The notes under the pieces were generated by a model. That model was given only the letters and a program-made list of their open reading frames with translations, made no database searches and was not told the DNA's origin. Positions 1-64,000 of a stretch of 64,000 nucleotides of DNA are shown here, in pieces. The translations under genes and the position numbers were made by a program. Numbering within the stretch: position 1 is the stretch's first letter; each line of letters begins with the position of its first letter. The DNA is from Alphaproteobacteria bacterium. GTDB lineage: Bacteria > Pseudomonadota > Alphaproteobacteria > MPNO01 > UBA830. Location of the stretch: assembly GCA_964291215.2 (NCBI GenBank), contig OZ219790.1, forward strand, positions 704,001 through 768,000, read 5' to 3'.

Positions 1-595
1 AGCGCGCATCCAGGATCAGGTATTTCATCAGGGGCCGGTTGCGCGGCGAGTTCTTCATCGAGCAACCTGGTGGCCCGGCTGACCTGAGAAGAGGACAGGC
101 TCCCGAACTCGCGCATTACATCTTCGGCTTGCCGCGTGGAAACACCCTTGATGTACATCTCGGCTACGGCCACGGCGCGAGAAGATCGCTGGCCGCGTTC
201 AAGCGACTGGGGGGGGGTCGTCCCCGTGACCGGCCGTCTTTGGTACCTGAACGGTAACAGTGGGGGTGTCGATCCGCTTGTAGCCGTTGGCATAGCCCTG
301 TCGCTCCGGTGGCCGGTGGCCCGCTTTCAAGTGCTGCTCGCGCTCGATTTGCATCGCAAGCTCGAAGAGCTGACCAAAGACCCGCCCCAGATCCGTTGCT
401 CCGTTTGCGATCAGATGTTCCAAAACGGCCTCAATCGTCGTAGTGTGTCGCAGCTCCATTCGCTTCCTCCATGAATGTTTTTCAACTCCATGGGATAGCA
501 CGATGGCGCCGCGTTTCACTGGGGGGCTAGCCCCCCAGTGAAACGCCTCAAAGCGCAAACCTCAGACAAATTTCCAGACATCAAGTTACAGTACC
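1..595 (-). mobile_element. IS256-family element, copy 1 (left end and 5' part of transposase; continues off the window edge), decayed
   Basis: Reverse complement of 1261-1850. The end GGTACTGTAACTTGATGTCTGGAAATT lies at 595. Translation gives ...ERQGYANGYKRIDTP...EMYIKGVSTR, typical of the IS256/Mutator N-terminus. Frameshifted. Confidence 0.92.
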
Positions 596-1260
596 CTGTA
601 AAAAAACCAGTCGCACGTAGTGCAGGTAAACGTTCGCCAGGCAGGGGCTGCGCCCTGCGGCGAACCAGCACCGGTGTCGCTCCATGACGCCAGCGTCACT
701 TGATGATCAGACCCCCCGATCCGTCTCTCGAGCATCGCGACCAGGTGGTCGCGGTTGTCGAAGAACCCGCGGGCGTCAACGATTCAGTTGACCTTCCGCC
801 GTTCCACCGTGACTGCATCGAGCGCGTTGTGCGTCCCGGCCGGAAACCATAACTGAACCCGAGGAACTCCGTCTCGCGGTACCAGAATCGTGTCCGTCAC
901 TGCCCACTGAAGAATCTTGTCCGAGGCAAGCGGTCGTTGCCCTCCATCCTCTTTGGGTATGTATACCCGACGGAGGCGCCCGCCCCTGTGCACACGGCAG
1001 GTCGACCAGTTCCACACCTTCCGCATACGCGTGCCACGTAACTCCGTCCACGCCCGCTGCCGCGTCCTTTCTCAAGGAGTGAAACGCCGCGTGCAGGACA
1101 TCACGTGGTGGAGCAACGTCACAAGACGCTCTTCCGGATTCCTCTTCGCAACTTGTCGTATGCGCCGCCTGTGACCCCCGCTTCTGCGCGCGGCGCGGGC
1201 CAACCGCATTTCCCTTCCCTCCAGCAGCTCCGCAGGCTCCGAGGAACCCTTTTTTTGTTC
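596..1260 (-). pseudogene. Group II intron reverse transcriptase/maturase fragment (RT0-RT4) plus upstream intron RNA, decayed
   Basis: Minus-strand frames give LLHHV..LRKDAAAGVDGVTW, RRVYIPKEDGGQRPL..DKILQ, HNALDAV..RKVN*IVDA-RGFFD, GSPQGA..LANVYLHYV. Contains many small deletions and a stop, and is cut by IS256 at 595. Confidence 0.88.
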
Positions 1261-1309
1261 GGTACTGTAACTTGATGTCTGGAAATTTGTCTGAGGTTTG
1301 CGCTTTGAG

Positions 1310-1345
1310 GCGTTTCACTGGGGGGCTAGCCCCCCAGTGAAACGC
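1310..1345. repeat. Perfect 36-bp palindrome inside the IS256 left end (also at 511-546)
   Basis: GCGTTTCACTGGGGGGCTAGCCCCCCAGTGAAACGC is its own reverse complement. Confidence 0.95.
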
Positions 1346-1995
1346 GGCGCCATCGTGCTATCCCATGGAGTTGGAAAAATTCATGGAGGAAGCGAATGGA
1401 CCTGCGACACACTACGACGATTGAGGCCGTTTGGGAACATCTGATCGCAAACGTAGCAACGGATCTGAGGCGGATTTTTGGTCAGCTCTTCGAGCTTGCG
1501 ATGCAAATCGAGCGCGAGCAGCACTTGAAAGCGGGCCACTACGAACGGACACCGGAACGACAGGGCTATGCCAACGGCTATAAGCCCAAACGGATCGACA
1601 CCCCCACTGTTACCGTTCAGGTGCCAAACGGTCACGGGGACGCCCCCCAGTCGCTTGAACGCGGCCAGCGATCTTCTCGCGCCGTGGCCGTAGCCGAGAT
1701 GTACATCAAAGGTGTTTCCACGCGGCAGGATGTAATGCGCGAGTTCGGGAGCCTGTCCTCTTCTCAGGTCAGCCGGGCCACCAGGTTGCTCGATGAAGAA
1801 CTCGCCGCGCAACCGGCCCCTGATGAAATACCTGATCCTGGATGCGCGCTACGAAAAAGCCCGCCATGACGGCGTTGTGCGCGATGTCGCAGTACTCTCG
1901 GCCATCGGAATAGGGGCTGCAGGCACGTTCTGGGGCTCTCTGTGGCGCTCTCCGAGGCCGAGGTCCATTGGAGAGCCTTCCTGGAAAGCTTGCTA

Positions 1996-3148
1996 GTCAC
2001 CTGAATCTAAAGTTCGTGGCATAAGTTTTGTTCGACGCGGAGACAGAAGCGCTTGACGGCGGCGAGGATTTCGTCGGCTGATTTGGTCCACTTGAAGGGC
2101 TTGGGATTTTCGTTGTGGGTTTCGATGAAGGCCCGGATGTCGGTTTCGAGTTGCAGGGTCGAGCGGTGGACGCCACGCTGCAACTGCTTGCGGGTCAGTT
2201 CGGCGAACCAGCGCTCGACCTGATTGAGCCACGAGGCGGATGTCAGCGTGAAGTGGACATGCCAGTGCGGCCGCCGTGCCAGCCAGACCGCCGCGGTTTT
2301 GTGGGTGGCATAGTTGTCCATGACGATGTGGATGTCGAGGCCGTCCGGGACATTGCAGTCGATCACCTTGAGGAAGTCGAGGAACTCCTTGGCCCGGTGG
2401 CGTCTGTTGCCGATGACCGCGCCGGTGGCGATGTCCAGCGCGGCGAACAGCGAGGTCGTTCCGTTGCGCTTGTAGTCATGGGTGCGCCGCTCAGGGATGC
2501 CGGGCAGCAGGACCGGCTGGGTGCGGGCCTGGCTCTTTTCGTCGACGCAGAGTACCAGCGCGCGATCCGGCAGCGAGAGGTAGAGGCCGACGATGTCGCG
2601 GACCTTGTCGACGAAGTGCGGATCACGAGAGAGCTTGAACGTCTCGGCCCGGTGCGGCTGCAGGCCGAAGGCGCCCCAGATGCGCCAGATCGACGTGTGC
2701 GACAGCCCCGCCTCCTTCGCCATCGAGCGCAGCGACCAGTGGGTCGCGTCCGCAGGCGTCGAGGTGAGCGTGCGCTCGATCACTTCCGCCACCTTCTCGT
2801 CTGCGATGCTCCGCGGGCGTCCCGGCCGGGGCTCGTCCGAAAGCCCCTCGATGCGGTCCTTGACAAAGCGCTTGCGCCACTTGCCGACGGTGTGCTCGTG
2901 CACGCCGATCTCTGCGGCCACCGCCTTGTTGCCAAGCCCGTCCGCGCAGCGCAGGATTATGCGGCAGCGATCCGACAGCGAGCGCGCCACACGGTGGCGG
3001 CGAACCTGCGCCTCCAGATACGACCGTTCCGAATTACTCAAGACCAGCACCGCCAAGGGCCGTCCCATACCGCGTGGCATCGCCATGACCTCCGTGTTCA
3101 CACTCCGACCGCCATCATACAATTATACTTACTTCAGTTCCAGATGAC
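1996..3148 (-). mobile_element. IS630-family element, copy A, inserted at CTAG in IS256
   Basis: TIRs GTCACCTGAATCTAAAGT / ACTTCAGTTCCAGATGAC. Flanked by TA (1994-1995) and a mutated CA (3149-3150). Confidence 0.95.
2007..3122 (-). CDS. IS630-family transposase (open frame but with several apparent 2-aa in-frame deletions; probably inactive)
   Basis: [44 protein letters not shown] (DDE). True start is probably nearer 3086. Confidence 0.9.
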
Positions 3149-3687
3149 CAGCCCGTGGCCTGCATGGTACGACCTTCATCGTCTCGGATGACCATGCTGG
3201 GCTGAAAGCGGCACGACGCGCGGTGCTGGGCGCGGCGACGTGGCAGCGCTGCCAGTTCCACTTGGCACAAAACGCCGTAGCACGCACCGAACAACGACAT
3301 CAGGAAACGTATTGGAAAACAGCTCGGAGCCATGCGTCCTCACTCCAAACCGCCGAGGCTGAACTGGGCGCCCTCGTGGCCAGCTATCGCGACAAGCATC
3401 CAGGCTTCGCAGACTGGCTGGAAAACAATGCGGGGCTCGCTGTCTTCACCTTGCCCGATGCTCACCACAAGCGTATGCGAACCTCGAACGGCATCGAGCG
3501 ACCGATCCAGCAAGAGCTCAAGCGGCGCACCTCCAAAGTCAGGGGCTTTCCGAACCTCGCCTCGTTGGAGCGCCTTTCAACCGCGGTCCTCATCGACGAA
3601 AAATGGGAAACCAAAACCAAGGCATACATCAAATGGGAACAGCTCGATCAGCTTCACGACAATTTCCAGACATCAGGTTGCGTAATC

Positions 3688-3845
3688 GGCACTCCGGTTT
3701 CAAAGCATCTCGTGGCTCAATAGCCTGGCCTGCCGCTCCCCAACGCTTCGCCTCACGACGCATGGTTCACGGAGAAAGTGGTGGTTAGCCTCTCTTCCTA
3801 CCGGGACTTGCACCCGGCCACATTCCACCAGTTTGCCTGGCGCAC
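3688..3845 (-). ncRNA. 5' end (domain I start) of a group II intron, inserted antisense into the IS66 transposase
   Basis: Minus strand begins GTGCGCCAGGC... (GUGYG 5' consensus), followed by GGGTGCAAGTCCCGG, CCATGCGTCGTGAGGCGAAGCG, GCTATTGAGCC and CGGAGTGCC, motifs typical of bacterial group II intron domain I. Same strand as the RT fragment at 596-1260. Confidence 0.75.
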
Positions 3846-4033
3846 CTAATGTCAGCTTCACCAACAATGCCGGAGAACAGAAGATCAGGATGGCAAAGGT
3901 CAAGATCAAAGTGTCCGGATGCTTCCAAACCTCGCTGCACGCCGAGGCCTGGTGCCAATCTAAACTAACTCGTGCCTGCCCAAAAATGCACGACCGCGCG
4001 ATTCTATTGGCGAAATCGTGATATAGAGGGGAC

Positions 4034-5551
4034 GTATCTACTCACCCCTAGTTGGGTTCTGATTGGTCGTAGTGCTCGTTGATGATGTCTGCGGCTTTTC
4101 CGTCGAGGGCGATCTGGGTTGCGACGTGATGATTGTAGCCAAGTGCGGCCATGGAGGTGAGGTAGCTTGAGCCCCGGCACCATGCTTTTGCGTGGAGCGG
4201 AAGCATCCGGACACCTTGAGCTTTGCCATCCTGATCTTCTGTTCTCCGGCATTGTTGGTGAAGCTGACGTCGGGGTTGTCTATGAAGCGCAGGTTTTCGT
4301 GTTTCACGAGACGTTCGTGCAGGTTGTGCGCGTCGGACTTGCGTCCACGTTTTCCTTTCGGCGGCGGCGGAATGTCGGGCAGTTCCTTGGCGCCCTGATG
4401 GTGCGGTAGCGCTTGCGCCCGGCGTCGTTCAGGGTCTTGGATGCGCTCTTGTTGACCTTGTGGCAGGGAGCAGGCTCTTCATCAGTCGCGCCCAGCGGTA
4501 GCCTCGACGACAAAGGTCAGTTCGCGCAGCAGGTGGCTACCGCACAACTGGTGGCTACACTGGTCATAGCCCATATACGAGGCCCAGGACGCCCTTGTAG
4601 CACGGGCCGATCTCTTGCCTCCCGGCTGCGCTTGCGGTGCGGGAACTTGCACGTCAGGGTCCCACGACATGAAGCCACTTACTGTTGATCCGAAATCGTC
4701 GACATCGGGCGTTGCAGGAGGTGCGCCACGGCGGCCTCCTCCCATGACGCATCGTGAAAGCATAGCTGAGGCCTCGGAGAGCTTGATGCCGGAGATCGCC
4801 TGCACGAGCGCGACAGCACGGCGCAGGGACAGCATTTGGGCGACCAGCAGGTTGATGACGAGGGCCTGGATGCCGTACTGCACGGGATGTTGTCGGGGAA
4901 CCGGCCCCGGGCCTTGCACTTCGGGCATTCCTTGATCTCGGCGCGGCGCTCGACGACCTCGAACACGATGTCATAGAGGACGCGGCGCTCCCGATCGACG
5001 GGGCCGTCGATGTCAGCGCCGCAGGCGTCGCAGGCCGCGACCGTCTCCTCGACGATGATCTTGCGCAGGTTGTCGCCCATATGCTGGTTCGGCTTCGGGC
5101 CGTTGCTCCCGGCACGCTCTTGTCCGTCTGTGACGGCGGCAGACCGGAGTTCCGGCTCGTGCGTGGTCTTCTCCAGAAGGACGACGATGATGATGTCGAG
5201 CAGGATGACGAGGACGCGGATGACGGCCTCTTCCGCCACCTTGCCGGCAGCGCCGCGGTCCTGGCCGCTTCGAACTCCTCGCGCGCCGCCCGTCGCCATC
5301 ACCCGGCCTTGCGCTTCATCAGCGCGCCGCCTCCGAGATGCGTTTCCACATACAGATCATGCGGAGGCTGGAGCCCCGGAAGCAGCTGGCACAGCCCGCT
5401 CGTCGCCTTCGATCCAAAGTAGCTCACTGGCGGTCCCCGTCGTTCTCGATTACCACCACTAAACGAATCGGCCTGCAGTGTCAAATCTCCACAAAAACCC
5501 GTTCGTTGCTCTACCCCGACATCAAGCCGGAACCAGGGGGTGAGCAGTTAC
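4034..5551 (-). mobile_element. IS66-family element with decayed transposase (about 4038-5299) and a Dam-like passenger remnant
   Basis: TIRs GTATCTACTCACCCC / GGGGTGAGCAGTTAC. Perfect 8-bp TSD GAGGGGAC (4026-4033, 5552-5559). Transposase pieces VLLEKTT, CDACG..KECPKC, HQLCGSHLLRELTF, FTNNAGEQKIRM. Confidence 0.92.
5303..5427 (-). pseudogene. N-terminal fragment of a D12/Dam-class N6-adenine DNA methyltransferase inside IS66
   Basis: VSYFGSK...PPHDLYVETHLGGGALMKRK matches motif X and the SAM-binding motif I of alpha-group adenine MTases. Truncated after about 41 codons. Confidence 0.75.
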
Positions 5552-6026
5552 GAGGGGACGAAGAATCCCGCTTTGGGGCGGGAATTGACCGATCAGACCG
5601 GGAATCCGCCGGATTTTCGGAAAACTTCGCGAGAATTGCCACGCGAAACGTTATCCGCCCGCAGCTGGAATTGGGCCAGGTTGCGCCGGATTCTCGGTTG
5701 GAAGGGACCTGTGCCGCTGCGAATCGGCAGGCCCCCCTTGGAAACGGGGCACCCGGAGGCCCCGAGAGTGGATCAAACCCGAAATTTCGCCGGAGAGTCA
5801 GCCAAAACGGTCATTTCCGCACGGGCACTAACTCACCTCCATGGCCGCACTCGGCTACAACTCACTCGTCGCCATCCAGATCGCACTCGCCGGAAACGCC
5901 GCCGACATGACCAAAAATGCACAACGCCAAACCCACCTCTACGGAGGGGTGAGCAGACACCCTTGGTCAACACAATTTCTCCCGGAAACGCCGGCGCACT
6001 GGCGACATGATCTCCATTCGACGCGG

Positions 6027-6362
6027 TCAGACGTGAAATGATTCACCGCACCCGCAGCGGCCCTTCTCGTTAGGGTTGTTGAACACGAATCCCGATTGCA
6101 GCTTGTCGACGACATAGTCCATTTCTGTTCCGATCAGGAACATGAGAGCCTTGGAATCGACATAGATCCGCACCCCCTTATCATCGACAACCTCGTCTAG
6201 GGGAGCCTTCTCCGCGGCAAACGCCATCTCGTAAGCCATGCCCGAGCATCCGCCCGTGCGAATTCCGATCCGGAGTCCGTCAGCCGGCTCCGAGCGGGCC
6301 GCCAGAAGGTGCCGGACGCGCTCTGCCGCCGCGTCCGTCAGGGTCATTACCGTGGATGCCAT
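6027..6362 (-). CDS. sufA: A-type Fe-S carrier (IscA/SufA)
   Basis: GGCSG..Y and C-terminal CGCGESF; last gene of the suf cluster. Confidence 0.92.
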   Translation of the reverse strand: MASTVMTLTDAAAERVRHLLAARSEPADGLRIGIRTGGCSGMAYEMAFAAEKAPLDEVVDDKGVRIYVDSKALMFLIGTEMDYVVDKLQSGFVFNNPNEKGRCGCGESFHV

Positions 6363-6414
6363 TCACAACCTCCTGCATTTCAAGCCGCAACACATCACGT
6401 CCCTGTCCGCCCGA

Positions 6415-6783
6415 CTAGAGAAAGCCGAGTTCGAGCCGCGCCGCCTCCGACATCATCTCCGGCGTCCACGGCGGCTCCCAAGTCAGTTCGAGCGAAACCG
6501 CGTCCACGCCATCCACCTCGCCGACGCGGGTCTTGACCTGTTCGGGAAGAATTTCCGCAACCGGACAGTGCGGCGTCGTCAAGGTCATCACGAGATCGAC
6601 CTTGCCGGCGGGTGACACGTCGACATCGTAGATCAACCCCAGTTCGTAGACATTGACCGGAATCTCGGGATCATAGCATTCCCTGATCGCGGCAATGACC
6701 TGCTCCTTCAGCGCCTCTGCATCCGCAGCATCCTCTGCGCGGCCAGCAGCGCCGTCTGGTCCTGCCGGAAACCATTCCATCAT
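6415..6783 (-). CDS. sufT: SUF system Fe-S assembly protein (DUF59/MIP18, SufT)
   Basis: DPEIPVNVYELGLIY, TLTTPHCP, WEPPWT. Confidence 0.9.
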   Translation of the reverse strand: MMEWFPAGPDGAAGRAEDAADAEALKEQVIAAIRECYDPEIPVNVYELGLIYDVDVSPAGKVDLVMTLTTPHCPVAEILPEQVKTRVGEVDGVDAVSLELTWEPPWTPEMMSEAARLELGFL

Positions 6784-6791
6784 CTCGTGCC

Positions 6792-7241
6792 CTACTCCGT
6801 CGTGACTTCTTCGCCGCTACCGTTCAGCGCCGCGCAGAAGGTGTGCCAGGCCAGCGTTGCGCACTTGACGCGGGTTGGAAATTTCCGCACCCCCGAAAGC
6901 GCCGCAAGCTCTCCCAACCCGTCGCCGTCGATGGCGTCCTTGGAGGTGAGACCGGTCACGAACCGAGCCGACACATCGGACGCCTCTGCGACCGTCTTGC
7001 CCTTGAGCGCTTCGGTCATCATCGATGCCGACGCGATCGAGATTGCACAGCCGCGCGCGTCGAAACGGACATCGGCAATGTTCCCCTCCTCGACCCGTAC
7101 ATGCACCATTACGCGGTCGCCACACAGCGGATTGTTGCCATGCGCCTCTCCGGTCGCATCCTTGAGCACGCCGCTGTTGCGTGGCGAGCGGTTGTGTTCG
7201 AGGATAATCTCCTGATAGAGGTCCTGGAGATCTGCATTCAT
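6792..7241 (-). CDS. sufU: SUF system NifU-family protein SufU
   Basis: LYQEIILEH, NPLCGD, GCAISIASAS, RVKCATL. Confidence 0.92.
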   Translation of the reverse strand: MNADLQDLYQEIILEHNRSPRNSGVLKDATGEAHGNNPLCGDRVMVHVRVEEGNIADVRFDARGCAISIASASMMTEALKGKTVAEASDVSARFVTGLTSKDAIDGDGLGELAALSGVRKFPTRVKCATLAWHTFCAALNGSGEEVTTE

Positions 7242-8476
7242 GAGAACATCTCCGTAACTCGGCTTATGCCGCGAACCAGAGTGTCAATCTCGGCACGCGT
7301 ATTGTAGAGGCCGAACGATGCGCGGACCGTCGCCGCCACGCCGAACCGGTCCATAAGCGGCTGGGCGCAGTGGTGGCCGGTCCGCACCGCGATACCCTCG
7401 CAATCGAGAATGGTCCCGACATCGTGCGGATGAATGTCGCGCACGTTGAAGGACACAATCGCAGCCCTGTCGGCCGGCGTTCCGACGAGCTCGACGGAGT
7501 TCAGCGCGGAAAGCTGTTCCGTGGCGTACTCGACCAGGTCGCTCTCGTGATCCGCCACAGCCTCTTGGCTGAGCTTGTTCAGGTACTCGATCGCGGCCCC
7601 GAGCCCGATCGCACCCGAGATGTCCGGCGTTCCGGCCTCGAACTTGAACGGCAGATCGGCATATGTCGTCCCCTCAAAGGTCACGCGATCAATCATCTCG
7701 CCACCGGACTGGTAGGGCGGCATGGCGCGGAGAAGCTCCTCCTTGCCGTAGAGCAACCCGATCCCGCTCGGACCATAGAGCTTGTGGCCCGAAAAAACAT
7801 AGAAGTCGGCATCAAGAGCACGCACGTCGATGGCCATGTGCGGCGCTGCCTGACAGCCGTCGATCAGCGCCAGGGCACCCGCATCGTGTGCGCTGCGAAT
7901 CACCCTGTCGACCGGAACCACCGTGCCGAGAGCATTCGAGACATGGGTCAACGCGACCATCCGCGTGCACGGAGACAGAAGGCTCTCGTATTCCTCGAAC
8001 AGGAAATTACCGCAGTCGTCGATGGGGGCAACCTTGATCACGGCACCAGTTTGCTCGGCAATGATCTGCCACGGCACGATATTCGAGTGGTGCTCCAGAA
8101 CGGAGAGAATAATCTCATCGCCCGCGACAAGATTGGCGCGTCCCCACGTAGCCGCTACCAAGTTGATGCCCTCGGTCGCTCCGCGAACGAAGATCATTTC
8201 TGAGGCGCTTGCCGCGTTGACAAAGGCCCGCGCCGTCTCGCGCGCCTCCTCCATCGCGTTGGTGGCCAACTGGCTCATGGTGTGGACACCTCGATGCACG
8301 TTGGCATAGGCCGCCTTGTAGGTTTCCGACACCTTCTCGATCACCGCCGACGGTTTCTGGGCGCTGGCACCGTTATCGAGATAGACGAGTGGCTTTCCGT
8401 GAACCTGCTGCGCCAGAATCGGAAAATCCCTGCGGACATCCTCGATCGGATAGGCGCCGTTGCCGGGACCGTTCAT
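7238..8476 (-). CDS. sufS: Cysteine desulfurase SufS
   Basis: YLDNGASAQKP, FSGHKLYGP, RTGHHCAQP. Start chosen at the ATGA overlap with the sufD stop. Confidence 0.96.
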   Translation of the reverse strand: MNGPGNGAYPIEDVRRDFPILAQQVHGKPLVYLDNGASAQKPSAVIEKVSETYKAAYANVHRGVHTMSQLATNAMEEARETARAFVNAASASEMIFVRGATEGINLVAATWGRANLVAGDEIILSVLEHHSNIVPWQIIAEQTGAVIKVAPIDDCGNFLFEEYESLLSPCTRMVALTHVSNALGTVVPVDRVIRSAHDAGALALIDGCQAAPHMAIDVRALDADFYVFSGHKLYGPSGIGLLYGKEELLRAMPPYQSGGEMIDRVTFEGTTYADLPFKFEAGTPDISGAIGLGAAIEYLNKLSQEAVADHESDLVEYATEQLSALNSVELVGTPADRAAIVSFNVRDIHPHDVGTILDCEGIAVRTGHHCAQPLMDRFGVAATVRASFGLYNTRAEIDTLVRGISRVTEMFS

Positions 8477-9762
8477 GCCGCGGTTCCTCCCATCCATTGT
8501 TCGACCGCCTGCTGCAGATGGTCCCGCGCGCTGCCTTCCGGCGCGCCTTCGACGACTTCAGCCACAAAGGCGCGAATCAGCAGGTTCCGCGCCTCAGCGG
8601 GCGGTACGCCGCGGCTGATGAGATAGAACATCGCGTTCCGGTCGAGCTCTCCAACTGTTGCTCCGTGCGCACACTTCACGTCATCAGCAAGAATGCGCAG
8701 TTCGGGCTTGCTGTCGGCACGGGCGCCCCGGGACAGCAGGAGATTGCGGTTCGATTGCTGAGAGTTCGTCCCGATGGCACCAGTGCCGACCGCTACTCCG
8801 CCTTGAAACACCGAGCGGGCGCGGTCATCAAGCACGTTGCGGAAGATCTGGTTGCTCTCGGCGTGACCGGCGCAGTGGTTGATTTCGGTGGTGTTGTCGC
8901 CGTGTTGGCGTCCGCGCAGAAGCATGCCGCCTCGGATGTCGCAAGCGGCATAGGCGTCTTCGAGGACAACCTTTATTTCGTTGCGCGACAGCGCGGCACC
9001 GGTTGCCAAAACAGCCGCGGAGTAGGCCGCGTCACGGTCCAGCCGGGCCTCGGTCAGCGCCGTGTGATATGCGCCCGGCGCTTCCGCCTGCAGCTTGACA
9101 TGCGAAAGATGCGCCCCGCGACTAACCCGGACCTCGGTCACGGTATTGGTCCAGGAACGTGCCGAACCGCTGCCGACAAAAGTCTCGACTACCGTTGTCC
9201 GGCTTGCCTCACCGGCCACGATCACATTGCGCGAATGGACGGCGATGTCCGATCCCGTTTCGCAGACCACATGCATGACCTGAACCGGCCGTTCGAGCAC
9301 CGCGCCATCCTCCAGCCGCAACACGAGCCCTTCGCGCATGAACGCGGTATTGAGGGCTGCCAACGGCGCGCCGTCGACGGCGCCGGGTTGCAACCCGTCC
9401 GGATCCTCCACGGCGGCGGAAAGCGGTGCCAACCTTACGCCTTCGGGTAGTCGGCCAATGTGTGAAGCGGCCGTGTCGAAGCGGCCGTGGACGATGACGA
9501 TGCGATGGGCGTCGGCCACGAAGAAATCGCGCCACGGCGACGTGTCGACTTCCACCGTTGCAGCCAAGGGATCGAAATCCGTGCGCGCGAGGCGGTCGAG
9601 GCTGGTGTATTTCCAGGCCTCATCGCACCGCGTCGGAAACCCCGAGCGGAAGAACGCCTGGAGTGCGCTCTCCCGCAGAGTCCCGAGAGCGGGTCCCGGA
9701 AGGCACCCGCGAGCCTTCTCGAAATGCGCGCATAGCGCCTCGGTCTGTACACCGTGAGCCAT
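8473..9762 (-). CDS. sufD: Fe-S cluster assembly protein SufD
   Basis: EAWKYT, KPELRILADDVKCAHGATVG, FYLISRG. Start at MAHGVQ; the longer track ORF overlaps sufC. Confidence 0.93.
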   Translation of the reverse strand: MAHGVQTEALCAHFEKARGCLPGPALGTLRESALQAFFRSGFPTRCDEAWKYTSLDRLARTDFDPLAATVEVDTSPWRDFFVADAHRIVIVHGRFDTAASHIGRLPEGVRLAPLSAAVEDPDGLQPGAVDGAPLAALNTAFMREGLVLRLEDGAVLERPVQVMHVVCETGSDIAVHSRNVIVAGEASRTTVVETFVGSGSARSWTNTVTEVRVSRGAHLSHVKLQAEAPGAYHTALTEARLDRDAAYSAAVLATGAALSRNEIKVVLEDAYAACDIRGGMLLRGRQHGDNTTEINHCAGHAESNQIFRNVLDDRARSVFQGGVAVGTGAIGTNSQQSNRNLLLSRGARADSKPELRILADDVKCAHGATVGELDRNAMFYLISRGVPPAEARNLLIRAFVAEVVEGAPEGSARDHLQQAVEQWMGGTAA

Positions 9763-9778
9763 TGTTCGCGCGTCCGTC

Positions 9779-10549
<771 letters not shown>

Positions 10550-10559
10550 ACAATCACCC

Positions 10560-12002
<1,443 letters not shown>

Positions 12003-12015
12003 CTCGGATCTCCGG

Positions 12016-12474
12016 TCAGGCTATTGCCGCCGAGGCGACGGCAGGCCGACTGTCGCGCGCAACCGGGATGGACGGACGTGCCATATCCGCAAGCGAAACG
12101 CTTTCCATAGCATTGACCAGCGCATCGTTTATGCGCCGCCAGTTGGTCTGCGTGGGACAAAGCGCTTCGATCTCACAGACGATTCCGTCATGGGTCATGC
12201 ATTCGGTGAGCGCTATCGGACCATCGAGTGCCGAAATAATCTCGGCGACCGAAATGTCGGCTGCGTCTCGGGCCAACCCGTAGCCACCGGAAGCGCCACG
12301 GCGTGACGTCAGAAGGGCGGCTGCCGAAAGCTGCTTGAGAAGCTTGCTGACGGTGGGTTGCGGAAGCACTGTGGCGCGCGCCAGTTCAACAGCTGTCGCG
12401 CTCCGCGCGCCGCTTCGGGCGAGTTCCGCCATCAATACCATCCCGTAATCCGCCATGCGGCTGAGTTTGATCAT
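12016..12474 (-). CDS. Rrf2-family SUF system transcriptional regulator
   Basis: [20 protein letters not shown], three-Cys motif C..C..C. First gene of the suf operon. Confidence 0.9.
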
Positions 12475-12492
12475 ATCAATCAGACCCTTGAA

Positions 12493-12548
12493 AATAGTAC
12501 CAAATCGGTGCTGTTGCGTGAAATAGAAAGCTTGCGGCCTTCTGTCAA
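12493..12548 (-). promoter_or_regulatory. Putative sigma70 promoter and Rrf2-type operator of the suf operon
   Basis: Minus strand TTGACA (12548-12543), 17-bp spacer, TATTTC (12525-12520). Imperfect IR AATAGTACC-N5-GGTGCTGTT at 12493-12515 lies just downstream. Confidence 0.6.
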
Positions 12549-12660
12549 GACAGCCCGCCAATATTTTTGACGGCGGCTGCCTTCGGACACTGCCCCCTCC
12601 CCCGGTTTGAATACCGCCGGGCCGGAGAACCACCCCAGCGTCTCTGCGCCCTTGCTCGAC

Positions 12661-12793
12661 CAAGCACTCACCTCCATGGCCGCACTTGGCTACAACCCAC
12701 TCGTCGCCATCCAGATCGCACTCGCAGGAAACGCCGCCGACATGATCAAAATTCACGACGCCAAACCCGCTCTGTGGAGGGGTGAGCAGATAC
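12661..12793 (+). mobile_element. Solo IS66 right-end fragment
   Basis: Similar to 5835-5960 (TSMAALGYNPLVAIQIALAGNAADM). Ends GGGGTGAGCAGATAC. Confidence 0.85.
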
Positions 12794-13129
12794 CAAACAC
12801 TTACATCTCGTCTGAACATGGACATGATGAAATTTTGCACAAAGTCGAGCTAATACCAGCGGTTGAGTGTTGGGATTCATTGAAGAGATGCCCACGCCAG
12901 AGCGCGACAGTCCTCTGACGGAGGACCCGGACCATGTCCCTGCCCGCCGACGAAACCCTCTACGCCCACAAGATCAAGAGCCGCCACAAGCTGGCGAAAT
13001 AGAGTTCGGCGTGGTCGGTTACGAGTGTGGGGGTAGCTCGGCGGGATATCCCTCAGCCTGCAGCTTTCTCAGTATTCCTATGGCCTTGGAAGACTGCTTG
13101 TACGATGGCGTCCGGGCCGGTTTTACGCG

Positions 13130-13182
13130 GGTACTGTAACTTGATGTCTGGAAATTTGTCTGAGGTTTGCGCTTTGAGGCGT
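13130..13182 (+). mobile_element. 53-bp IS256 left-end fragment
   Basis: Identical to 1261-1313; stops at the start of the 36-bp palindrome. Confidence 0.9.
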
Positions 13183-13405
13183 CAACCGCCAAGAAACAGA
13201 CGAGGCTGCACTACGGCGCGTTTCTGCCATCCTTTGCGCCTGCTTGTGACGATAACCCCGTCCCCCGCTGTTGCGCTTGATCTCCCGGAAAATTGTTGAT
13301 CGGTCACGGCCCAGCTGCCGAGCAATCGCACCTTGTGAAAGACCGCTTTTCTGTAACGCCTCAATCTGACATCGCTCTTCGTAGGTGACGGTAGCCTTTG
13401 GACAT
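13183..13405 (-). pseudogene. IS30-family transposase N-terminal HTH fragment
   Basis: MSKGYRH(L/T)YEERCQIEAL..GLSQGAIARQLGRDRSTIFREIKRN..GY. Frameshift near the start; truncated by the IS256 end. Confidence 0.82.
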
Positions 13406-13522
13406 GAACAACCTCCCTTCATCTTGTACAGGAACTCTCGCCGCTACCGCTCCGCAACATCATGCGTCTAAAAACACATGGTCACAGCCCATCACGTGTT
13501 GCACTTCACTATGGAACGGGGG

Positions 13523-13557
13523 CTTGCATTTCTGGCATATCATGCCAGAAATGCAAG
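13523..13557. promoter_or_regulatory. Perfect 16-bp-arm inverted repeat directly upstream of the AAA+ ATPase gene
   Basis: CTTGCATTTCTGGCAT-ATC-ATGCCAGAAATGCAAG, ending 1 bp before the ATG at 13559. Confidence 0.65.
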
Positions 13558-13558
13558 G

Positions 13559-14602
13559 ATGATACCGCGCCAGAAAGCCTAGGATGTTCTCGACCGCCTT
13601 AGCCAGTTTCCGGCCGTGGCTCTTCTCGGGCCGCGCCAGGCCGGGAAAACCACGCTGGCCGAGCATATCGCCGAAGAGCGGCCGAACGTTTACCTCGATC
13701 TCGAAGACCCGGCGGACCGCGAAAAGCTGGCCGACGCGGCGCTGTACCTCTCAGGCGACGAAGACAAGCTGGTGATCCTCGATGAAGTCCAGCGCATGCC
13801 GGAGCTGTTCCAGACGCTGCGCGGGCTCATCGACAAGGGGCGCGCCCGCAATCTCCGGGCCGGCCGGTTTCTGCTGTTGGGCTCGGCGTCGATCGACCTG
13901 CTCAAGCAAACCGGCGAATCCCTGGCGGGCCGGATCACCTATGTCGAGTTGGGTCCGTTCAACGTGCTCGAAGTCGAAGGTGATGCGCGCGAAAAACTGT
14001 GGACCAGGGGCGGCTTCCCGGACAGCTTTCTCGCCGAGAGTGATGAGGCCAGCACGATCTGGCGCGAGAATTTCATCCGTACTTATCTGGAGCGCGACAT
14101 CCCGCAGCTCGGCCCGCGGGTGCCGGCGGAAACGTTGCGGCGTTTCTGGACGATGCTCGCCCATATCCAAGGCGGTACGCTGAATGCGGCGCAGCTTGCG
14201 CGCGGCCTCGGCGTGGATGGCAAGACGGTGGCGCGGTATTTCGACCTGCTGGTCGATCTGCTTGTCGTGCGCCGCCTGCCGCCCCTGCACGCCAATGTCG
14301 GCAAGCGGCTCGTGAAATCGCCAAAGGTCTATGTACGCGACAGCGGCATCGTCCATACGCTGCTCGGCCTCGATGACCGGGACGCGGTGCTGGGTCACCC
14401 GGTTGCCGGCGGAAGCTGGGAAGGGTTTGTCATCGAAAACCTGCTCGGCTCGGCGCCGGAGCGGGTGAAGGCGAGTTTCTATCGCACCTCTGCCGGCGCG
14501 GAAATCGACCTTGTGCTGGAAATGCTCGGCGGGAAGCTGTGGACCGTCGAAATCAAGCGCGGCCTCGTCATGGTCGGTACCGAGACAGGGTGCGCTGTCT
14601 GA
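13559..14602 (+). pseudogene. AAA_14 + DUF4143-type ATP-binding protein, probable pseudogene
   Basis: MIPRQKA*DVLDRLSQFPAVALLGPRQAGKT (TAG at codon 8), ILDEVQ, LLGSAS, ESLAGR, RGGFP, KRLVKSPKVY, EIDLV..EIK. The C-terminus diverges after EIKRGL. Confidence 0.8.
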
Positions 14603-14945
14603 CCTTGTCGCCGATGCGTTGAGAAAGCACGAGCCGGTGGACGGGTTTGTCGTCTGCGGTGCTGCGGGTTTTGGTTGCCCTGATGAACATGTTGTCTGGA
14701 GGCTTTTGCGTTGACGAGGCTCCGGATATACCGGGTTTGGCGGCGGGGTCGAGCGAATCGGCAATATTCTGGCACCACAGGGGCCGTCCCGGACAGGAAA
14801 TCACAAACATAGTAGATATTATCACAAAAATAACAATATATACTATACCGAGTGAGGCCGCCGCATAAATTTTGGCTTCAACTGACGCAAAAAATGCCAA
14901 CTTGGGTGAAGGCAGTTTTCCGCCCGGTAGCGGCCTCCCGACCGC

Positions 14946-16100
14946 CTATCTCGCCCAGAACTGAGGCCCGGCCCGGAGGTCTTCTGTATCGCGGTGGACA
15001 TGGACGCTGATCATCAGCCCGATCCCAAGCATCACCGTCAGCATCGCCGTGCCACCGTAAGAGATCAGGGGCAAGGGAATGCCAACCACCGGCATCAGCC
15101 CCATGACCATAGCAATGTTGATGAAAACATAGATGAACAGCATGACGGAAATGCCCAGCGAGAGCACGCGTCCAAAATGGTTCCGCGAGCGCAACGCGAT
15201 GACGATTCCGAAGGCGATGATGATGCCATATAGCGTGATCAGTAAAAGGCCGCCCGCCATGCCGAACTCCTCGGCAAGCATGGCAAAGATGAAATCCGTA
15301 TGAATCTCGGGCAGGAACCGCAACTGGCTCTGAGAGCCCTGAAGGAATCCCTTGCCGTCGAAACCGCCAGCACCAAGCGCGATCTTTGACTGAAGGATGT
15401 GGTATCCGGCGCCAAGAGCGTCATGCTCGGGATCGAGGAAGGAGAGAATTCGTTGCTGCTGATAGGGTCTGAGCAGGCTCCAAACAACCGGCACAGCAGC
15501 GCCGGCAACAGCCACCAGCACGCCGAATACTCTGAACCTCACCCCAACACCGAGAAAAACCGCCAAGCCGATCAGCAGGAGGAAGATAGCAGTTCCGAGA
15601 TCGGGTTGTCTGAGCACCAGCGCCGTCGGGACGGCAATCAGTACGCCTGGAATCAGCAGTTTGGACACCCTGAGTACTTGTTCGGCAGGAAGTCTGTAAA
15701 AATACCGCGCAAGGACCAGAACGAGGCCGATCTTCATCAGTTCCGAGGGCTGCACGCGGAAAAATACCAAGTCGATCCATCGGCGGGCCCCCATGCCTGA
15801 CGCCCCGACGACTTCCACCGCGATCAGCAGCAAGAGCAGCGCAGCATAGATCAGGTACGCGTGGCGCCACCAGAAGCGGATATCGATGACCGCGACCAGT
15901 AGCAGGATAACAAGACAGACACCGAACCGGATGAGATGCGGTTTGGCCCACGGGGTCCACGAACCCCTGGCTGCCGAATACAGCATCACCGTTCCGATGG
16001 CCGCGACAGCGCATACGACCAGGACCAGCCCCCAGTTCACGCGGATGAACTTGCCTGCGGACACACCGCCGTCAAAGGGCAGGACGGACTCCCTCCTCAC
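14946..16100 (-). CDS. rodA: Rod shape-determining protein RodA
   Basis: GARRWI, QPSELMK, QPDLGTA, LPEIHTDFIF, PLPLISYGG. Confidence 0.96.
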   Translation of the reverse strand: MRRESVLPFDGGVSAGKFIRVNWGLVLVVCAVAAIGTVMLYSAARGSWTPWAKPHLIRFGVCLVILLLVAVIDIRFWWRHAYLIYAALLLLLIAVEVVGASGMGARRWIDLVFFRVQPSELMKIGLVLVLARYFYRLPAEQVLRVSKLLIPGVLIAVPTALVLRQPDLGTAIFLLLIGLAVFLGVGVRFRVFGVLVAVAGAAVPVVWSLLRPYQQQRILSFLDPEHDALGAGYHILQSKIALGAGGFDGKGFLQGSQSQLRFLPEIHTDFIFAMLAEEFGMAGGLLLITLYGIIIAFGIVIALRSRNHFGRVLSLGISVMLFIYVFINIAMVMGLMPVVGIPLPLISYGGTAMLTVMLGIGLMISVHVHRDTEDLRAGPQFWAR

Positions 16101-16103
16101 GGT

Positions 16104-17969
16104 TCAGATATCCTCGCGGTCGCGCGGCACATCAGGCAGCGGACCCTGGAGCCGAAGCGCTCGCCGCTTCTGGGCGGCAAGAAGAATTTCCCGTGCGATC
16201 GGCGCCGCCACGGCGGAACCGCTGCCGCCATGCTCGACGATCACGGAAACCGCGTATTTCGGGTGGTCCGATGGCGCATATCCGACAAAGAGGGAGTGGT
16301 CGCGCTCCTCCCAAGGTCGGTCCTTGTTCTTGCGAACACCCGTCGCGCGTTCGCTCCTCGTTATGCGCCGGACCTGCGATGTTCCCGTCTTGCCCGACAT
16401 CTCCATACCCTTCTCGCGAATGCGGGCGCGATAGGCGGTTCCGCCCCGCGCGTTGCAGACGCGGAACATCGCCTTGCGAACGACCGACAGCGAAGCCGAG
16501 GAAATGCCCAGTTTCTCGAAATCGGATTTCCAGGTTTCCTCTTGAGGCAGCCGTAGCAGGCGAGGAGTCACGGCCTCGTGCGCATTAGCAATGCGTGCAG
16601 TCATCACAGCAAGTTGAAGCGGCGTCGCCAGCAAATATCCTTGGCCGATGCCGTAGTTGAAGGTTTCGCCGCGATACCACGGCTCGTCCCTTTTCTTCTT
16701 CTTCCACGCCGTAGACGGAACAATGCCCTGCCTCTCGCCAGCCAGCCCGATCCCGGTCCGCACGCCGAATCCGAGCCGCCTTGCCATCGCCGCAATCCGG
16801 TCGGGTCCCAAGCGATTCGCCAGATCATAGAAATAGACATCGCAGGAGTTCTGGATCGCTGCCACCATATCCATCCAGCTGTGTCCCCCCTTCTTCCAGC
16901 AGTGAAAACGGTGACGGCCGAGGTCAACATGGCCGCGGCAGAACACTCGATGCTCCTTGCCGACAATCCCACCCTCCAGAGCCGCCAGCGCGACCACCAT
17001 CTTGAAGGTAGATCCCGGTGCGTAAGCCCCTGCAATCGTCCGGTCGACCAACGGCCTCATGGGATCGTTGACGAGTTGTTCCCAAGCCCCGGGCGAAAGG
17101 CCGCTGACAAACTCGTTCGGGTCATATCCGGGGACAGATGCTTGCACGAGAACCTCTCCGTTCTCGATATCCATCAGCACCGCGGCGGCGTTTCTTTGCT
17201 TGCTCAGCCGCTCGGTCGCCAGGAGCTGAAGATCGAGGTCAAGGGCGATGCGGACATCTGCTCCAGACCGGGGCTCCCGCCTCCCGAGTTCGCGAATGAC
17301 CCGCCCCAGGGAATTGACCTCGACCTCACTGTTCCCCGGCTGGCCGCGCAGCGACCGCTCGTAAATTGCCTCGATCCCACGCTTGCCTGTCAGGAGCTGC
17401 GACAACATGAGAGAGGGAGTGGCACGACGTTGGCGTTCGGACACCACAGACACGTAGCCAACCAAGTGGGAAGTACTCTTCCCGTAGGGGTAATTCCTGG
17501 TCTCCCCCAACTCGACCGAGACCCCCGACAGGTCGGGGGCGTTGACTTCGATCTTCGCGACATCCGTCCAGTCGAGACTCTCATATACTGTCACCGAACC
17601 ATGGCCGTAATGGTGCTGGATCTCACGCAATACCCGCCTCCGCGCATCGTCGCCGACCGAGACCAGAGAACCAAGACGCTCCAGTGTCCTCATGACATCG
17701 ACGGATCCGTAGGCAGCAAGCTTTATCCGATACAGTTCGAGGTTCCGTGCCAGCGGGCGGCCGTAGCGGTCGACAATTAAGCCGCGGGACGGCGCCAGCA
17801 GGCGCACGCTGATTCGGTTTTCCCTGGCAAGGGTCCGGAACCTCTCCGATTCGACGATCTGGAGCTGATACATGCGGCCCACCAGGACCGTGAGCAGCGC
17901 AGCTTTGCCGGCTCCCAGGATCGCAGCCCGGCGCGACAGCAACCTGAAACGCTGGCCGTCGCTACGCAT
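16104..17969 (-). CDS. mrdA: Penicillin-binding protein 2
   Basis: RGLIVDR, PGSTFK (SxxK), SCDVYFY, GKTGTSQ. Confidence 0.95.
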   Translation of the reverse strand: MRSDGQRFRLLSRRAAILGAGKAALLTVLVGRMYQLQIVESERFRTLARENRISVRLLAPSRGLIVDRYGRPLARNLELYRIKLAAYGSVDVMRTLERLGSLVSVGDDARRRVLREIQHHYGHGSVTVYESLDWTDVAKIEVNAPDLSGVSVELGETRNYPYGKSTSHLVGYVSVVSERQRRATPSLMLSQLLTGKRGIEAIYERSLRGQPGNSEVEVNSLGRVIRELGRREPRSGADVRIALDLDLQLLATERLSKQRNAAAVLMDIENGEVLVQASVPGYDPNEFVSGLSPGAWEQLVNDPMRPLVDRTIAGAYAPGSTFKMVVALAALEGGIVGKEHRVFCRGHVDLGRHRFHCWKKGGHSWMDMVAAIQNSCDVYFYDLANRLGPDRIAAMARRLGFGVRTGIGLAGERQGIVPSTAWKKKKRDEPWYRGETFNYGIGQGYLLATPLQLAVMTARIANAHEAVTPRLLRLPQEETWKSDFEKLGISSASLSVVRKAMFRVCNARGGTAYRARIREKGMEMSGKTGTSQVRRITRSERATGVRKNKDRPWEERDHSLFVGYAPSDHPKYAVSVIVEHGGSGSAVAAPIAREILLAAQKRRALRLQGPLPDVPRDREDI

Positions 17970-18483
17970 TTCCGACGAGCCATCTTGTTTGCAGCCGGGA
18001 CAGTAGCCAGACAAGCAGGGGAAACGCGCCAGCCGTCAGGAGCACATGAAAGAGCACCGGAGAAGGGTCGATCAGATTCAGGTTCAGGATCATCGCGATC
18101 AACCATGTCAGCAGCGCCGCGAGAACGGCGACGAGCACGAAGCAGAACCACCGGCCGGCGTAATTCCTCGAACGCAGGAAAAGCTGCTGTGATCCGATCA
18201 GGCCGTACACGACCAGCATGACAAGCGCGTTCAGGCCGATCGGTGTGCCGGTCATGAGGTCCTGCCACAGGCCGAGCGCAAAAGCAGCCACTGGCGAAAA
18301 GAGATCGGGCCGGGAAACCGACCAGTAAAAGACGCATATCAGCCCCGCATTGACCGCGATCTGCCCGTAGCCGGGAACCAACAGCGGCACCGCCGCCAAC
18401 AGCACCAGTGCCAGACTAATCAGGACGGGCAGGGATTGCCGGAACAGGAGAAAAAGGTAACGGGGAAACCCCTGGATCATCAC
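17962..18483 (-). CDS. mreD: Rod shape-determining protein MreD
   Basis: Hydrophobic, VFYWS..RPDL, GLWQD..G.PIG. Lies between mreC and mrdA. Confidence 0.88.
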   Translation of the reverse strand: MMIQGFPRYLFLLFRQSLPVLISLALVLLAAVPLLVPGYGQIAVNAGLICVFYWSVSRPDLFSPVAAFALGLWQDLMTGTPIGLNALVMLVVYGLIGSQQLFLRSRNYAGRWFCFVLVAVLAALLTWLIAMILNLNLIDPSPVLFHVLLTAGAFPLLVWLLSRLQTRWLVGNA

Positions 18484-19376
18484 CGGTCGGAATGCCCGGT
18501 GTTGCGGACGGCACCCGTTCCGATCCGGTCCCGACCGGCAATATTCCTGTCATAGGCGGTCAGGACGCGGACGTAGTCAAGCCGGTCGAGGTCGGCGAGC
18601 GGTCGAATCCGAACTTCTCCGTCGTCGATCGCAACCACCTCGCCGACCGCAAGATCGGGCGGGAACATGTTGCCGTGCCCGGACGTGATGATGCGGTCTC
18701 CAGGCCGGAGGCGCGTCCGCAGAGAGCGGAACTTCAATGACAGAGTCGCGCTGTTGTCGCCCGCAAGTATCGCAAGCACGCCGTTGCGCTGCACGACCAC
18801 CGGCACCCGCGAATTGAGGTCGGTAATCAGCAGCACCCGGGCAGACCTGTGGCCGGTCTCGATGACGCGTCCAATCAGGCCTCTGGCATTGACGACGGCG
18901 TCTCCCTTGGAAAGGCCAGCTTCGTCGCCCGCATTGGCCAGCACGGAACGCACGAAGATGCCCGTCGAATCACTGACCACCCGAACAGCGACTGACGCGA
19001 GCTCGTTTCCGGGCCGGTATTTCACCAGTTCGCGCAGGGCGTTGTTTTCCTTCGTCAGGTTCAGCGCCAACTGGTGCCATTCGCTCAGGCGCAGATTCTG
19101 TTCGCGAAGGCGAGCGTTCTCCTCGTAGATGGTCAGGAAAGCTCCGAGATCGTTCACCGCGACCGACAGCAGACCGATCGGTTCGGAGACGATTTCCATT
19201 ATGGGGGCGATGACGTCGCTCATTCCGGCGCGCGCGCGTTCCACCAACCCCGTCTGGGCCCGACCCAGCAGCAGCAGCAGCACCGCAACCAGACACAACA
19301 ACGCAAAGTCCCAGCGCCGGGCCGGACTGCGCCGGGATGTCCCGTTCCTCGCCGCTGCTCTGGAAAAAGATTTCAA
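18480..19376 (-). CDS. mreC: Rod shape-determining protein MreC
   Basis: TM segment, coiled coil EENARLRE, GLIGRV, LITDLNSRVPV, TSGHG..FP. Confidence 0.93.
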   Translation of the reverse strand: MKSFSRAAARNGTSRRSPARRWDFALLCLVAVLLLLLGRAQTGLVERARAGMSDVIAPIMEIVSEPIGLLSVAVNDLGAFLTIYEENARLREQNLRLSEWHQLALNLTKENNALRELVKYRPGNELASVAVRVVSDSTGIFVRSVLANAGDEAGLSKGDAVVNARGLIGRVIETGHRSARVLLITDLNSRVPVVVQRNGVLAILAGDNSATLSLKFRSLRTRLRPGDRIITSGHGNMFPPDLAVGEVVAIDDGEVRIRPLADLDRLDYVRVLTAYDRNIAGRDRIGTGAVRNTGHSDR

Positions 19377-19492
19377 CGGTTCTCAATTCCGCTCACAGTT
19401 GGTGTCAAGCCGGTTTCCCGGCCGGCGGAGCAAGCCCCCGGTCCGAACGAGAGCTGGTTCGGAAACGTGCAGCGGCACAGCGCCGGTCATTT

Positions 19493-20548
<1,056 letters not shown>

Positions 20549-20596
20549 CTACCTACCCAACCCTGCGCAAGCGCCGCGAAGACCTCCCCGTGGCTG

Positions 20597-22153
20597 TCAG
20601 GCACTCAACGCGCTGGGAGCGGTCTTTTCCCTCTTTATCAGCAGCTTGTTCAACGCATTCACGTAAGCGCGCGCCGAAGCGACCAGCGTGTCGGTATCCG
20701 CGCCCTGACCATTGACCGTCTTGCCGTTTTCCGCGAGGCGGACCGTGACCTCCGCCTGGGCATCGGTTCCCTCGGTCACGGCACTCACCTGGTAGAGTTG
20801 CAGCCGGGCGCGGTTTCCGGTCAGCACCTTGACCGCATTGAAGGTGGCGTCAACGGGGCCGTCTCCCGTCGATGTCGTCGCGCGGCGCTCGCCGTCGACT
20901 TCCAGCTCAAGCTCGGCGGTCTGGGGTCCGCGGGATCCGCAAACAACCTGCAGGGATACGAAACGTATGCGGTCATTGCCACGCACGACCTCATCGTCAA
21001 CCAGCGCGACGATGTCCTCGTCGAATATCTCGCGCTTCTTGTCAGCCAGCTCCTTGAACCGCCGGAAGGCATCCTGAAACGCGTTGTCGCCGAGTTCGTA
21101 GCCAAGTTCAATCAGCTTGTCCCTGAACGCGTGCCGTCCCGACAGCTTGCCCATCACGATCCTGGATTGAGCCAGCCCGACGGAAGCCGGCGTCATGATC
21201 TCGTACGTGCTGGCATTCTTGAGGACGCCGTCCTGATGGATGCCCGATTCATGGGCAAACGCATTGGCTCCAACGATCGCCTTGTTGGGCTGCACGTTGA
21301 AACCGGTGATCGTCGAGACGAGGCGGGAGGCCCTGGTGATGACCTCGGTCCTGACATTCGTTCTGTAAGGCATCGCGTCGCCCCTGGTGCGGAGCGCCAT
21401 GACGATTTCCTCGAGCGCCGCGTTCCCGGCGCGCTCCCCTATGCCGTTGATCGTGCATTCGACCTGTCGCGCCCCGGCCGCCACGCCAGCCAGAGAATTA
21501 GCGACCGCCAGTCCGAGATCATTGTGGCAGTGGGTCGAGAAGATGGCCTTGTCGCTGTTGGGCACCCGTTCGATGAGCATGCGGATCAGATTGCCGAACT
21601 CCTCGGGCACGGAGTAGCCAACGGTGTCGGGAACATTGATGCAGGTGGCGCCGGCCTTGATGGCGGCTTCAACGCAGCGGCACAGGAAATCATGATCGGA
21701 CCGCGTTCCGTCCTCGGGCGACCAGTCGACTTCGTCGGTGAAATTCCGGGCATGCGTAACGCTGTCGACAACATTGCGATAAACTTCCTCGCGCTCCATC
21801 TGGAGCTTGTGCTTCATGTGCAGCGGGCTGGTGGCGATGAAGGTATGGATGCGCGGTCGCACCGCTGGCTTTACCGCCTCGGCTGCGCGTTCGATATCAC
21901 GGCGCCCCGAACGCGCAAGACCGCATACCGCCGATTCCCGCACCAGCTTCGCGACCTCGTGCACGGCCTCGAAATCGCCATTCGACGAGATCGGAAAGCC
22001 TGCCTCGATCACGTCGACGCCCATGTCCTCAAGCGTCTCGGCGATCGCGATCTTCTCCTCGATGTTCATTGCCGCGCCGGGCGACTGCTCCCCGTCACGC
22101 AATGTGGTATCGAAGATGTAGACCACATCCGAATCGGAGTTGGCACCCATCAT
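20597..22153 (-). CDS. leuA: 2-isopropylmalate synthase
   Basis: [33 protein letters not shown]. Confidence 0.97.
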
Positions 22154-23192
22154 ACTGCTCCTTCCTGGCCGCCAGCCGGAAACCCGGCGCCCGAATTCCG
22201 CCTGCGAACCTCTCCGCACCTCCCGGCCCGCTACGGCGACGAGACCGACGAATGCGCACTCCCAAGTACCGGTTGTACACCAGACCCAGCGTTTCTCTAC
22301 CAGTATTCTCTCTTGCCATGAAGCAAGATAAACTGCTCTCTATTACACTGTTTTCAAAGCCTGCGCAAAGTTTTTTTCAGTCCCGCCGCCGTTTCCGGCC
22401 GCTGACATGAACGAAAAGCCTGCATGGTCAACGGCACGTCTTGGTTATCACGCGACGGACACACAGGGCCGCTTTCCGCCAACAGCCTCACGCCTCCCTG
22501 CATCAGGATGGCCCCGTTCACGCCCCCGGGATACACCCGCCGCGCAACACTTCCGGCTCCTCTGCGATCCCCGGCCACCCCGGCCTCAGCATCGCGCCAG
22601 ACATGCCGGACGCGCGCAGGCGCCTCAGAACCGCCGCATCACACCACGGGTGAACTGGAACATTTTGATATTATCAAGAAACAAACCACTTCATATAGAT
22701 ATTTGAAACCCATCCACGATCGCCGACCTCTCGGTCACCGTTCGCGATGCCGGACGGCCGGGGTCACGGTTGGCCTCCTGGCGTACGGAGTAACGGGCCG
22801 AGCCCATGCGACCAGCCCTGGACGGAAACCGGAGACGAGCCGATGTCCTGTAGCCGCGATCGCCACCGCCGCCCACAACCCGTGGTCCGGAGGCGTCAGC
22901 ACTGCCCGCCTTGCCGGCGAGCTGCGCAGGCAGGCGGGAAGTCGCGAATCGGCAGCGTCGGCAATTTGCGGCTCTCCGGCCTCATCCCCGGGCCCGTCGC
23001 GGCACCAGTAACTCGCGCGAGCCCCGGTTCCGCGAACGGCCCCGCGACAACCGCGAATCTGGCTACCAACACCAGATGATGATGCACGGACACGTTTGCG
23101 AGCAAATCACGCCCGCATCTTGCGGTGGCCGGACCTTCCCGCCCGGCCAGCCGGTCTCCGCACATTCAGGTCAAGGGGCGTGCCGGAAAAAC

Positions 23193-24434
23193 CACGACGA
23201 TCCCATGCTAATCACCTGAATCTAAAGTTCGTGGCATAAGTTTTGTTCGACGCGGAGACAGAAGCGCTTGACGGCGGCGAGGATTTCGTCGGCTGATTTG
23301 GTCCACTTGAAGGGCTTGGGATTTTCGTTGTGGGTTGAAGGCCCGGATGTCGGTTTCGAGTTGCAAGGTCGAGCGGCCACGTTGCAACTGCTTGCGGGTC
23401 AGTTCGGCGAACCAGCGCTCGACCTGCACGAGGCGGATGTCGGCGTGAAGTGGACGTGCCAGTGCGGCCGCCGAACCAGCCAGACCGCGGCGGTCTTGTG
23501 GGTGGCGTAGTTGTCCATGACGATGTCGAGGCCGTCCGGAACATTGCGGTCGATCACCTTGAGGAAGTCGAGGAACTCCTTGGCCCGGTGGCGTCTGTTG
23601 CCGATGACCGCGCCGGTGGCGACGCGGCGAACAGCGAGGTCGTTCCGTTGCGCTTGTAGTCATGGGTGCGCCGCTCAGGGATGCCGGGCAGCAGGACCGG
23701 CTGGGTGCGGGCCTGGCTCTTTTCGTCGACGCCCAGCGCGCGATCCGGCGGCGAGAGGATGTCGCGGACCTTATCGACGAAGTGCGGATCACGGGAGAGC
23801 TTGAACGTCTCGGCCCGGTGCAGGCCGAAGGCGCCCCAGATGCGCCAGATCGACGTCAGCCCCGCCTCCTTCGCCATCGAGCGCAGCGACCAGTGGGTCG
23901 CGGGCGTCGAGGTGAGCGTGCGCTCGATCACTTCCGCCACCTTCTCGTCCGCGATGCTCCGCGGGCGTCCCGGCTCAGCCCCTCGATGCGGTCCTTGACA
24001 AAGCGCTTGCGCCACTTGCCGACGGTGTGCACGCCGATCTCTGCGGCCACCGCCTTGTTGCCAAGCCCGTCCGCGCAACGCAGGATTATGCGGCCGACAG
24101 CGAGCGCGCCACACGGTGGCGGCGAACCTGCGCCTCCAGATACGACCGATCGCTCAAGACCAGCACCGCCAAGGGCCGTCCCGTGGCATCGCCATGACCT
24201 CCGTGTTCACACTCCGACCGCCATCATACAATCATACTTACTTCAGTTCCAGATGACTAATTCAGAGACGCGAAATCCGAATGCGTTGAGGCTCGGCTCA
24301 TCACAGATCGCCTCCTTGATCGCAATTTTCGTGCCAAGAAAGTCCCATCGAGCCTTGGCAGCACGATTGCAGCGCGACGCAAACTGAGAAAATCTCGCCA
24401 GTCGTCGCCGGATTAGCAGCGTGGGATCATCGTG
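23193..24434. mobile_element. Putative MITE (about 193 bp without the nested IS630)
   Basis: TIRs CACGACGATCCCATGCT / AGCGTGGGATCATCGTG (15/17 match). Perfect 9-bp TSD CGGAAAAAC at 23184-23192 and 24435-24443. Confidence 0.85.
23211..24257 (-). mobile_element. IS630-family element, copy B, transposase destroyed by 16 small deletions
   Basis: Colinear with 1996-3148. TA duplication at 23209-23210 and 24258-24259. Confidence 0.95.
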
Positions 24435-24476
24435 CGGAAAAACCCGCATTGCCCGGCGGCAAACGGCCGCCGGCGT

Positions 24477-26094
<1,618 letters not shown>

Positions 26095-26151
26095 CAGGCC
26101 GTCTCCGGACACCGGAGAGGGGTCTCCGCGCCGGCGATGCCGCGCCCCGGC

Positions 26152-27939
26152 CTAGACAAGGATCATCCCCTCTTCCGAGACCGGCGTTTCGGCCTCGTCG
26201 CCGGGTCCGAGCAGCATTTCATTATGCGCCGCCCCCGACGGAATCATCGGGAAGCAATTCTCGGCCTGATCTACCTGGATATCGGCGAGAACCGGGCGGT
26301 CGACAGAGATCATCTCGGAAATCACGCCGTCGACTTCGTCCGGCCTTGTCGCGCGGAGTCCGACCCAGTGGCAGGCCTCGGCCAGCTTGACCATGTCGGG
26401 CAGCGCATCGGTGTAGCTCTCCGCATAGCGCCCGCCATGGAGCAGCTCCTGCCACTGGCGCACCATCCCCATGTACTGGTTGTTGATGACAAAGACCTTG
26501 ATCGGCGTACGGTACTGAACCGCGGTCGACATCTCCTGCATGTTCATCAGGAACGACGCCTCGCCGGCAATGTCGATCACGAGCGATCCGGGATGGGCGA
26601 CCTGGACGCCGATCGCGGCCGGCAGGCCATACCCCATCGTTCCAAGTCCGCCCGACGTCATCCAGCGGTTCGGTTCCTCGAACTTGTAGAACTGTGCCGC
26701 CCACATCTGGTGCTGGCCGACCTCGGTGGTGATGTAGCAGTCGCGGTCGCGAGTCTGTTCGTAGAGGCGCTGGATAGCGTATTGCGGTTTGATCAACGTC
26801 TTCGACGGCTGATACTTGAGGCAATCCTTGCGGCGCCATTGCGCGATCTTGTTCCACCAAGCCTTGAGCGCCTTGCCGTCGAGCTTCATCTCCCGCGCCT
26901 TCCAGGCCCTGAGCAATTGGCCGACGACCGTGCCCACATCACCCACGATCGGAAGATCGACGGCAACATTCTTGTTGATCGACGACGGATCGATGTCGAC
27001 ATGGATCCGCTTCGAATGCGGCGAAAAATCGGCGAGGCGGCCGGTAATCCGGTCGTCGAACCGCGCGCCGACCGCGATCACGAGATCGGCTTCGTGCATG
27101 GCCAGGTTGGCCTCGTAGGTGCCATGCATGCCCAGCATGCCGAGGAATTGCGGGTCGGAGCCCGGATAGGCTCCGAGGCCCATCAGCGTGAGGGTGATCG
27201 GAATGCCCGTCAGCCTGACGAGGCGCTGAAGCTGGCGCGACGCCGCCGGCCCCGAATTGATCACGCCGCCGCCACAATAGAATACCGGCCGTCTGGCCGC
27301 GGCGATCATTTCCACCGCCTCGTCGATCTCGCGCTTGTGCGCGCGCAGGCGCGGCCGGTAGGTCGGATGGCCGGCCTCCTTGGGCGCCACATAGGTGCCC
27401 TTGCCCATGAGAATGTCCTTGGGCAGGTCGATGACGACCGGGCCCGGACGCCCGCTACGCGCCACATAGAACGCCTCGTGGACGGTCTTCGCCAGTTGCG
27501 AGATGTCCTTCACCAGATAGTTGTGCTTGGTGCAGGGACGGGTGATTCCGGTCGTGTCGGCTTCCTGGAACGCGTCGTTACCGATGAGGTGGGTCGGTAC
27601 CTGTCCAGTCAGGCAGACCACAGGGATGCTGTCCATGAGCGCATCGGTCAGCCCGGTAACCGCATTGGTCGCGCCCGGCCCCGAGGTAACGAGCACGACG
27701 CCGACCCTGCCGGTGGACCGCGCATAGCCCTCGGCCATGTGTACTGCACCGCCTTCTTGGCGGACGAGGACATGGCGAAGACGGTTTTGCATGAAGATTT
27801 CGTCGTAGATGGGCAGCACCGCGCCGCCCGGATAACCGAACACGGTATCCACACCCTCGTTCAGGAGGGCCTTGATGACGATCTCTGATCCGTTCACGTC
27901 CCTGCTCCACGCCGGTTGTCCTGCGCTGGTTTTCGCCAC
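26152..27939 (-). CDS. ilvI: Acetolactate synthase large subunit
   Basis: FGYPGGAVLP, TSGPGATN, GMHG, VGQHQMW, GMVRQWQ. Start uncertain (GTG). Confidence 0.96.
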   Translation of the reverse strand: MAKTSAGQPAWSRDVNGSEIVIKALLNEGVDTVFGYPGGAVLPIYDEIFMQNRLRHVLVRQEGGAVHMAEGYARSTGRVGVVLVTSGPGATNAVTGLTDALMDSIPVVCLTGQVPTHLIGNDAFQEADTTGITRPCTKHNYLVKDISQLAKTVHEAFYVARSGRPGPVVIDLPKDILMGKGTYVAPKEAGHPTYRPRLRAHKREIDEAVEMIAAARRPVFYCGGGVINSGPAASRQLQRLVRLTGIPITLTLMGLGAYPGSDPQFLGMLGMHGTYEANLAMHEADLVIAVGARFDDRITGRLADFSPHSKRIHVDIDPSSINKNVAVDLPIVGDVGTVVGQLLRAWKAREMKLDGKALKAWWNKIAQWRRKDCLKYQPSKTLIKPQYAIQRLYEQTRDRDCYITTEVGQHQMWAAQFYKFEEPNRWMTSGGLGTMGYGLPAAIGVQVAHPGSLVIDIAGEASFLMNMQEMSTAVQYRTPIKVFVINNQYMGMVRQWQELLHGGRYAESYTDALPDMVKLAEACHWVGLRATRPDEVDGVISEMISVDRPVLADIQVDQAENCFPMIPSGAAHNEMLLGPGDEAETPVSEEGMILV

Positions 27940-28118
27940 GGTCCCGCCCGCAGATTGCTGCCGCTTGAGCCGCATGCAACGGCCGCGACAGCTCACGCGG
28001 TCACGATACGGGATACGGGCGTCCGCCGACATCGCCCGGCCGACGCCAGATTCCGGCGACGCGACACGGCAACGGGAAATTGCCCAGGACAGGTTGCCAA
28101 GCGTCGGAAACTATACGG

Positions 28119-29045
28119 CTATCGACTGCCGGTCAACAGGAATTTGCCGACCGCTGCGAGGACACCGGCACCGGTGTCCTCCGCGTGGGCGGCGCCCAGG
28201 GTCAGGTCCGCCCTGAACCGGTTGCGGAACCACGTCATCTGGCGTTTGGCGTAACGGCGCGTGTCGCGCCCGGCGCAACTCACCATCTCGTCCTCCGAGA
28301 TGCCGCCCTCGAGCAGGCGTGCGATCGGCCGCACTCCGACCGCTTTCCACAGGGGGCAGTCGTCGGGAGGACGGGCGGTGATGAAGGCCTCGACCTCAGC
28401 GACAGCGCCGGCCGTCACCATCCGGCGGAACCGCCGTTCGCAGGCGGAATAGAGAAGGTCGCGCGGCGGCATGACCGCGATGTTCAGGAAGACGGTATCG
28501 GACACGCCGTCCCGGACCTCCGCGTCCCGCCAGTCCGCAAGGCCGCGACCGGTGTGCGAGAGCACTTCCAGCGCCCGTACGATCCGCTGGCTGTCGCCGG
28601 GGGCGAGCCGACGAGCGGTCTCGGGGTCCAGCCGCGCCAGTTCGCGATGCAGCGCCCGGGCCCCCTCGGCTTCGAGCCGCCGGCGAACGGCCTCGCGAAC
28701 CGTGCGCGGAACCTGCGGAATCCGGTGCAAGCCGTCGAGGAGCGCGCTCAGATAGAGGCCGGATCCGCCGACGATCACCGGCAGGCGGCCGGTCGCCGCA
28801 CAGCTGTTGATTTCCATCCCGGCCATGTCCCGCCAGTCTCCGGCGGTGCGGCGTTCGTCACTGGCGAGAAAGCCGTAGAGGCGGTGCGGCACCCGCGCCT
28901 CGTCGGCGGCGGTCGGACGCGCGGTGAGGATTGCCAGATCACGGTAGAGCTGCAGCGAATCGGCGTTGATCACCGTGCCGCCAAACGCACCGGCGATGGC
29001 CTGGGCGAGGCGGGACTTGCCGCCCGCGGTCGGGCCGGCGATCAC
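28119..29045 (-). CDS. miaA: tRNA dimethylallyltransferase
   Basis: GPTAGGKS, NADSLQLY, VGGSGLY, TRRYAKRQMTW. True start may be about 29066. Confidence 0.95.
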   Translation of the reverse strand: MIAGPTAGGKSRLAQAIAGAFGGTVINADSLQLYRDLAILTARPTAADEARVPHRLYGFLASDERRTAGDWRDMAGMEINSCAATGRLPVIVGGSGLYLSALLDGLHRIPQVPRTVREAVRRRLEAEGARALHRELARLDPETARRLAPGDSQRIVRALEVLSHTGRGLADWRDAEVRDGVSDTVFLNIAVMPPRDLLYSACERRFRRMVTAGAVAEVEAFITARPPDDCPLWKAVGVRPIARLLEGGISEDEMVSCAGRDTRRYAKRQMTWFRNRFRADLTLGAAHAEDTGAGVLAAVGKFLLTGSR

Positions 29046-29062
29046 GATGGCGGCCTGCGTGG

Positions 29063-30577
29063 TCAGCCCTTGTCGATCTCCAGAGCGACGAAGCGCCGCG
29101 TTCCCCGCGACTCGACAAGCAGAAGCACCGTCGTCTGTCCGGCCTTGCCAACGTCCCGCACCAACTCCGCAACCTCGGAGGACATCTTCACGGTGCGCTG
29201 GTCCGGGCCGATCTTGCGGATGATGGTTCCCGGTACGATGGCCTTTCGCGCTGCCGGGCCGTTTTTCGCAACCGCGGTGACGACAACGCCCTCGGCAGCC
29301 GCGTCAAGTTCGAATTTCTTCCGGAGTTCGGGCGTCAACGGCGACACCGTGAATCCGAGTTCGGCGATCTTGACACTCCGCGCCGCCATACCCGTCTGCG
29401 TTGGCGCCGCCGCATGTACGTCATCGTCCGGGAATTCGCCCAGAATCACCGTGACGGAACGGCGCGCACCGTCGCGCCAGACCTCAACGGCGACCGATTT
29501 TCCGGCCGCGGTTTCCGCCACCAGTCGGGGCAGGCGGCGCATCTTGCCGACATCCCTGCCGTCAAATCGCAGAATGACATCGCCGACCTTGATGCCGTGC
29601 TCCTCGGCCGGCCCGTCGGTGGTGACCGCCGCCACTAGGGCGCCGGTAGCCTCCGGCAGGTCGAGCGCGCGGGCGATTTCGCCCGTAACCGTCTGGATCT
29701 GCACACCCAGCCATCCCCGGCGGGCCCTGCCGAACTTCTCCAGCTGCTCGAGGATCGGACCTGCGAGATTGGAGGGGATCGCGAAACCGACGCCGACGCT
29801 GTGGCCGGCCGGTGCCAAGATGGCGGTGTTGATGCCGACCACCTCGCCGGCGACATTGAACATCGGACCGCCGGAATTGCCCTGGTTGATCGACGCGTCG
29901 GTCTGGATGAAGTCATCATAAGGGCCGGCGCGAATGTCGCGCTGGCGGCCGCTGACGATGCCCGCCGTGACCGTCCCGCCAAGGCCGAACGGATTTCCTA
30001 TGGCAACCACCCAGTCGCCGACGCGCAGCTTCGACGAATCACCGAAGGTCACCGTCGGCAGGTCTCCACCGGCCTTGACCTTGAGCAGCGCGAGATCGGT
30101 CTTGGCGTCGCGGCCGACGACTTCGGCCATCAGTTTTGTCTCGTCCTGAAGGGTGACCGTGATCTCGTCGGCCTCCTCGATGACGTGATTGTTGGTCACG
30201 ATATAGCCGGACGAACTGATGACAAAACCCGATCCGAGCGAGGTGGTCGGCCTCTGCTGGTCGAAGAACTGCCGGAAGAACTCCTCGAACGCCGATCCCG
30301 GCGGCAAGCGCGGTGACGGCGGAGCGGGCTGGTCCTCGTTCCGTTTCTCGGATGCCTGCACGGTCGAGATATTCACGACAGCAGGAAGCAGCCGGTCAAC
30401 GAGATCGGCGAAACCCGCCGGCGGAGGAGCGGCGACGGGAGCGCGCCCGACGCCGATTGCAAGGAGCGCGACGGTGACGGCGGCAACCGCCGCGAAACGG
30501 CGCGGTGCGCCTCGCGCCCCAGACCGGGGCGGGCGGTTCGGTGACGGCCGTCTTTCCCTCGCTCGCAGCATGGTCAA
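29063..30577 (-). CDS. degP: DegP/DegQ (HtrA) serine protease with two PDZ domains
   Basis: LGSGF, TNNHV, DLALLK, GNSGGP. Confidence 0.93.
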   Translation of the reverse strand: MTMLRARERRPSPNRPPRSGARGAPRRFAAVAAVTVALLAIGVGRAPVAAPPPAGFADLVDRLLPAVVNISTVQASEKRNEDQPAPPSPRLPPGSAFEEFFRQFFDQQRPTTSLGSGFVISSSGYIVTNNHVIEEADEITVTLQDETKLMAEVVGRDAKTDLALLKVKAGGDLPTVTFGDSSKLRVGDWVVAIGNPFGLGGTVTAGIVSGRQRDIRAGPYDDFIQTDASINQGNSGGPMFNVAGEVVGINTAILAPAGHSVGVGFAIPSNLAGPILEQLEKFGRARRGWLGVQIQTVTGEIARALDLPEATGALVAAVTTDGPAEEHGIKVGDVILRFDGRDVGKMRRLPRLVAETAAGKSVAVEVWRDGARRSVTVILGEFPDDDVHAAAPTQTGMAARSVKIAELGFTVSPLTPELRKKFELDAAAEGVVVTAVAKNGPAARKAIVPGTIIRKIGPDQRTVKMSSEVAELVRDVGKAGQTTVLLLVESRGTRRFVALEIDKG

Positions 30578-31470
30578 GGTTGTTCGGACCCTCCCTTCGG
30601 GACCGGAGGCTTTCCTGACAGATCATTGAAAAATCTGAAGAATTCGCTGTCCGGAGAGAGCACCATCGTGGTCCCTTGTCCAAGCGCCTCGCCATAGGCC
30701 TCAAGCGAGCGGTAGAAGGCGAAGAATTCGGGATCGCGCGAGAACGCATCTATGAGGATTGTGGTCTTTTGCGCCTCCCCCTCGCCACGCAGGATCTGGG
30801 CATCGCGCCGCGCCTCGGCAAGAATGACGGTGCGTTCGCGATCCGCGTCGGCCTGGATCCGTGCCTTGACCTCCGCCCCCTCGGACCTCAGCTTGGCCGC
30901 CTGCGCCACGCGCGACGAGCGCATGCGGTTATAGACCGATTCGCTGGTGGTGTCGGGCAGGTCAGTCCGTCCGATGCGGACATCGACAACCGATATGCCG
31001 AACTCGGCTGCTTGCAACTTGAGCTGTTCGGTAATTTCGGCCATCACGTCGTCGCGCTTGCTCGACAGCACGTCGGCGAGAATTATGCGCCCGACCTGGG
31101 CGCGCACGGCCGAATTCAGGCGGCGGCCGAAGATGCTGATGAAGTTCTGCTCGGTATCGGCGCGCTGGCGGAACTTGAGCGGCGAAACGATGCGGTAGCG
31201 CACGTAGGCGTCGACAATGATCCGTTTCTGATCAGCAAGGATGATCTCCTGGGCCGGCGGGTCGAGGCTCAGCACCCTGCGATCATAGTAGGTCGCGCTG
31301 CGCCAGGGCAGCTTGAAGTGCAGACCGGGGTCGCGCTCCTCGTGACGCGGCTGGCCGAATTCGAGAATCAGCGCCTGACGGGTCTCGTGGACCGTGTACA
31401 CGCAGCTGAACAGGATCACGCCGGCGACGATGACCGCCAGCCCGGCGATGATGAGGCGAAGGTTCGACAT
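30574..31470 (-). CDS. hflC: FtsH modulator HflC
   Basis: SPFH domain, PGLHFK, FFAFYRSLEAY, VLSPDSEFF. Confidence 0.95.
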   Translation of the reverse strand: MSNLRLIIAGLAVIVAGVILFSCVYTVHETRQALILEFGQPRHEERDPGLHFKLPWRSATYYDRRVLSLDPPAQEIILADQKRIIVDAYVRYRIVSPLKFRQRADTEQNFISIFGRRLNSAVRAQVGRIILADVLSSKRDDVMAEITEQLKLQAAEFGISVVDVRIGRTDLPDTTSESVYNRMRSSRVAQAAKLRSEGAEVKARIQADADRERTVILAEARRDAQILRGEGEAQKTTILIDAFSRDPEFFAFYRSLEAYGEALGQGTTMVLSPDSEFFRFFNDLSGKPPVPKGGSEQP

Positions 31471-32606
31471 CACTGGTTGGCTCCTTCGGCGCGCTTGCGC
31501 AATTCGGGCAGCGGCAGGTAGGGAACGACACCGCCCTGCCCCTTGTCGATGATGACCTTCTCGGAGTTCTTCATGACTTCCTGCATGCGTTCGAGATAGA
31601 GCCGGCGCAAGGTCACGTCGCGTCCGCCCATGTACGCGTCATACACCGAGATGAAACGCTTGGCCTCACCATCTGCTTCCTTGATCAACTGTTCCCGGTA
31701 GGCCTTGGCTTCGGCGCGCAACCGCTCGGCCTCGCCCTTGGCCTTGGGCAGGATGTCGTTGCGATACGCATTGGCCTCGTTTTCCTGGCGCTCCTTGTCC
31801 TGGCGCGCCCGCTGCACGTCGTTGAAGGCATCGATCACCTTCTGCGGCGGGTCGACCTTCTGGAGCTTGACCTCGGCGATGATGACACCGGCCCTGTACT
31901 CGTCGAGAATTCTCTGGAGCACATCCTTGGTCCGTGCCTCGACCTCCTGGCGCTTGGTTGCAAGAGTCTCCTCAAGCGGCGTCTGGCCGACGACCTCCCT
32001 GATCGAACTCTCCGCGCCGCGCTTGATGGTCTGCTCCGGGTCGCGAATGTTGTAGAGGAAGTCGCGCGGCTTGCCAATGCGCCACTGGACCACGAAATCG
32101 ATGTCAATGATGTTCTGGTCGCTGGTCAGCATCAGGCTTTCTTCGGCGATGTCGCGGATGTTCTCCGTGCGGCTGACATTGCCCAGCGCACGGAAGCCGA
32201 TATTGACCTGGTTGGTGCGTTCGACATTGGGGGTCACAACCGATCCGATAGGCCACGGCGCCCAGAAATTGAGGCCCGGGTCAGTGGTCTTCACGAAACG
32301 GCCGAAGAGAAGCTCCACGCCCTTTTCGCCGGGCTGCACGCGGTAGAGCCCGGTGAGCATCCATACCAGCACCGCCAGCAGGATGATGAGAAGCACGGTA
32401 CGGAAACCGCCGAGGCCGCCGGGCAGAAACCCGCGGAAACGCTCCTGGCCCTTGCGGATCAGACCCTCGAAGTCAGGCGGCCCCGACTGGCCACCACCGC
32501 CACCCCAGGGCCCCTGACCGCCCCTGCCCTGGCCGCCCCAGGGGCCCTGGCCACCGCCGCCCCACGGACCGCCGCCGTTGCCGCCGCCTTGCTGTTTCCA
32601 TGGCAT
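31470..32606 (-). CDS. hflK: FtsH modulator HflK
   Basis: MPW..GPWG N-terminus, LMLTSDQN, VIDAFNDVQ, RLYLE, VVPYLPL. Confidence 0.96.
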   Translation of the reverse strand: MPWKQQGGGNGGGPWGGGGQGPWGGQGRGGQGPWGGGGGQSGPPDFEGLIRKGQERFRGFLPGGLGGFRTVLLIILLAVLVWMLTGLYRVQPGEKGVELLFGRFVKTTDPGLNFWAPWPIGSVVTPNVERTNQVNIGFRALGNVSRTENIRDIAEESLMLTSDQNIIDIDFVVQWRIGKPRDFLYNIRDPEQTIKRGAESSIREVVGQTPLEETLATKRQEVEARTKDVLQRILDEYRAGVIIAEVKLQKVDPPQKVIDAFNDVQRARQDKERQENEANAYRNDILPKAKGEAERLRAEAKAYREQLIKEADGEAKRFISVYDAYMGGRDVTLRRLYLERMQEVMKNSEKVIIDKGQGGVVPYLPLPELRKRAEGANQ

Positions 32607-32849
32607 GCTGTCACCCCACCTGCTTCGATATGGCCCGGTTCACGTCTCCGGAAGGCCGCGTTGCGGCGCACTTGGCGCCGCAGACACCGAAGGCACGGGC
32701 GGGGCCAGCCCCGAACCGTGTTTTCCGGCGCGTCCGGTTGAGTCTATACTTCTGTTGTACGGCAGTTCCTGCCAACGCGCAATCCCGACCCGACTGCGGG
32801 AACGCGCATCGCTCACAGCGTATCGAAGTTCCTGCGGGGAAGTCAAGAC

Positions 32850-33932
32850 ATGGCACAGCCAAGCGAGCGCGAAATCACGGCCGCACTGGCGTCGGTGAGC
32901 CTGCCTGACGGCTCCCGGGACCTGATGTCGTCCGGCCTGGTCTCCGGCCTCGCCGTCAAGGACGGCCATGTGCAGTTCGCGCTCGATATCGCGCCCGAAC
33001 AAGCCGACAGGATGGAGCCCGTGCGCCGGGCTGCGGAGCGGGCAGCGCAAGCAGTACCGGGAGTGCTCTCGGTGACCGCGGTCCTGTCCGCGCACCGCGC
33101 AGCGCCGGAGCAGGCACAGACGGCGCCGGAACTGCTGCCCCAAGTCGGCGCCATCGTGGCTGTCGCATCGGGCAAGGGCGGCGTCGGAAAGTCGACCACG
33201 GCAGCGAACCTCGCGCTCTCGTTCCGCGCGCTGGGGTTGCGCACAGCGATGCTCGACGCCGATATCTACGGTCCGTCCCTGCCGACAATGATGGGGATTT
33301 CGGGACGGCCGTCCTCGCCCGACGGTCGTACCATCATTCCCCTCGAGGCGCACGGTATCACCTGCATGTCAATCGGGTTCCTCGTGCCCGCGAACACCGC
33401 GATGATCTGGCGCGGGCCGATGGTCATGGGCGCGCTCGAACAGATGATGCGCGACGTCCAGTGGGGGCCCCAGGACATACTGGTCGTCGACATGCCGCCG
33501 GGAACCGGCGACGTGCAGTTGACCATGGCCCAGCGCGTGCCGGTTGCCGGCGCGGTACTGGTTTCGACACCCCAGGACCTGGCGCTCATCGATGTCCGCA
33601 AGGGCCTCGACATGTTCCGCAAGGTCGATGTGCCCGTGCTCGGGCTGATCGAGAACATGAGCTACTTCCTGTGCCCCGGTTGCGGCGAGCGGTCCGAGAT
33701 ATTCACCCACGGCGGCGCGCGCACGGCGGCCGGCGAGACGGGCATCGACTTCCTCGGCGAGATTCCGCTCGACATGGCGATCCGCGAAGCCGCCGATTCG
33801 GGACAGCCGGTGGTCGCGCGCGACGGGTCCGGTGCGCACGCTGCAGCCTACCGGAGCATCGCGGAACGGATATGGCAGAAGGTCGGCGGCGGCGCATCGC
33901 TGCCGGACGCGCCGCGGATCGTCTTCGAATAG
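32850..33932 (+). CDS. apbC: Mrp/ApbC Fe-S cluster carrier ATPase
   Basis: SGKGGVGKST, DADIYGPS, WRGPM, DMPPGTGD, ENMS..CPGC. Confidence 0.93.
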   Translation: MAQPSEREITAALASVSLPDGSRDLMSSGLVSGLAVKDGHVQFALDIAPEQADRMEPVRRAAERAAQAVPGVLSVTAVLSAHRAAPEQAQTAPELLPQVGAIVAVASGKGGVGKSTTAANLALSFRALGLRTAMLDADIYGPSLPTMMGISGRPSSPDGRTIIPLEAHGITCMSIGFLVPANTAMIWRGPMVMGALEQMMRDVQWGPQDILVVDMPPGTGDVQLTMAQRVPVAGAVLVSTPQDLALIDVRKGLDMFRKVDVPVLGLIENMSYFLCPGCGERSEIFTHGGARTAAGETGIDFLGEIPLDMAIREAADSGQPVVARDGSGAHAAAYRSIAERIWQKVGGGASLPDAPRIVFE

Positions 33933-33947
33933 CGGCAGGGCAAGGAC

Positions 33948-34853
33948 ATGAGCGCCGCAAGAATACCGTTTCGCAAGACCATGGAGTTCGAATACGGAAA
34001 ACCCGCCAAGGTCGCGCACGGCGTTCGCCGGATCGTGGCCGAGAACCCGAGTGCCTTCACGCATTACGGAACCAACACCTACATCGTGGGCAGCGGCGAG
34101 GTCGGAGTCATCGATCCGGGCCCAGCCATGGCGGAGCATGTCGACAACCTGCTGGCGGCACTCGCCGGAGAGACGGTCCTCCACATCATCGTGACCCACA
34201 CCCACACAGACCATTCGCCGGCCGCCGCCTGGCTGCAGCAAGCGACCGGCGCACAGATCGTCGGCGCCTGCCCGCGGCCGCTCGACGGCGGCGAGACTGT
34301 CGAGGCGGCGCAGGAGGACTTCGAGCCCGATGTCGTTCTCTCCGACTGCGACGCGGTGGCGGGACCGGAGTGGACCCTGGGCGCCGTGCACACGCCCGGC
34401 CACATGTCCAATCATTTCTGCTTCTCGATGCTCGAGAACGGAGCCCTGTTTTCGGGCGACCACGTAATGGGATGGAACACGACGATCGTCTCTCCGCCCG
34501 ATGGCAACATGGGCGAGTATCTCGCAAGCCTCCGCCTGTGCCTCGAGCGCGAGGACAGGTTCTACCTGCCCGGGCACGGGCCCGAGATCCGCAGGCCGCA
34601 GCCCTTCGTCCGTGCCTATCTCGGCCACCGGCTGATGCGCGAGACCGAGATCCTGAATTGCCTCGAACGCGGGCGGACTACGATCCTGGAAATGGTTTCC
34701 GACATGTACCGCCACCTGCCGACGGCCATGCATGGCGCCGCGGCGCGGTCGGTTCTCGCGCACATCGAGCATATGGTCGAGGAGGGGCGCGTCGACTGCG
34801 ACGGACCGGTCGCGCCGGAGGCGCGTTTCGGGTTGCCGGAAGCCGGGAACTAA
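33948..34853 (+). CDS. MBL-fold metallo-hydrolase
   Basis: THTHTDH, HTPGH, FSGDH, PGHG. Confidence 0.9.
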   Translation: MSAARIPFRKTMEFEYGKPAKVAHGVRRIVAENPSAFTHYGTNTYIVGSGEVGVIDPGPAMAEHVDNLLAALAGETVLHIIVTHTHTDHSPAAAWLQQATGAQIVGACPRPLDGGETVEAAQEDFEPDVVLSDCDAVAGPEWTLGAVHTPGHMSNHFCFSMLENGALFSGDHVMGWNTTIVSPPDGNMGEYLASLRLCLEREDRFYLPGHGPEIRRPQPFVRAYLGHRLMRETEILNCLERGRTTILEMVSDMYRHLPTAMHGAAARSVLAHIEHMVEEGRVDCDGPVAPEARFGLPEAGN

Positions 34854-34912
34854 AGGTGCTGCCAGTAACCGCGGCCAGCGGGATGACGGCCGTGCAGGCC
34901 GGGTTCAGCGTT

Positions 34913-35464
34913 TCAGGGACGGATTTCGACAGGGGTGCCGTTATCCACCATCAACCAGATCTCGTCGATTTCGCGGTTGGTGACCCCGATGCAGCCCTGG
35001 GTCCAGTCGAGCGACGGATGATTGAGTTGCTTCGCCGTCCAGTCCTGCGGCAATCCATGAATCATGATGCCGCCGCCGGGATCGAAACCGCGCGCTGCCG
35101 CGTGCGCCCGGTCCCGGGCGTTCGGGTAGGAGATCCTGAGCGCGCGGTGAAACAGGGAGCGATCCCTATCCAGCCGCCCGGCAACGCGGTAGATGCCTTC
35201 GGGAGTGCGCGCATCCCCCTTGCGGGTCTTGTGGCCGACAGGATAACGGCCGAGCGCCACCCGGTATTGCCGAAGCACACGATCTCCGCGCAACAGCAGC
35301 ATCTGGCGCTGGTTCTTGTTGACGACCACGCGATCAGCCTTCGGAGCACCCGCGGCCGAGCCCGCCACGGCGGGCCGCGGAACACTCGCCGACATCGCCA
35401 GGATTAAGGCCGCAGCCAGTATCAGAACCCATCCGCGCACGGCGGCCCTCCGACTTCCGTCCAT
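34913..35464 (-). CDS. L,D-transpeptidase family protein (YkuD)
   Basis: [24 protein letters not shown]; N-terminal signal-like segment. Confidence 0.88.
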
Positions 35465-35656
35465 GATCTCCGAATCAGCAACGACAACGATAGTGGCAAA
35501 GGCCTCCGGGACGCGCAAGTGATCGCGATTCGCGACGCGAAGGCATTCCTGCCCGCCACGGACCGCGCGCGGCCGCACGACATACCTCCGGCGCGGCGAT
35601 GTTGCCAGCCGGCGCGCTATCCGCTATATCACCGTCGCGCGTTCAGGAGAGATGCC

Positions 35657-35881
35657 ATGAAACCCGACATTCACCCGGATTATCACGAGATCACCGTCAT
35701 CATGACCGACGGGACGACCTACGCCACCCGATCGACCTGGGGCGAGCCCGGCGACACGCTGAAGCTCGACATCGATCCCAAGTCCCATCCCGCATGGACC
35801 GGGGGCGCCCAGCACCTCGTTGATTCGGAAGGCCAGGTGGCCAAGTTCAACAAGCGCTTTTCGGAACTCGGACTCGGCTGA
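35657..35881 (+). CDS. rpmE: 50S ribosomal protein L31
   Basis: [23 protein letters not shown]; GGAGA RBS. Confidence 0.97.
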
Positions 35882-35925
35882 CCGGCCGCACCGGACAGCG
35901 CCGGATTCCGGTTCGCGTTGCCGCG

Positions 35926-36105
35926 TCACGGAGAGGTTGTTCCGAACAGTTGATCCACCTTGGCAAGATGGACCTTTTTCCTGTCGATTTCCGCGCGCAC
36001 CCGCGTGATCTCCTCTTCCATCTCCAGGATGTAGTCTTCGAGTTCGTCGATCGACATCGGGTCCAGATTACGTTTGGGCGCATTCAGCGGGAGATCGTCG
36101 TCCAT
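35926..36105 (-). CDS. DUF1192 family protein
   Basis: LDPMSIDELEDYI.EMEEEITR..; small coiled-coil protein. Confidence 0.75.
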   Translation of the reverse strand: MDDDLPLNAPKRNLDPMSIDELEDYILEMEEEITRVRAEIDRKKVHLAKVDQLFGTTSP

Positions 36106-36193
36106 CGTCCGTTCCAACATCGACTGCAGCGGTCGGCCAGTTTGCCGTGGATCCGGCGGGCCCGCAACCGCCGCCGCACCGCCTGAGCCGCCC

Positions 36194-37207
36194 ATGCCTG
36201 AACCCCTGCCCGAACAGATGACAGCGATCGAGATCGCCGAACCCGGCGGTCCGGATGTCCTCCGCCCCGTCTACCGGCCGCGGCCCCGGCCAGGGGACGG
36301 CGAACTCCTCGTCAGAGTAGCCGCGGCCGGCGTCAATTTTCCGGATGTCATGCAGCGCCGGGGCAGCTATCCGCCGCCGCCGGGGGTGACCGACATTCCG
36401 GGGCTCGAGCTTGCCGGAACCGTGGTCGACATCGGCGCTGGCACGGGCCGGTTCGTTCCGGGCGACGAAATCTGCGCGCTGGTCGCGGGCGGTGCCTATG
36501 CCGAATATTGCGTCGTGCCCGAGCCACAGGCCCTGCCGCTGCCCGAAGGTTTCGACCTTCTGCGGGCGGCCGCGCTTCCCGAGACCTTCTTCACCGTATG
36601 GACCAACCTGTTCGACAGCGGACGGCTTGCCGAGGGCGAGACCGTCCTGATCCATGGCGGATCCGGCGGCATCGGTTCCGTTGCCATCCAGATGGCAAAG
36701 TCGTTCGGCGCGACAGTGTTTTCCACCGCCAGGACCGCCGAGAAGTGCCGGACCTGCGAGGCGCTCGGCGCCGACCGCGCCATCAACTACATGGAAGAGG
36801 ACTTCGTCGAGGTCGTCAAAGACGCTACCGGCGGCCGCGGCTGCGACCTCGTCCTCGACATGGTTGGCGGCGCGTATTTCGCCCGCAACCTGGACATGCT
36901 CGACACCGACGGCCGCCTCGTGCAGATCGCGGTCCAGAAAGGCGCCAAGGTCGAGCTCTTCTTGCCCCGAATCATGACCGGGCGCCTGACCGTCACGGGT
37001 TCCGTGTTGCGGCCCCGAAGCGTGGCGGAAAAGGGCGCGATCGCGAAGGCCCTGCTCGACCGGGTCTGGCCCCTGCTCGGTTCCGCGGCGATCAGGCCCG
37101 TGATCCACGAGACCTTCCCGCTATCCGAGGCCGCCGCTGCGCATCGCGTCATGGAAGCCAGCGCTCATGTCGGCAAGCTCATGCTGAGCCTCGACAGCCA
37201 TTCCTGA
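36194..37207 (+). CDS. NAD(P)H-quinone oxidoreductase (PIG3/zeta-crystallin type)
   Basis: GVNFPD.MQRRG.YPPP, LPETFFTVW, IHGGSGGIG. Confidence 0.9.
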   Translation: MPEPLPEQMTAIEIAEPGGPDVLRPVYRPRPRPGDGELLVRVAAAGVNFPDVMQRRGSYPPPPGVTDIPGLELAGTVVDIGAGTGRFVPGDEICALVAGGAYAEYCVVPEPQALPLPEGFDLLRAAALPETFFTVWTNLFDSGRLAEGETVLIHGGSGGIGSVAIQMAKSFGATVFSTARTAEKCRTCEALGADRAINYMEEDFVEVVKDATGGRGCDLVLDMVGGAYFARNLDMLDTDGRLVQIAVQKGAKVELFLPRIMTGRLTVTGSVLRPRSVAEKGAIAKALLDRVWPLLGSAAIRPVIHETFPLSEAAAAHRVMEASAHVGKLMLSLDSHS

Positions 37208-37276
37208 CCGGGCCCCTGCACTTCCGGTCTCCAGACGAACCCTCGTCCGCATGTTTCATGGAAAGGACATACGCAC

Positions 37277-37876
37277 ATGACCCCCCAGCCAAGCCAACAG
37301 TCACGACCGCTGATGCCGAGGGCGACAGCGGCGTGGCTAATCGAAAACACGAAACTCACCTTCCGCCAGATCGGGGCGTTCTGCGACCTTCACGAGCTTG
37401 AGGTGCAGAGCATCGCGGACGACGAGGTGTCGCCGGGCATCGTGGGCTACGATCCCATCGCCAACGGGCAACTCACACGCGAGGAAATCTCGCGCTGCGA
37501 GGCCGAACCGGAAACGTGGCTGGAAATGGCGGAAACCGACGTCCCCAAGCCGATCGCCCGGGCCAGGGGGCCGCGCTACACGCCAATCGCGCGACGCGGC
37601 GACAAGCCCGACGCCATCGCCTGGATCGTGAAGAACTATCCCGACATGAGCGACGGTCAGATATCGCGCCTGATCGGCACCACCAAGTCAACCATCACCG
37701 CAATCCGCGAAAGAACGCACTGGAACATCCCCAACCTGAATGCCCGCGATCCGGTCGGTCTCGGGCTGTGCAGCCGGAATGACCTCGACCAGGCGCTTCT
37801 GAAGGCGGGCTACACGTCGACCGGCATCGAGAGCGCGCCGGCCGAACCGGCCGCGGAACCGTCGCCGGACTCGTAG
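37277..37876 (+). CDS. trcR: DUF1013 / TrcR cell-cycle transcriptional regulator
   Basis: PLMPRATAAWLIENT.LTF.QI, RYTP..RRGDKPDAI, IGTTK.TI..IRERTHWN. Confidence 0.85.
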   Translation: MTPQPSQQSRPLMPRATAAWLIENTKLTFRQIGAFCDLHELEVQSIADDEVSPGIVGYDPIANGQLTREEISRCEAEPETWLEMAETDVPKPIARARGPRYTPIARRGDKPDAIAWIVKNYPDMSDGQISRLIGTTKSTITAIRERTHWNIPNLNARDPVGLGLCSRNDLDQALLKAGYTSTGIESAPAEPAAEPSPDS

Positions 37877-37877
37877 C

Positions 37878-38045
37878 TCAGCCCTGCTCGAGACGGGCGA
37901 TCTGGTCCTTGGCCTGGAGTTTCTGCTTCTTGAGATCGATAAGCGTCGTCTGATCGGGAAACGGTCGGTTGGCTTCGGCTTCCAGTGCCTTTTCGAGTTC
38001 CGCATGCCGCGCTTTCAGTTCTTCGATCTGTCGACTCTCGTTCAT
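37878..38045 (-). CDS. DUF465/YdcH family small protein (55 aa, not in the ORF track)
   Basis: MNESRQIEELKARHAELEKALEAEANRPFPD..LKKQKLQAKDQI; GGAG RBS upstream. Confidence 0.8.
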   Translation of the reverse strand: MNESRQIEELKARHAELEKALEAEANRPFPDQTTLIDLKKQKLQAKDQIARLEQG

Positions 38046-38165
38046 GCCGATCTCCTCCGTGACCAGATTGGCGTCATGTGCACACTATATGGCACCGGTA
38101 AAGCCGCGTTACAACATGCGCGAACCGCAATGGCGAGTTTTCCGTTGCGGAAAAGTTCACTGTGG

Positions 38166-38723
38166 TCACAGCCGGGCGCAGAGTTCGACAATCCGGCCCG
38201 ATGACAGGTCGGGAAATGCCACGCCGAGCATGACCGCCAGACCGGACCGGTCCGCCTCCGAAAGCGTCCGTCCGAGCCCACCGAAATAGCGCGCGACATT
38301 GGCCCCGGCATCCGCCGCGCGATCGTCGCCGGACCGGGAGCCGTCCGCAGCCCGGTCGACACAAGCCGCCAGCATGAGCTGTTCCGTGTGCTCGCAGTCG
38401 ATCTCGATCTTCTGCACCCGCTGGCGCAGCGACTCGGCAAGCGCATCCGGGGCCGGCGGCATGCCGCCTTTCATGCGGGTGCGCACGGCACGGAGCGCGC
38501 ATACGACATCGTCATGCCAAGCCCGTACCGCGGACATGAGCTCCTCGATTTCCGCCTTGGCGAGGGAACCGCGCCCCGACGCGCCCAGCCAGATGCAGAA
38601 GAGGAGCAGGTTCACGTCGATCCCGTACCGTTCCTGGAGTTCCAGACAGGCTTCGCCCACACCGGAGGCCATGTAGACCTTGAGTGAAAAATCCCAGAAC
38701 GGATGGTCAGGGAAATCGGTCAT
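38166..38723 (-). CDS. TIGR02444 family protein
   Basis: FWDFSL.VY..GV..ACL.LQ...G.DVNLLL, E..EQ.ML. Confidence 0.82.
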   Translation of the reverse strand: MTDFPDHPFWDFSLKVYMASGVGEACLELQERYGIDVNLLLFCIWLGASGRGSLAKAEIEELMSAVRAWHDDVVCALRAVRTRMKGGMPPAPDALAESLRQRVQKIEIDCEHTEQLMLAACVDRAADGSRSGDDRAADAGANVARYFGGLGRTLSEADRSGLAVMLGVAFPDLSSGRIVELCARL

Positions 38724-38763
38724 CCCCGGCGCCCGTCCGACCGCAACAGGTTCCCTCGCCGTG

Positions 38764-39864
38764 TCATGGAGCGCTCCCGGAGTCTCCCAGATAGATGCCC
38801 AGGCCGCGCGCGGTCACCGCCAGCGCGCCATAGGGGTCGACGAGCGGATGGGCCTTCAGCGCCTCCTCGATCGGAACGTCTATGCACTGGCGATTCGACC
38901 ATGCCACCATCCGGTCGAACCGGCCGGCGGCGACGAGATCGACCGCATGGACCCCGAATGTCAGACCGAACAGCCGATCCCTCGGTGACGGCGCTCCGCC
39001 GCGCTGGACATGGCCGAGCACGGTCACGCGGACGTTGATGCCGGTCCGCTCCTCGATGAGCTCGCAGATCCGGTGCCCGACGCCACCATAGCGCGAGGAG
39101 CCGTCGGCCCGGGGCTCGGCGACCTCCCCGCCACCCGGCAGCTGCGCCGCCTCGGCGACCACGACAAGGGCGAAATTGCGGCCAGCGTTCCGGACATCAT
39201 GTATCTTCCCCACGAGGCCGTCGACGGTCCAGGGAATCTCGGGGATCAGTATGGCGTCCGCTCCGCCAGAAATACCGGCTGCCAGCGCGATGTGCCCGGC
39301 GCCACGGCCCATGACCTCCAGCACCATGATGCGGTCGTGGCTTGCCGCCGTCGGCTGCAGGCGGTCGAGCGCCTCCGTCGCGACATCCACGGCGGTGACG
39401 TAGCCGACGGAATTCTCGGTCACCCCGACATCATTGTCGATCGTCTTGGGCACGGTTACCATCTTCCAGCCGCCCTGAATCGCCAGTCGGCGCAAGATGG
39501 CGAGGCTGCCGTCGCCACCGATTCCGATAAGCGCGTCGAGGCCGAGCTCGCGATAACCGGCAATAAATTCCTCGGACCTGTCCACCACCGAACCGTCAGG
39601 CATCGGAAAGGCGAACGGATCGCCCTGGTTGACCGATCCCAGTATCGTTCCGCCGGTACGGAAGACCTCGCCGCTGAACCTGTCGATGGTGAGTTCTTCG
39701 CAGTCCACGGGCCGCGCCAGAAGGCCGTGGGTTCCCTGACGGATGCCCAGGACCTGCCATCCGTAGCCTCCGACCGCACGATGGACGATACCGCGGATGA
39801 CGGCATTCAGCCCCGCGCAGTCGCCGCCGCTGGTCAGCACCCCTATACGTCTTGTTTTTGCCAT
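38764..39864 (-). CDS. pfkA: 6-phosphofructokinase (PfkA family)
   Basis: LTSGGDCAGLN, GGTILG, IGGDGS, PKTIDND, EVMGR, LGHVQRGG. Confidence 0.92.
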   Translation of the reverse strand: MAKTRRIGVLTSGGDCAGLNAVIRGIVHRAVGGYGWQVLGIRQGTHGLLARPVDCEELTIDRFSGEVFRTGGTILGSVNQGDPFAFPMPDGSVVDRSEEFIAGYRELGLDALIGIGGDGSLAILRRLAIQGGWKMVTVPKTIDNDVGVTENSVGYVTAVDVATEALDRLQPTAASHDRIMVLEVMGRGAGHIALAAGISGGADAILIPEIPWTVDGLVGKIHDVRNAGRNFALVVVAEAAQLPGGGEVAEPRADGSSRYGGVGHRICELIEERTGINVRVTVLGHVQRGGAPSPRDRLFGLTFGVHAVDLVAAGRFDRMVAWSNRQCIDVPIEEALKAHPLVDPYGALAVTARGLGIYLGDSGSAP

Positions 39865-39967
39865 TACCGATCCGTTCCGGACCTCAAGTCGCTGCCTCGC
39901 ACGATAACAGATCGCTGCAATACCTGCTAGTATGGAACGCCCAGGCAACGGGACCCGACAACAGCAC

Positions 39968-40168
39968 ATGAGTGACGACGAAGGCCTTCGGCGCCGGTTG
40001 CAGGAACTCCGGCAGGAGCATCGCGATCTCGACGACGTGATCGCGCGCCTTACCGAACATGCGCCCTACGACCAGCTCCAGCTCCAGCGGCTGAAGAAGC
40101 GCAAGCTCATCCTCAAGGACCAGATATCACGCATCCAGGACCAGCTGTATCCGGACATCATCGCCTGA
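39968..40168 (+). CDS. DUF465 family protein
   Basis: EHRDLD..I, QRLKKRKL.LKD.I, PDIIA. Confidence 0.85.
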   Translation: MSDDEGLRRRLQELRQEHRDLDDVIARLTEHAPYDQLQLQRLKKRKLILKDQISRIQDQLYPDIIA

Positions 40169-40297
40169 AGACGCTTTTTCGGGGGCCGCGTCCGCCCGGC
40201 CGGCGGCACGTGCAGACCATCCGACCGCAACGCCGACAACAGGGTCCGCGCCGGCACTGGTGGAAACCCGGCCGGATCGAACCGGGAGAAGACATTC

Positions 40298-40855
40298 ATG
40301 GCCCACCCCACCCCATCAGGCAGAGCGGCACAGCCCGCCACACGGAGACGACGTTCCACCCGTGGCGCGACCCGGCCGCTGGTCGGCGTGATCATGGGCA
40401 GCCGATCCGACTGGCCGACGATGAAGAACGCGGCCGATATCCTGAAGTCGCTCGATGTCGCGGCGGAACACCGCGTGATTTCCGCGCATCGAACGCCGGA
40501 CCGTCTCTACGACTACGCGACCACCGCACGCCAGCGGGGACTAAGAGTGATCATAGCGGGCGCCGGCGGCGCCGCGCACCTGCCCGGCATGGTCGCATCC
40601 ATGACCTCGCTGCCCACGCTCGGAGTACCCGTCGAGAGCGCCGCCCTCAACGGACTCGACAGCCTGCTGTCGATCGTCCAGATGCCGGCCGGAGTGCCTG
40701 TCGGCACACTCGCCATCGGCACCTCGGGTGCGACCAACGCCGGGCTGCTTGCCGCCTCGATCATTGCCACCGGCAACGACGAGCTGGCAACGCGAATCGA
40801 GGCCTGGCGGTCGGCACAGACCGCGTCGGTGCCCGAACGACCTACCGGACGCTGA
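40298..40855 (+). CDS. purE: N5-CAIR mutase
   Basis: [34 protein letters not shown]. Start uncertain. Confidence 0.96.
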
Positions 40856-40959
40856 ACGGAAATGCGAACCGCAACCGGAATGACGCTGGCGAAAGCGCGG
40901 GATGCCGATAGCTGCGCGCGCCGGCTCCGGACCATGCGCTACGCAGCGTCCATAGTGGC

Positions 40960-42045
40960 ATGACGCGCGTGCTCGCGCCGGGCGCGACAATCGGGATTCT
41001 CGGCAGCGGACAGCTGGGACGCATGACCGCGATGGCGGCGGCGGAACTGGGCTATCGCTGCCATGTCTTCAGCCCCGAAGAAAGTGCGCCGGCCAAGGAG
41101 GTCGCCACAAGCTGCACGACGGCGCCTTATTCGGACATCGCCGCGGTCCGGGCATTCGCGGGCGCGATCGATGTCGCGACCTTCGAATTCGAGAACGTGC
41201 CGGCCTCGACGCTCTCCGCGATTTTCGAAACCACCCCCGTGCGGCCGGGTGTCAGAGCGCTGCAGATCTCGCAGGAACGGGCGGTCGAGAAGGCCTTCGT
41301 GAACGGTCTTGGCATCGCGACGCCGCGCTGGGCCAAGGTCAGTTCGCCATCCAGCCTGGTGGCGGCCTCGGCCGAGACCGGGTTTCCGGCAATTCTGAAG
41401 ACCGCGCGCTTCGGCTATGACGGCAAGGGCCAGGTCCGCATCGACAGCCCGGCCGAGCTCATCGACGCATGGCGCCGGATCGGCGGACGCGAGGCGATCC
41501 TCGAGAGTCTGGTCGAATTCGAACGCGAGATCTCGGTCATCGCCGCGCGCGGGCTCGACGGCGAGGTCGCGACTTACGCAGCCGTCGACAACGTCCACCG
41601 CAACGGCATCCTTCACACCACTACGGCGCCGTCAGCGGCCACACCGGATGTCGCCGCCGCAGCCGACGGGATCGCCCGCAAGATCGCCGAGGCGCTCGAC
41701 CTCGTCGGTCTCGTAGCGGTCGAGATGTTCGTCGTCCCGGACGGTGGCGTGCTGGTCAACGAGATCGCGCCGCGCCCACACAATTCCGGACACTGGACGA
41801 TCGACGCATGCGCGATCAGCCAGTTCGAGCAGTTCGTCCGCGCCGTGACGGGACTTCCGCTCGCAGACCCGGCCCGGCATTCAGACGCGACGATGACGAA
41901 CCTTGTCGGCAGGGACGTGGACTTCTGGGAGGCGATCGCCGCCGAAAAAGGGGCATGCCTGCATCTCTACGGAAAGGCCGAGACTCGCGCAGGGCGCAAG
42001 ATGGGTCACGTCACGCGCCTGTCGCAGCCTCCTTCCCGCCCGTAA
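40960..42045 (+). CDS. purK: N5-CAIR synthase
   Basis: GQLGRM, EFENVP, GYDGKGQ, NEIAPRPHNSGH, RKMGH. Confidence 0.97.
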   Translation: MTRVLAPGATIGILGSGQLGRMTAMAAAELGYRCHVFSPEESAPAKEVATSCTTAPYSDIAAVRAFAGAIDVATFEFENVPASTLSAIFETTPVRPGVRALQISQERAVEKAFVNGLGIATPRWAKVSSPSSLVAASAETGFPAILKTARFGYDGKGQVRIDSPAELIDAWRRIGGREAILESLVEFEREISVIAARGLDGEVATYAAVDNVHRNGILHTTTAPSAATPDVAAAADGIARKIAEALDLVGLVAVEMFVVPDGGVLVNEIAPRPHNSGHWTIDACAISQFEQFVRAVTGLPLADPARHSDATMTNLVGRDVDFWEAIAAEKGACLHLYGKAETRAGRKMGHVTRLSQPPSRP

Positions 42046-42686
42046 CGCTCACGCACGGTCTCGCGCAGCACGCGGACGGGGCCCGTGACTGCACCGCGCA
42101 ACCGCTCGACGCGGCCGCGGGCGCCGTGCAGGCGCATCACATCCGCAAGGCGACGGTCGAGAAAGCGCCTGCTCCTGATCCGGCCTTCGCTCCCGTCATC
42201 GAGCCAGTAAAGCGTGGTCGAGGCGACCACGCCGGCAAGCAATCCGCGCTTGGTGTAGAACGAGAAATCGGCGGACCTGTCGCCGGCTGCATGCCAGATG
42301 TCATCCACGGTCCGGTACAGGAGCCGGGCCCCGAGGGGGGCGTTTCGCGGAAACGCGAGCAGCGTCATGCCGCGCCGCACCGCCTCGCGATGGGGCGCAA
42401 GCGCATCAAGCCGCGCCGCGACCAGACGCGAAATCCGCTCGTGCATGCGAAGACCGGCGAGTTCGTCAGGCTCAAACGCATCGGTCATGGCGCGATCGGC
42501 CGAGCGCGAAAAATGCGCACACGCCTGCCTTCCTCCGCCGGGAAAGATGACCGACGCCATGCCGGAATCGACATCAAGGTCCCGCGCTCCCGCCTTCAGC
42601 GCCGCCAAGGACCAACCTTCGAAGGGCACATGCGCCAGCGCGGCGATCAGCAGGCGGTCCCGATTCTCCTGCACGGTGCCGCTCAT
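42006..42686 (-). CDS. COQ9 family ubiquinone biosynthesis protein
   Basis: HVPFEGWS, DDIWHAAGDRSADFSFYTKR, FLDRRL. Confidence 0.88.
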   Translation of the reverse strand: MSGTVQENRDRLLIAALAHVPFEGWSLAALKAGARDLDVDSGMASVIFPGGGRQACAHFSRSADRAMTDAFEPDELAGLRMHERISRLVAARLDALAPHREAVRRGMTLLAFPRNAPLGARLLYRTVDDIWHAAGDRSADFSFYTKRGLLAGVVASTTLYWLDDGSEGRIRSRRFLDRRLADVMRLHGARGRVERLRGAVTGPVRVLRETVRERYGREGGCDRRVT

Positions 42687-43267
42687 TGCTCCTGACCGGC
42701 CTGCCCCGCGCCCGAGACGACGCCGCGTTCCGCGACATACTTCATCAGATGCCCGAGTTCCTCGTTGAAGCTCAGGCAGGAGAGGTCGGTCATGCGTGCG
42801 GGAAACAGGATGCCGTCGAGATGGTCGATCTCGTGCTGTACCACCCGCGCGTGGAAGTTCGTCGCCTCGCGCTCGACCGGACGCCCGTCCGGCGCATGGC
42901 CGCGATAGATGATCCGCGCATGGCGCGGGACGATTCCCGTGATGCCGGGAATCGACAGGCAGCCCTCGAGGCCCATCGCGATATCGTCCCCGACCGGCTC
43001 GAATTCGGGATTGATCAGGGTCGTCAGCGGCGCAAAATCGGTCTCCGGGGCGTCCTCCACCGCACGCTCTTCGGGCGCGGTGAAGATGATGACGCGGCGA
43101 CTCTCGTACACTTGCGGGGCCGCAAGGCCGACGCCTGCCGCATCCTCCATGGTCTCGATCATGTTGCCGACGAGGGCGCCGATCTCCGCGGAGGCCGGAT
43201 CGGCAACCGGCGAGGCGGTCCGTAGCAGCACCGGATGGCCCATTCGGGCGATCTTGAGAAGAGTCAT
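42683..43267 (-). CDS. def: Peptide deformylase
   Basis: GVGLAAPQV, EGCLSIP, QHEIDHLDG. Confidence 0.97.
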   Translation of the reverse strand: MTLLKIARMGHPVLLRTASPVADPASAEIGALVGNMIETMEDAAGVGLAAPQVYESRRVIIFTAPEERAVEDAPETDFAPLTTLINPEFEPVGDDIAMGLEGCLSIPGITGIVPRHARIIYRGHAPDGRPVEREATNFHARVVQHEIDHLDGILFPARMTDLSCLSFNEELGHLMKYVAERGVVSGAGQAGQEQ

Positions 43268-43442
43268 GGTCGGGTCTCTCGACAGCTGTCCCGCCACGGG
43301 GCACTGCAATCCGGAAATAGTTCATCCGCGGCCGGAAGACAAGCCGTTTGCACCGCGGCGCGAATGCTGATAAGAGAGTTGCCCGGATTTGCGGCAACCG
43401 GCCGCGAAACCTTGAATGGACCAGCCAGGAGATGACCTGCAG

Positions 43443-43646
43443 GTGCAAGTAACCGTACGAGACAACGATGTCGACCAGGCTCTGCGCGCACTCAAGAAGA
43501 AGATGCAGCGCGAGGGGATTTTCCGCGAGATGAAGATGCGCCGTTCCTACGAGAAACCCTCGGAGCGCCGCGCCCGTGAGAAATCTGAAGCAATCCGCCG
43601 CGCCCGCAAGCTCGAACGCAAACGGGCCGAACGCGAGGGCCGCTAG
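43443..43646 (+). CDS. rpsU: 30S ribosomal protein S21
   Basis: [27 protein letters not shown]. Non-ATG start. Confidence 0.96.
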
Positions 43647-43758
43647 GGCCACCCGTCAAGGGGCGGCGCCCGGAGCGAGGCGCAGGCATGACCGTCCGGC
43701 GAACACACCCGGCCGGGGCCGAACGGCCGTCGCGCGAAGCCGGACGGCAGGAATCCAG

Positions 43759-44386
43759 ATGGCCAGCATCGCACCGGGTCATGCAATCGACCTGCTCCTC
43801 GCCATTGACGTGCAGAACGACTTCTGCCCCGGGGACGCGCTCGCCGTGCCGGGAGGAGATGAGATCGTACCGGCGATTAACGCGCTGGCGCGGGATTTCG
43901 CCCATGTCGTGCTGACCCAGGACTGGCATCCGGTCGGCCATCATTCATTCGCAAGGCACCCATGCCGGGCGCGCCCCGCTCGACACCATCGATGTCGCCC
44001 ATGGCGTGCAGGTGCTGTGGCCAGCTGCGTCGAGGAAACCGAGGGCGCCGCCTTTCACCGGACTCTCGAGACCGTTCATGCCGAGTTGATCGTGCGCAAG
44101 GGTATCCGCCGCGAGATCGATTCCTATTCAGCCTTCTTCGAAAACGACCGCAACACGCCGACCGGGCTTGCGGGCTATCTTCACGAACGCGGCTTCAGGC
44201 GGATATTCCTCGCCGGCCCCGCCACTGACTTCTGCGTCGCATGGTCCGCGCCCGGAGACAGGGTTTCGAGGCAGTGGAGGATGCCTGCCGTGCGATCGAC
44301 ATCGACGGATCGCTGGCCGCGGCGACCGCCACATGGAAGGCGCCGGCGTGTCCTTTGTCCGCGCGGCGGACATCGCCATCGCGTGA
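43759..44386 (+). pseudogene. pncA: Nicotinamidase/pyrazinamidase, frameshifted
   Basis: IDVQNDFCPG, TQDWHP, DSYSAFFEND, TDFCV. Frame breaks at about 43955, 44025, 44250, 44275 and 44330. Confidence 0.88.
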
Positions 44387-44423
44387 CCTGCCGCAGCGCG
44401 GCGGGCCATGACGGGAGACAGGC

Positions 44424-45503
44424 ATGACACTCATTCTTTCCAATGACGAAGTCGAATCGGTCCTCGAAATGCTGGAGCTTATTCCGGTCCTCGAAGAGGC
44501 CTATCTCGAGCTTGCAGAGGGCCGGGGGGCGAGCCGGCGCCGGTCGGATATCGTCACGCCGACGACGCTGCGCGAGGACGGGCTTTACGCTCTCAAGTCG
44601 ATGGACGGAGTGATACCGAAGTTCGGCGTCGGCGCCATCCGCCTCAACTCGGACATCCTCACCTTCCCGCAGGCCGGCAACGAGATGCGCCGCGTCAAGG
44701 TCCCGGCGGCGCCGGGCGACCGCTATGTCGGGCTGGTGCTGCTGTTCAGCACCCATACCGGGGAACCCCTCGCCATCATGCCGGACGGCGTGATGCAGCG
44801 CGCCCGCGTCGGTGCGACCAACGCCATCGCCGCAAAGCACCTCTCCCGACAGGAGTCGCGCATCCTTGCCGTCCTCGGGTCGGGATGGCAGGCTGGTGCC
44901 CAGGTCGCGGCCCATTGCGCGGTTCGCCCGCTCGAGGAGATCCGCGTCTACAGTCCGAATGCTGGCCACCGCGAGGCATTCGCCGCGGAAATGGCCGAGG
45001 CCGCCGGCATTCCTGCGCGCGCCTGTGCCAGCGGCGAGGAGGCCTGCAGCGGGGCCGACATCGTCGCCTGCTCGACCAACGCCGTGATGCCGGTGTTCTT
45101 CCGGGGCTGGATCGAACCCGGCATGCATATCGGCACGATCCGCCCCGGGGCGACCGAGGTCGAACGCGGCGGCTGGGATCGCATCGACCTCTTCTGCGTC
45201 CTCGACCACGACGACAACGCCGAGCTCATCTATACGCACGGGGTGCAGGTCGGCGAGGACAAGGTCGGCAGCTACGGCGTCGAGCACGACGACTGGCATG
45301 CGTCCCTGCCATCGCTGCCCCAGATCATCTGCGGCCGGCGCAGCGGCCGCACGGACGACAACCAGGTAACCTGCTTTCTCAACAATCTCGGCCTCGGCTA
45401 CCAGTTTGCCGCTGCCGGCTATCTCGTTCACCGCAAGGCGCGAGACGCCGGGATCGGGCACGAGCTGCCGACCGACTGGTTCACGGAAACCGTGCATCCG
45501 TAA
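44424..45503 (+). CDS. Ornithine cyclodeaminase/mu-crystallin family protein
   Basis: LFS..TGEPLA, RVGAT, GSGWQA, ADIV..STN. Confidence 0.85.
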   Translation: MTLILSNDEVESVLEMLELIPVLEEAYLELAEGRGASRRRSDIVTPTTLREDGLYALKSMDGVIPKFGVGAIRLNSDILTFPQAGNEMRRVKVPAAPGDRYVGLVLLFSTHTGEPLAIMPDGVMQRARVGATNAIAAKHLSRQESRILAVLGSGWQAGAQVAAHCAVRPLEEIRVYSPNAGHREAFAAEMAEAAGIPARACASGEEACSGADIVACSTNAVMPVFFRGWIEPGMHIGTIRPGATEVERGGWDRIDLFCVLDHDDNAELIYTHGVQVGEDKVGSYGVEHDDWHASLPSLPQIICGRRSGRTDDNQVTCFLNNLGLGYQFAAAGYLVHRKARDAGIGHELPTDWFTETVHP

Positions 45504-45546
45504 CCGCCGCCGTCCACAAGCATCGGCGCATCCGGCCGGACGGACG

Positions 45547-46809
45547 TCACCGGCAGCTGTCCTCGACGAGGATGGCGCGGAAGTCGTTGACGTTGGTCAG
45601 CGTCGGCCCGGTCACGACGAGGTCCCCGAGCGCCGCAAAGAAACCGTAGCTGTCGTGCCTCTCGAGCATTGCGGCGGCGTCGAGTTCAAGCGCACGGGCG
45701 CGCTCGAGCGTGTCGGGCCCGATCACCGCTCCAGCGGCATCCCCGGTGCCATCGATGCCGTCGGTATCACAGGCGATGGCGTGGATGCCGGGCGCCCCGT
45801 CAAGCGCAATCGCAAGCGCCAGCAGGTATTCGCAGTTGCGCCCTCCGCTGCCCCCGGGGTGCGCAATCGTGACGGTCGTCTCGCCGCCCGAGACCGCGAC
45901 GCTGGCCGGCGCCATGCCAGCCGCCAGCACCGCGTGCCCGCATGCAAGATCGCGGGCCTCGCCCTCGAGATCGTCGCCGAGATTGACAGCCCGGAAGCGG
46001 TGACGTCGTGCACCCGCCATCGCGGCCTCGAGCGCGTCCGCAGGACGGACAACGATCCGGTAGTCGGCACCGGACAGCGCCGGATCGCCTGGCTTCACCG
46101 ATTCCCAGCGGCCCGCCTCCAACGCGTCGCGGGCGGCAGGCGGAAGCGGAATACGGTATTTTCGCGCGATCGCCAGCGCATCGGCGCAGCTTGCCGGGTC
46201 GGGAGCAGTCGGGCCGGAGCCGATGACCGAGGGATCGTCTCCGGGCACATCGGAGATGGCAAGGGTCGCGACCCGCGCCGGACTTGCGGCAACCGCAAGG
46301 CGGCCTCCCTTGATGCCTGACAGATGGCGGCGCAGGCAGTTCATCTCGCCGATCGATGCGCCCGACGACAGCAGCGCACCGTTGACGGCCTGCTTGGCCG
46401 CAAGATCGAGGCCATGAGCAGGCCGCACAAGCAGTGCCGACGCGCCGCCCGATATCAGGAACAGCAGCAGGTCGTCCGGCCCGAGTGCCGTCGCTTCATC
46501 GAGAAAGCGCTCTGCAACCGCCGCACCCACCGCGTCCGGCACCGGATGGCCGGCCTCCACGACCTCAACGCGACGGCAGGCCAGAGCGTGCCCGTAGCGA
46601 ACGACCGCCACGCCATTGAGCCGCCGAGGCCAGATGTCCTCCACGGCGCGCGCCATCGCGGCCCCGGCCTTGCCGGCGGCAAGAACAAGGGTACGCCCCG
46701 GAGGCGGCGCCGGCAGATGGCGGCTGACGGCCGCCGCCGGATCGGCGGCGGCGACCGCATCAGCAAACATGGCGCGAAGAACCGCCGCCGGATCATGCCC
46801 CGGAGTCAC
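45547..46809 (-). CDS. Glycerate 2-kinase / hydroxypyruvate reductase (MOFRL family)
   Basis: GKAG..MA, AGHPVPD, ISGGASAL, SDVPGDD..IGSGPT, GGETTV, TGPT.TNVND. Confidence 0.9.
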   Translation of the reverse strand: MTPGHDPAAVLRAMFADAVAAADPAAAVSRHLPAPPPGRTLVLAAGKAGAAMARAVEDIWPRRLNGVAVVRYGHALACRRVEVVEAGHPVPDAVGAAVAERFLDEATALGPDDLLLFLISGGASALLVRPAHGLDLAAKQAVNGALLSSGASIGEMNCLRRHLSGIKGGRLAVAASPARVATLAISDVPGDDPSVIGSGPTAPDPASCADALAIARKYRIPLPPAARDALEAGRWESVKPGDPALSGADYRIVVRPADALEAAMAGARRHRFRAVNLGDDLEGEARDLACGHAVLAAGMAPASVAVSGGETTVTIAHPGGSGGRNCEYLLALAIALDGAPGIHAIACDTDGIDGTGDAAGAVIGPDTLERARALELDAAAMLERHDSYGFFAALGDLVVTGPTLTNVNDFRAILVEDSCR

Positions 46810-47738
46810 CGAACGCTCCCGCGCCGTGCGATCGCGATGCCAGCCAGGACGACCGCGGCCGCCAGCCCCTGAAGAACCGTCATGTGCTCCCCGAACAGCA
46901 TCCAGGCCAGTGCCGCCGCGGCAACCGGCTGCACCAGCAGGCTGACCGAGGCGAACGCTACCGGAAGATGGGCCATCGCCCATGCGATCAGCCCCTGGCC
47001 CACGACCTGGGGCCCGGCAGCGAGCGCCGCCAGCACGAGCCACCCCGCAGCGGCTGCGGGGACCAGCTGTTCGCCGCTCAGCAGCGCGATCGGCAGCATG
47101 AACACGGCGCCGGCGGGGACGGCGTGGATCATGATAACGACTGTCGGAAAACGCCACCGCAGCCGTCCCACGGTCATCTGGTAGGCGGCATAGAAGACCG
47201 CCGTAAGCACGCCCAGGAGGTCGCCGGAGAATTGCGTCCAGCCGATGGAGAGGCTGGCACCGGTGAGCACCAGGGTCCCGGCAAGCGCCGCGGCAAGGCC
47301 AGAAAGATAGGTCCGGGTGACGCGGATGCGGAAGATCATCCAGCCCGTCAGCACGACGAACACCGGGGCCACGTTCGCGAGCAGAGTCGCGTTCGCGACC
47401 GTCGTCATCCGGATCGAGAGATGCCAGACGACAAGATCGCAGGCGAGGAACACGCCGGCGAGGCACATCATGGCGCGGTCCCGAGTCGTCGCCGGCGCAG
47501 CGGCTGCAGGCCGCGCCCCGGCCGCAGGCATCGCGATCGCGCAGTAGAGAGGAATCGCCAGCAGCAGCCGGTAGAAGCCGGTCGCGGTCGAACCGACATC
47601 GCTCAGGCGCACCAGAATCGGTGCCAGGGCGATGATCATTGCGCCTGCAAGGAGCGCCGCCAGCGCGAGGCGGCCGCTGCCGGGCGCTGCAACGGCGGTG
47701 GCTCGGGAACGGGTCATCGGGCGCATGTATATCCGCAT
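46806..47738 (-). CDS. DMT/EamA family transporter
   Basis: About 10 hydrophobic helices in two EamA repeats. Start uncertain. Confidence 0.85.
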   Translation of the reverse strand: MRIYMRPMTRSRATAVAAPGSGRLALAALLAGAMIIALAPILVRLSDVGSTATGFYRLLLAIPLYCAIAMPAAGARPAAAAPATTRDRAMMCLAGVFLACDLVVWHLSIRMTTVANATLLANVAPVFVVLTGWMIFRIRVTRTYLSGLAAALAGTLVLTGASLSIGWTQFSGDLLGVLTAVFYAAYQMTVGRLRWRFPTVVIMIHAVPAGAVFMLPIALLSGEQLVPAAAAGWLVLAALAAGPQVVGQGLIAWAMAHLPVAFASVSLLVQPVAAAALAWMLFGEHMTVLQGLAAAVVLAGIAIARRGSVR

Positions 47739-47880
47739 GCCCGCGCCACTCCAACACGCTGCGGCCGGCCGCGCGCGGCGCCGGGACGGCCGTTCCAGGC
47801 GGTGCCTTTGCCAGCGCCGTCAAATGACCCTATATGCTTGGACACACGGACAGGACTTTGCTTCGCTCAGGGAGACCACC

Positions 47881-48177
47881 ATGGATAATTCAACTCGCAC
47901 CGAGCTCGAGGCCGCCGCCTTCCGCAGCCTCGTCGACCACCTCCGTGAACGCACGGACGTGCAGAATATCGACCTGATGAACCTTGCGGGGTTCTGCAGG
48001 AATTGCCTCAGCCGCTGGTACCAGGAAGCGGCTGACGAACGCGGCGTTCCGCTCGACAAGGACGGCGCACGCGAGATCGTCTATGGCATGCCGTTCGCCA
48101 AATGGCGCGAGAAGTACCAGACGGAGGCAACGGAGGAACAGAAGACCCGCTTCAGGGAAGCCTCCCGAAGCCACTGA
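47881..48177 (+). CDS. DUF1244 family protein
   Basis: ELEAAAFR.L..HL, DVQNIDLMNLAGFCRNCL. Confidence 0.85.
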   Translation: MDNSTRTELEAAAFRSLVDHLRERTDVQNIDLMNLAGFCRNCLSRWYQEAADERGVPLDKDGAREIVYGMPFAKWREKYQTEATEEQKTRFREASRSH

Positions 48178-48239
48178 CGGCCGGGGCTGGCGTTGCGCGG
48201 GCCCACACGGCACCGGCTTCAGCACAGGAGACAGGGGAC

Positions 48240-48503
48240 ATGCCAGACGGCACAGTATCGGGGGAACGGCTCATTTCCTTCCTCCAGAGGGTAGAACGGC
48301 TCGAAGAAGAAAAGGCCGCGTTGATGGCGGACATCCGCGAAGTCTACGCGGAAGCCAGAAGCGCGGGTTTTGATCCCAAGATCATGCGCAAGGTCGTGCG
48401 CCTGCGCGCGATGGACGACGGCGCACGCCAGGAAGAGGAAGACCTCCTCAACACCTACCTCGCGGCGCTCGGCATGCTTGGCGAGCGGAGCACCGCAGAA
48501 TAG
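48240..48503 (+). CDS. gapR: DUF2312 / GapR nucleoid-associated protein
   Basis: RVERLEEEK...DIREVYAEA.S.GFDPK.MR, Y..ALGM. Confidence 0.85.
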   Translation: MPDGTVSGERLISFLQRVERLEEEKAALMADIREVYAEARSAGFDPKIMRKVVRLRAMDDGARQEEEDLLNTYLAALGMLGERSTAE

Positions 48504-48512
48504 GAGGACGGC

Positions 48513-49373
48513 ATGCAGGCCGAAGACCGGGACGCACGAACCGACGACGCAATGCCCGCGGCAGGTGCCGGAGGCGGGATCGAGGCGATCCTGACCTACG
48601 GCGTCGACACCGGCGAGAAGATCGTCAACGAGACCATGAAGCACGGCGACATGAGCCGCCGCCGCCAGGGAACGGTCAAGGACCACACGATGACCATCCG
48701 CGACGGCCGCCCGCTTCGTGGCGGCTTCTCGCTCGAGGCAAACGGTTTCGAGTTCGTCGACCACGCCACGGCGATGACTGACTTCTTCGATGAGGACGAA
48801 CTCAGGACCGTCTACTACCCGGAGGTCGAAAGGCTGGTCCTGGAGCGGACCGGTGCGCAGCGCGTGCATGTCTTCGATCATACCGTGCGCTCGGGCGACG
48901 AGGCGACACGCAACGAGAGGCTGGTCCGCGAGCCGGTCGACCGGGTTCACAACGACTACACGGAATGGTCTGGCCCCAACCGCGTCCGCGAACTGCTGCC
49001 CGGAGAGGCGGACGCACTCCTGCAGCGCCGCTTCGCGATCATCCAGGTCTGGCGCGCGATTCGCAATCCCATCGAATCGGATCCGCTGGCCATCTGCGAT
49101 GCCAGAAGCCTGGCCGCAGAGGACCTCCTAGTCTCCGAACGGCGCTATCCTCACCGCGTCGGGCAGACCTACCAGATCGCCCACAACCCAGCCCACGATT
49201 GGTACTATTTCCCCCGCATGACCCGCAACGAGGCGCTGGTCTTCAAGGTCTACGATTCGGATACCGGCGGCACGGCGCGCTTTACCGCCCACACAGCGTT
49301 CGACGATCCGGCCACCACCGCTGATTCGCCGCCGCGCGAAAGCATCGAGGCGCGTACCTTCGCCTTCTTCTGA
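48513..49373 (+). CDS. CmcJ/NvfI family oxidoreductase
   Basis: YYPEVE, VFDHTVR, VHNDYT, PLAICDARS, HTAF.DP, RESIEAR. Confidence 0.8.
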   Translation: MQAEDRDARTDDAMPAAGAGGGIEAILTYGVDTGEKIVNETMKHGDMSRRRQGTVKDHTMTIRDGRPLRGGFSLEANGFEFVDHATAMTDFFDEDELRTVYYPEVERLVLERTGAQRVHVFDHTVRSGDEATRNERLVREPVDRVHNDYTEWSGPNRVRELLPGEADALLQRRFAIIQVWRAIRNPIESDPLAICDARSLAAEDLLVSERRYPHRVGQTYQIAHNPAHDWYYFPRMTRNEALVFKVYDSDTGGTARFTAHTAFDDPATTADSPPRESIEARTFAFF

Positions 49374-49385
49374 CGCCATCGCAGC

Positions 49386-49409
49386 GCCGGCGGGCGGCCG
49401 CCCGCCGGC
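49386..49409. terminator. GC-rich palindrome between convergent genes, possible terminator
   Basis: GCCGGCGGGCGG-CCGCCCGCCGGC; no U-tract. Confidence 0.35.
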
Positions 49410-49449
49410 ATGCCCCCAACCGGCGAGAGCTCCAAGGACAGCGGTCAGG

Positions 49450-50151
49450 TCAGAATTTCTCCGTCCACGGCCGCAACTCGACTTCCCAGGTCCATGCCGT
49501 GCGGTGCTGACGGTGAACGTGAAGATAGGTCTTCGCGATCTCGTCAGGCAGCAGCATCGCATCTTCGCCGCGCTCTGCGCTCCGCCGGTCGTCAGGTCCC
49601 TGGAGAATGCCGCCGTCGATCACGAAATGCGCGACATGGATGTTCTGCGGCTGCAATTCGCGGGCAAGCGACTGGGCGAGGCCGCGCAAGCCGAACTTGC
49701 CCATCGCGAAGGATGACGAATTGGGGTAGCCCTTGACGCTCGCCGAGGCGCCGGTCAGCAGGATCGAGCCGCCGCCGCGCGCGATCATCTGCCGGGCCGC
49801 CGCCTGGGCGACCAGGAAGCCGCCGAAACAGGTGATCTCGATTGCCGTCCGGACCGCCTCGGGATCAAGATCCTGCACCGGACCCCGGGCGCGGTTGGAG
49901 GGATTGTAGACCACGATGTCGGGTTCGCCGATATCCGCGGTCACGCTTTCGAACAGGCTCGCTACCTGCGCGGGATCGCTGGCATCGCAGGCGTGGGCCC
50001 GCGCACCGGTCTCGCTGCACAGCGCGTCAAGCTTGCCGGGGTTGCGCGCCGCCAGAGCCACCGTCATTCCCTCGGTCGAGAACAGCCGCGCCAGGGACGC
50101 GCTCAGTCCGCGCCCGGTTCCGACAATCAGGGCCTTTTCGCCGTCAGCCAT
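49450..50151 (-). CDS. SDR family oxidoreductase
   Basis: G.GRGL, TGASAS, KFGLRGLAQS.AREL, ELRPW.EKF. Confidence 0.88.
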   Translation of the reverse strand: MADGEKALIVGTGRGLSASLARLFSTEGMTVALAARNPGKLDALCSETGARAHACDASDPAQVASLFESVTADIGEPDIVVYNPSNRARGPVQDLDPEAVRTAIEITCFGGFLVAQAAARQMIARGGGSILLTGASASVKGYPNSSSFAMGKFGLRGLAQSLARELQPQNIHVAHFVIDGGILQGPDDRRSAERGEDAMLLPDEIAKTYLHVHRQHRTAWTWEVELRPWTEKF

Positions 50152-50245
50152 CTGCCCGCTTCCTTTCGTTTCGGAGTTCCATTCCGCATATCGCCTGCCG
50201 CATCCCGCGGCGTGGAGATCCGCGCCCGCCTCCCGACCGATATAC

Positions 50246-52018
50246 CTATCGGTAGAGGGATTCAAGATCGTCGCCGAATCTTGCCCGGATCGCGTGGCGC
50301 CTGATCTTCATCGACGGCGTCATCATCGAGTTTTCGATCGTGAACGGCTCGGCGACAATGATGTGCTTCCGGACCCGTTCGATGACCGAGAGGTTGATGT
50401 TCACGCGATCGACGGCATCCGATACCGCCTTTCTGAAGTCCTCATCCTGCACCAGCCCCTCGAGATCGCCAGGCTTGTCGGCGGCGGCCCAGTCGGCCGC
50501 GAATTCCGGATCGGGTACGACCAGCGCCACGAGGTAGGGCTTGCGGTCGCCGGTCACCATCGCCTGCAGAATTTCGGGCTGCAGGGTCAGGAAACCCTCG
50601 ATCCGCTGCGGCGAGATATTGTCGCCCCCGGAATTGACGATGATGTCCTTCTTGCGATCGGTGATCAGCAGGTAACCAGCCTCATCGAACTCGCCAATGT
50701 CCCCGGTATGCAGCCAGCCATCCTTCACCGTCTCCCCGGTCTCTTCGGGTTTGCCCCAGTATCCGTTCATGACAAGTTCGCCACGGACGAGGATTTCGCC
50801 GTCATCCGCAATCTTCACCTCGGTGTCGGCGACCGGGGGGCCCACCGTCCTGATGCGGTTTCTCCTGCCCGGAAGGTTGCAGCTGATGATGGGCGCGGAC
50901 TCGGTCATGCCGTAGCCCTGAAGCATCTCGACACCGAGCGCCAGGAAGAACACGCCGATGTCGTAATTAAGGGGTGCGCCGCCCGAAACCATCGCCTTGA
51001 GACGCCCTCCGAACCGCGCCGCCACCTTGGCGCGAACGAGCCTGTCGAGAAGTCTGTCGAGCAGGTGATCGGTGATCGGGATCGGCTGGCCCTCGTACCG
51101 CTTCCGGCCGATCGAGACGGCCTTCATGAACAGTTTCTCCGACAGGCCGCCCTTTTGCCTCAGTCCCTTGACGATGCGCCCGTGCATCGTCTCGTAGAGC
51201 CTCGGCACCGCGGTCATGATGGTGGGCCGGACCTCCTCCATGTTCGCAGCGAGACGGTCGAGACCTTCGCAGTAGTAGATTTCGGCCTTGATCGACAGCG
51301 GGAAGAAGAGGCCAGCCGTGTGCTCGTAGGAGTGCGACAGCGGCAAAAAGGACAGGAAACGTTCCCGTCCGAGGCCGAGCTCGAGGAGCAGCTCATAAGC
51401 CCCCTTGCAATTGGCAAGGACCGCCCCGTGGCTGAGCATGACGCCCTTGGGCGCGCCACCGGTCCCGGAGGTGTAGATCAGGCACGCGGTATCGGTACGC
51501 ACCATTGCCGAGAGGTCCGGCAGGACCCCCGAATGACGCTCGACCAGTTCCGGCCACGATTCGATGCGGACGCCGCCGACCGCATCGTCGCCGTCGAGCG
51601 CTTCCATCGTGATGACGAACTCGAGCCCCGCCTCCGCGGCCGCCGGCAGGAAATTCCTCGCGGGGGCCGGTCCGGACAGGATCGCGCCCCTGGCGCCGCT
51701 GTCCCGAAGGACATGCAGATGGTCCGCCACGCTGTTGGTGACATAGAGCGGAACCGAGATCGCGCCAGCCGCCATGATGCCGACATCGGCGACCATCCAT
51801 TCGGGACGGCTCTCGGACAGCAGCGCGATGCGGTCGCCGGCCTCGACGCCGAGCGCGCCGAGCGCCGAGCCAATCGCGCCGGTGGCGGAACGCGCCGCAG
51901 CGGCGGTCGTCTCCTGCCATTCGCCGCGACGCTTGGCTGCCAGCAGGGTCTGGTCGCCCATCTCCGCGGTGCGGTCAAAGAACATTGCAGGCAGGCTGGA
52001 ACAGGAATCGTAATCCAT
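50246..52018 (-). CDS. Long-chain fatty acid-CoA ligase
   Basis: YTSGTGGAPKG, QGYGMTE, GWLHTGD, ITDRKKD. Confidence 0.9.
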   Translation of the reverse strand: MDYDSCSSLPAMFFDRTAEMGDQTLLAAKRRGEWQETTAAAARSATGAIGSALGALGVEAGDRIALLSESRPEWMVADVGIMAAGAISVPLYVTNSVADHLHVLRDSGARGAILSGPAPARNFLPAAAEAGLEFVITMEALDGDDAVGGVRIESWPELVERHSGVLPDLSAMVRTDTACLIYTSGTGGAPKGVMLSHGAVLANCKGAYELLLELGLGRERFLSFLPLSHSYEHTAGLFFPLSIKAEIYYCEGLDRLAANMEEVRPTIMTAVPRLYETMHGRIVKGLRQKGGLSEKLFMKAVSIGRKRYEGQPIPITDHLLDRLLDRLVRAKVAARFGGRLKAMVSGGAPLNYDIGVFFLALGVEMLQGYGMTESAPIISCNLPGRRNRIRTVGPPVADTEVKIADDGEILVRGELVMNGYWGKPEETGETVKDGWLHTGDIGEFDEAGYLLITDRKKDIIVNSGGDNISPQRIEGFLTLQPEILQAMVTGDRKPYLVALVVPDPEFAADWAAADKPGDLEGLVQDEDFRKAVSDAVDRVNINLSVIERVRKHIIVAEPFTIENSMMTPSMKIRRHAIRARFGDDLESLYR

Positions 52019-52134
52019 GGTGATCCCCTTGGCGAAGCCGAAAACGTGACCTATATCGTTACGGGATCCTCGAATCCCCGCCTTAGCTACCCGATGGTGC
52101 GCGTTGCCGCAACGGGACTTCGCCGGAACCGCAG

Positions 52135-53925
52135 ATGACCAACCCGCAGGCACAACACCACGACGAGATCGGAAACCTCCCGAACTGGGACCTGAGCGAT
52201 CTCTATTCCGGTCCCGATTGCCCGGCGCTCGATGACGATCTCGCGCGTGCGGAACGCGACGCGACCGGATTCGCCAAGAGCTATCGCGGCAGGCTCGGGG
52301 ACCTCGACGGCGACGGACTCGGAGCCGCAATCGCGGCCTACGAGGCCATCGAGGACATCCTCGGGCGCATCACGAGCTATGCCCAGCTCGCATACGCCGG
52401 GAACCTTTCCGATCCTGGCATCGCGCGCTTTCACCAGACGGTGTCGGAGCGGGTCAACGACATCTCGTCCCACCTCGTCTTCTTCCGGCTCGAACTCAAT
52501 GGCATAGATGACGGGATTCTGGCGGGCCAGATGCAGGGTGCCGCTGCCCGGTACCGGCCCTGGATCGACGATGTACGCGCCTTCCGTCCGCACCAGTTGA
52601 GCGAGGACATCGAGCGCCTGCTCCACGACAAGCGCGTCGCGGCGCGCGCGGCCTGGACGCGGCTCTTCGAAGAGGTGATGGCCGACATGCGCTTCGAGCT
52701 CGACGGCGGCAGCCTGACCTCGGAAGAGATCCTGAACCGTCTTTCGGACCCCGACGAATCGCTGCGCCGCCGCGCGGCCACGGCGTTCGGCGCGGAGCTT
52801 GCGCGTCACGGCCGGGTGTTCTCGCTGATCACCAACACGCTCGCCAAGGACAAGGAGATCGAGGACAAGTGGCGCAACTTCGAACGCCCCCAGTCCTCGC
52901 GCAACCTGTCGAACCAGGTCGAGGACAAGGTCGTGGACGCCCTGAACACGGCGGTCCGCGGCGCCTTTCCGCGGATCTCCCACCGTTACTACCGGCTGAA
53001 AGCCGGCTGGTTCGGCAAGGAGGCGCTCGACCACTGGGACCGCAACGCACCGCTTCCGGGAGCGGAGGATCGCGTGATCCCATGGCGCGAGGCCAGGGAT
53101 ACCGTGCTCGCGGCCTATGGTGACTTCTCCGGCGAACTCGCCGACATCGGCCGTCGCTTCTTCGACAATGCCTGGATCGACGCGCCCGTGCGTGAAGGAA
53201 AGGCGCCGGGCGCCTTCGCGCACCCGACGGTGCCCTCGGCGCATCCCTACCTTCTCCTCAACTACCAGGGCCGCGTGCGCGACGTGATGACGCTGGCCCA
53301 CGAACTCGGCCACGGCGTGCACCAGATCCTCGCTGCCGATTGCGGCGCGCTGATGGCGGACACGCCGCTAACTCTGGCCGAGACCGCGTCGGTCTTCGGC
53401 GAAATGCTGACCTTCCGCCGCGTTCTCGCGGCCGAGGACGATCCGCGGCGGCGGCGGATCATGCTCGCATCGAAGGCCGAGGACATGATCAACACCGTGA
53501 TCCGCCAGATCGCGTTCCACAATTTCGAACTCCAGGTGCACGAGGCGCGCCGCGAAGCCGAGCTCACGGCGGAGGATATCTGCAACATCTGGATCGACAT
53601 CCAGGGCGAGAGCCTCGGACCGGCGGTTCGCTTCGACGAGTCCTACCGCTGGTACTGGACTTACATCCCTCACTTCGTTCATTCGCCGTTCTATGTCTAC
53701 GCCTACGCGTTTGGCGACTGCCTCGTGAACTCACTCTACGCTGTTTACGAACGTGCGTCTGAAGGTTTCGCGGAGAGGTATCTCGACATGCTCCGCGCCG
53801 GCGGCACACGGCAGCACCGCGAACTCCTCGCACCCTTCGGGCTCGATGCATCGGACCCCGCTTTCTGGAACGGCGGCCTCGGGGTCGTCAGCGGACTGAT
53901 CGACGAACTCGAGGCCATGGGCTGA
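52135..53925 (+). CDS. M3 family oligoendopeptidase F
   Basis: WDLSDLY, GK..GAF, HELGH, AETAS, FYVYAY. Confidence 0.92.
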   Translation: MTNPQAQHHDEIGNLPNWDLSDLYSGPDCPALDDDLARAERDATGFAKSYRGRLGDLDGDGLGAAIAAYEAIEDILGRITSYAQLAYAGNLSDPGIARFHQTVSERVNDISSHLVFFRLELNGIDDGILAGQMQGAAARYRPWIDDVRAFRPHQLSEDIERLLHDKRVAARAAWTRLFEEVMADMRFELDGGSLTSEEILNRLSDPDESLRRRAATAFGAELARHGRVFSLITNTLAKDKEIEDKWRNFERPQSSRNLSNQVEDKVVDALNTAVRGAFPRISHRYYRLKAGWFGKEALDHWDRNAPLPGAEDRVIPWREARDTVLAAYGDFSGELADIGRRFFDNAWIDAPVREGKAPGAFAHPTVPSAHPYLLLNYQGRVRDVMTLAHELGHGVHQILAADCGALMADTPLTLAETASVFGEMLTFRRVLAAEDDPRRRRIMLASKAEDMINTVIRQIAFHNFELQVHEARREAELTAEDICNIWIDIQGESLGPAVRFDESYRWYWTYIPHFVHSPFYVYAYAFGDCLVNSLYAVYERASEGFAERYLDMLRAGGTRQHRELLAPFGLDASDPAFWNGGLGVVSGLIDELEAMG

Positions 53926-53971
53926 CGCCTGGGACCTGCGCCCCGTCCCGGCCATCGGAAGCAGCACATCG

Positions 53972-55324
53972 ATGACGCCTTCGGATGAAACAGACACGCT
54001 GTCCGGGCGCATGCGCCGCTATGCCCGCGTCGGCCGCGCCGTCGGCGGCCTCGCCGCCAGCCTGGCGGGACAGCGTTATCTGGGCGTCGACCTCGACAGG
54101 TCAAGACACGCCGGCGAACTCGCCCAGGCGCTCGGCAACCTCAAGGGACCGTTGATGAAGGTCGCGCAGATCATGTCGACGATTCCCGACATGCTGCCCG
54201 AGGAATATACGAAAGAGCTTGCCAGCCTGCAGTCGAACGCGCCGCCCATGGGCTGGCTGTTCGTCCGCCGGCGCATGAACTCCGAACTGGGCGCCGGATG
54301 GCAAGACCGCTTCCGGAGTTTCGAGAGGGACGCCGCGGCCGCGGCGTCGCTCGGACAGGTCCATCGCGCAGTCCATGACGACGGGCGCCAGTTCGCCTGC
54401 AAGCTGCAGTACCCCGACATGAAGTCCGCGGTCGAGGCCGACCTCCGGCAGCTGCGCACGGCGCTGGCGATCTATCACCGGTACGACAAGGCCATCAACC
54501 CGGCGGACATCCGGGGCGAGATTGCGGATCGCCTGCGCGAGGAGCTGGACTACGATCTCGAGCGCCGGCATATCGAACTCTACCGCTACATGCTGCGCGA
54601 CGAGACTGCGGTCCACGTCCCGGAACCTGTTCCCGAACTGTGCACGCCGCGCCTGCTGACAATGGGCTGGCTCGATGGGGCGCAGATGCTCGACAGGCTC
54701 GAAGACGACCAGGAAACTCGTAACCGGATTGCCCGCAACATGTTCCGCGCATGGTACGTGCCGTTCTACGAATATGGCGTCATTCACGGCGACCCGCATC
54801 TCGGCAACTACACCGTGCGCGACGACGCGACGATCAACCTCCTCGATTTCGGGTGCATCCGCATCTTTCCCCCGAGCTTTGTCGCCGGCGCAGTCGACCT
54901 CTACCGTGCGCTTGAGACCCGCGACGACGATCTTGCAGTACACGCCTACGAAGGCTGGGGGTTCACGGGGCTCAACCGCGAAGTCATCGGGATTCTCAAC
55001 ATGTGGGCAGAGTTTCTCTACGGCCCCCTGCTCGAGGACCGCACGCGGCGTATCGAGGACAGCGGCGACACCATGTACGGCGCCAGGGTCGCGGAAAAGG
55101 TCCACGCGGAACTGCGGCGCATCGGCGGGGTGACGCCGCCCAGGGAGTTCGTGCTGATGGACCGGGCCGCGATCGGCCTCGGCTCTGTCTTCCTGCGCCT
55201 AAAGGCCGAGGTCAACTGGCACGAACTCTATCGCAGCGTCTCGGGCAGGTTTTCGACGGCAGCGCTGGAGACGGCCCAGACCGCGGCCCTCCGGGCGGCC
55301 GGGATCTCGCCGACCGCGACCTGA
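53972..55324 (+). CDS. ABC1/UbiB/AarF family atypical kinase
   Basis: LKGP.MK..Q, AAASLGQVH, KLQYP, HGDPHLGN, LDFG. Confidence 0.9.
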   Translation: MTPSDETDTLSGRMRRYARVGRAVGGLAASLAGQRYLGVDLDRSRHAGELAQALGNLKGPLMKVAQIMSTIPDMLPEEYTKELASLQSNAPPMGWLFVRRRMNSELGAGWQDRFRSFERDAAAAASLGQVHRAVHDDGRQFACKLQYPDMKSAVEADLRQLRTALAIYHRYDKAINPADIRGEIADRLREELDYDLERRHIELYRYMLRDETAVHVPEPVPELCTPRLLTMGWLDGAQMLDRLEDDQETRNRIARNMFRAWYVPFYEYGVIHGDPHLGNYTVRDDATINLLDFGCIRIFPPSFVAGAVDLYRALETRDDDLAVHAYEGWGFTGLNREVIGILNMWAEFLYGPLLEDRTRRIEDSGDTMYGARVAEKVHAELRRIGGVTPPREFVLMDRAAIGLGSVFLRLKAEVNWHELYRSVSGRFSTAALETAQTAALRAAGISPTAT

Positions 55325-55369
55325 TACAATGCGTCACACTTCCCGCGTGCCCCTGAAACGGAACCAGCC

Positions 55370-56134
55370 ATGCCCAAGACTCCTGACTACTTTCGCGGCA
55401 AGACCATCCTGATCACCGGAGCCGCCGGCGGGATCGGCCGCGCGACCGCGCACATTTTCGCCCGCGAAGGCAGCAATGTCGTCGTTGCCGACATCGACGC
55501 CGAGGGGGCAGAACGCGTCGCCGGGGAAATCCGCGGAACCGGCAGCGGTTCGCTGGCCGCCGCATGCGACGTTACCGACCGCAAATCGGTGGACGCCGCG
55601 GTCGAGGCCGGCATCGGGGCATTCGGGCGAATAGATTTCCAGCTCAACAGCGCCGGAACCCCGGGCCGCCGCGAGATCTTTCTCGGAATCGACGACGCGT
55701 TGTGGCGCCAGACCCATGCGCTCAATGTCGACGGTGTGTTCCATTGCATGCAGGCCGTCCTGCCGCACATGATCGGGCATGGCGGCGGCGTCATCGTCAA
55801 CATCGCAAGCATGGCACACCGGCGCGGCGGGCCGGGCCACTCCATCCACTACGCCGCGGCCAAGGGCGCGGTGGTCACGATGACGATGGGTGTGGCCCGC
55901 GAGTTCGTCGACCGCGGCATCCGCGCGCTCTCCATTTCTCCGGGCCCCGTGGACACCCCGTTCCACGCCGTCTCGTCCGACGAGCTGATCGCGCGCATGA
56001 CCGACGATGTGCCGATGAAGCGATTCGGACTGCCCGAGGAAATCGGTGAACTGGTCCTGTTCATGTGTTCCGATGCCTGCGAATACATGACCGCAGATAC
56101 CGTCTACGTGAACGGCGGCGGCGGGTGGCGCTGA
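55370..56134 (+). CDS. SDR family oxidoreductase
   Basis: TGAAGGIG, NSAG, YAAAK, PGPVDT. Confidence 0.9.
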   Translation: MPKTPDYFRGKTILITGAAGGIGRATAHIFAREGSNVVVADIDAEGAERVAGEIRGTGSGSLAAACDVTDRKSVDAAVEAGIGAFGRIDFQLNSAGTPGRREIFLGIDDALWRQTHALNVDGVFHCMQAVLPHMIGHGGGVIVNIASMAHRRGGPGHSIHYAAAKGAVVTMTMGVAREFVDRGIRALSISPGPVDTPFHAVSSDELIARMTDDVPMKRFGLPEEIGELVLFMCSDACEYMTADTVYVNGGGGWR

Positions 56135-56143
56135 CGACGCCGG

Positions 56144-57436
56144 TCAGAGGGCACCCTCGACCCAGACCGGCACGATCGTGGTCATCGCATCGGTGATCGC
56201 CGCGAGTTCGGGGCCGGTCAGCGTGAAGGGCGGCATCGTGTAGATCACGTTTCCGAAGGGCCGCAGCCAGACCCCGGCATCGACGAACGCCGCCTTGAGG
56301 CGGTCGAGGGAATGAAGTTCGGCAACTTCGATCGCCCCGACGGCTCCCCTGATTCGCACATCGACCACGCCCGCCACATCCCCGAGCGGCAACAACGCGG
56401 CAGCAAGATGACGCTCGATGGCAGCGACCTGCTCCAACCGCGGCTCCCGTTCAAACAGATCGAGCGAAGCGTTGGCAGCGGCGCAAGCCAGGGGATTCGC
56501 CATGTAGGTCGGCCCGTGCATGAGCGCCGCGGACTCGTCGGCGTCGAGGAACGCCGCGAACACCTCGCCGGTGGCCATGGTAGCGGCGAGGCTGACCGCC
56601 CCTCCGGTCAGCGCCTTGCCGAGGCAAAGAATATCCGGGCAGACGCCCGCCTGCTCGATCGCGAACATGCTGCCCGTGCGCCCGAAGCCGGTGGCGATTT
56701 CGTCGACGACGAGGAGCACATCCGCCTCGCGCGCGGCATCCGCGATCGTGCGCAGCACGGACGGATCGTGCATCTTCATCCCCCCCGCGCACTGGACAAG
56801 GGGCTCGACGATCACTGCAGCCACCCTTCTCCGCCGCTCGCGCAGCTTCGCACGCAACGCTTCCTGCCCGGCCTCGTCTCGGGGAAGTTCCGCCATTGCC
56901 TGTTGGGGAAGGTAGCCGCGGAAGAGCCGGTGCATGCCTTCTTCCGGATCGGTCACCGACATCGCCGCCATCGTGTCGCCGTGATAGCCGTGGCGGAAGG
57001 CAACGAACTCCGTGCGACCGCGCTCACCGCGGTTGATCCAGAACTGGACTGCCATCTTCATGGCGACCTCGACAGCCACCGAGCCCGAATCGGAAAAGAA
57101 CGCATGCCGCAGCGTGCCGGGCAGAAGGTCAGCCAGGCGCGCCGCCAGACGCTCGGCCGGCGCGTGGATCAGCCCTCCGAACATCACATGCGGCATGTCG
57201 CGAAGCTGGCGTTCCATCGCCTCGACGATATGTGGATGGGCATGGCCGTGGCACGCCGTCCACCACGACGAGACCGCGTCGACGAGCTGACGGCCGTCCT
57301 CGAGCACGATGTGCGCACCCGCCGTGCGCGCAGCGCGCAGCGGTGTCGCAACGCCGCGCATCTGGGTGTAGGGAAGCCAGAGATGCGGGAGCGTGGCCCC
57401 CGCTGCTACCCGCGGGTCAGGAGGTGGTTGCGGCAT
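56144..57436 (-). CDS. bioA: Adenosylmethionine-8-amino-7-oxononanoate transaminase
   Basis: [48 protein letters not shown]. Confidence 0.96.
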
Positions 57437-58406
57437 CCGGCTGCATCGTCCGCAAGCCGAGGCGCTGGAGGAGCGCGCGATCATCGGACGGATCCGGATT
57501 TGGCGTGGTCAGCAGCATGTCGCCGGAGAAGATCGAGTTCGCGCCGGCCAGAAAGCACAGCGCCTGGGCTGCGGAACCGATCTCGAGGCGTCCCGCGGAC
57601 AACCGCACCATTGATTGCGGCATCATGATCCTTGCCGTCGCGATCGTGCGCACGAGTTCCAGCTCGTCAAGCGGCGGCATGTCTGCCAGCGGCGTTCCGG
57701 GCACAGCCACCAGCATGTTGATCGGAACGCTCTCGGGGTGCTGCGGAAGCGTCGCGAGGGTGCGCAGCATGTCGGCGCGGTCCTCGCGGCTCTCGCCCAT
57801 TCCGACGATGCCGCCGCAACAGACGCTGATGCCGGCGGCGCGCACGCGCGCCAGCGTGTCAAGCCGGTCCGAGAAGTCCCGGGTGGTGACGATCTTCCTG
57901 TAATGCGCTTTTGAGGTATCAATGTTGTGGTTGTAATAGTCGAGGCCGGCGCCTTTCAACTGCTCAGCCTGGCCGTCCTCGAGGAGCCCGAGTGTGGCGC
58001 AGGTCTCCATCCCGAGCGACCTGACCTCGGCAATCATCTCGCAGAGCGAATCCATGTCGCGCCGGTGCGGGCCGCGCCATGCAGCACCCATGCAGAACCG
58101 GGTCGCTCCGGCATCCCGGGCCCGGATGGCAGCTGCCCGGACCGCGTCGACCGACATCAGCCGCTCGGCCCCGACCCCGGTCTTGTGGTGAACGCTCTGC
58201 GAGCAGTAGGCGCAGTCTTCCGGACAGCCGCCCGTCTTGATGTTGAGCAGAGTCGAGATCTGGACCTCGCCAGCGTCGAAATGGCGCCGGTGAACCGTTT
58301 GCGCAAGTTGCATCAGATCGCTAAATGGCGCCGCGATCAGCGTACGGGCTTCCTCGCGCGTCCAGTCGTGACGGACGCCACCGGATTCGATCAGAAATTC
58401 GAGCAT
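57417..58406 (-). CDS. bioB: Biotin synthase
   Basis: [36 protein letters not shown]. Confidence 0.97.
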
Positions 58407-58452
58407 GTGCGCTATAGTACTGCCGTGACAGGTTGCGGCAAGCGAAATCGCA

Positions 58453-59637
58453 ATGACAAGCTCGACACTCGACCGGTTCGCGGTCGACAAGCTCGACCGC
58501 GCGACCCGGCGCGGACTGCACCGGGAACTGCGCCCCATGCGCCGGCGAGATGCCGTCCGCATCCTCTGCGAGGGACGTGAACTTCTGTCGTTCTGCTGCA
58601 ACGACTATCTCGGACTTACCCACGATCCACGCCTCGCCGCGGCCGCCGCGGATGCGCTGACAACCTACGGAGCCGGCGCCGGCGCGTCCCGACTCGTTTC
58701 CGGCAACCATCCTCTCCACGAACGGCTCGAGGAGCAGCTGGCGGCAATCAAGGAGACGGCAGCCTGCTGCGTTTTCGGGAGCGGATACCTGGCAAATGCC
58801 GGAATCATCCCGGCGCTCGCAGGGCCCGGCGATCTCGTGGTACTGGATGCCTTGGCGCATGCGTCGATGCACATGGGTGCGCGCGCCAGCCGTGCCGAGA
58901 TTCGCGAGTTCGCCCACAACGACACCGATCACTGCGCCGCAATCCTGGCCGAGGAGCGCGGCCGATACCGGTACTGCCTGGTGCTGACCGAGGGCGTCTT
59001 CAGCATGGACGGCGACCGCGCACCGCTCGACGCGCTGGCCGAGATCTCCGCCGCCCACGATTCGTGGCTGCTGGTCGATGATGCGCACGGCTTCGGCGTG
59101 CTCGGCGGCGGCCGCGGCAGCATCTTCGAGTACAACCCGCGGCCCGAGGTCCCTCTCCAGATCGGCACGCTGTCGAAGGCGGCCGGCGCCTATGGCGCCT
59201 TCCTCTGCGCCAGCGCCCCGGTTATAGCCCTTGTCCAGCAGCGGGCGCGCAGCCTGATATACACTACCGGCCTGCCGCCATCGGTCATCGCATCGTCGAT
59301 CGCAGCCGTCGAGATCATCGCCTCCGAACCGGAGCGCGTCGCCGCGCCGCTCCGCAAGGCGCAGAGATTCTGCGCCCGTCTCGGCCTCGGCGCGCCGGAA
59401 AGCCCGATAGTGCCCATCGTTCTCGGCGAGGAAAAGCAGACGCTGGCCGCATCCACCATGCTGGAGCGAGAGGGTTTCCTGGTCACTGCCATCCGGCCGC
59501 CCACCGTCCCCGCCGGCACGTCCCGGCTGCGCTTCACGTTCTCGGCAGCCCATGAGGACGGTGATGTGGATCGGGTGGCCGACGCCGTCCGCCCGCTGAT
59601 GGCGCAGGAAACCACCGCCGCCGTGAGCCCGACATGA
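58453..59637 (+). CDS. bioF: 8-amino-7-oxononanoate synthase
   Basis: [37 protein letters not shown]. Confidence 0.95.
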
Positions 59638-59677
59638 GCGTACGGTCCGGGGCCCGCCCGGCCGCCGCACGGCCGTG

Positions 59678-60334
59678 ATGGCGGCGTTGTTCGTCACCGG
59701 TGCAGGAACCGGCGTCGGCAAGACCTATGTCGCTGCCGCCCTCGTCCGGGCCTGGCGGTCCCGGGGCCTGGCCGCAGAGGCGCTCAAGCCGGTTGTCAGC
59801 GGGTTCAACGCCGCAGAGCCCGCGGACTCGGACACCGGATGCCTGCTCGCCGCGCTCGGCCGCAACATATCGCCACTAAACATCGCCCGCATCTCTCCGT
59901 GGCGCTACGCCGAACCGCTGTCCCCGGACATGGCGGCAGCCAGGGAAGGGCAGGAGGTCCCCTACGACGATGTCGTCTCGTTCTGCCGGAAGGCCGTGGG
60001 CCGGAGCGACACGGACGATGCCCGGCTCGTGATCGAGGGCATCGGCGGCGTGATGGTGCCGCTCGACGACACCCATACGGTCCGCGATCTTGTCGCCACG
60101 CTCGCGATCCCGGCGCTTCTTGTCGGCGGTAGCTATGTCGGCAGCCTGAGTCACACGCTGAGCGCCTATGAAGCCCTCCGCGCACGCCGCGTCGCCATCG
60201 AGAGAATCGTGGTCAGCGAAACCCCCGACAGCCCGGCCGCCCTGGAGGAGAGCTGCGCGGTACTGCGAAGATTCGTTGGCGCAACCCCTGTCGAGCCGCT
60301 GCCTTTCGGCGCCGCGGTCAGTGATGCCGGATAG
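59678..60334 (+). CDS. bioD: Dethiobiotin synthase
   Basis: VTG.GTGVGKT, KPV.SG, EG.GG.MVP, GSLSHT. Confidence 0.93.
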   Translation: MAALFVTGAGTGVGKTYVAAALVRAWRSRGLAAEALKPVVSGFNAAEPADSDTGCLLAALGRNISPLNIARISPWRYAEPLSPDMAAAREGQEVPYDDVVSFCRKAVGRSDTDDARLVIEGIGGVMVPLDDTHTVRDLVATLAIPALLVGGSYVGSLSHTLSAYEALRARRVAIERIVVSETPDSPAALEESCAVLRRFVGATPVEPLPFGAAVSDAG

Positions 60335-60348
60335 CCGTCCGCCGCCGC

Positions 60349-61188
60349 TCACCGCGCTCCGGCGGTGACGATCCAGCATCCGCCGCCGAGCCGGATCGAC
60401 CCGTCGCGCCGATTTTTCTTGAGCGCCTCGGCGACAGCGTCCCATGCGCGCCGTCGGTCAGCCTCGTCCGCCGCGGCATAGGGCGACGCGAGAGGGCCGA
60501 CCTCGACCAGGAACTCCACCGCCCGTTCGATATCCTCCCCGACAGGCATGTCGAGATCGAGCGGCGCACAGGACGGCGCAGAAAAACCGGCGCTCTTGAG
60601 GATCCCGCGCACCCGTTCCGGATCGGCGAAGGAGAACGGGCCCGGTTCCTCGGGAGCGGAACGCGGCGGAATCTCGAGAAACGGGCGCGCCGCCGAAACC
60701 GGCACCATTGCCCACGCGTTCTCGCGAGGCTCGCGCCAGACGCCGAGCACGATTCGCCCCCGCGGCGCAAGAGCGCGTCGAAGGGAGCCGAATGCGAGGA
60801 CCGGATCGCCGAAGAACATCGCGCCGAGGCGCGATACCAAGAGGTCGAAGGACTCGGGCTCAAGCGGACAGGCAGCGGCATCGCCAACGATAAACCGCAC
60901 ATTCACGCCAGCCTCGGCAACCCGTTGCCGCGCCACCGCAACCATCGGTTCCGACACATCGATGGCCGTGACGGCGCCGTTCGGCACGCGTCGCGCAAGG
61001 GGGATCGCAAGTCCTCCCGCTCCGCAGCCCAGATCGAGTACGCGGTCATCGGTTGCAGGCGCCGATGCCTCCAGAATCGCCTCCGAGAGGCCGGCAAACA
61101 TCGCATCCACGGCGTCGCTGTAGCGCGCCCAGGACCGGCCCGGCCTGTCGTTCCAGAACTCGATCTGATTGCTGTTGTCGCGGGTCAT
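60349..61188 (-). CDS. Class I SAM-dependent methyltransferase
   Basis: FWN, VLDLGCGAG, SRLG.MFF.DP, PGPFSFAD. Confidence 0.88.
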   Translation of the reverse strand: MTRDNSNQIEFWNDRPGRSWARYSDAVDAMFAGLSEAILEASAPATDDRVLDLGCGAGGLAIPLARRVPNGAVTAIDVSEPMVAVARQRVAEAGVNVRFIVGDAAACPLEPESFDLLVSRLGAMFFGDPVLAFGSLRRALAPRGRIVLGVWREPRENAWAMVPVSAARPFLEIPPRSAPEEPGPFSFADPERVRGILKSAGFSAPSCAPLDLDMPVGEDIERAVEFLVEVGPLASPYAAADEADRRRAWDAVAEALKKNRRDGSIRLGGGCWIVTAGAR

Positions 61189-61299
61189 CGTGCTCTCCCC
61201 AACAGTCGCAACGGAGACGGAAAATACCCGGAACGGGCCGCGGGAAACGGAATCGGCACAACAGGTGCCGGCGCCCGCCACCGGGCAGGACCGGACAGG

Positions 61300-62342
61300 C
61301 TATTCGTCGGGGAGTTCCATCGCCAGTTCAAGGTTCGCGGGATCCGGCGCGAGCTCGCCGGCATCAATGCGCGCCGACACGGCGGCGACGGCGCGGTTCG
61401 CGGGCGCCGCAACGCCCAGCCGCGCCCCTCGGCGACGACAGATCCGTTGATGAAGTCAACTTCGCTGTACCGCCCCTTGAGGTGGTCCTGCAGCACGCAA
61501 TCCCTGGCCGTTGGCCCGATGTCGCCGGCCAGTTTCTCGATGAGCATTTCGAGGAGCCGGTTCGTATCCTTCATCTCCTCCGCCGACAACCCGAATAGGG
61601 GCTCGACCGAATGGCCCAATTTCTGGCCGACGGCGAGCGTTTCACGGCCGGCACGGAGAAGGAACTTCCGCGATCCGCGGGTGTTGACGGCCTCGAACGG
61701 CGTCAGGCCGAGCATGGCGACGGGACCGAGCCTCATCGAGTTGACGACCAGCTTCATCCGCTTGGCGGACAGGGTGTCGTCGGCGATGCTGATGCGTCCG
61801 ACATTGAGGAGAATGTCGCGGAGTTCGGGCAGACTTGCCTGCTGCACGGAGTCCAACACCCCGATCCCGAGCCAGCTTTTCTCCGGAGGCGTGTTTCTCT
61901 GGATAAGGCCCGGCGTGAAGAGTTCCGAGGAGAACGCGATCACGCATGCGACGGTGCGGTCGGAACCGGCGATGGCCGCGATTTCCGCCGCGGTCATGGC
62001 ATTCTGTATGCCGACCATGATGCCGTTCTCCGAGAGGTACGGCAGGATGAGATGCGCCATCCAGCCGCTGTCGTAGACCTTCGGCATGAGGAACACGTAA
62101 TCTAAGCGGCGCTGGAAGGTGCACACGTCGCAAAGGTGATGCGCGCTGACGTCGACATGCAGCCTGCGCCCGGGCATCTCGACGGTCAGGCCGTTCGACC
62201 TCATGTCCTCGGCATGTTCCGGCCACTGATCGATCACAGTCACGTCAGGTCCGGCATGCACCAGATCCGCGGCGACGCAACCGCCATTCGCGTCCGTGCC
62301 AACCACGGCTATCGACTTGCCCAACCTGTCAATCCCCGCCAT
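61300..62342 (-). pseudogene. Ketopantoate reductase (PanE/ApbA)-like protein, probable pseudogene
   Basis: Degenerate Rossmann GTDANG, IDQWPEH, K.YD, QN, KLVVN, QDHLKGRYSEVDFING. Frameshift near 61420; the shifted frame ends ..PANRAV..ELPDE* at 61300. Confidence 0.72.
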
Positions 62343-62444
62343 CGCCCAATGCTCTTGCGGCGACTGTCGCGCCATCCATACACGCGCCGCCGGCCGCGCC
62401 CAATTGCAGTGCCGCGGAAGCTACCGCAACCGAGGCGACGCAGC

Positions 62445-62719
62445 TCAGAACTTGTGGAATTCGGCCCATTCCGGGGACCGGTAATGATCTTCCCAACCAT
62501 CGATGCAGACATCGATAACGCTCGTGACCCCGGCCGTGGCGGCCCGCTCCAGCGCCGGCACCAACCCGTCCGGATGCTCAACCCTCTCGCCACGGGCGCC
62601 ATAGGCCTGTGCGAGCATGACCAGATCGGTGGGACCGTAGTCCGAGCCGATCTGTCAGCCGCCATACACATTCTCCTGAAAGACGCGAAGCGCCCCGTAG
62701 CTGCAATCATTGTAGACAA
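62445..62719 (-). pseudogene. C-terminal fragment of a thiamine-diphosphate-dependent enzyme, cut by IS66
   Basis: VYNDCSYGALRVFQ..G*..DLVMLAQAYGARGERVE..L..ALERA..VIDV, with an internal TGA. Confidence 0.7.
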
Positions 62720-64000
62720 GTATCTACTCACCCCTAGTGTTATGTCAGCAATGATATGTCGTACATTTGGTGCTAGACTGTCCGTCCATTCGGGATGGAG
62801 GTCGGAGTATGAAACGCTATGTGGTGACCCTGGACGAACGGGCAGAACTTTCGGAGATCAAGGGCTCGCACCTGTCGCAAAAGGTAATCAACGCCCTGCT
62901 TAACTGCGACGAGGGCGCGTTCAATGAATGCCAGATGACCGGGAAGGTCATTGCCGAGATTCTGCGCATCAGCATGCGCAAAGTAGACCGGGTGAAGAAG
63001 CGTTTCGAGGGGCTGGAGGCGGCATTGGGTGGCCGGCAAGGACGCCGTCCTACCTATATACGAAAAGCCGACGGCGTCTTCGAGGCGCGTGGCCCTGAGT
63101 TGTGGTGAACCGCCCGAGGGTTACGCGCAATGGTCGTTGCGGCTGCTGGCCGACCGCGTTGTCGAGCTTGGTTACGCCATATCACACGAGACGGTGCGGC
63201 GTGTTCTAAAAAAAACTGCCTCAAGCCATGGCAGCGGGTGGGTAATTCCTCCTCAAGGGAACGCCGACTTCGCCGCGGCGAAGGTGCTCGATCGCCGCCC
63301 CGCCGCCTTCCCCGTGGTCTGCATGGATGAAACGCCCCGACCGGCGAGACACGGCAACCGATCGCCATGGCGCCGGGACGGGCGTAACGACTACGAGTAT
63401 CGACGTTGCGGTACCTGCAACGCCTTCATGGAACCCCTGGCCGGCAAGCGCATGACCAAGGTAACCGAGCGCAAGATCGATTGGCGCAGTTCCTGGCCGA
63501 CATCGCCGGGCGCTACCAGGACGCCACCACCATCACCCTGGTGATGGACAATCTCAACACTCCCCGGCGCCCTCTACGAGGCCTACCCGCCGGACGAGGC
63601 CAAGGCCCTGTGGGACCGCTTCGAGTTCGTCTACACCCCCAAGCACGGCAGTTGGCTGAACGTGATCGAACTCAACGTCATGATCCGCCTGAACCGCTGC
63701 ATCGACCGAGGTGCTACGCCGGAAAGTCGCCGCTTGGCAGGCGACCGCATTCAGGCCAAGGTGGATTGGCAGTTCACCACCGACGATGCCCGCGTGAAAC
63801 TCAAACGCCTTTATCCGACATTTTATAAATGACAAGACACTAGTTGGGTTATGATTGATCGTAGTGCTCGTTGATGATGTCTGCGGCTTTTCCGTCGAGG
63901 GCGATCTGGGTGGCGACGTGATGATTGTAGCCGAGTGCGGCCATGGAGGTGAGGTAGCTTGAGCCCCGGCACCATGCTTTTGCGTGGAGCGGAAGCATCC
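62720..64000 (-). mobile_element. IS66-family right end (62720-62736, resuming 63843-64000), interrupted by IS630; continues off the window
   Basis: GTATCTACTCACCCCTA|GTTGGGTT..., near-identical to 4034-4208. Confidence 0.9.
62737..63840 (+). mobile_element. Second IS630-family element (two-ORF frameshift type), decayed transposase about 62809-63832
   Basis: TIRs GTGTTATGTCA / TGACAAGACAC with TA duplicated at CTAG. MKRYVVTL, PPEGYAQWSLRLL, slippery A8C at 63208-63216, VCMDETP, DYEYRRCGT, VMDNLNT, YTPKHGSWLN, KLKRLYP. Confidence 0.92.

Follow-up and report, generated by a model that had tools for sequence, protein, structure and literature searches.

The window, the whole stretch of 64,000 nucleotides analyzed here, corresponds to G000:C1:704001-768000, in a 6.15-Mb assembly of two contigs. 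By k-mer repeat extraction, ~2.0 Mb of this genome fall into 1092 repeated regions. The housekeeping genes of the window are whole, and an Rfam search of the window gave no match. Pieces ~96% like the window flanks are present in the sponge metagenome run X1, and this alphaproteobacterium is likely sponge-associated. As presented in Table 1, the window carries two copies, A and B, of an IS630-family element and two pieces of an IS256-family element. The labels IS630, IS66, IS256 and IS110 were taken from Pfam, and the labels IS30 and group II intron are our own reading of translated motifs together with reverse transcriptase matches. Copy B is inserted within a MITE, and the empty site is found in contigs of run X13, which differs at 13 of 913 bases in one flank, and partly in those of X11. 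This MITE gave 124 BLAST matches, 92 of them across its right part; its more than 90 copies are flanked elsewhere by 9-10-bp direct repeats, and they show few 5-7-bp deletions although they are 3-15% apart. Other loci noted in the same genome are a repeated element with a DruA (DUF4338) domain and a DDE_Tnp_1-associated domain (G000:C2:460790-462700, L077) and a protein of 2068 aa rich in fibronectin type III repeats (G000:C2:1441246-1447452, L080), which has 14 related ORFs in its cluster.

Table 1. Features of the window and deletions of the two IS630-family copies relative to L201, an intact IS630 from another genome (deletions are given as the window position after which they fall, with the size in bp in brackets)
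Feature	Position	Strand	Basis
IS256-family copy, right part (other part beyond the window start)	1..596	+	one of five analyzed families
IS256-family piece, second, inverted	1261..1869	-	
Copy A, IS630 family	1996..3148	-	alignment to L201
Host MITE of copy B (~195 bp), left arm	23193..23207	+	genome BLAST
Copy B, IS630 family, broken transposase	23211..24257	-	alignment to L201
Host MITE of copy B, right part	24257..24434	+	genome BLAST
Deletions of A	2285(6), 2402(6), 2506(6), 2524(6), 2530(6), all in-frame		alignment to L201
Deletions of B	23335(5), 23375(6), 23426(7), 23482(6), 23521(6), 23593(6), 23622(7), 23690(6), 23708(6), 23714(6), 23732(6), 23758(12), 23818(6), 23856(6), 23902(6), 23971(6), 23976(7), 24026(6), 24093(7), 24148(6), 24184(7)		alignment to L201

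Global alignment of A (1996-3148) with B (23211-24257) gave 16 gaps, all in B and totalling 106 bp, at the positions that an earlier note on this DNA had read by eye, and BLAST gave 19 mismatches where the note had counted about 20 substitutions. The gap pair at 2827-41 can be aligned as 6+7, as first read, or as 9+4, and the 12-bp gap at 2581-92, thought to be plausibly 6+6, is a single 12-bp deletion of B against L201. This full-length element served as the outgroup for polarizing both copies, and it shows that A is not an intact reference, being itself eroded by five 6-bp deletions. The frame of A at 2007-3089 is open (360 aa, HTH and DDE_3) with 10 codons missing through these deletions, and A-family copies with open frames carry 6-bp deletions only. 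In comparison with L201, B has lost 136 bp in 21 deletions (one of 5 bp, 13 of 6 bp, six of 7 bp and one of 12 bp), and neither A nor B shows any insertion. As many as 19 of the 21 B junctions recur at one or more further sites in the assembly.

We observed the same sizes across the repeats of G000, where distinct indels of 1 to 10 bp numbered 397, 131, 87, 59, 359, 812, 459, 140, 104 and 38. Lengths of 5-7 bp account for 1630 of the 2996 distinct indels, so that the spectrum has the 5-7-bp peak that the earlier note had anticipated from B and no smooth decay from 1 bp. Symbiont pseudogenes, as described in the accessible part of PMC6054270, share with our genome an excess of deletions over insertions, frequent junction microhomology and a general lack of Ku and LigD. 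Their indel sizes, however, follow the power law falling from 1 bp, with some excess of multiples of three, that is expected in neutral bacterial DNA, whereas here lengths 5 and 7 are each 6-8 times as frequent as length 4 (59 events) and length 8 drops sharply. Among the rare long alleles, 59 of 76 are 5-7 bp long and none of these 59 is a tandem duplication, which indicates that the rare long alleles are ancestral rather than inserted and that the 5-7-bp events are deletions.

Microhomology at the junctions, which the earlier note had seen in some cases, is in modest excess over expectation: at least 3 nt were found in 259 of 812 6-bp events vs ~69 expected, and none in 201 of 812 vs 401 expected. 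As for the flanking motifs it had suggested looking for, a strict motif is absent and a weak end preference is present (AT 2.7x, TA 2.1x, GT 1.8x, TC 1.7x and CA 0.25x, with CG, CC and GG also avoided). In 424 unambiguous events, a multiplicative model using both ends beats an additive one-end model by 17 log units, and we infer from this preference at both ends that a symmetric two-strand cut may lie behind the deletions. Many of the deleted pieces of a second genome, G002, likewise begin or end with AT (35 events, by eye). Cutting centered on mismatches was discarded, as 51 of 761 positions inside deleted pieces are polymorphic vs 112 of 1552 outside. A footprint left by insertion and excision with a 5-7-bp target duplication was also discarded, the common families duplicating 2-4, 8 or 9-10 bp; an apparent 6-bp duplication is the 8-bp duplication of IS256, scarred. 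Inspection by eye of the indels of 16-30 bp (n=126) for hairpin micro-insertions gave no common family.

The peak was found again in G002, a species of the same genus ~72% alike in core DNA. In 400 kb sampled, 35 of 42 distinct indels were of 5-7 bp and 0 of 42 were 8-10-bp deletions. There the peak is seen among copies of IS630, of an IS66-like element and of a group II intron (33 of 35 polarized deletions among five IS66-like copies and 18 of 21 deletions among four intron copies are of 5-7 bp). In G003, 36 kb of alignment contained 486 mismatches and 0 indels. Loci from G031, G033, G034, G035 and a Cardiobacteriaceae genome together gave three events, one of them of 6 bp, against 3376 mismatches over ~340 kb aligned pairwise. 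The closest relative, G001 (93%), shows almost no 5-7-bp losses, scored in single-copy DNA only as its repeats gave 0 pairs. The copies of G032 are identical and uninformative; this genome has three IS630 copies in direct tandem (G032:C2:614874-618432) and a tandem pair at C4:642294-644666. From these alignments, two congeners (G001 and G003) and five other IS-rich genomes lack the peak, and the trait is patchy within one genus.

Single-copy DNA was analyzed with 735 kb of G001 (~5 Mb), of which 468 kb aligned to single-copy G000 DNA. We counted 55 places in 46 kb of non-coding DNA and 32 in 422 kb of coding DNA (87 in total) where G000 is the shorter of the two by 5-7 bp, and six and none, respectively, where G001 is; polarity is read here from this asymmetry, without an outgroup. 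No such asymmetry was seen for non-coding 1-4-bp losses (173 in G000 vs 161 in G001). The non-coding rate amounts to 0.018 deletions per branch substitution (1.2 per kb), and this DNA is close to neutrality (divergence of 13.1% vs 15.5% at 4-fold sites). The non-coding spectrum is softer than that of the repeats, with a tail at 8-15 bp, and 37 of the 87 single-copy events are without microhomology.

These data bear on a reading without any special nuclease, in which slippage or gap skipping would generate deletions of all sizes, mismatch repair would remove those of up to 4 nt, and longer ones would just be rarer. The lower edge at 5 bp fits the limit of bacterial mismatch repair, which repairs loops of up to ~4 nt efficiently and loops of 5-8 nt less so (accessible part of PMC2504288), and the excess of microhomology, the 8-15-bp tail and the stutter scars at IS256 ends described below, which reveal a slipping polymerase, go in the same direction. 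We nevertheless regard this reading as very unlikely. The upper edge is sharp, with 10, 3, 10, 0 and 1 rare deletions of 5, 6, 7, 8 and 9 bp and none of 8-10 bp in the G002 sample, and a large share of the single-copy events lack microhomology. Moreover, MutS is found in 29 of 31 relatives, yet G001 and G003 have no peak, and the spread of deletions between copies is left unexplained.

Several B junctions were also found in run contigs. A contig of X11 crosses 23911-24150 with no gap and 0 differences, at a depth of 226 vs 43-48 in the unique flanks, and a contig of X12 crosses 24001-24182 without a gap; undeleted alleles are present in other contigs of the same runs. The sequences from X11, X12 and X13 are contigs and not raw reads, and their support is not independent, the runs coming from a single study in which the source sample may be included. 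An assembly or polishing artefact could take advantage of this, the support coming from contigs only and the three runs with the junctions from a single study. We give such an artefact hardly any credence: housekeeping frames are intact, 29 of the 32 coding losses are of 6 bp and thus in-frame, which requires selection, and the junctions occur in run contigs at several times the single-copy depth. In addition, the same peak is present in G002 and in neither G003 nor five other informative long-contig genomes. We therefore consider the B deletions and the genome-wide peak to be confirmed as real, G002 being the independent confirmation of the peak.

We then compared how often new deletions arise in repeats and how many the repeats carry. 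In five families (280 copies), there were 31 private 5-7-bp deletions per 1060 singleton SNPs; when their junctions were checked, 10 passed, seven were found elsewhere and 14 were absent from the genome, being artefacts of the consensus family alignments. Genome-wide, with a looser SNP filter, we counted 58 private deletions per 9066 SNPs. The private rate in repeats is thus 0.006-0.03 per private SNP vs 0.018 in single-copy DNA, and new deletions are not aimed at repeats, because private events are no commoner there than in single-copy DNA. The origin is genome-wide and slow, at ~0.02 deletions per substitution. The load has another profile. The number of 5-7-bp indels per SNP was 0.025, 0.030 and 0.062 in families of 2, 3-4 and 5-9 copies, and 0.114, 0.184 and 0.235 in those of 10-29, 30-79 and 80 or more copies. 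Some members of the two-copy class may be functional genes subject to selection, and this flattens the low end of the curve. By comparison, 1-4-bp indels per SNP are flat over copy number (0.04-0.06). The median copy has 9-19 deletions of 5-7 bp, with 17-33 SNPs (two families counted twice), and 277 of 280 full-length copies of the five families have at least one deletion of 5 or 7 bp; the elements are thereby inactivated. Overall, the fixed-footprint process that the earlier note had proposed exists, is lineage-specific and breaks mobile elements.

The mode of action that it had suggested, an attack resembling fungal repeat-induced mutation (RIP), fares differently. A defence that recognizes repeats and makes fresh 5-7-bp deletions in every copy would account for the roughly tenfold rise of the load with copy number, for the frameshifting deletions in almost every copy and for one heavily deleted IS630 copy described below. 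Against this, the private rate is not above that of single-copy DNA, which carries the same deletions, 19 of the 21 B junctions are shared, a young subfamily of G002 comprises eight identical intact copies, and a Piwi domain was found in none of the five genomes G000-G004 (prokaryotic Argonaute targets multicopy DNA). We consider such a defence quite unlikely, and de novo attack on B or on the repeats is not upheld.

The distribution of alleles among copies suggests instead that the load in repeats likely arises from the transfer of existing deletion alleles between copies. Deletions present in more than half of the copies make up 65 of 179 of those of 5-7 bp vs 7 of 80 of those of 1-4 bp. At 63 sites, 1997 of 2074 deleted copies share exactly the allele of the site, and 57 of the 63 sites are at least 95% pure. 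Within 20 nt, mean D' is 0.39 for deletion-SNP pairs (85 pairs) vs 0.66 for SNP-SNP pairs (150 pairs), the pairs not being independent and many C>T changes, which represent 623 of 1060 singleton SNPs, possibly being recurrent. SNPs were polarized by majority, except in G002. As seen in the assembly only, the copies are mosaic and linkage is near background past ~40 nt. In the IS66-like copies of G002, shared alleles make up 23 of the 33 5-7-bp deletions and, by comparison, 73 of the 188 derived SNPs; one long copy has seven deletions, all in common with heavily deleted relatives, and another copy has none.

Two nearly intact IS630 copies of G000, C1:443550-444726 and C1:198570-199745, are 99% alike to L201, with 11 mismatches, and 99% identical to an IS630 copy in G031; they represent a recent horizontal arrival. 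In these copies, one resident 6-bp deletion is present and the resident SNP 3 nt away is absent, which is a single event. The copy at C1:199745 also shows a ~7-nt tract with resident-type alleles. Biased transmission is suggested by the frequency spectrum, by linkage and by two nearly intact copies.

The heavily deleted IS630 copy (G000:C2:2152059-2152970; L310:2560-3471) has ~39 gaps in comparison with L201 and few SNPs. About 25 of its junctions are unique in the assembly and end at the element border; it occupies the same MITE position as copy B, and over its first 130 bases the flanking MITE shows no deletion. A burst would explain this pattern. These junctions may also be alleles of a wider pool, because pieces with some of them are present in X11, X12 and X13 contigs; X2 showed nothing, and stretches of the copy that no contig covers carry no weight here. 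The more general possibility is that bursts riddled a few master copies, or that deletions recur at fixed hotspots in transposition, and that unbiased conversion then shuffled the alleles. In addition to the heavy copy, it can call on the predominance of singletons among SNPs, as following an expansion, and on the microhomology of frequent deletions (mean 1.9-2.1 vs 1.2 for singletons, two families counted twice), which would be expected of hotspots. Unbiased conversion should, however, decouple deletions and SNPs equally, contrary to the D' values, and a footprint varying between 5, 6 and 7 bp should give mixed alleles where 57 of 63 sites are pure. Furthermore, several DDE families and a group II intron are affected alike, and nearly intact copies acquire resident alleles only. 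We hold this possibility to be unlikely.

We also observed scars at the ends of IS256 copies. In G000, the sixth base beyond the element lies in a run of at least 4 at 46 of 110 right ends vs 5 of 114 left ends. In the window, an A-run stands a few bases beyond the right end of the copy at 1..596, and a 7-base run (~1250-1256) a few bases outside the right end of the second piece. The right flanks (e.g. 597-610 and 1236-1260 of the window) show, at a fixed distance of six bases and at this end only, homopolymer stutter, base loss, or tandem repetition of the terminal IS bases together with six bases of the flank. Among 26 IS256 copies with a recognizable target duplication, 13 lose the match beyond base 6, often with stutter or a re-copied end. 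The scar position coincides with the predicted priming site of copy-out replication, and the scars fit error-prone priming at the copy-out intermediate. Polymerases of the IEE type stutter similarly, according to the available part of 10.1101/2023.06.07.543989. Homopolymer runs beside IS30 and IS630 were rejected as stutter, since they reflect target choice, and the IS256 flanks of G030, taken as a control, provided no clean ends. In G000, 53 of 79 IS256 end pairs are without matching target duplications (some of the pairs take in two or more elements), and a number of left flanks correspond to the right flank of a copy far away; these observations point to many rearrangements through IS copies. 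The element also contains a perfect hairpin with a central CTAG (511-546 and 1310-1345 of the window), whose G/C runs vary in length among copies and into which an IS630 family often inserts.

The scars raise the question of whether the IS256 transposase, through its 5-7-nt circle spacer, or a PrimPol of the IEE type makes the deletions at stray sites. By analogy, the match between spacer and deletion size may well be called striking: circle spacers of 5, 6, 7 and 19 bp are given, with ISCth4 acting best with 6 (available part of PMC7780238), and ~110 IS256 ends are present in G000, with scars lying 6 nt beyond the right end. IEE, a slippage-prone polymerase at copy-out intermediates, lengthens primers through reiterative slippage and agrees with the flank scars in kind, but it excises whole elements (10.1101/2023.06.07.543989, in its accessible part). 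No IS256-family match was found in G002 (98% complete), which has the peak, and G030, with 43 matches, shows hardly any indels at the loci examined. An intact IEE gene is absent from G000, which keeps an AEP-TOTE remnant of ~50 residues (G000:C2:1964033-1964239; L116, L163) beside a GNAT/DUF-type pair, and none was found in G002. IEE matches are present in G030 and in G001, the latter a long match at a contig end (L150). We judge this source highly improbable and largely refuted by G002, barring a lost element that acted in its past.

No enzyme family that we searched separates G000 and G002 from G001, G003 and G004. Among the candidates put forward in the earlier note, Ku/LigD, Argonaute and loss of MutS/L or RecA fail to account for the deletions: in addition to the missing Piwi domain, Ku was found in 0 of 19 genomes of the family and an ATP-dependent (LigD-type) ligase in 0 of 5 genomes, while MutS, MutL and RecA are present in G000. 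RecA, UvrC and MutS occur in G000-G004 and DinB in four of these five, and G000 also has PolI, RecJ, RecG, RuvABC and ExoVII. Of 32 E. coli repair proteins compared with G000, 29 were matched; rmuC, ung and sbcD were without a match, and the RmuC and UDG families are nonetheless present. The short-deletion signature of topoisomerase IB appears where TopIB is present and RNase HII is lost; TopIB was found in none of G000-G004, and RNase HII is open in all five genomes. NucS/EndoMS cleaves at mismatches with a 5-nt stagger, and it had no match in G000 and weak partial matches in G002. Type I restriction enzymes, which may leave 6-7-nt overhangs, were rejected as not confined to the genomes with the peak (HSDR_N in 11 of 11 genomes, EcoEI_R_C in 7 of 11 and not in G002). 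We also rejected a PolI defect, polA being whole with polymerase and proofreading regions that align across the five genomes, and reverse transcriptases, which are present in G000, G001 and G002 and do not separate the groups.

Taken together, we favor, at slightly better than even confidence, a low-rate 5-7-bp deletion across the chromosome by a double-strand nuclease with a ~6-nt footprint, followed by deletion-biased conversion through the repeats. In the first step, which we put forward tentatively and at somewhat less than even confidence, the nuclease would cut both strands ~6 nt apart in a staggered, two-fold symmetric manner with a weak end preference, anywhere on the chromosome and at a low rate. 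The ends would be trimmed and rejoined without Ku or LigD, 1-4 nt of microhomology helping. In the second step, which we consider reasonably probable, paired repeat copies would form heteroduplex DNA in which a 5-7-nt loop exceeds efficient MutS repair. The loop would be excised from the long strand with the neighboring mismatches not carried along, and the short allele would win because the loop is removed from the longer strand. As deletions are copied between repeats, high-copy elements would fill with shared scars. As a guess, both steps could be the work of a single structure-specific nuclease acting on loops or bubbles. It is conceivable, if rather doubtful, that such a nuclease was acquired, seeds the 6-base deletions and drives them through repeated DNA of any kind, is maintained by selection as a defence against IS elements and group II introns, in a deletion-based parallel to fungal RIP, and was gained at least twice in the genus or lost in the sister species.

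This process is RIP-like in outcome and would resemble biased gene conversion in mechanism; it is not RIP in mechanism. As in fungal RIP, any repeated family is ruined and the load depends on repetition. RIP, however, introduces new C-to-T mutations specifically in duplicated DNA, whereas here the repeat-dependent lesion is a 5-7-bp deletion, the origin is genome-wide and not raised in repeats, and the load is likely built by allele transfer. With intragenomic or biased gene conversion among IS copies, known in a GC-biased form, our data share mosaics, four-gamete violations, linkage that decays with distance (in the assembly only), alleles at high frequency and the presence of RecA. Here, the bias would favor the shorter allele where loops measure 5-7 nt, neighboring SNPs would not follow, and linkage is gone past ~40 nt. 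Loop handling independent of mismatch repair, including loop removal, has been reported in E. coli extracts (PMC2504288, accessible part). This large loop repair resembles our proposal in removing loops beyond the range of MutS; as far as that part of the source goes, it concerns loops of up to hundreds of nt in assays, and neither a force acting on repeat families nor new deletions of fixed size. Helicobacter pylori microimports are very short conversion tracts too (mean 28 bp), but they come from transformation in a species deficient in mismatch repair, and the accessible part of PMC9426483 reports no deletion bias. We found no description of the phenomenon in the openly accessible literature, subscription journals being outside the scope of this search.

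A 5-7-bp peak that is on or off within one genus points to an unrecognized cutting or repair activity. The signature is easily scored in any complete genome, so that the responsible gene should be traceable by co-occurrence. Of the two steps, the spread outweighs the origin in importance. If short alleles drive through repeats, the host would disable more than 100 mobile copies without selection on each of them, and the working life of newly arrived elements would be limited. This bears on the loss of IS from IS-rich genomes, on how the deletion bias of bacteria arose and on estimates of IS age from sequence.
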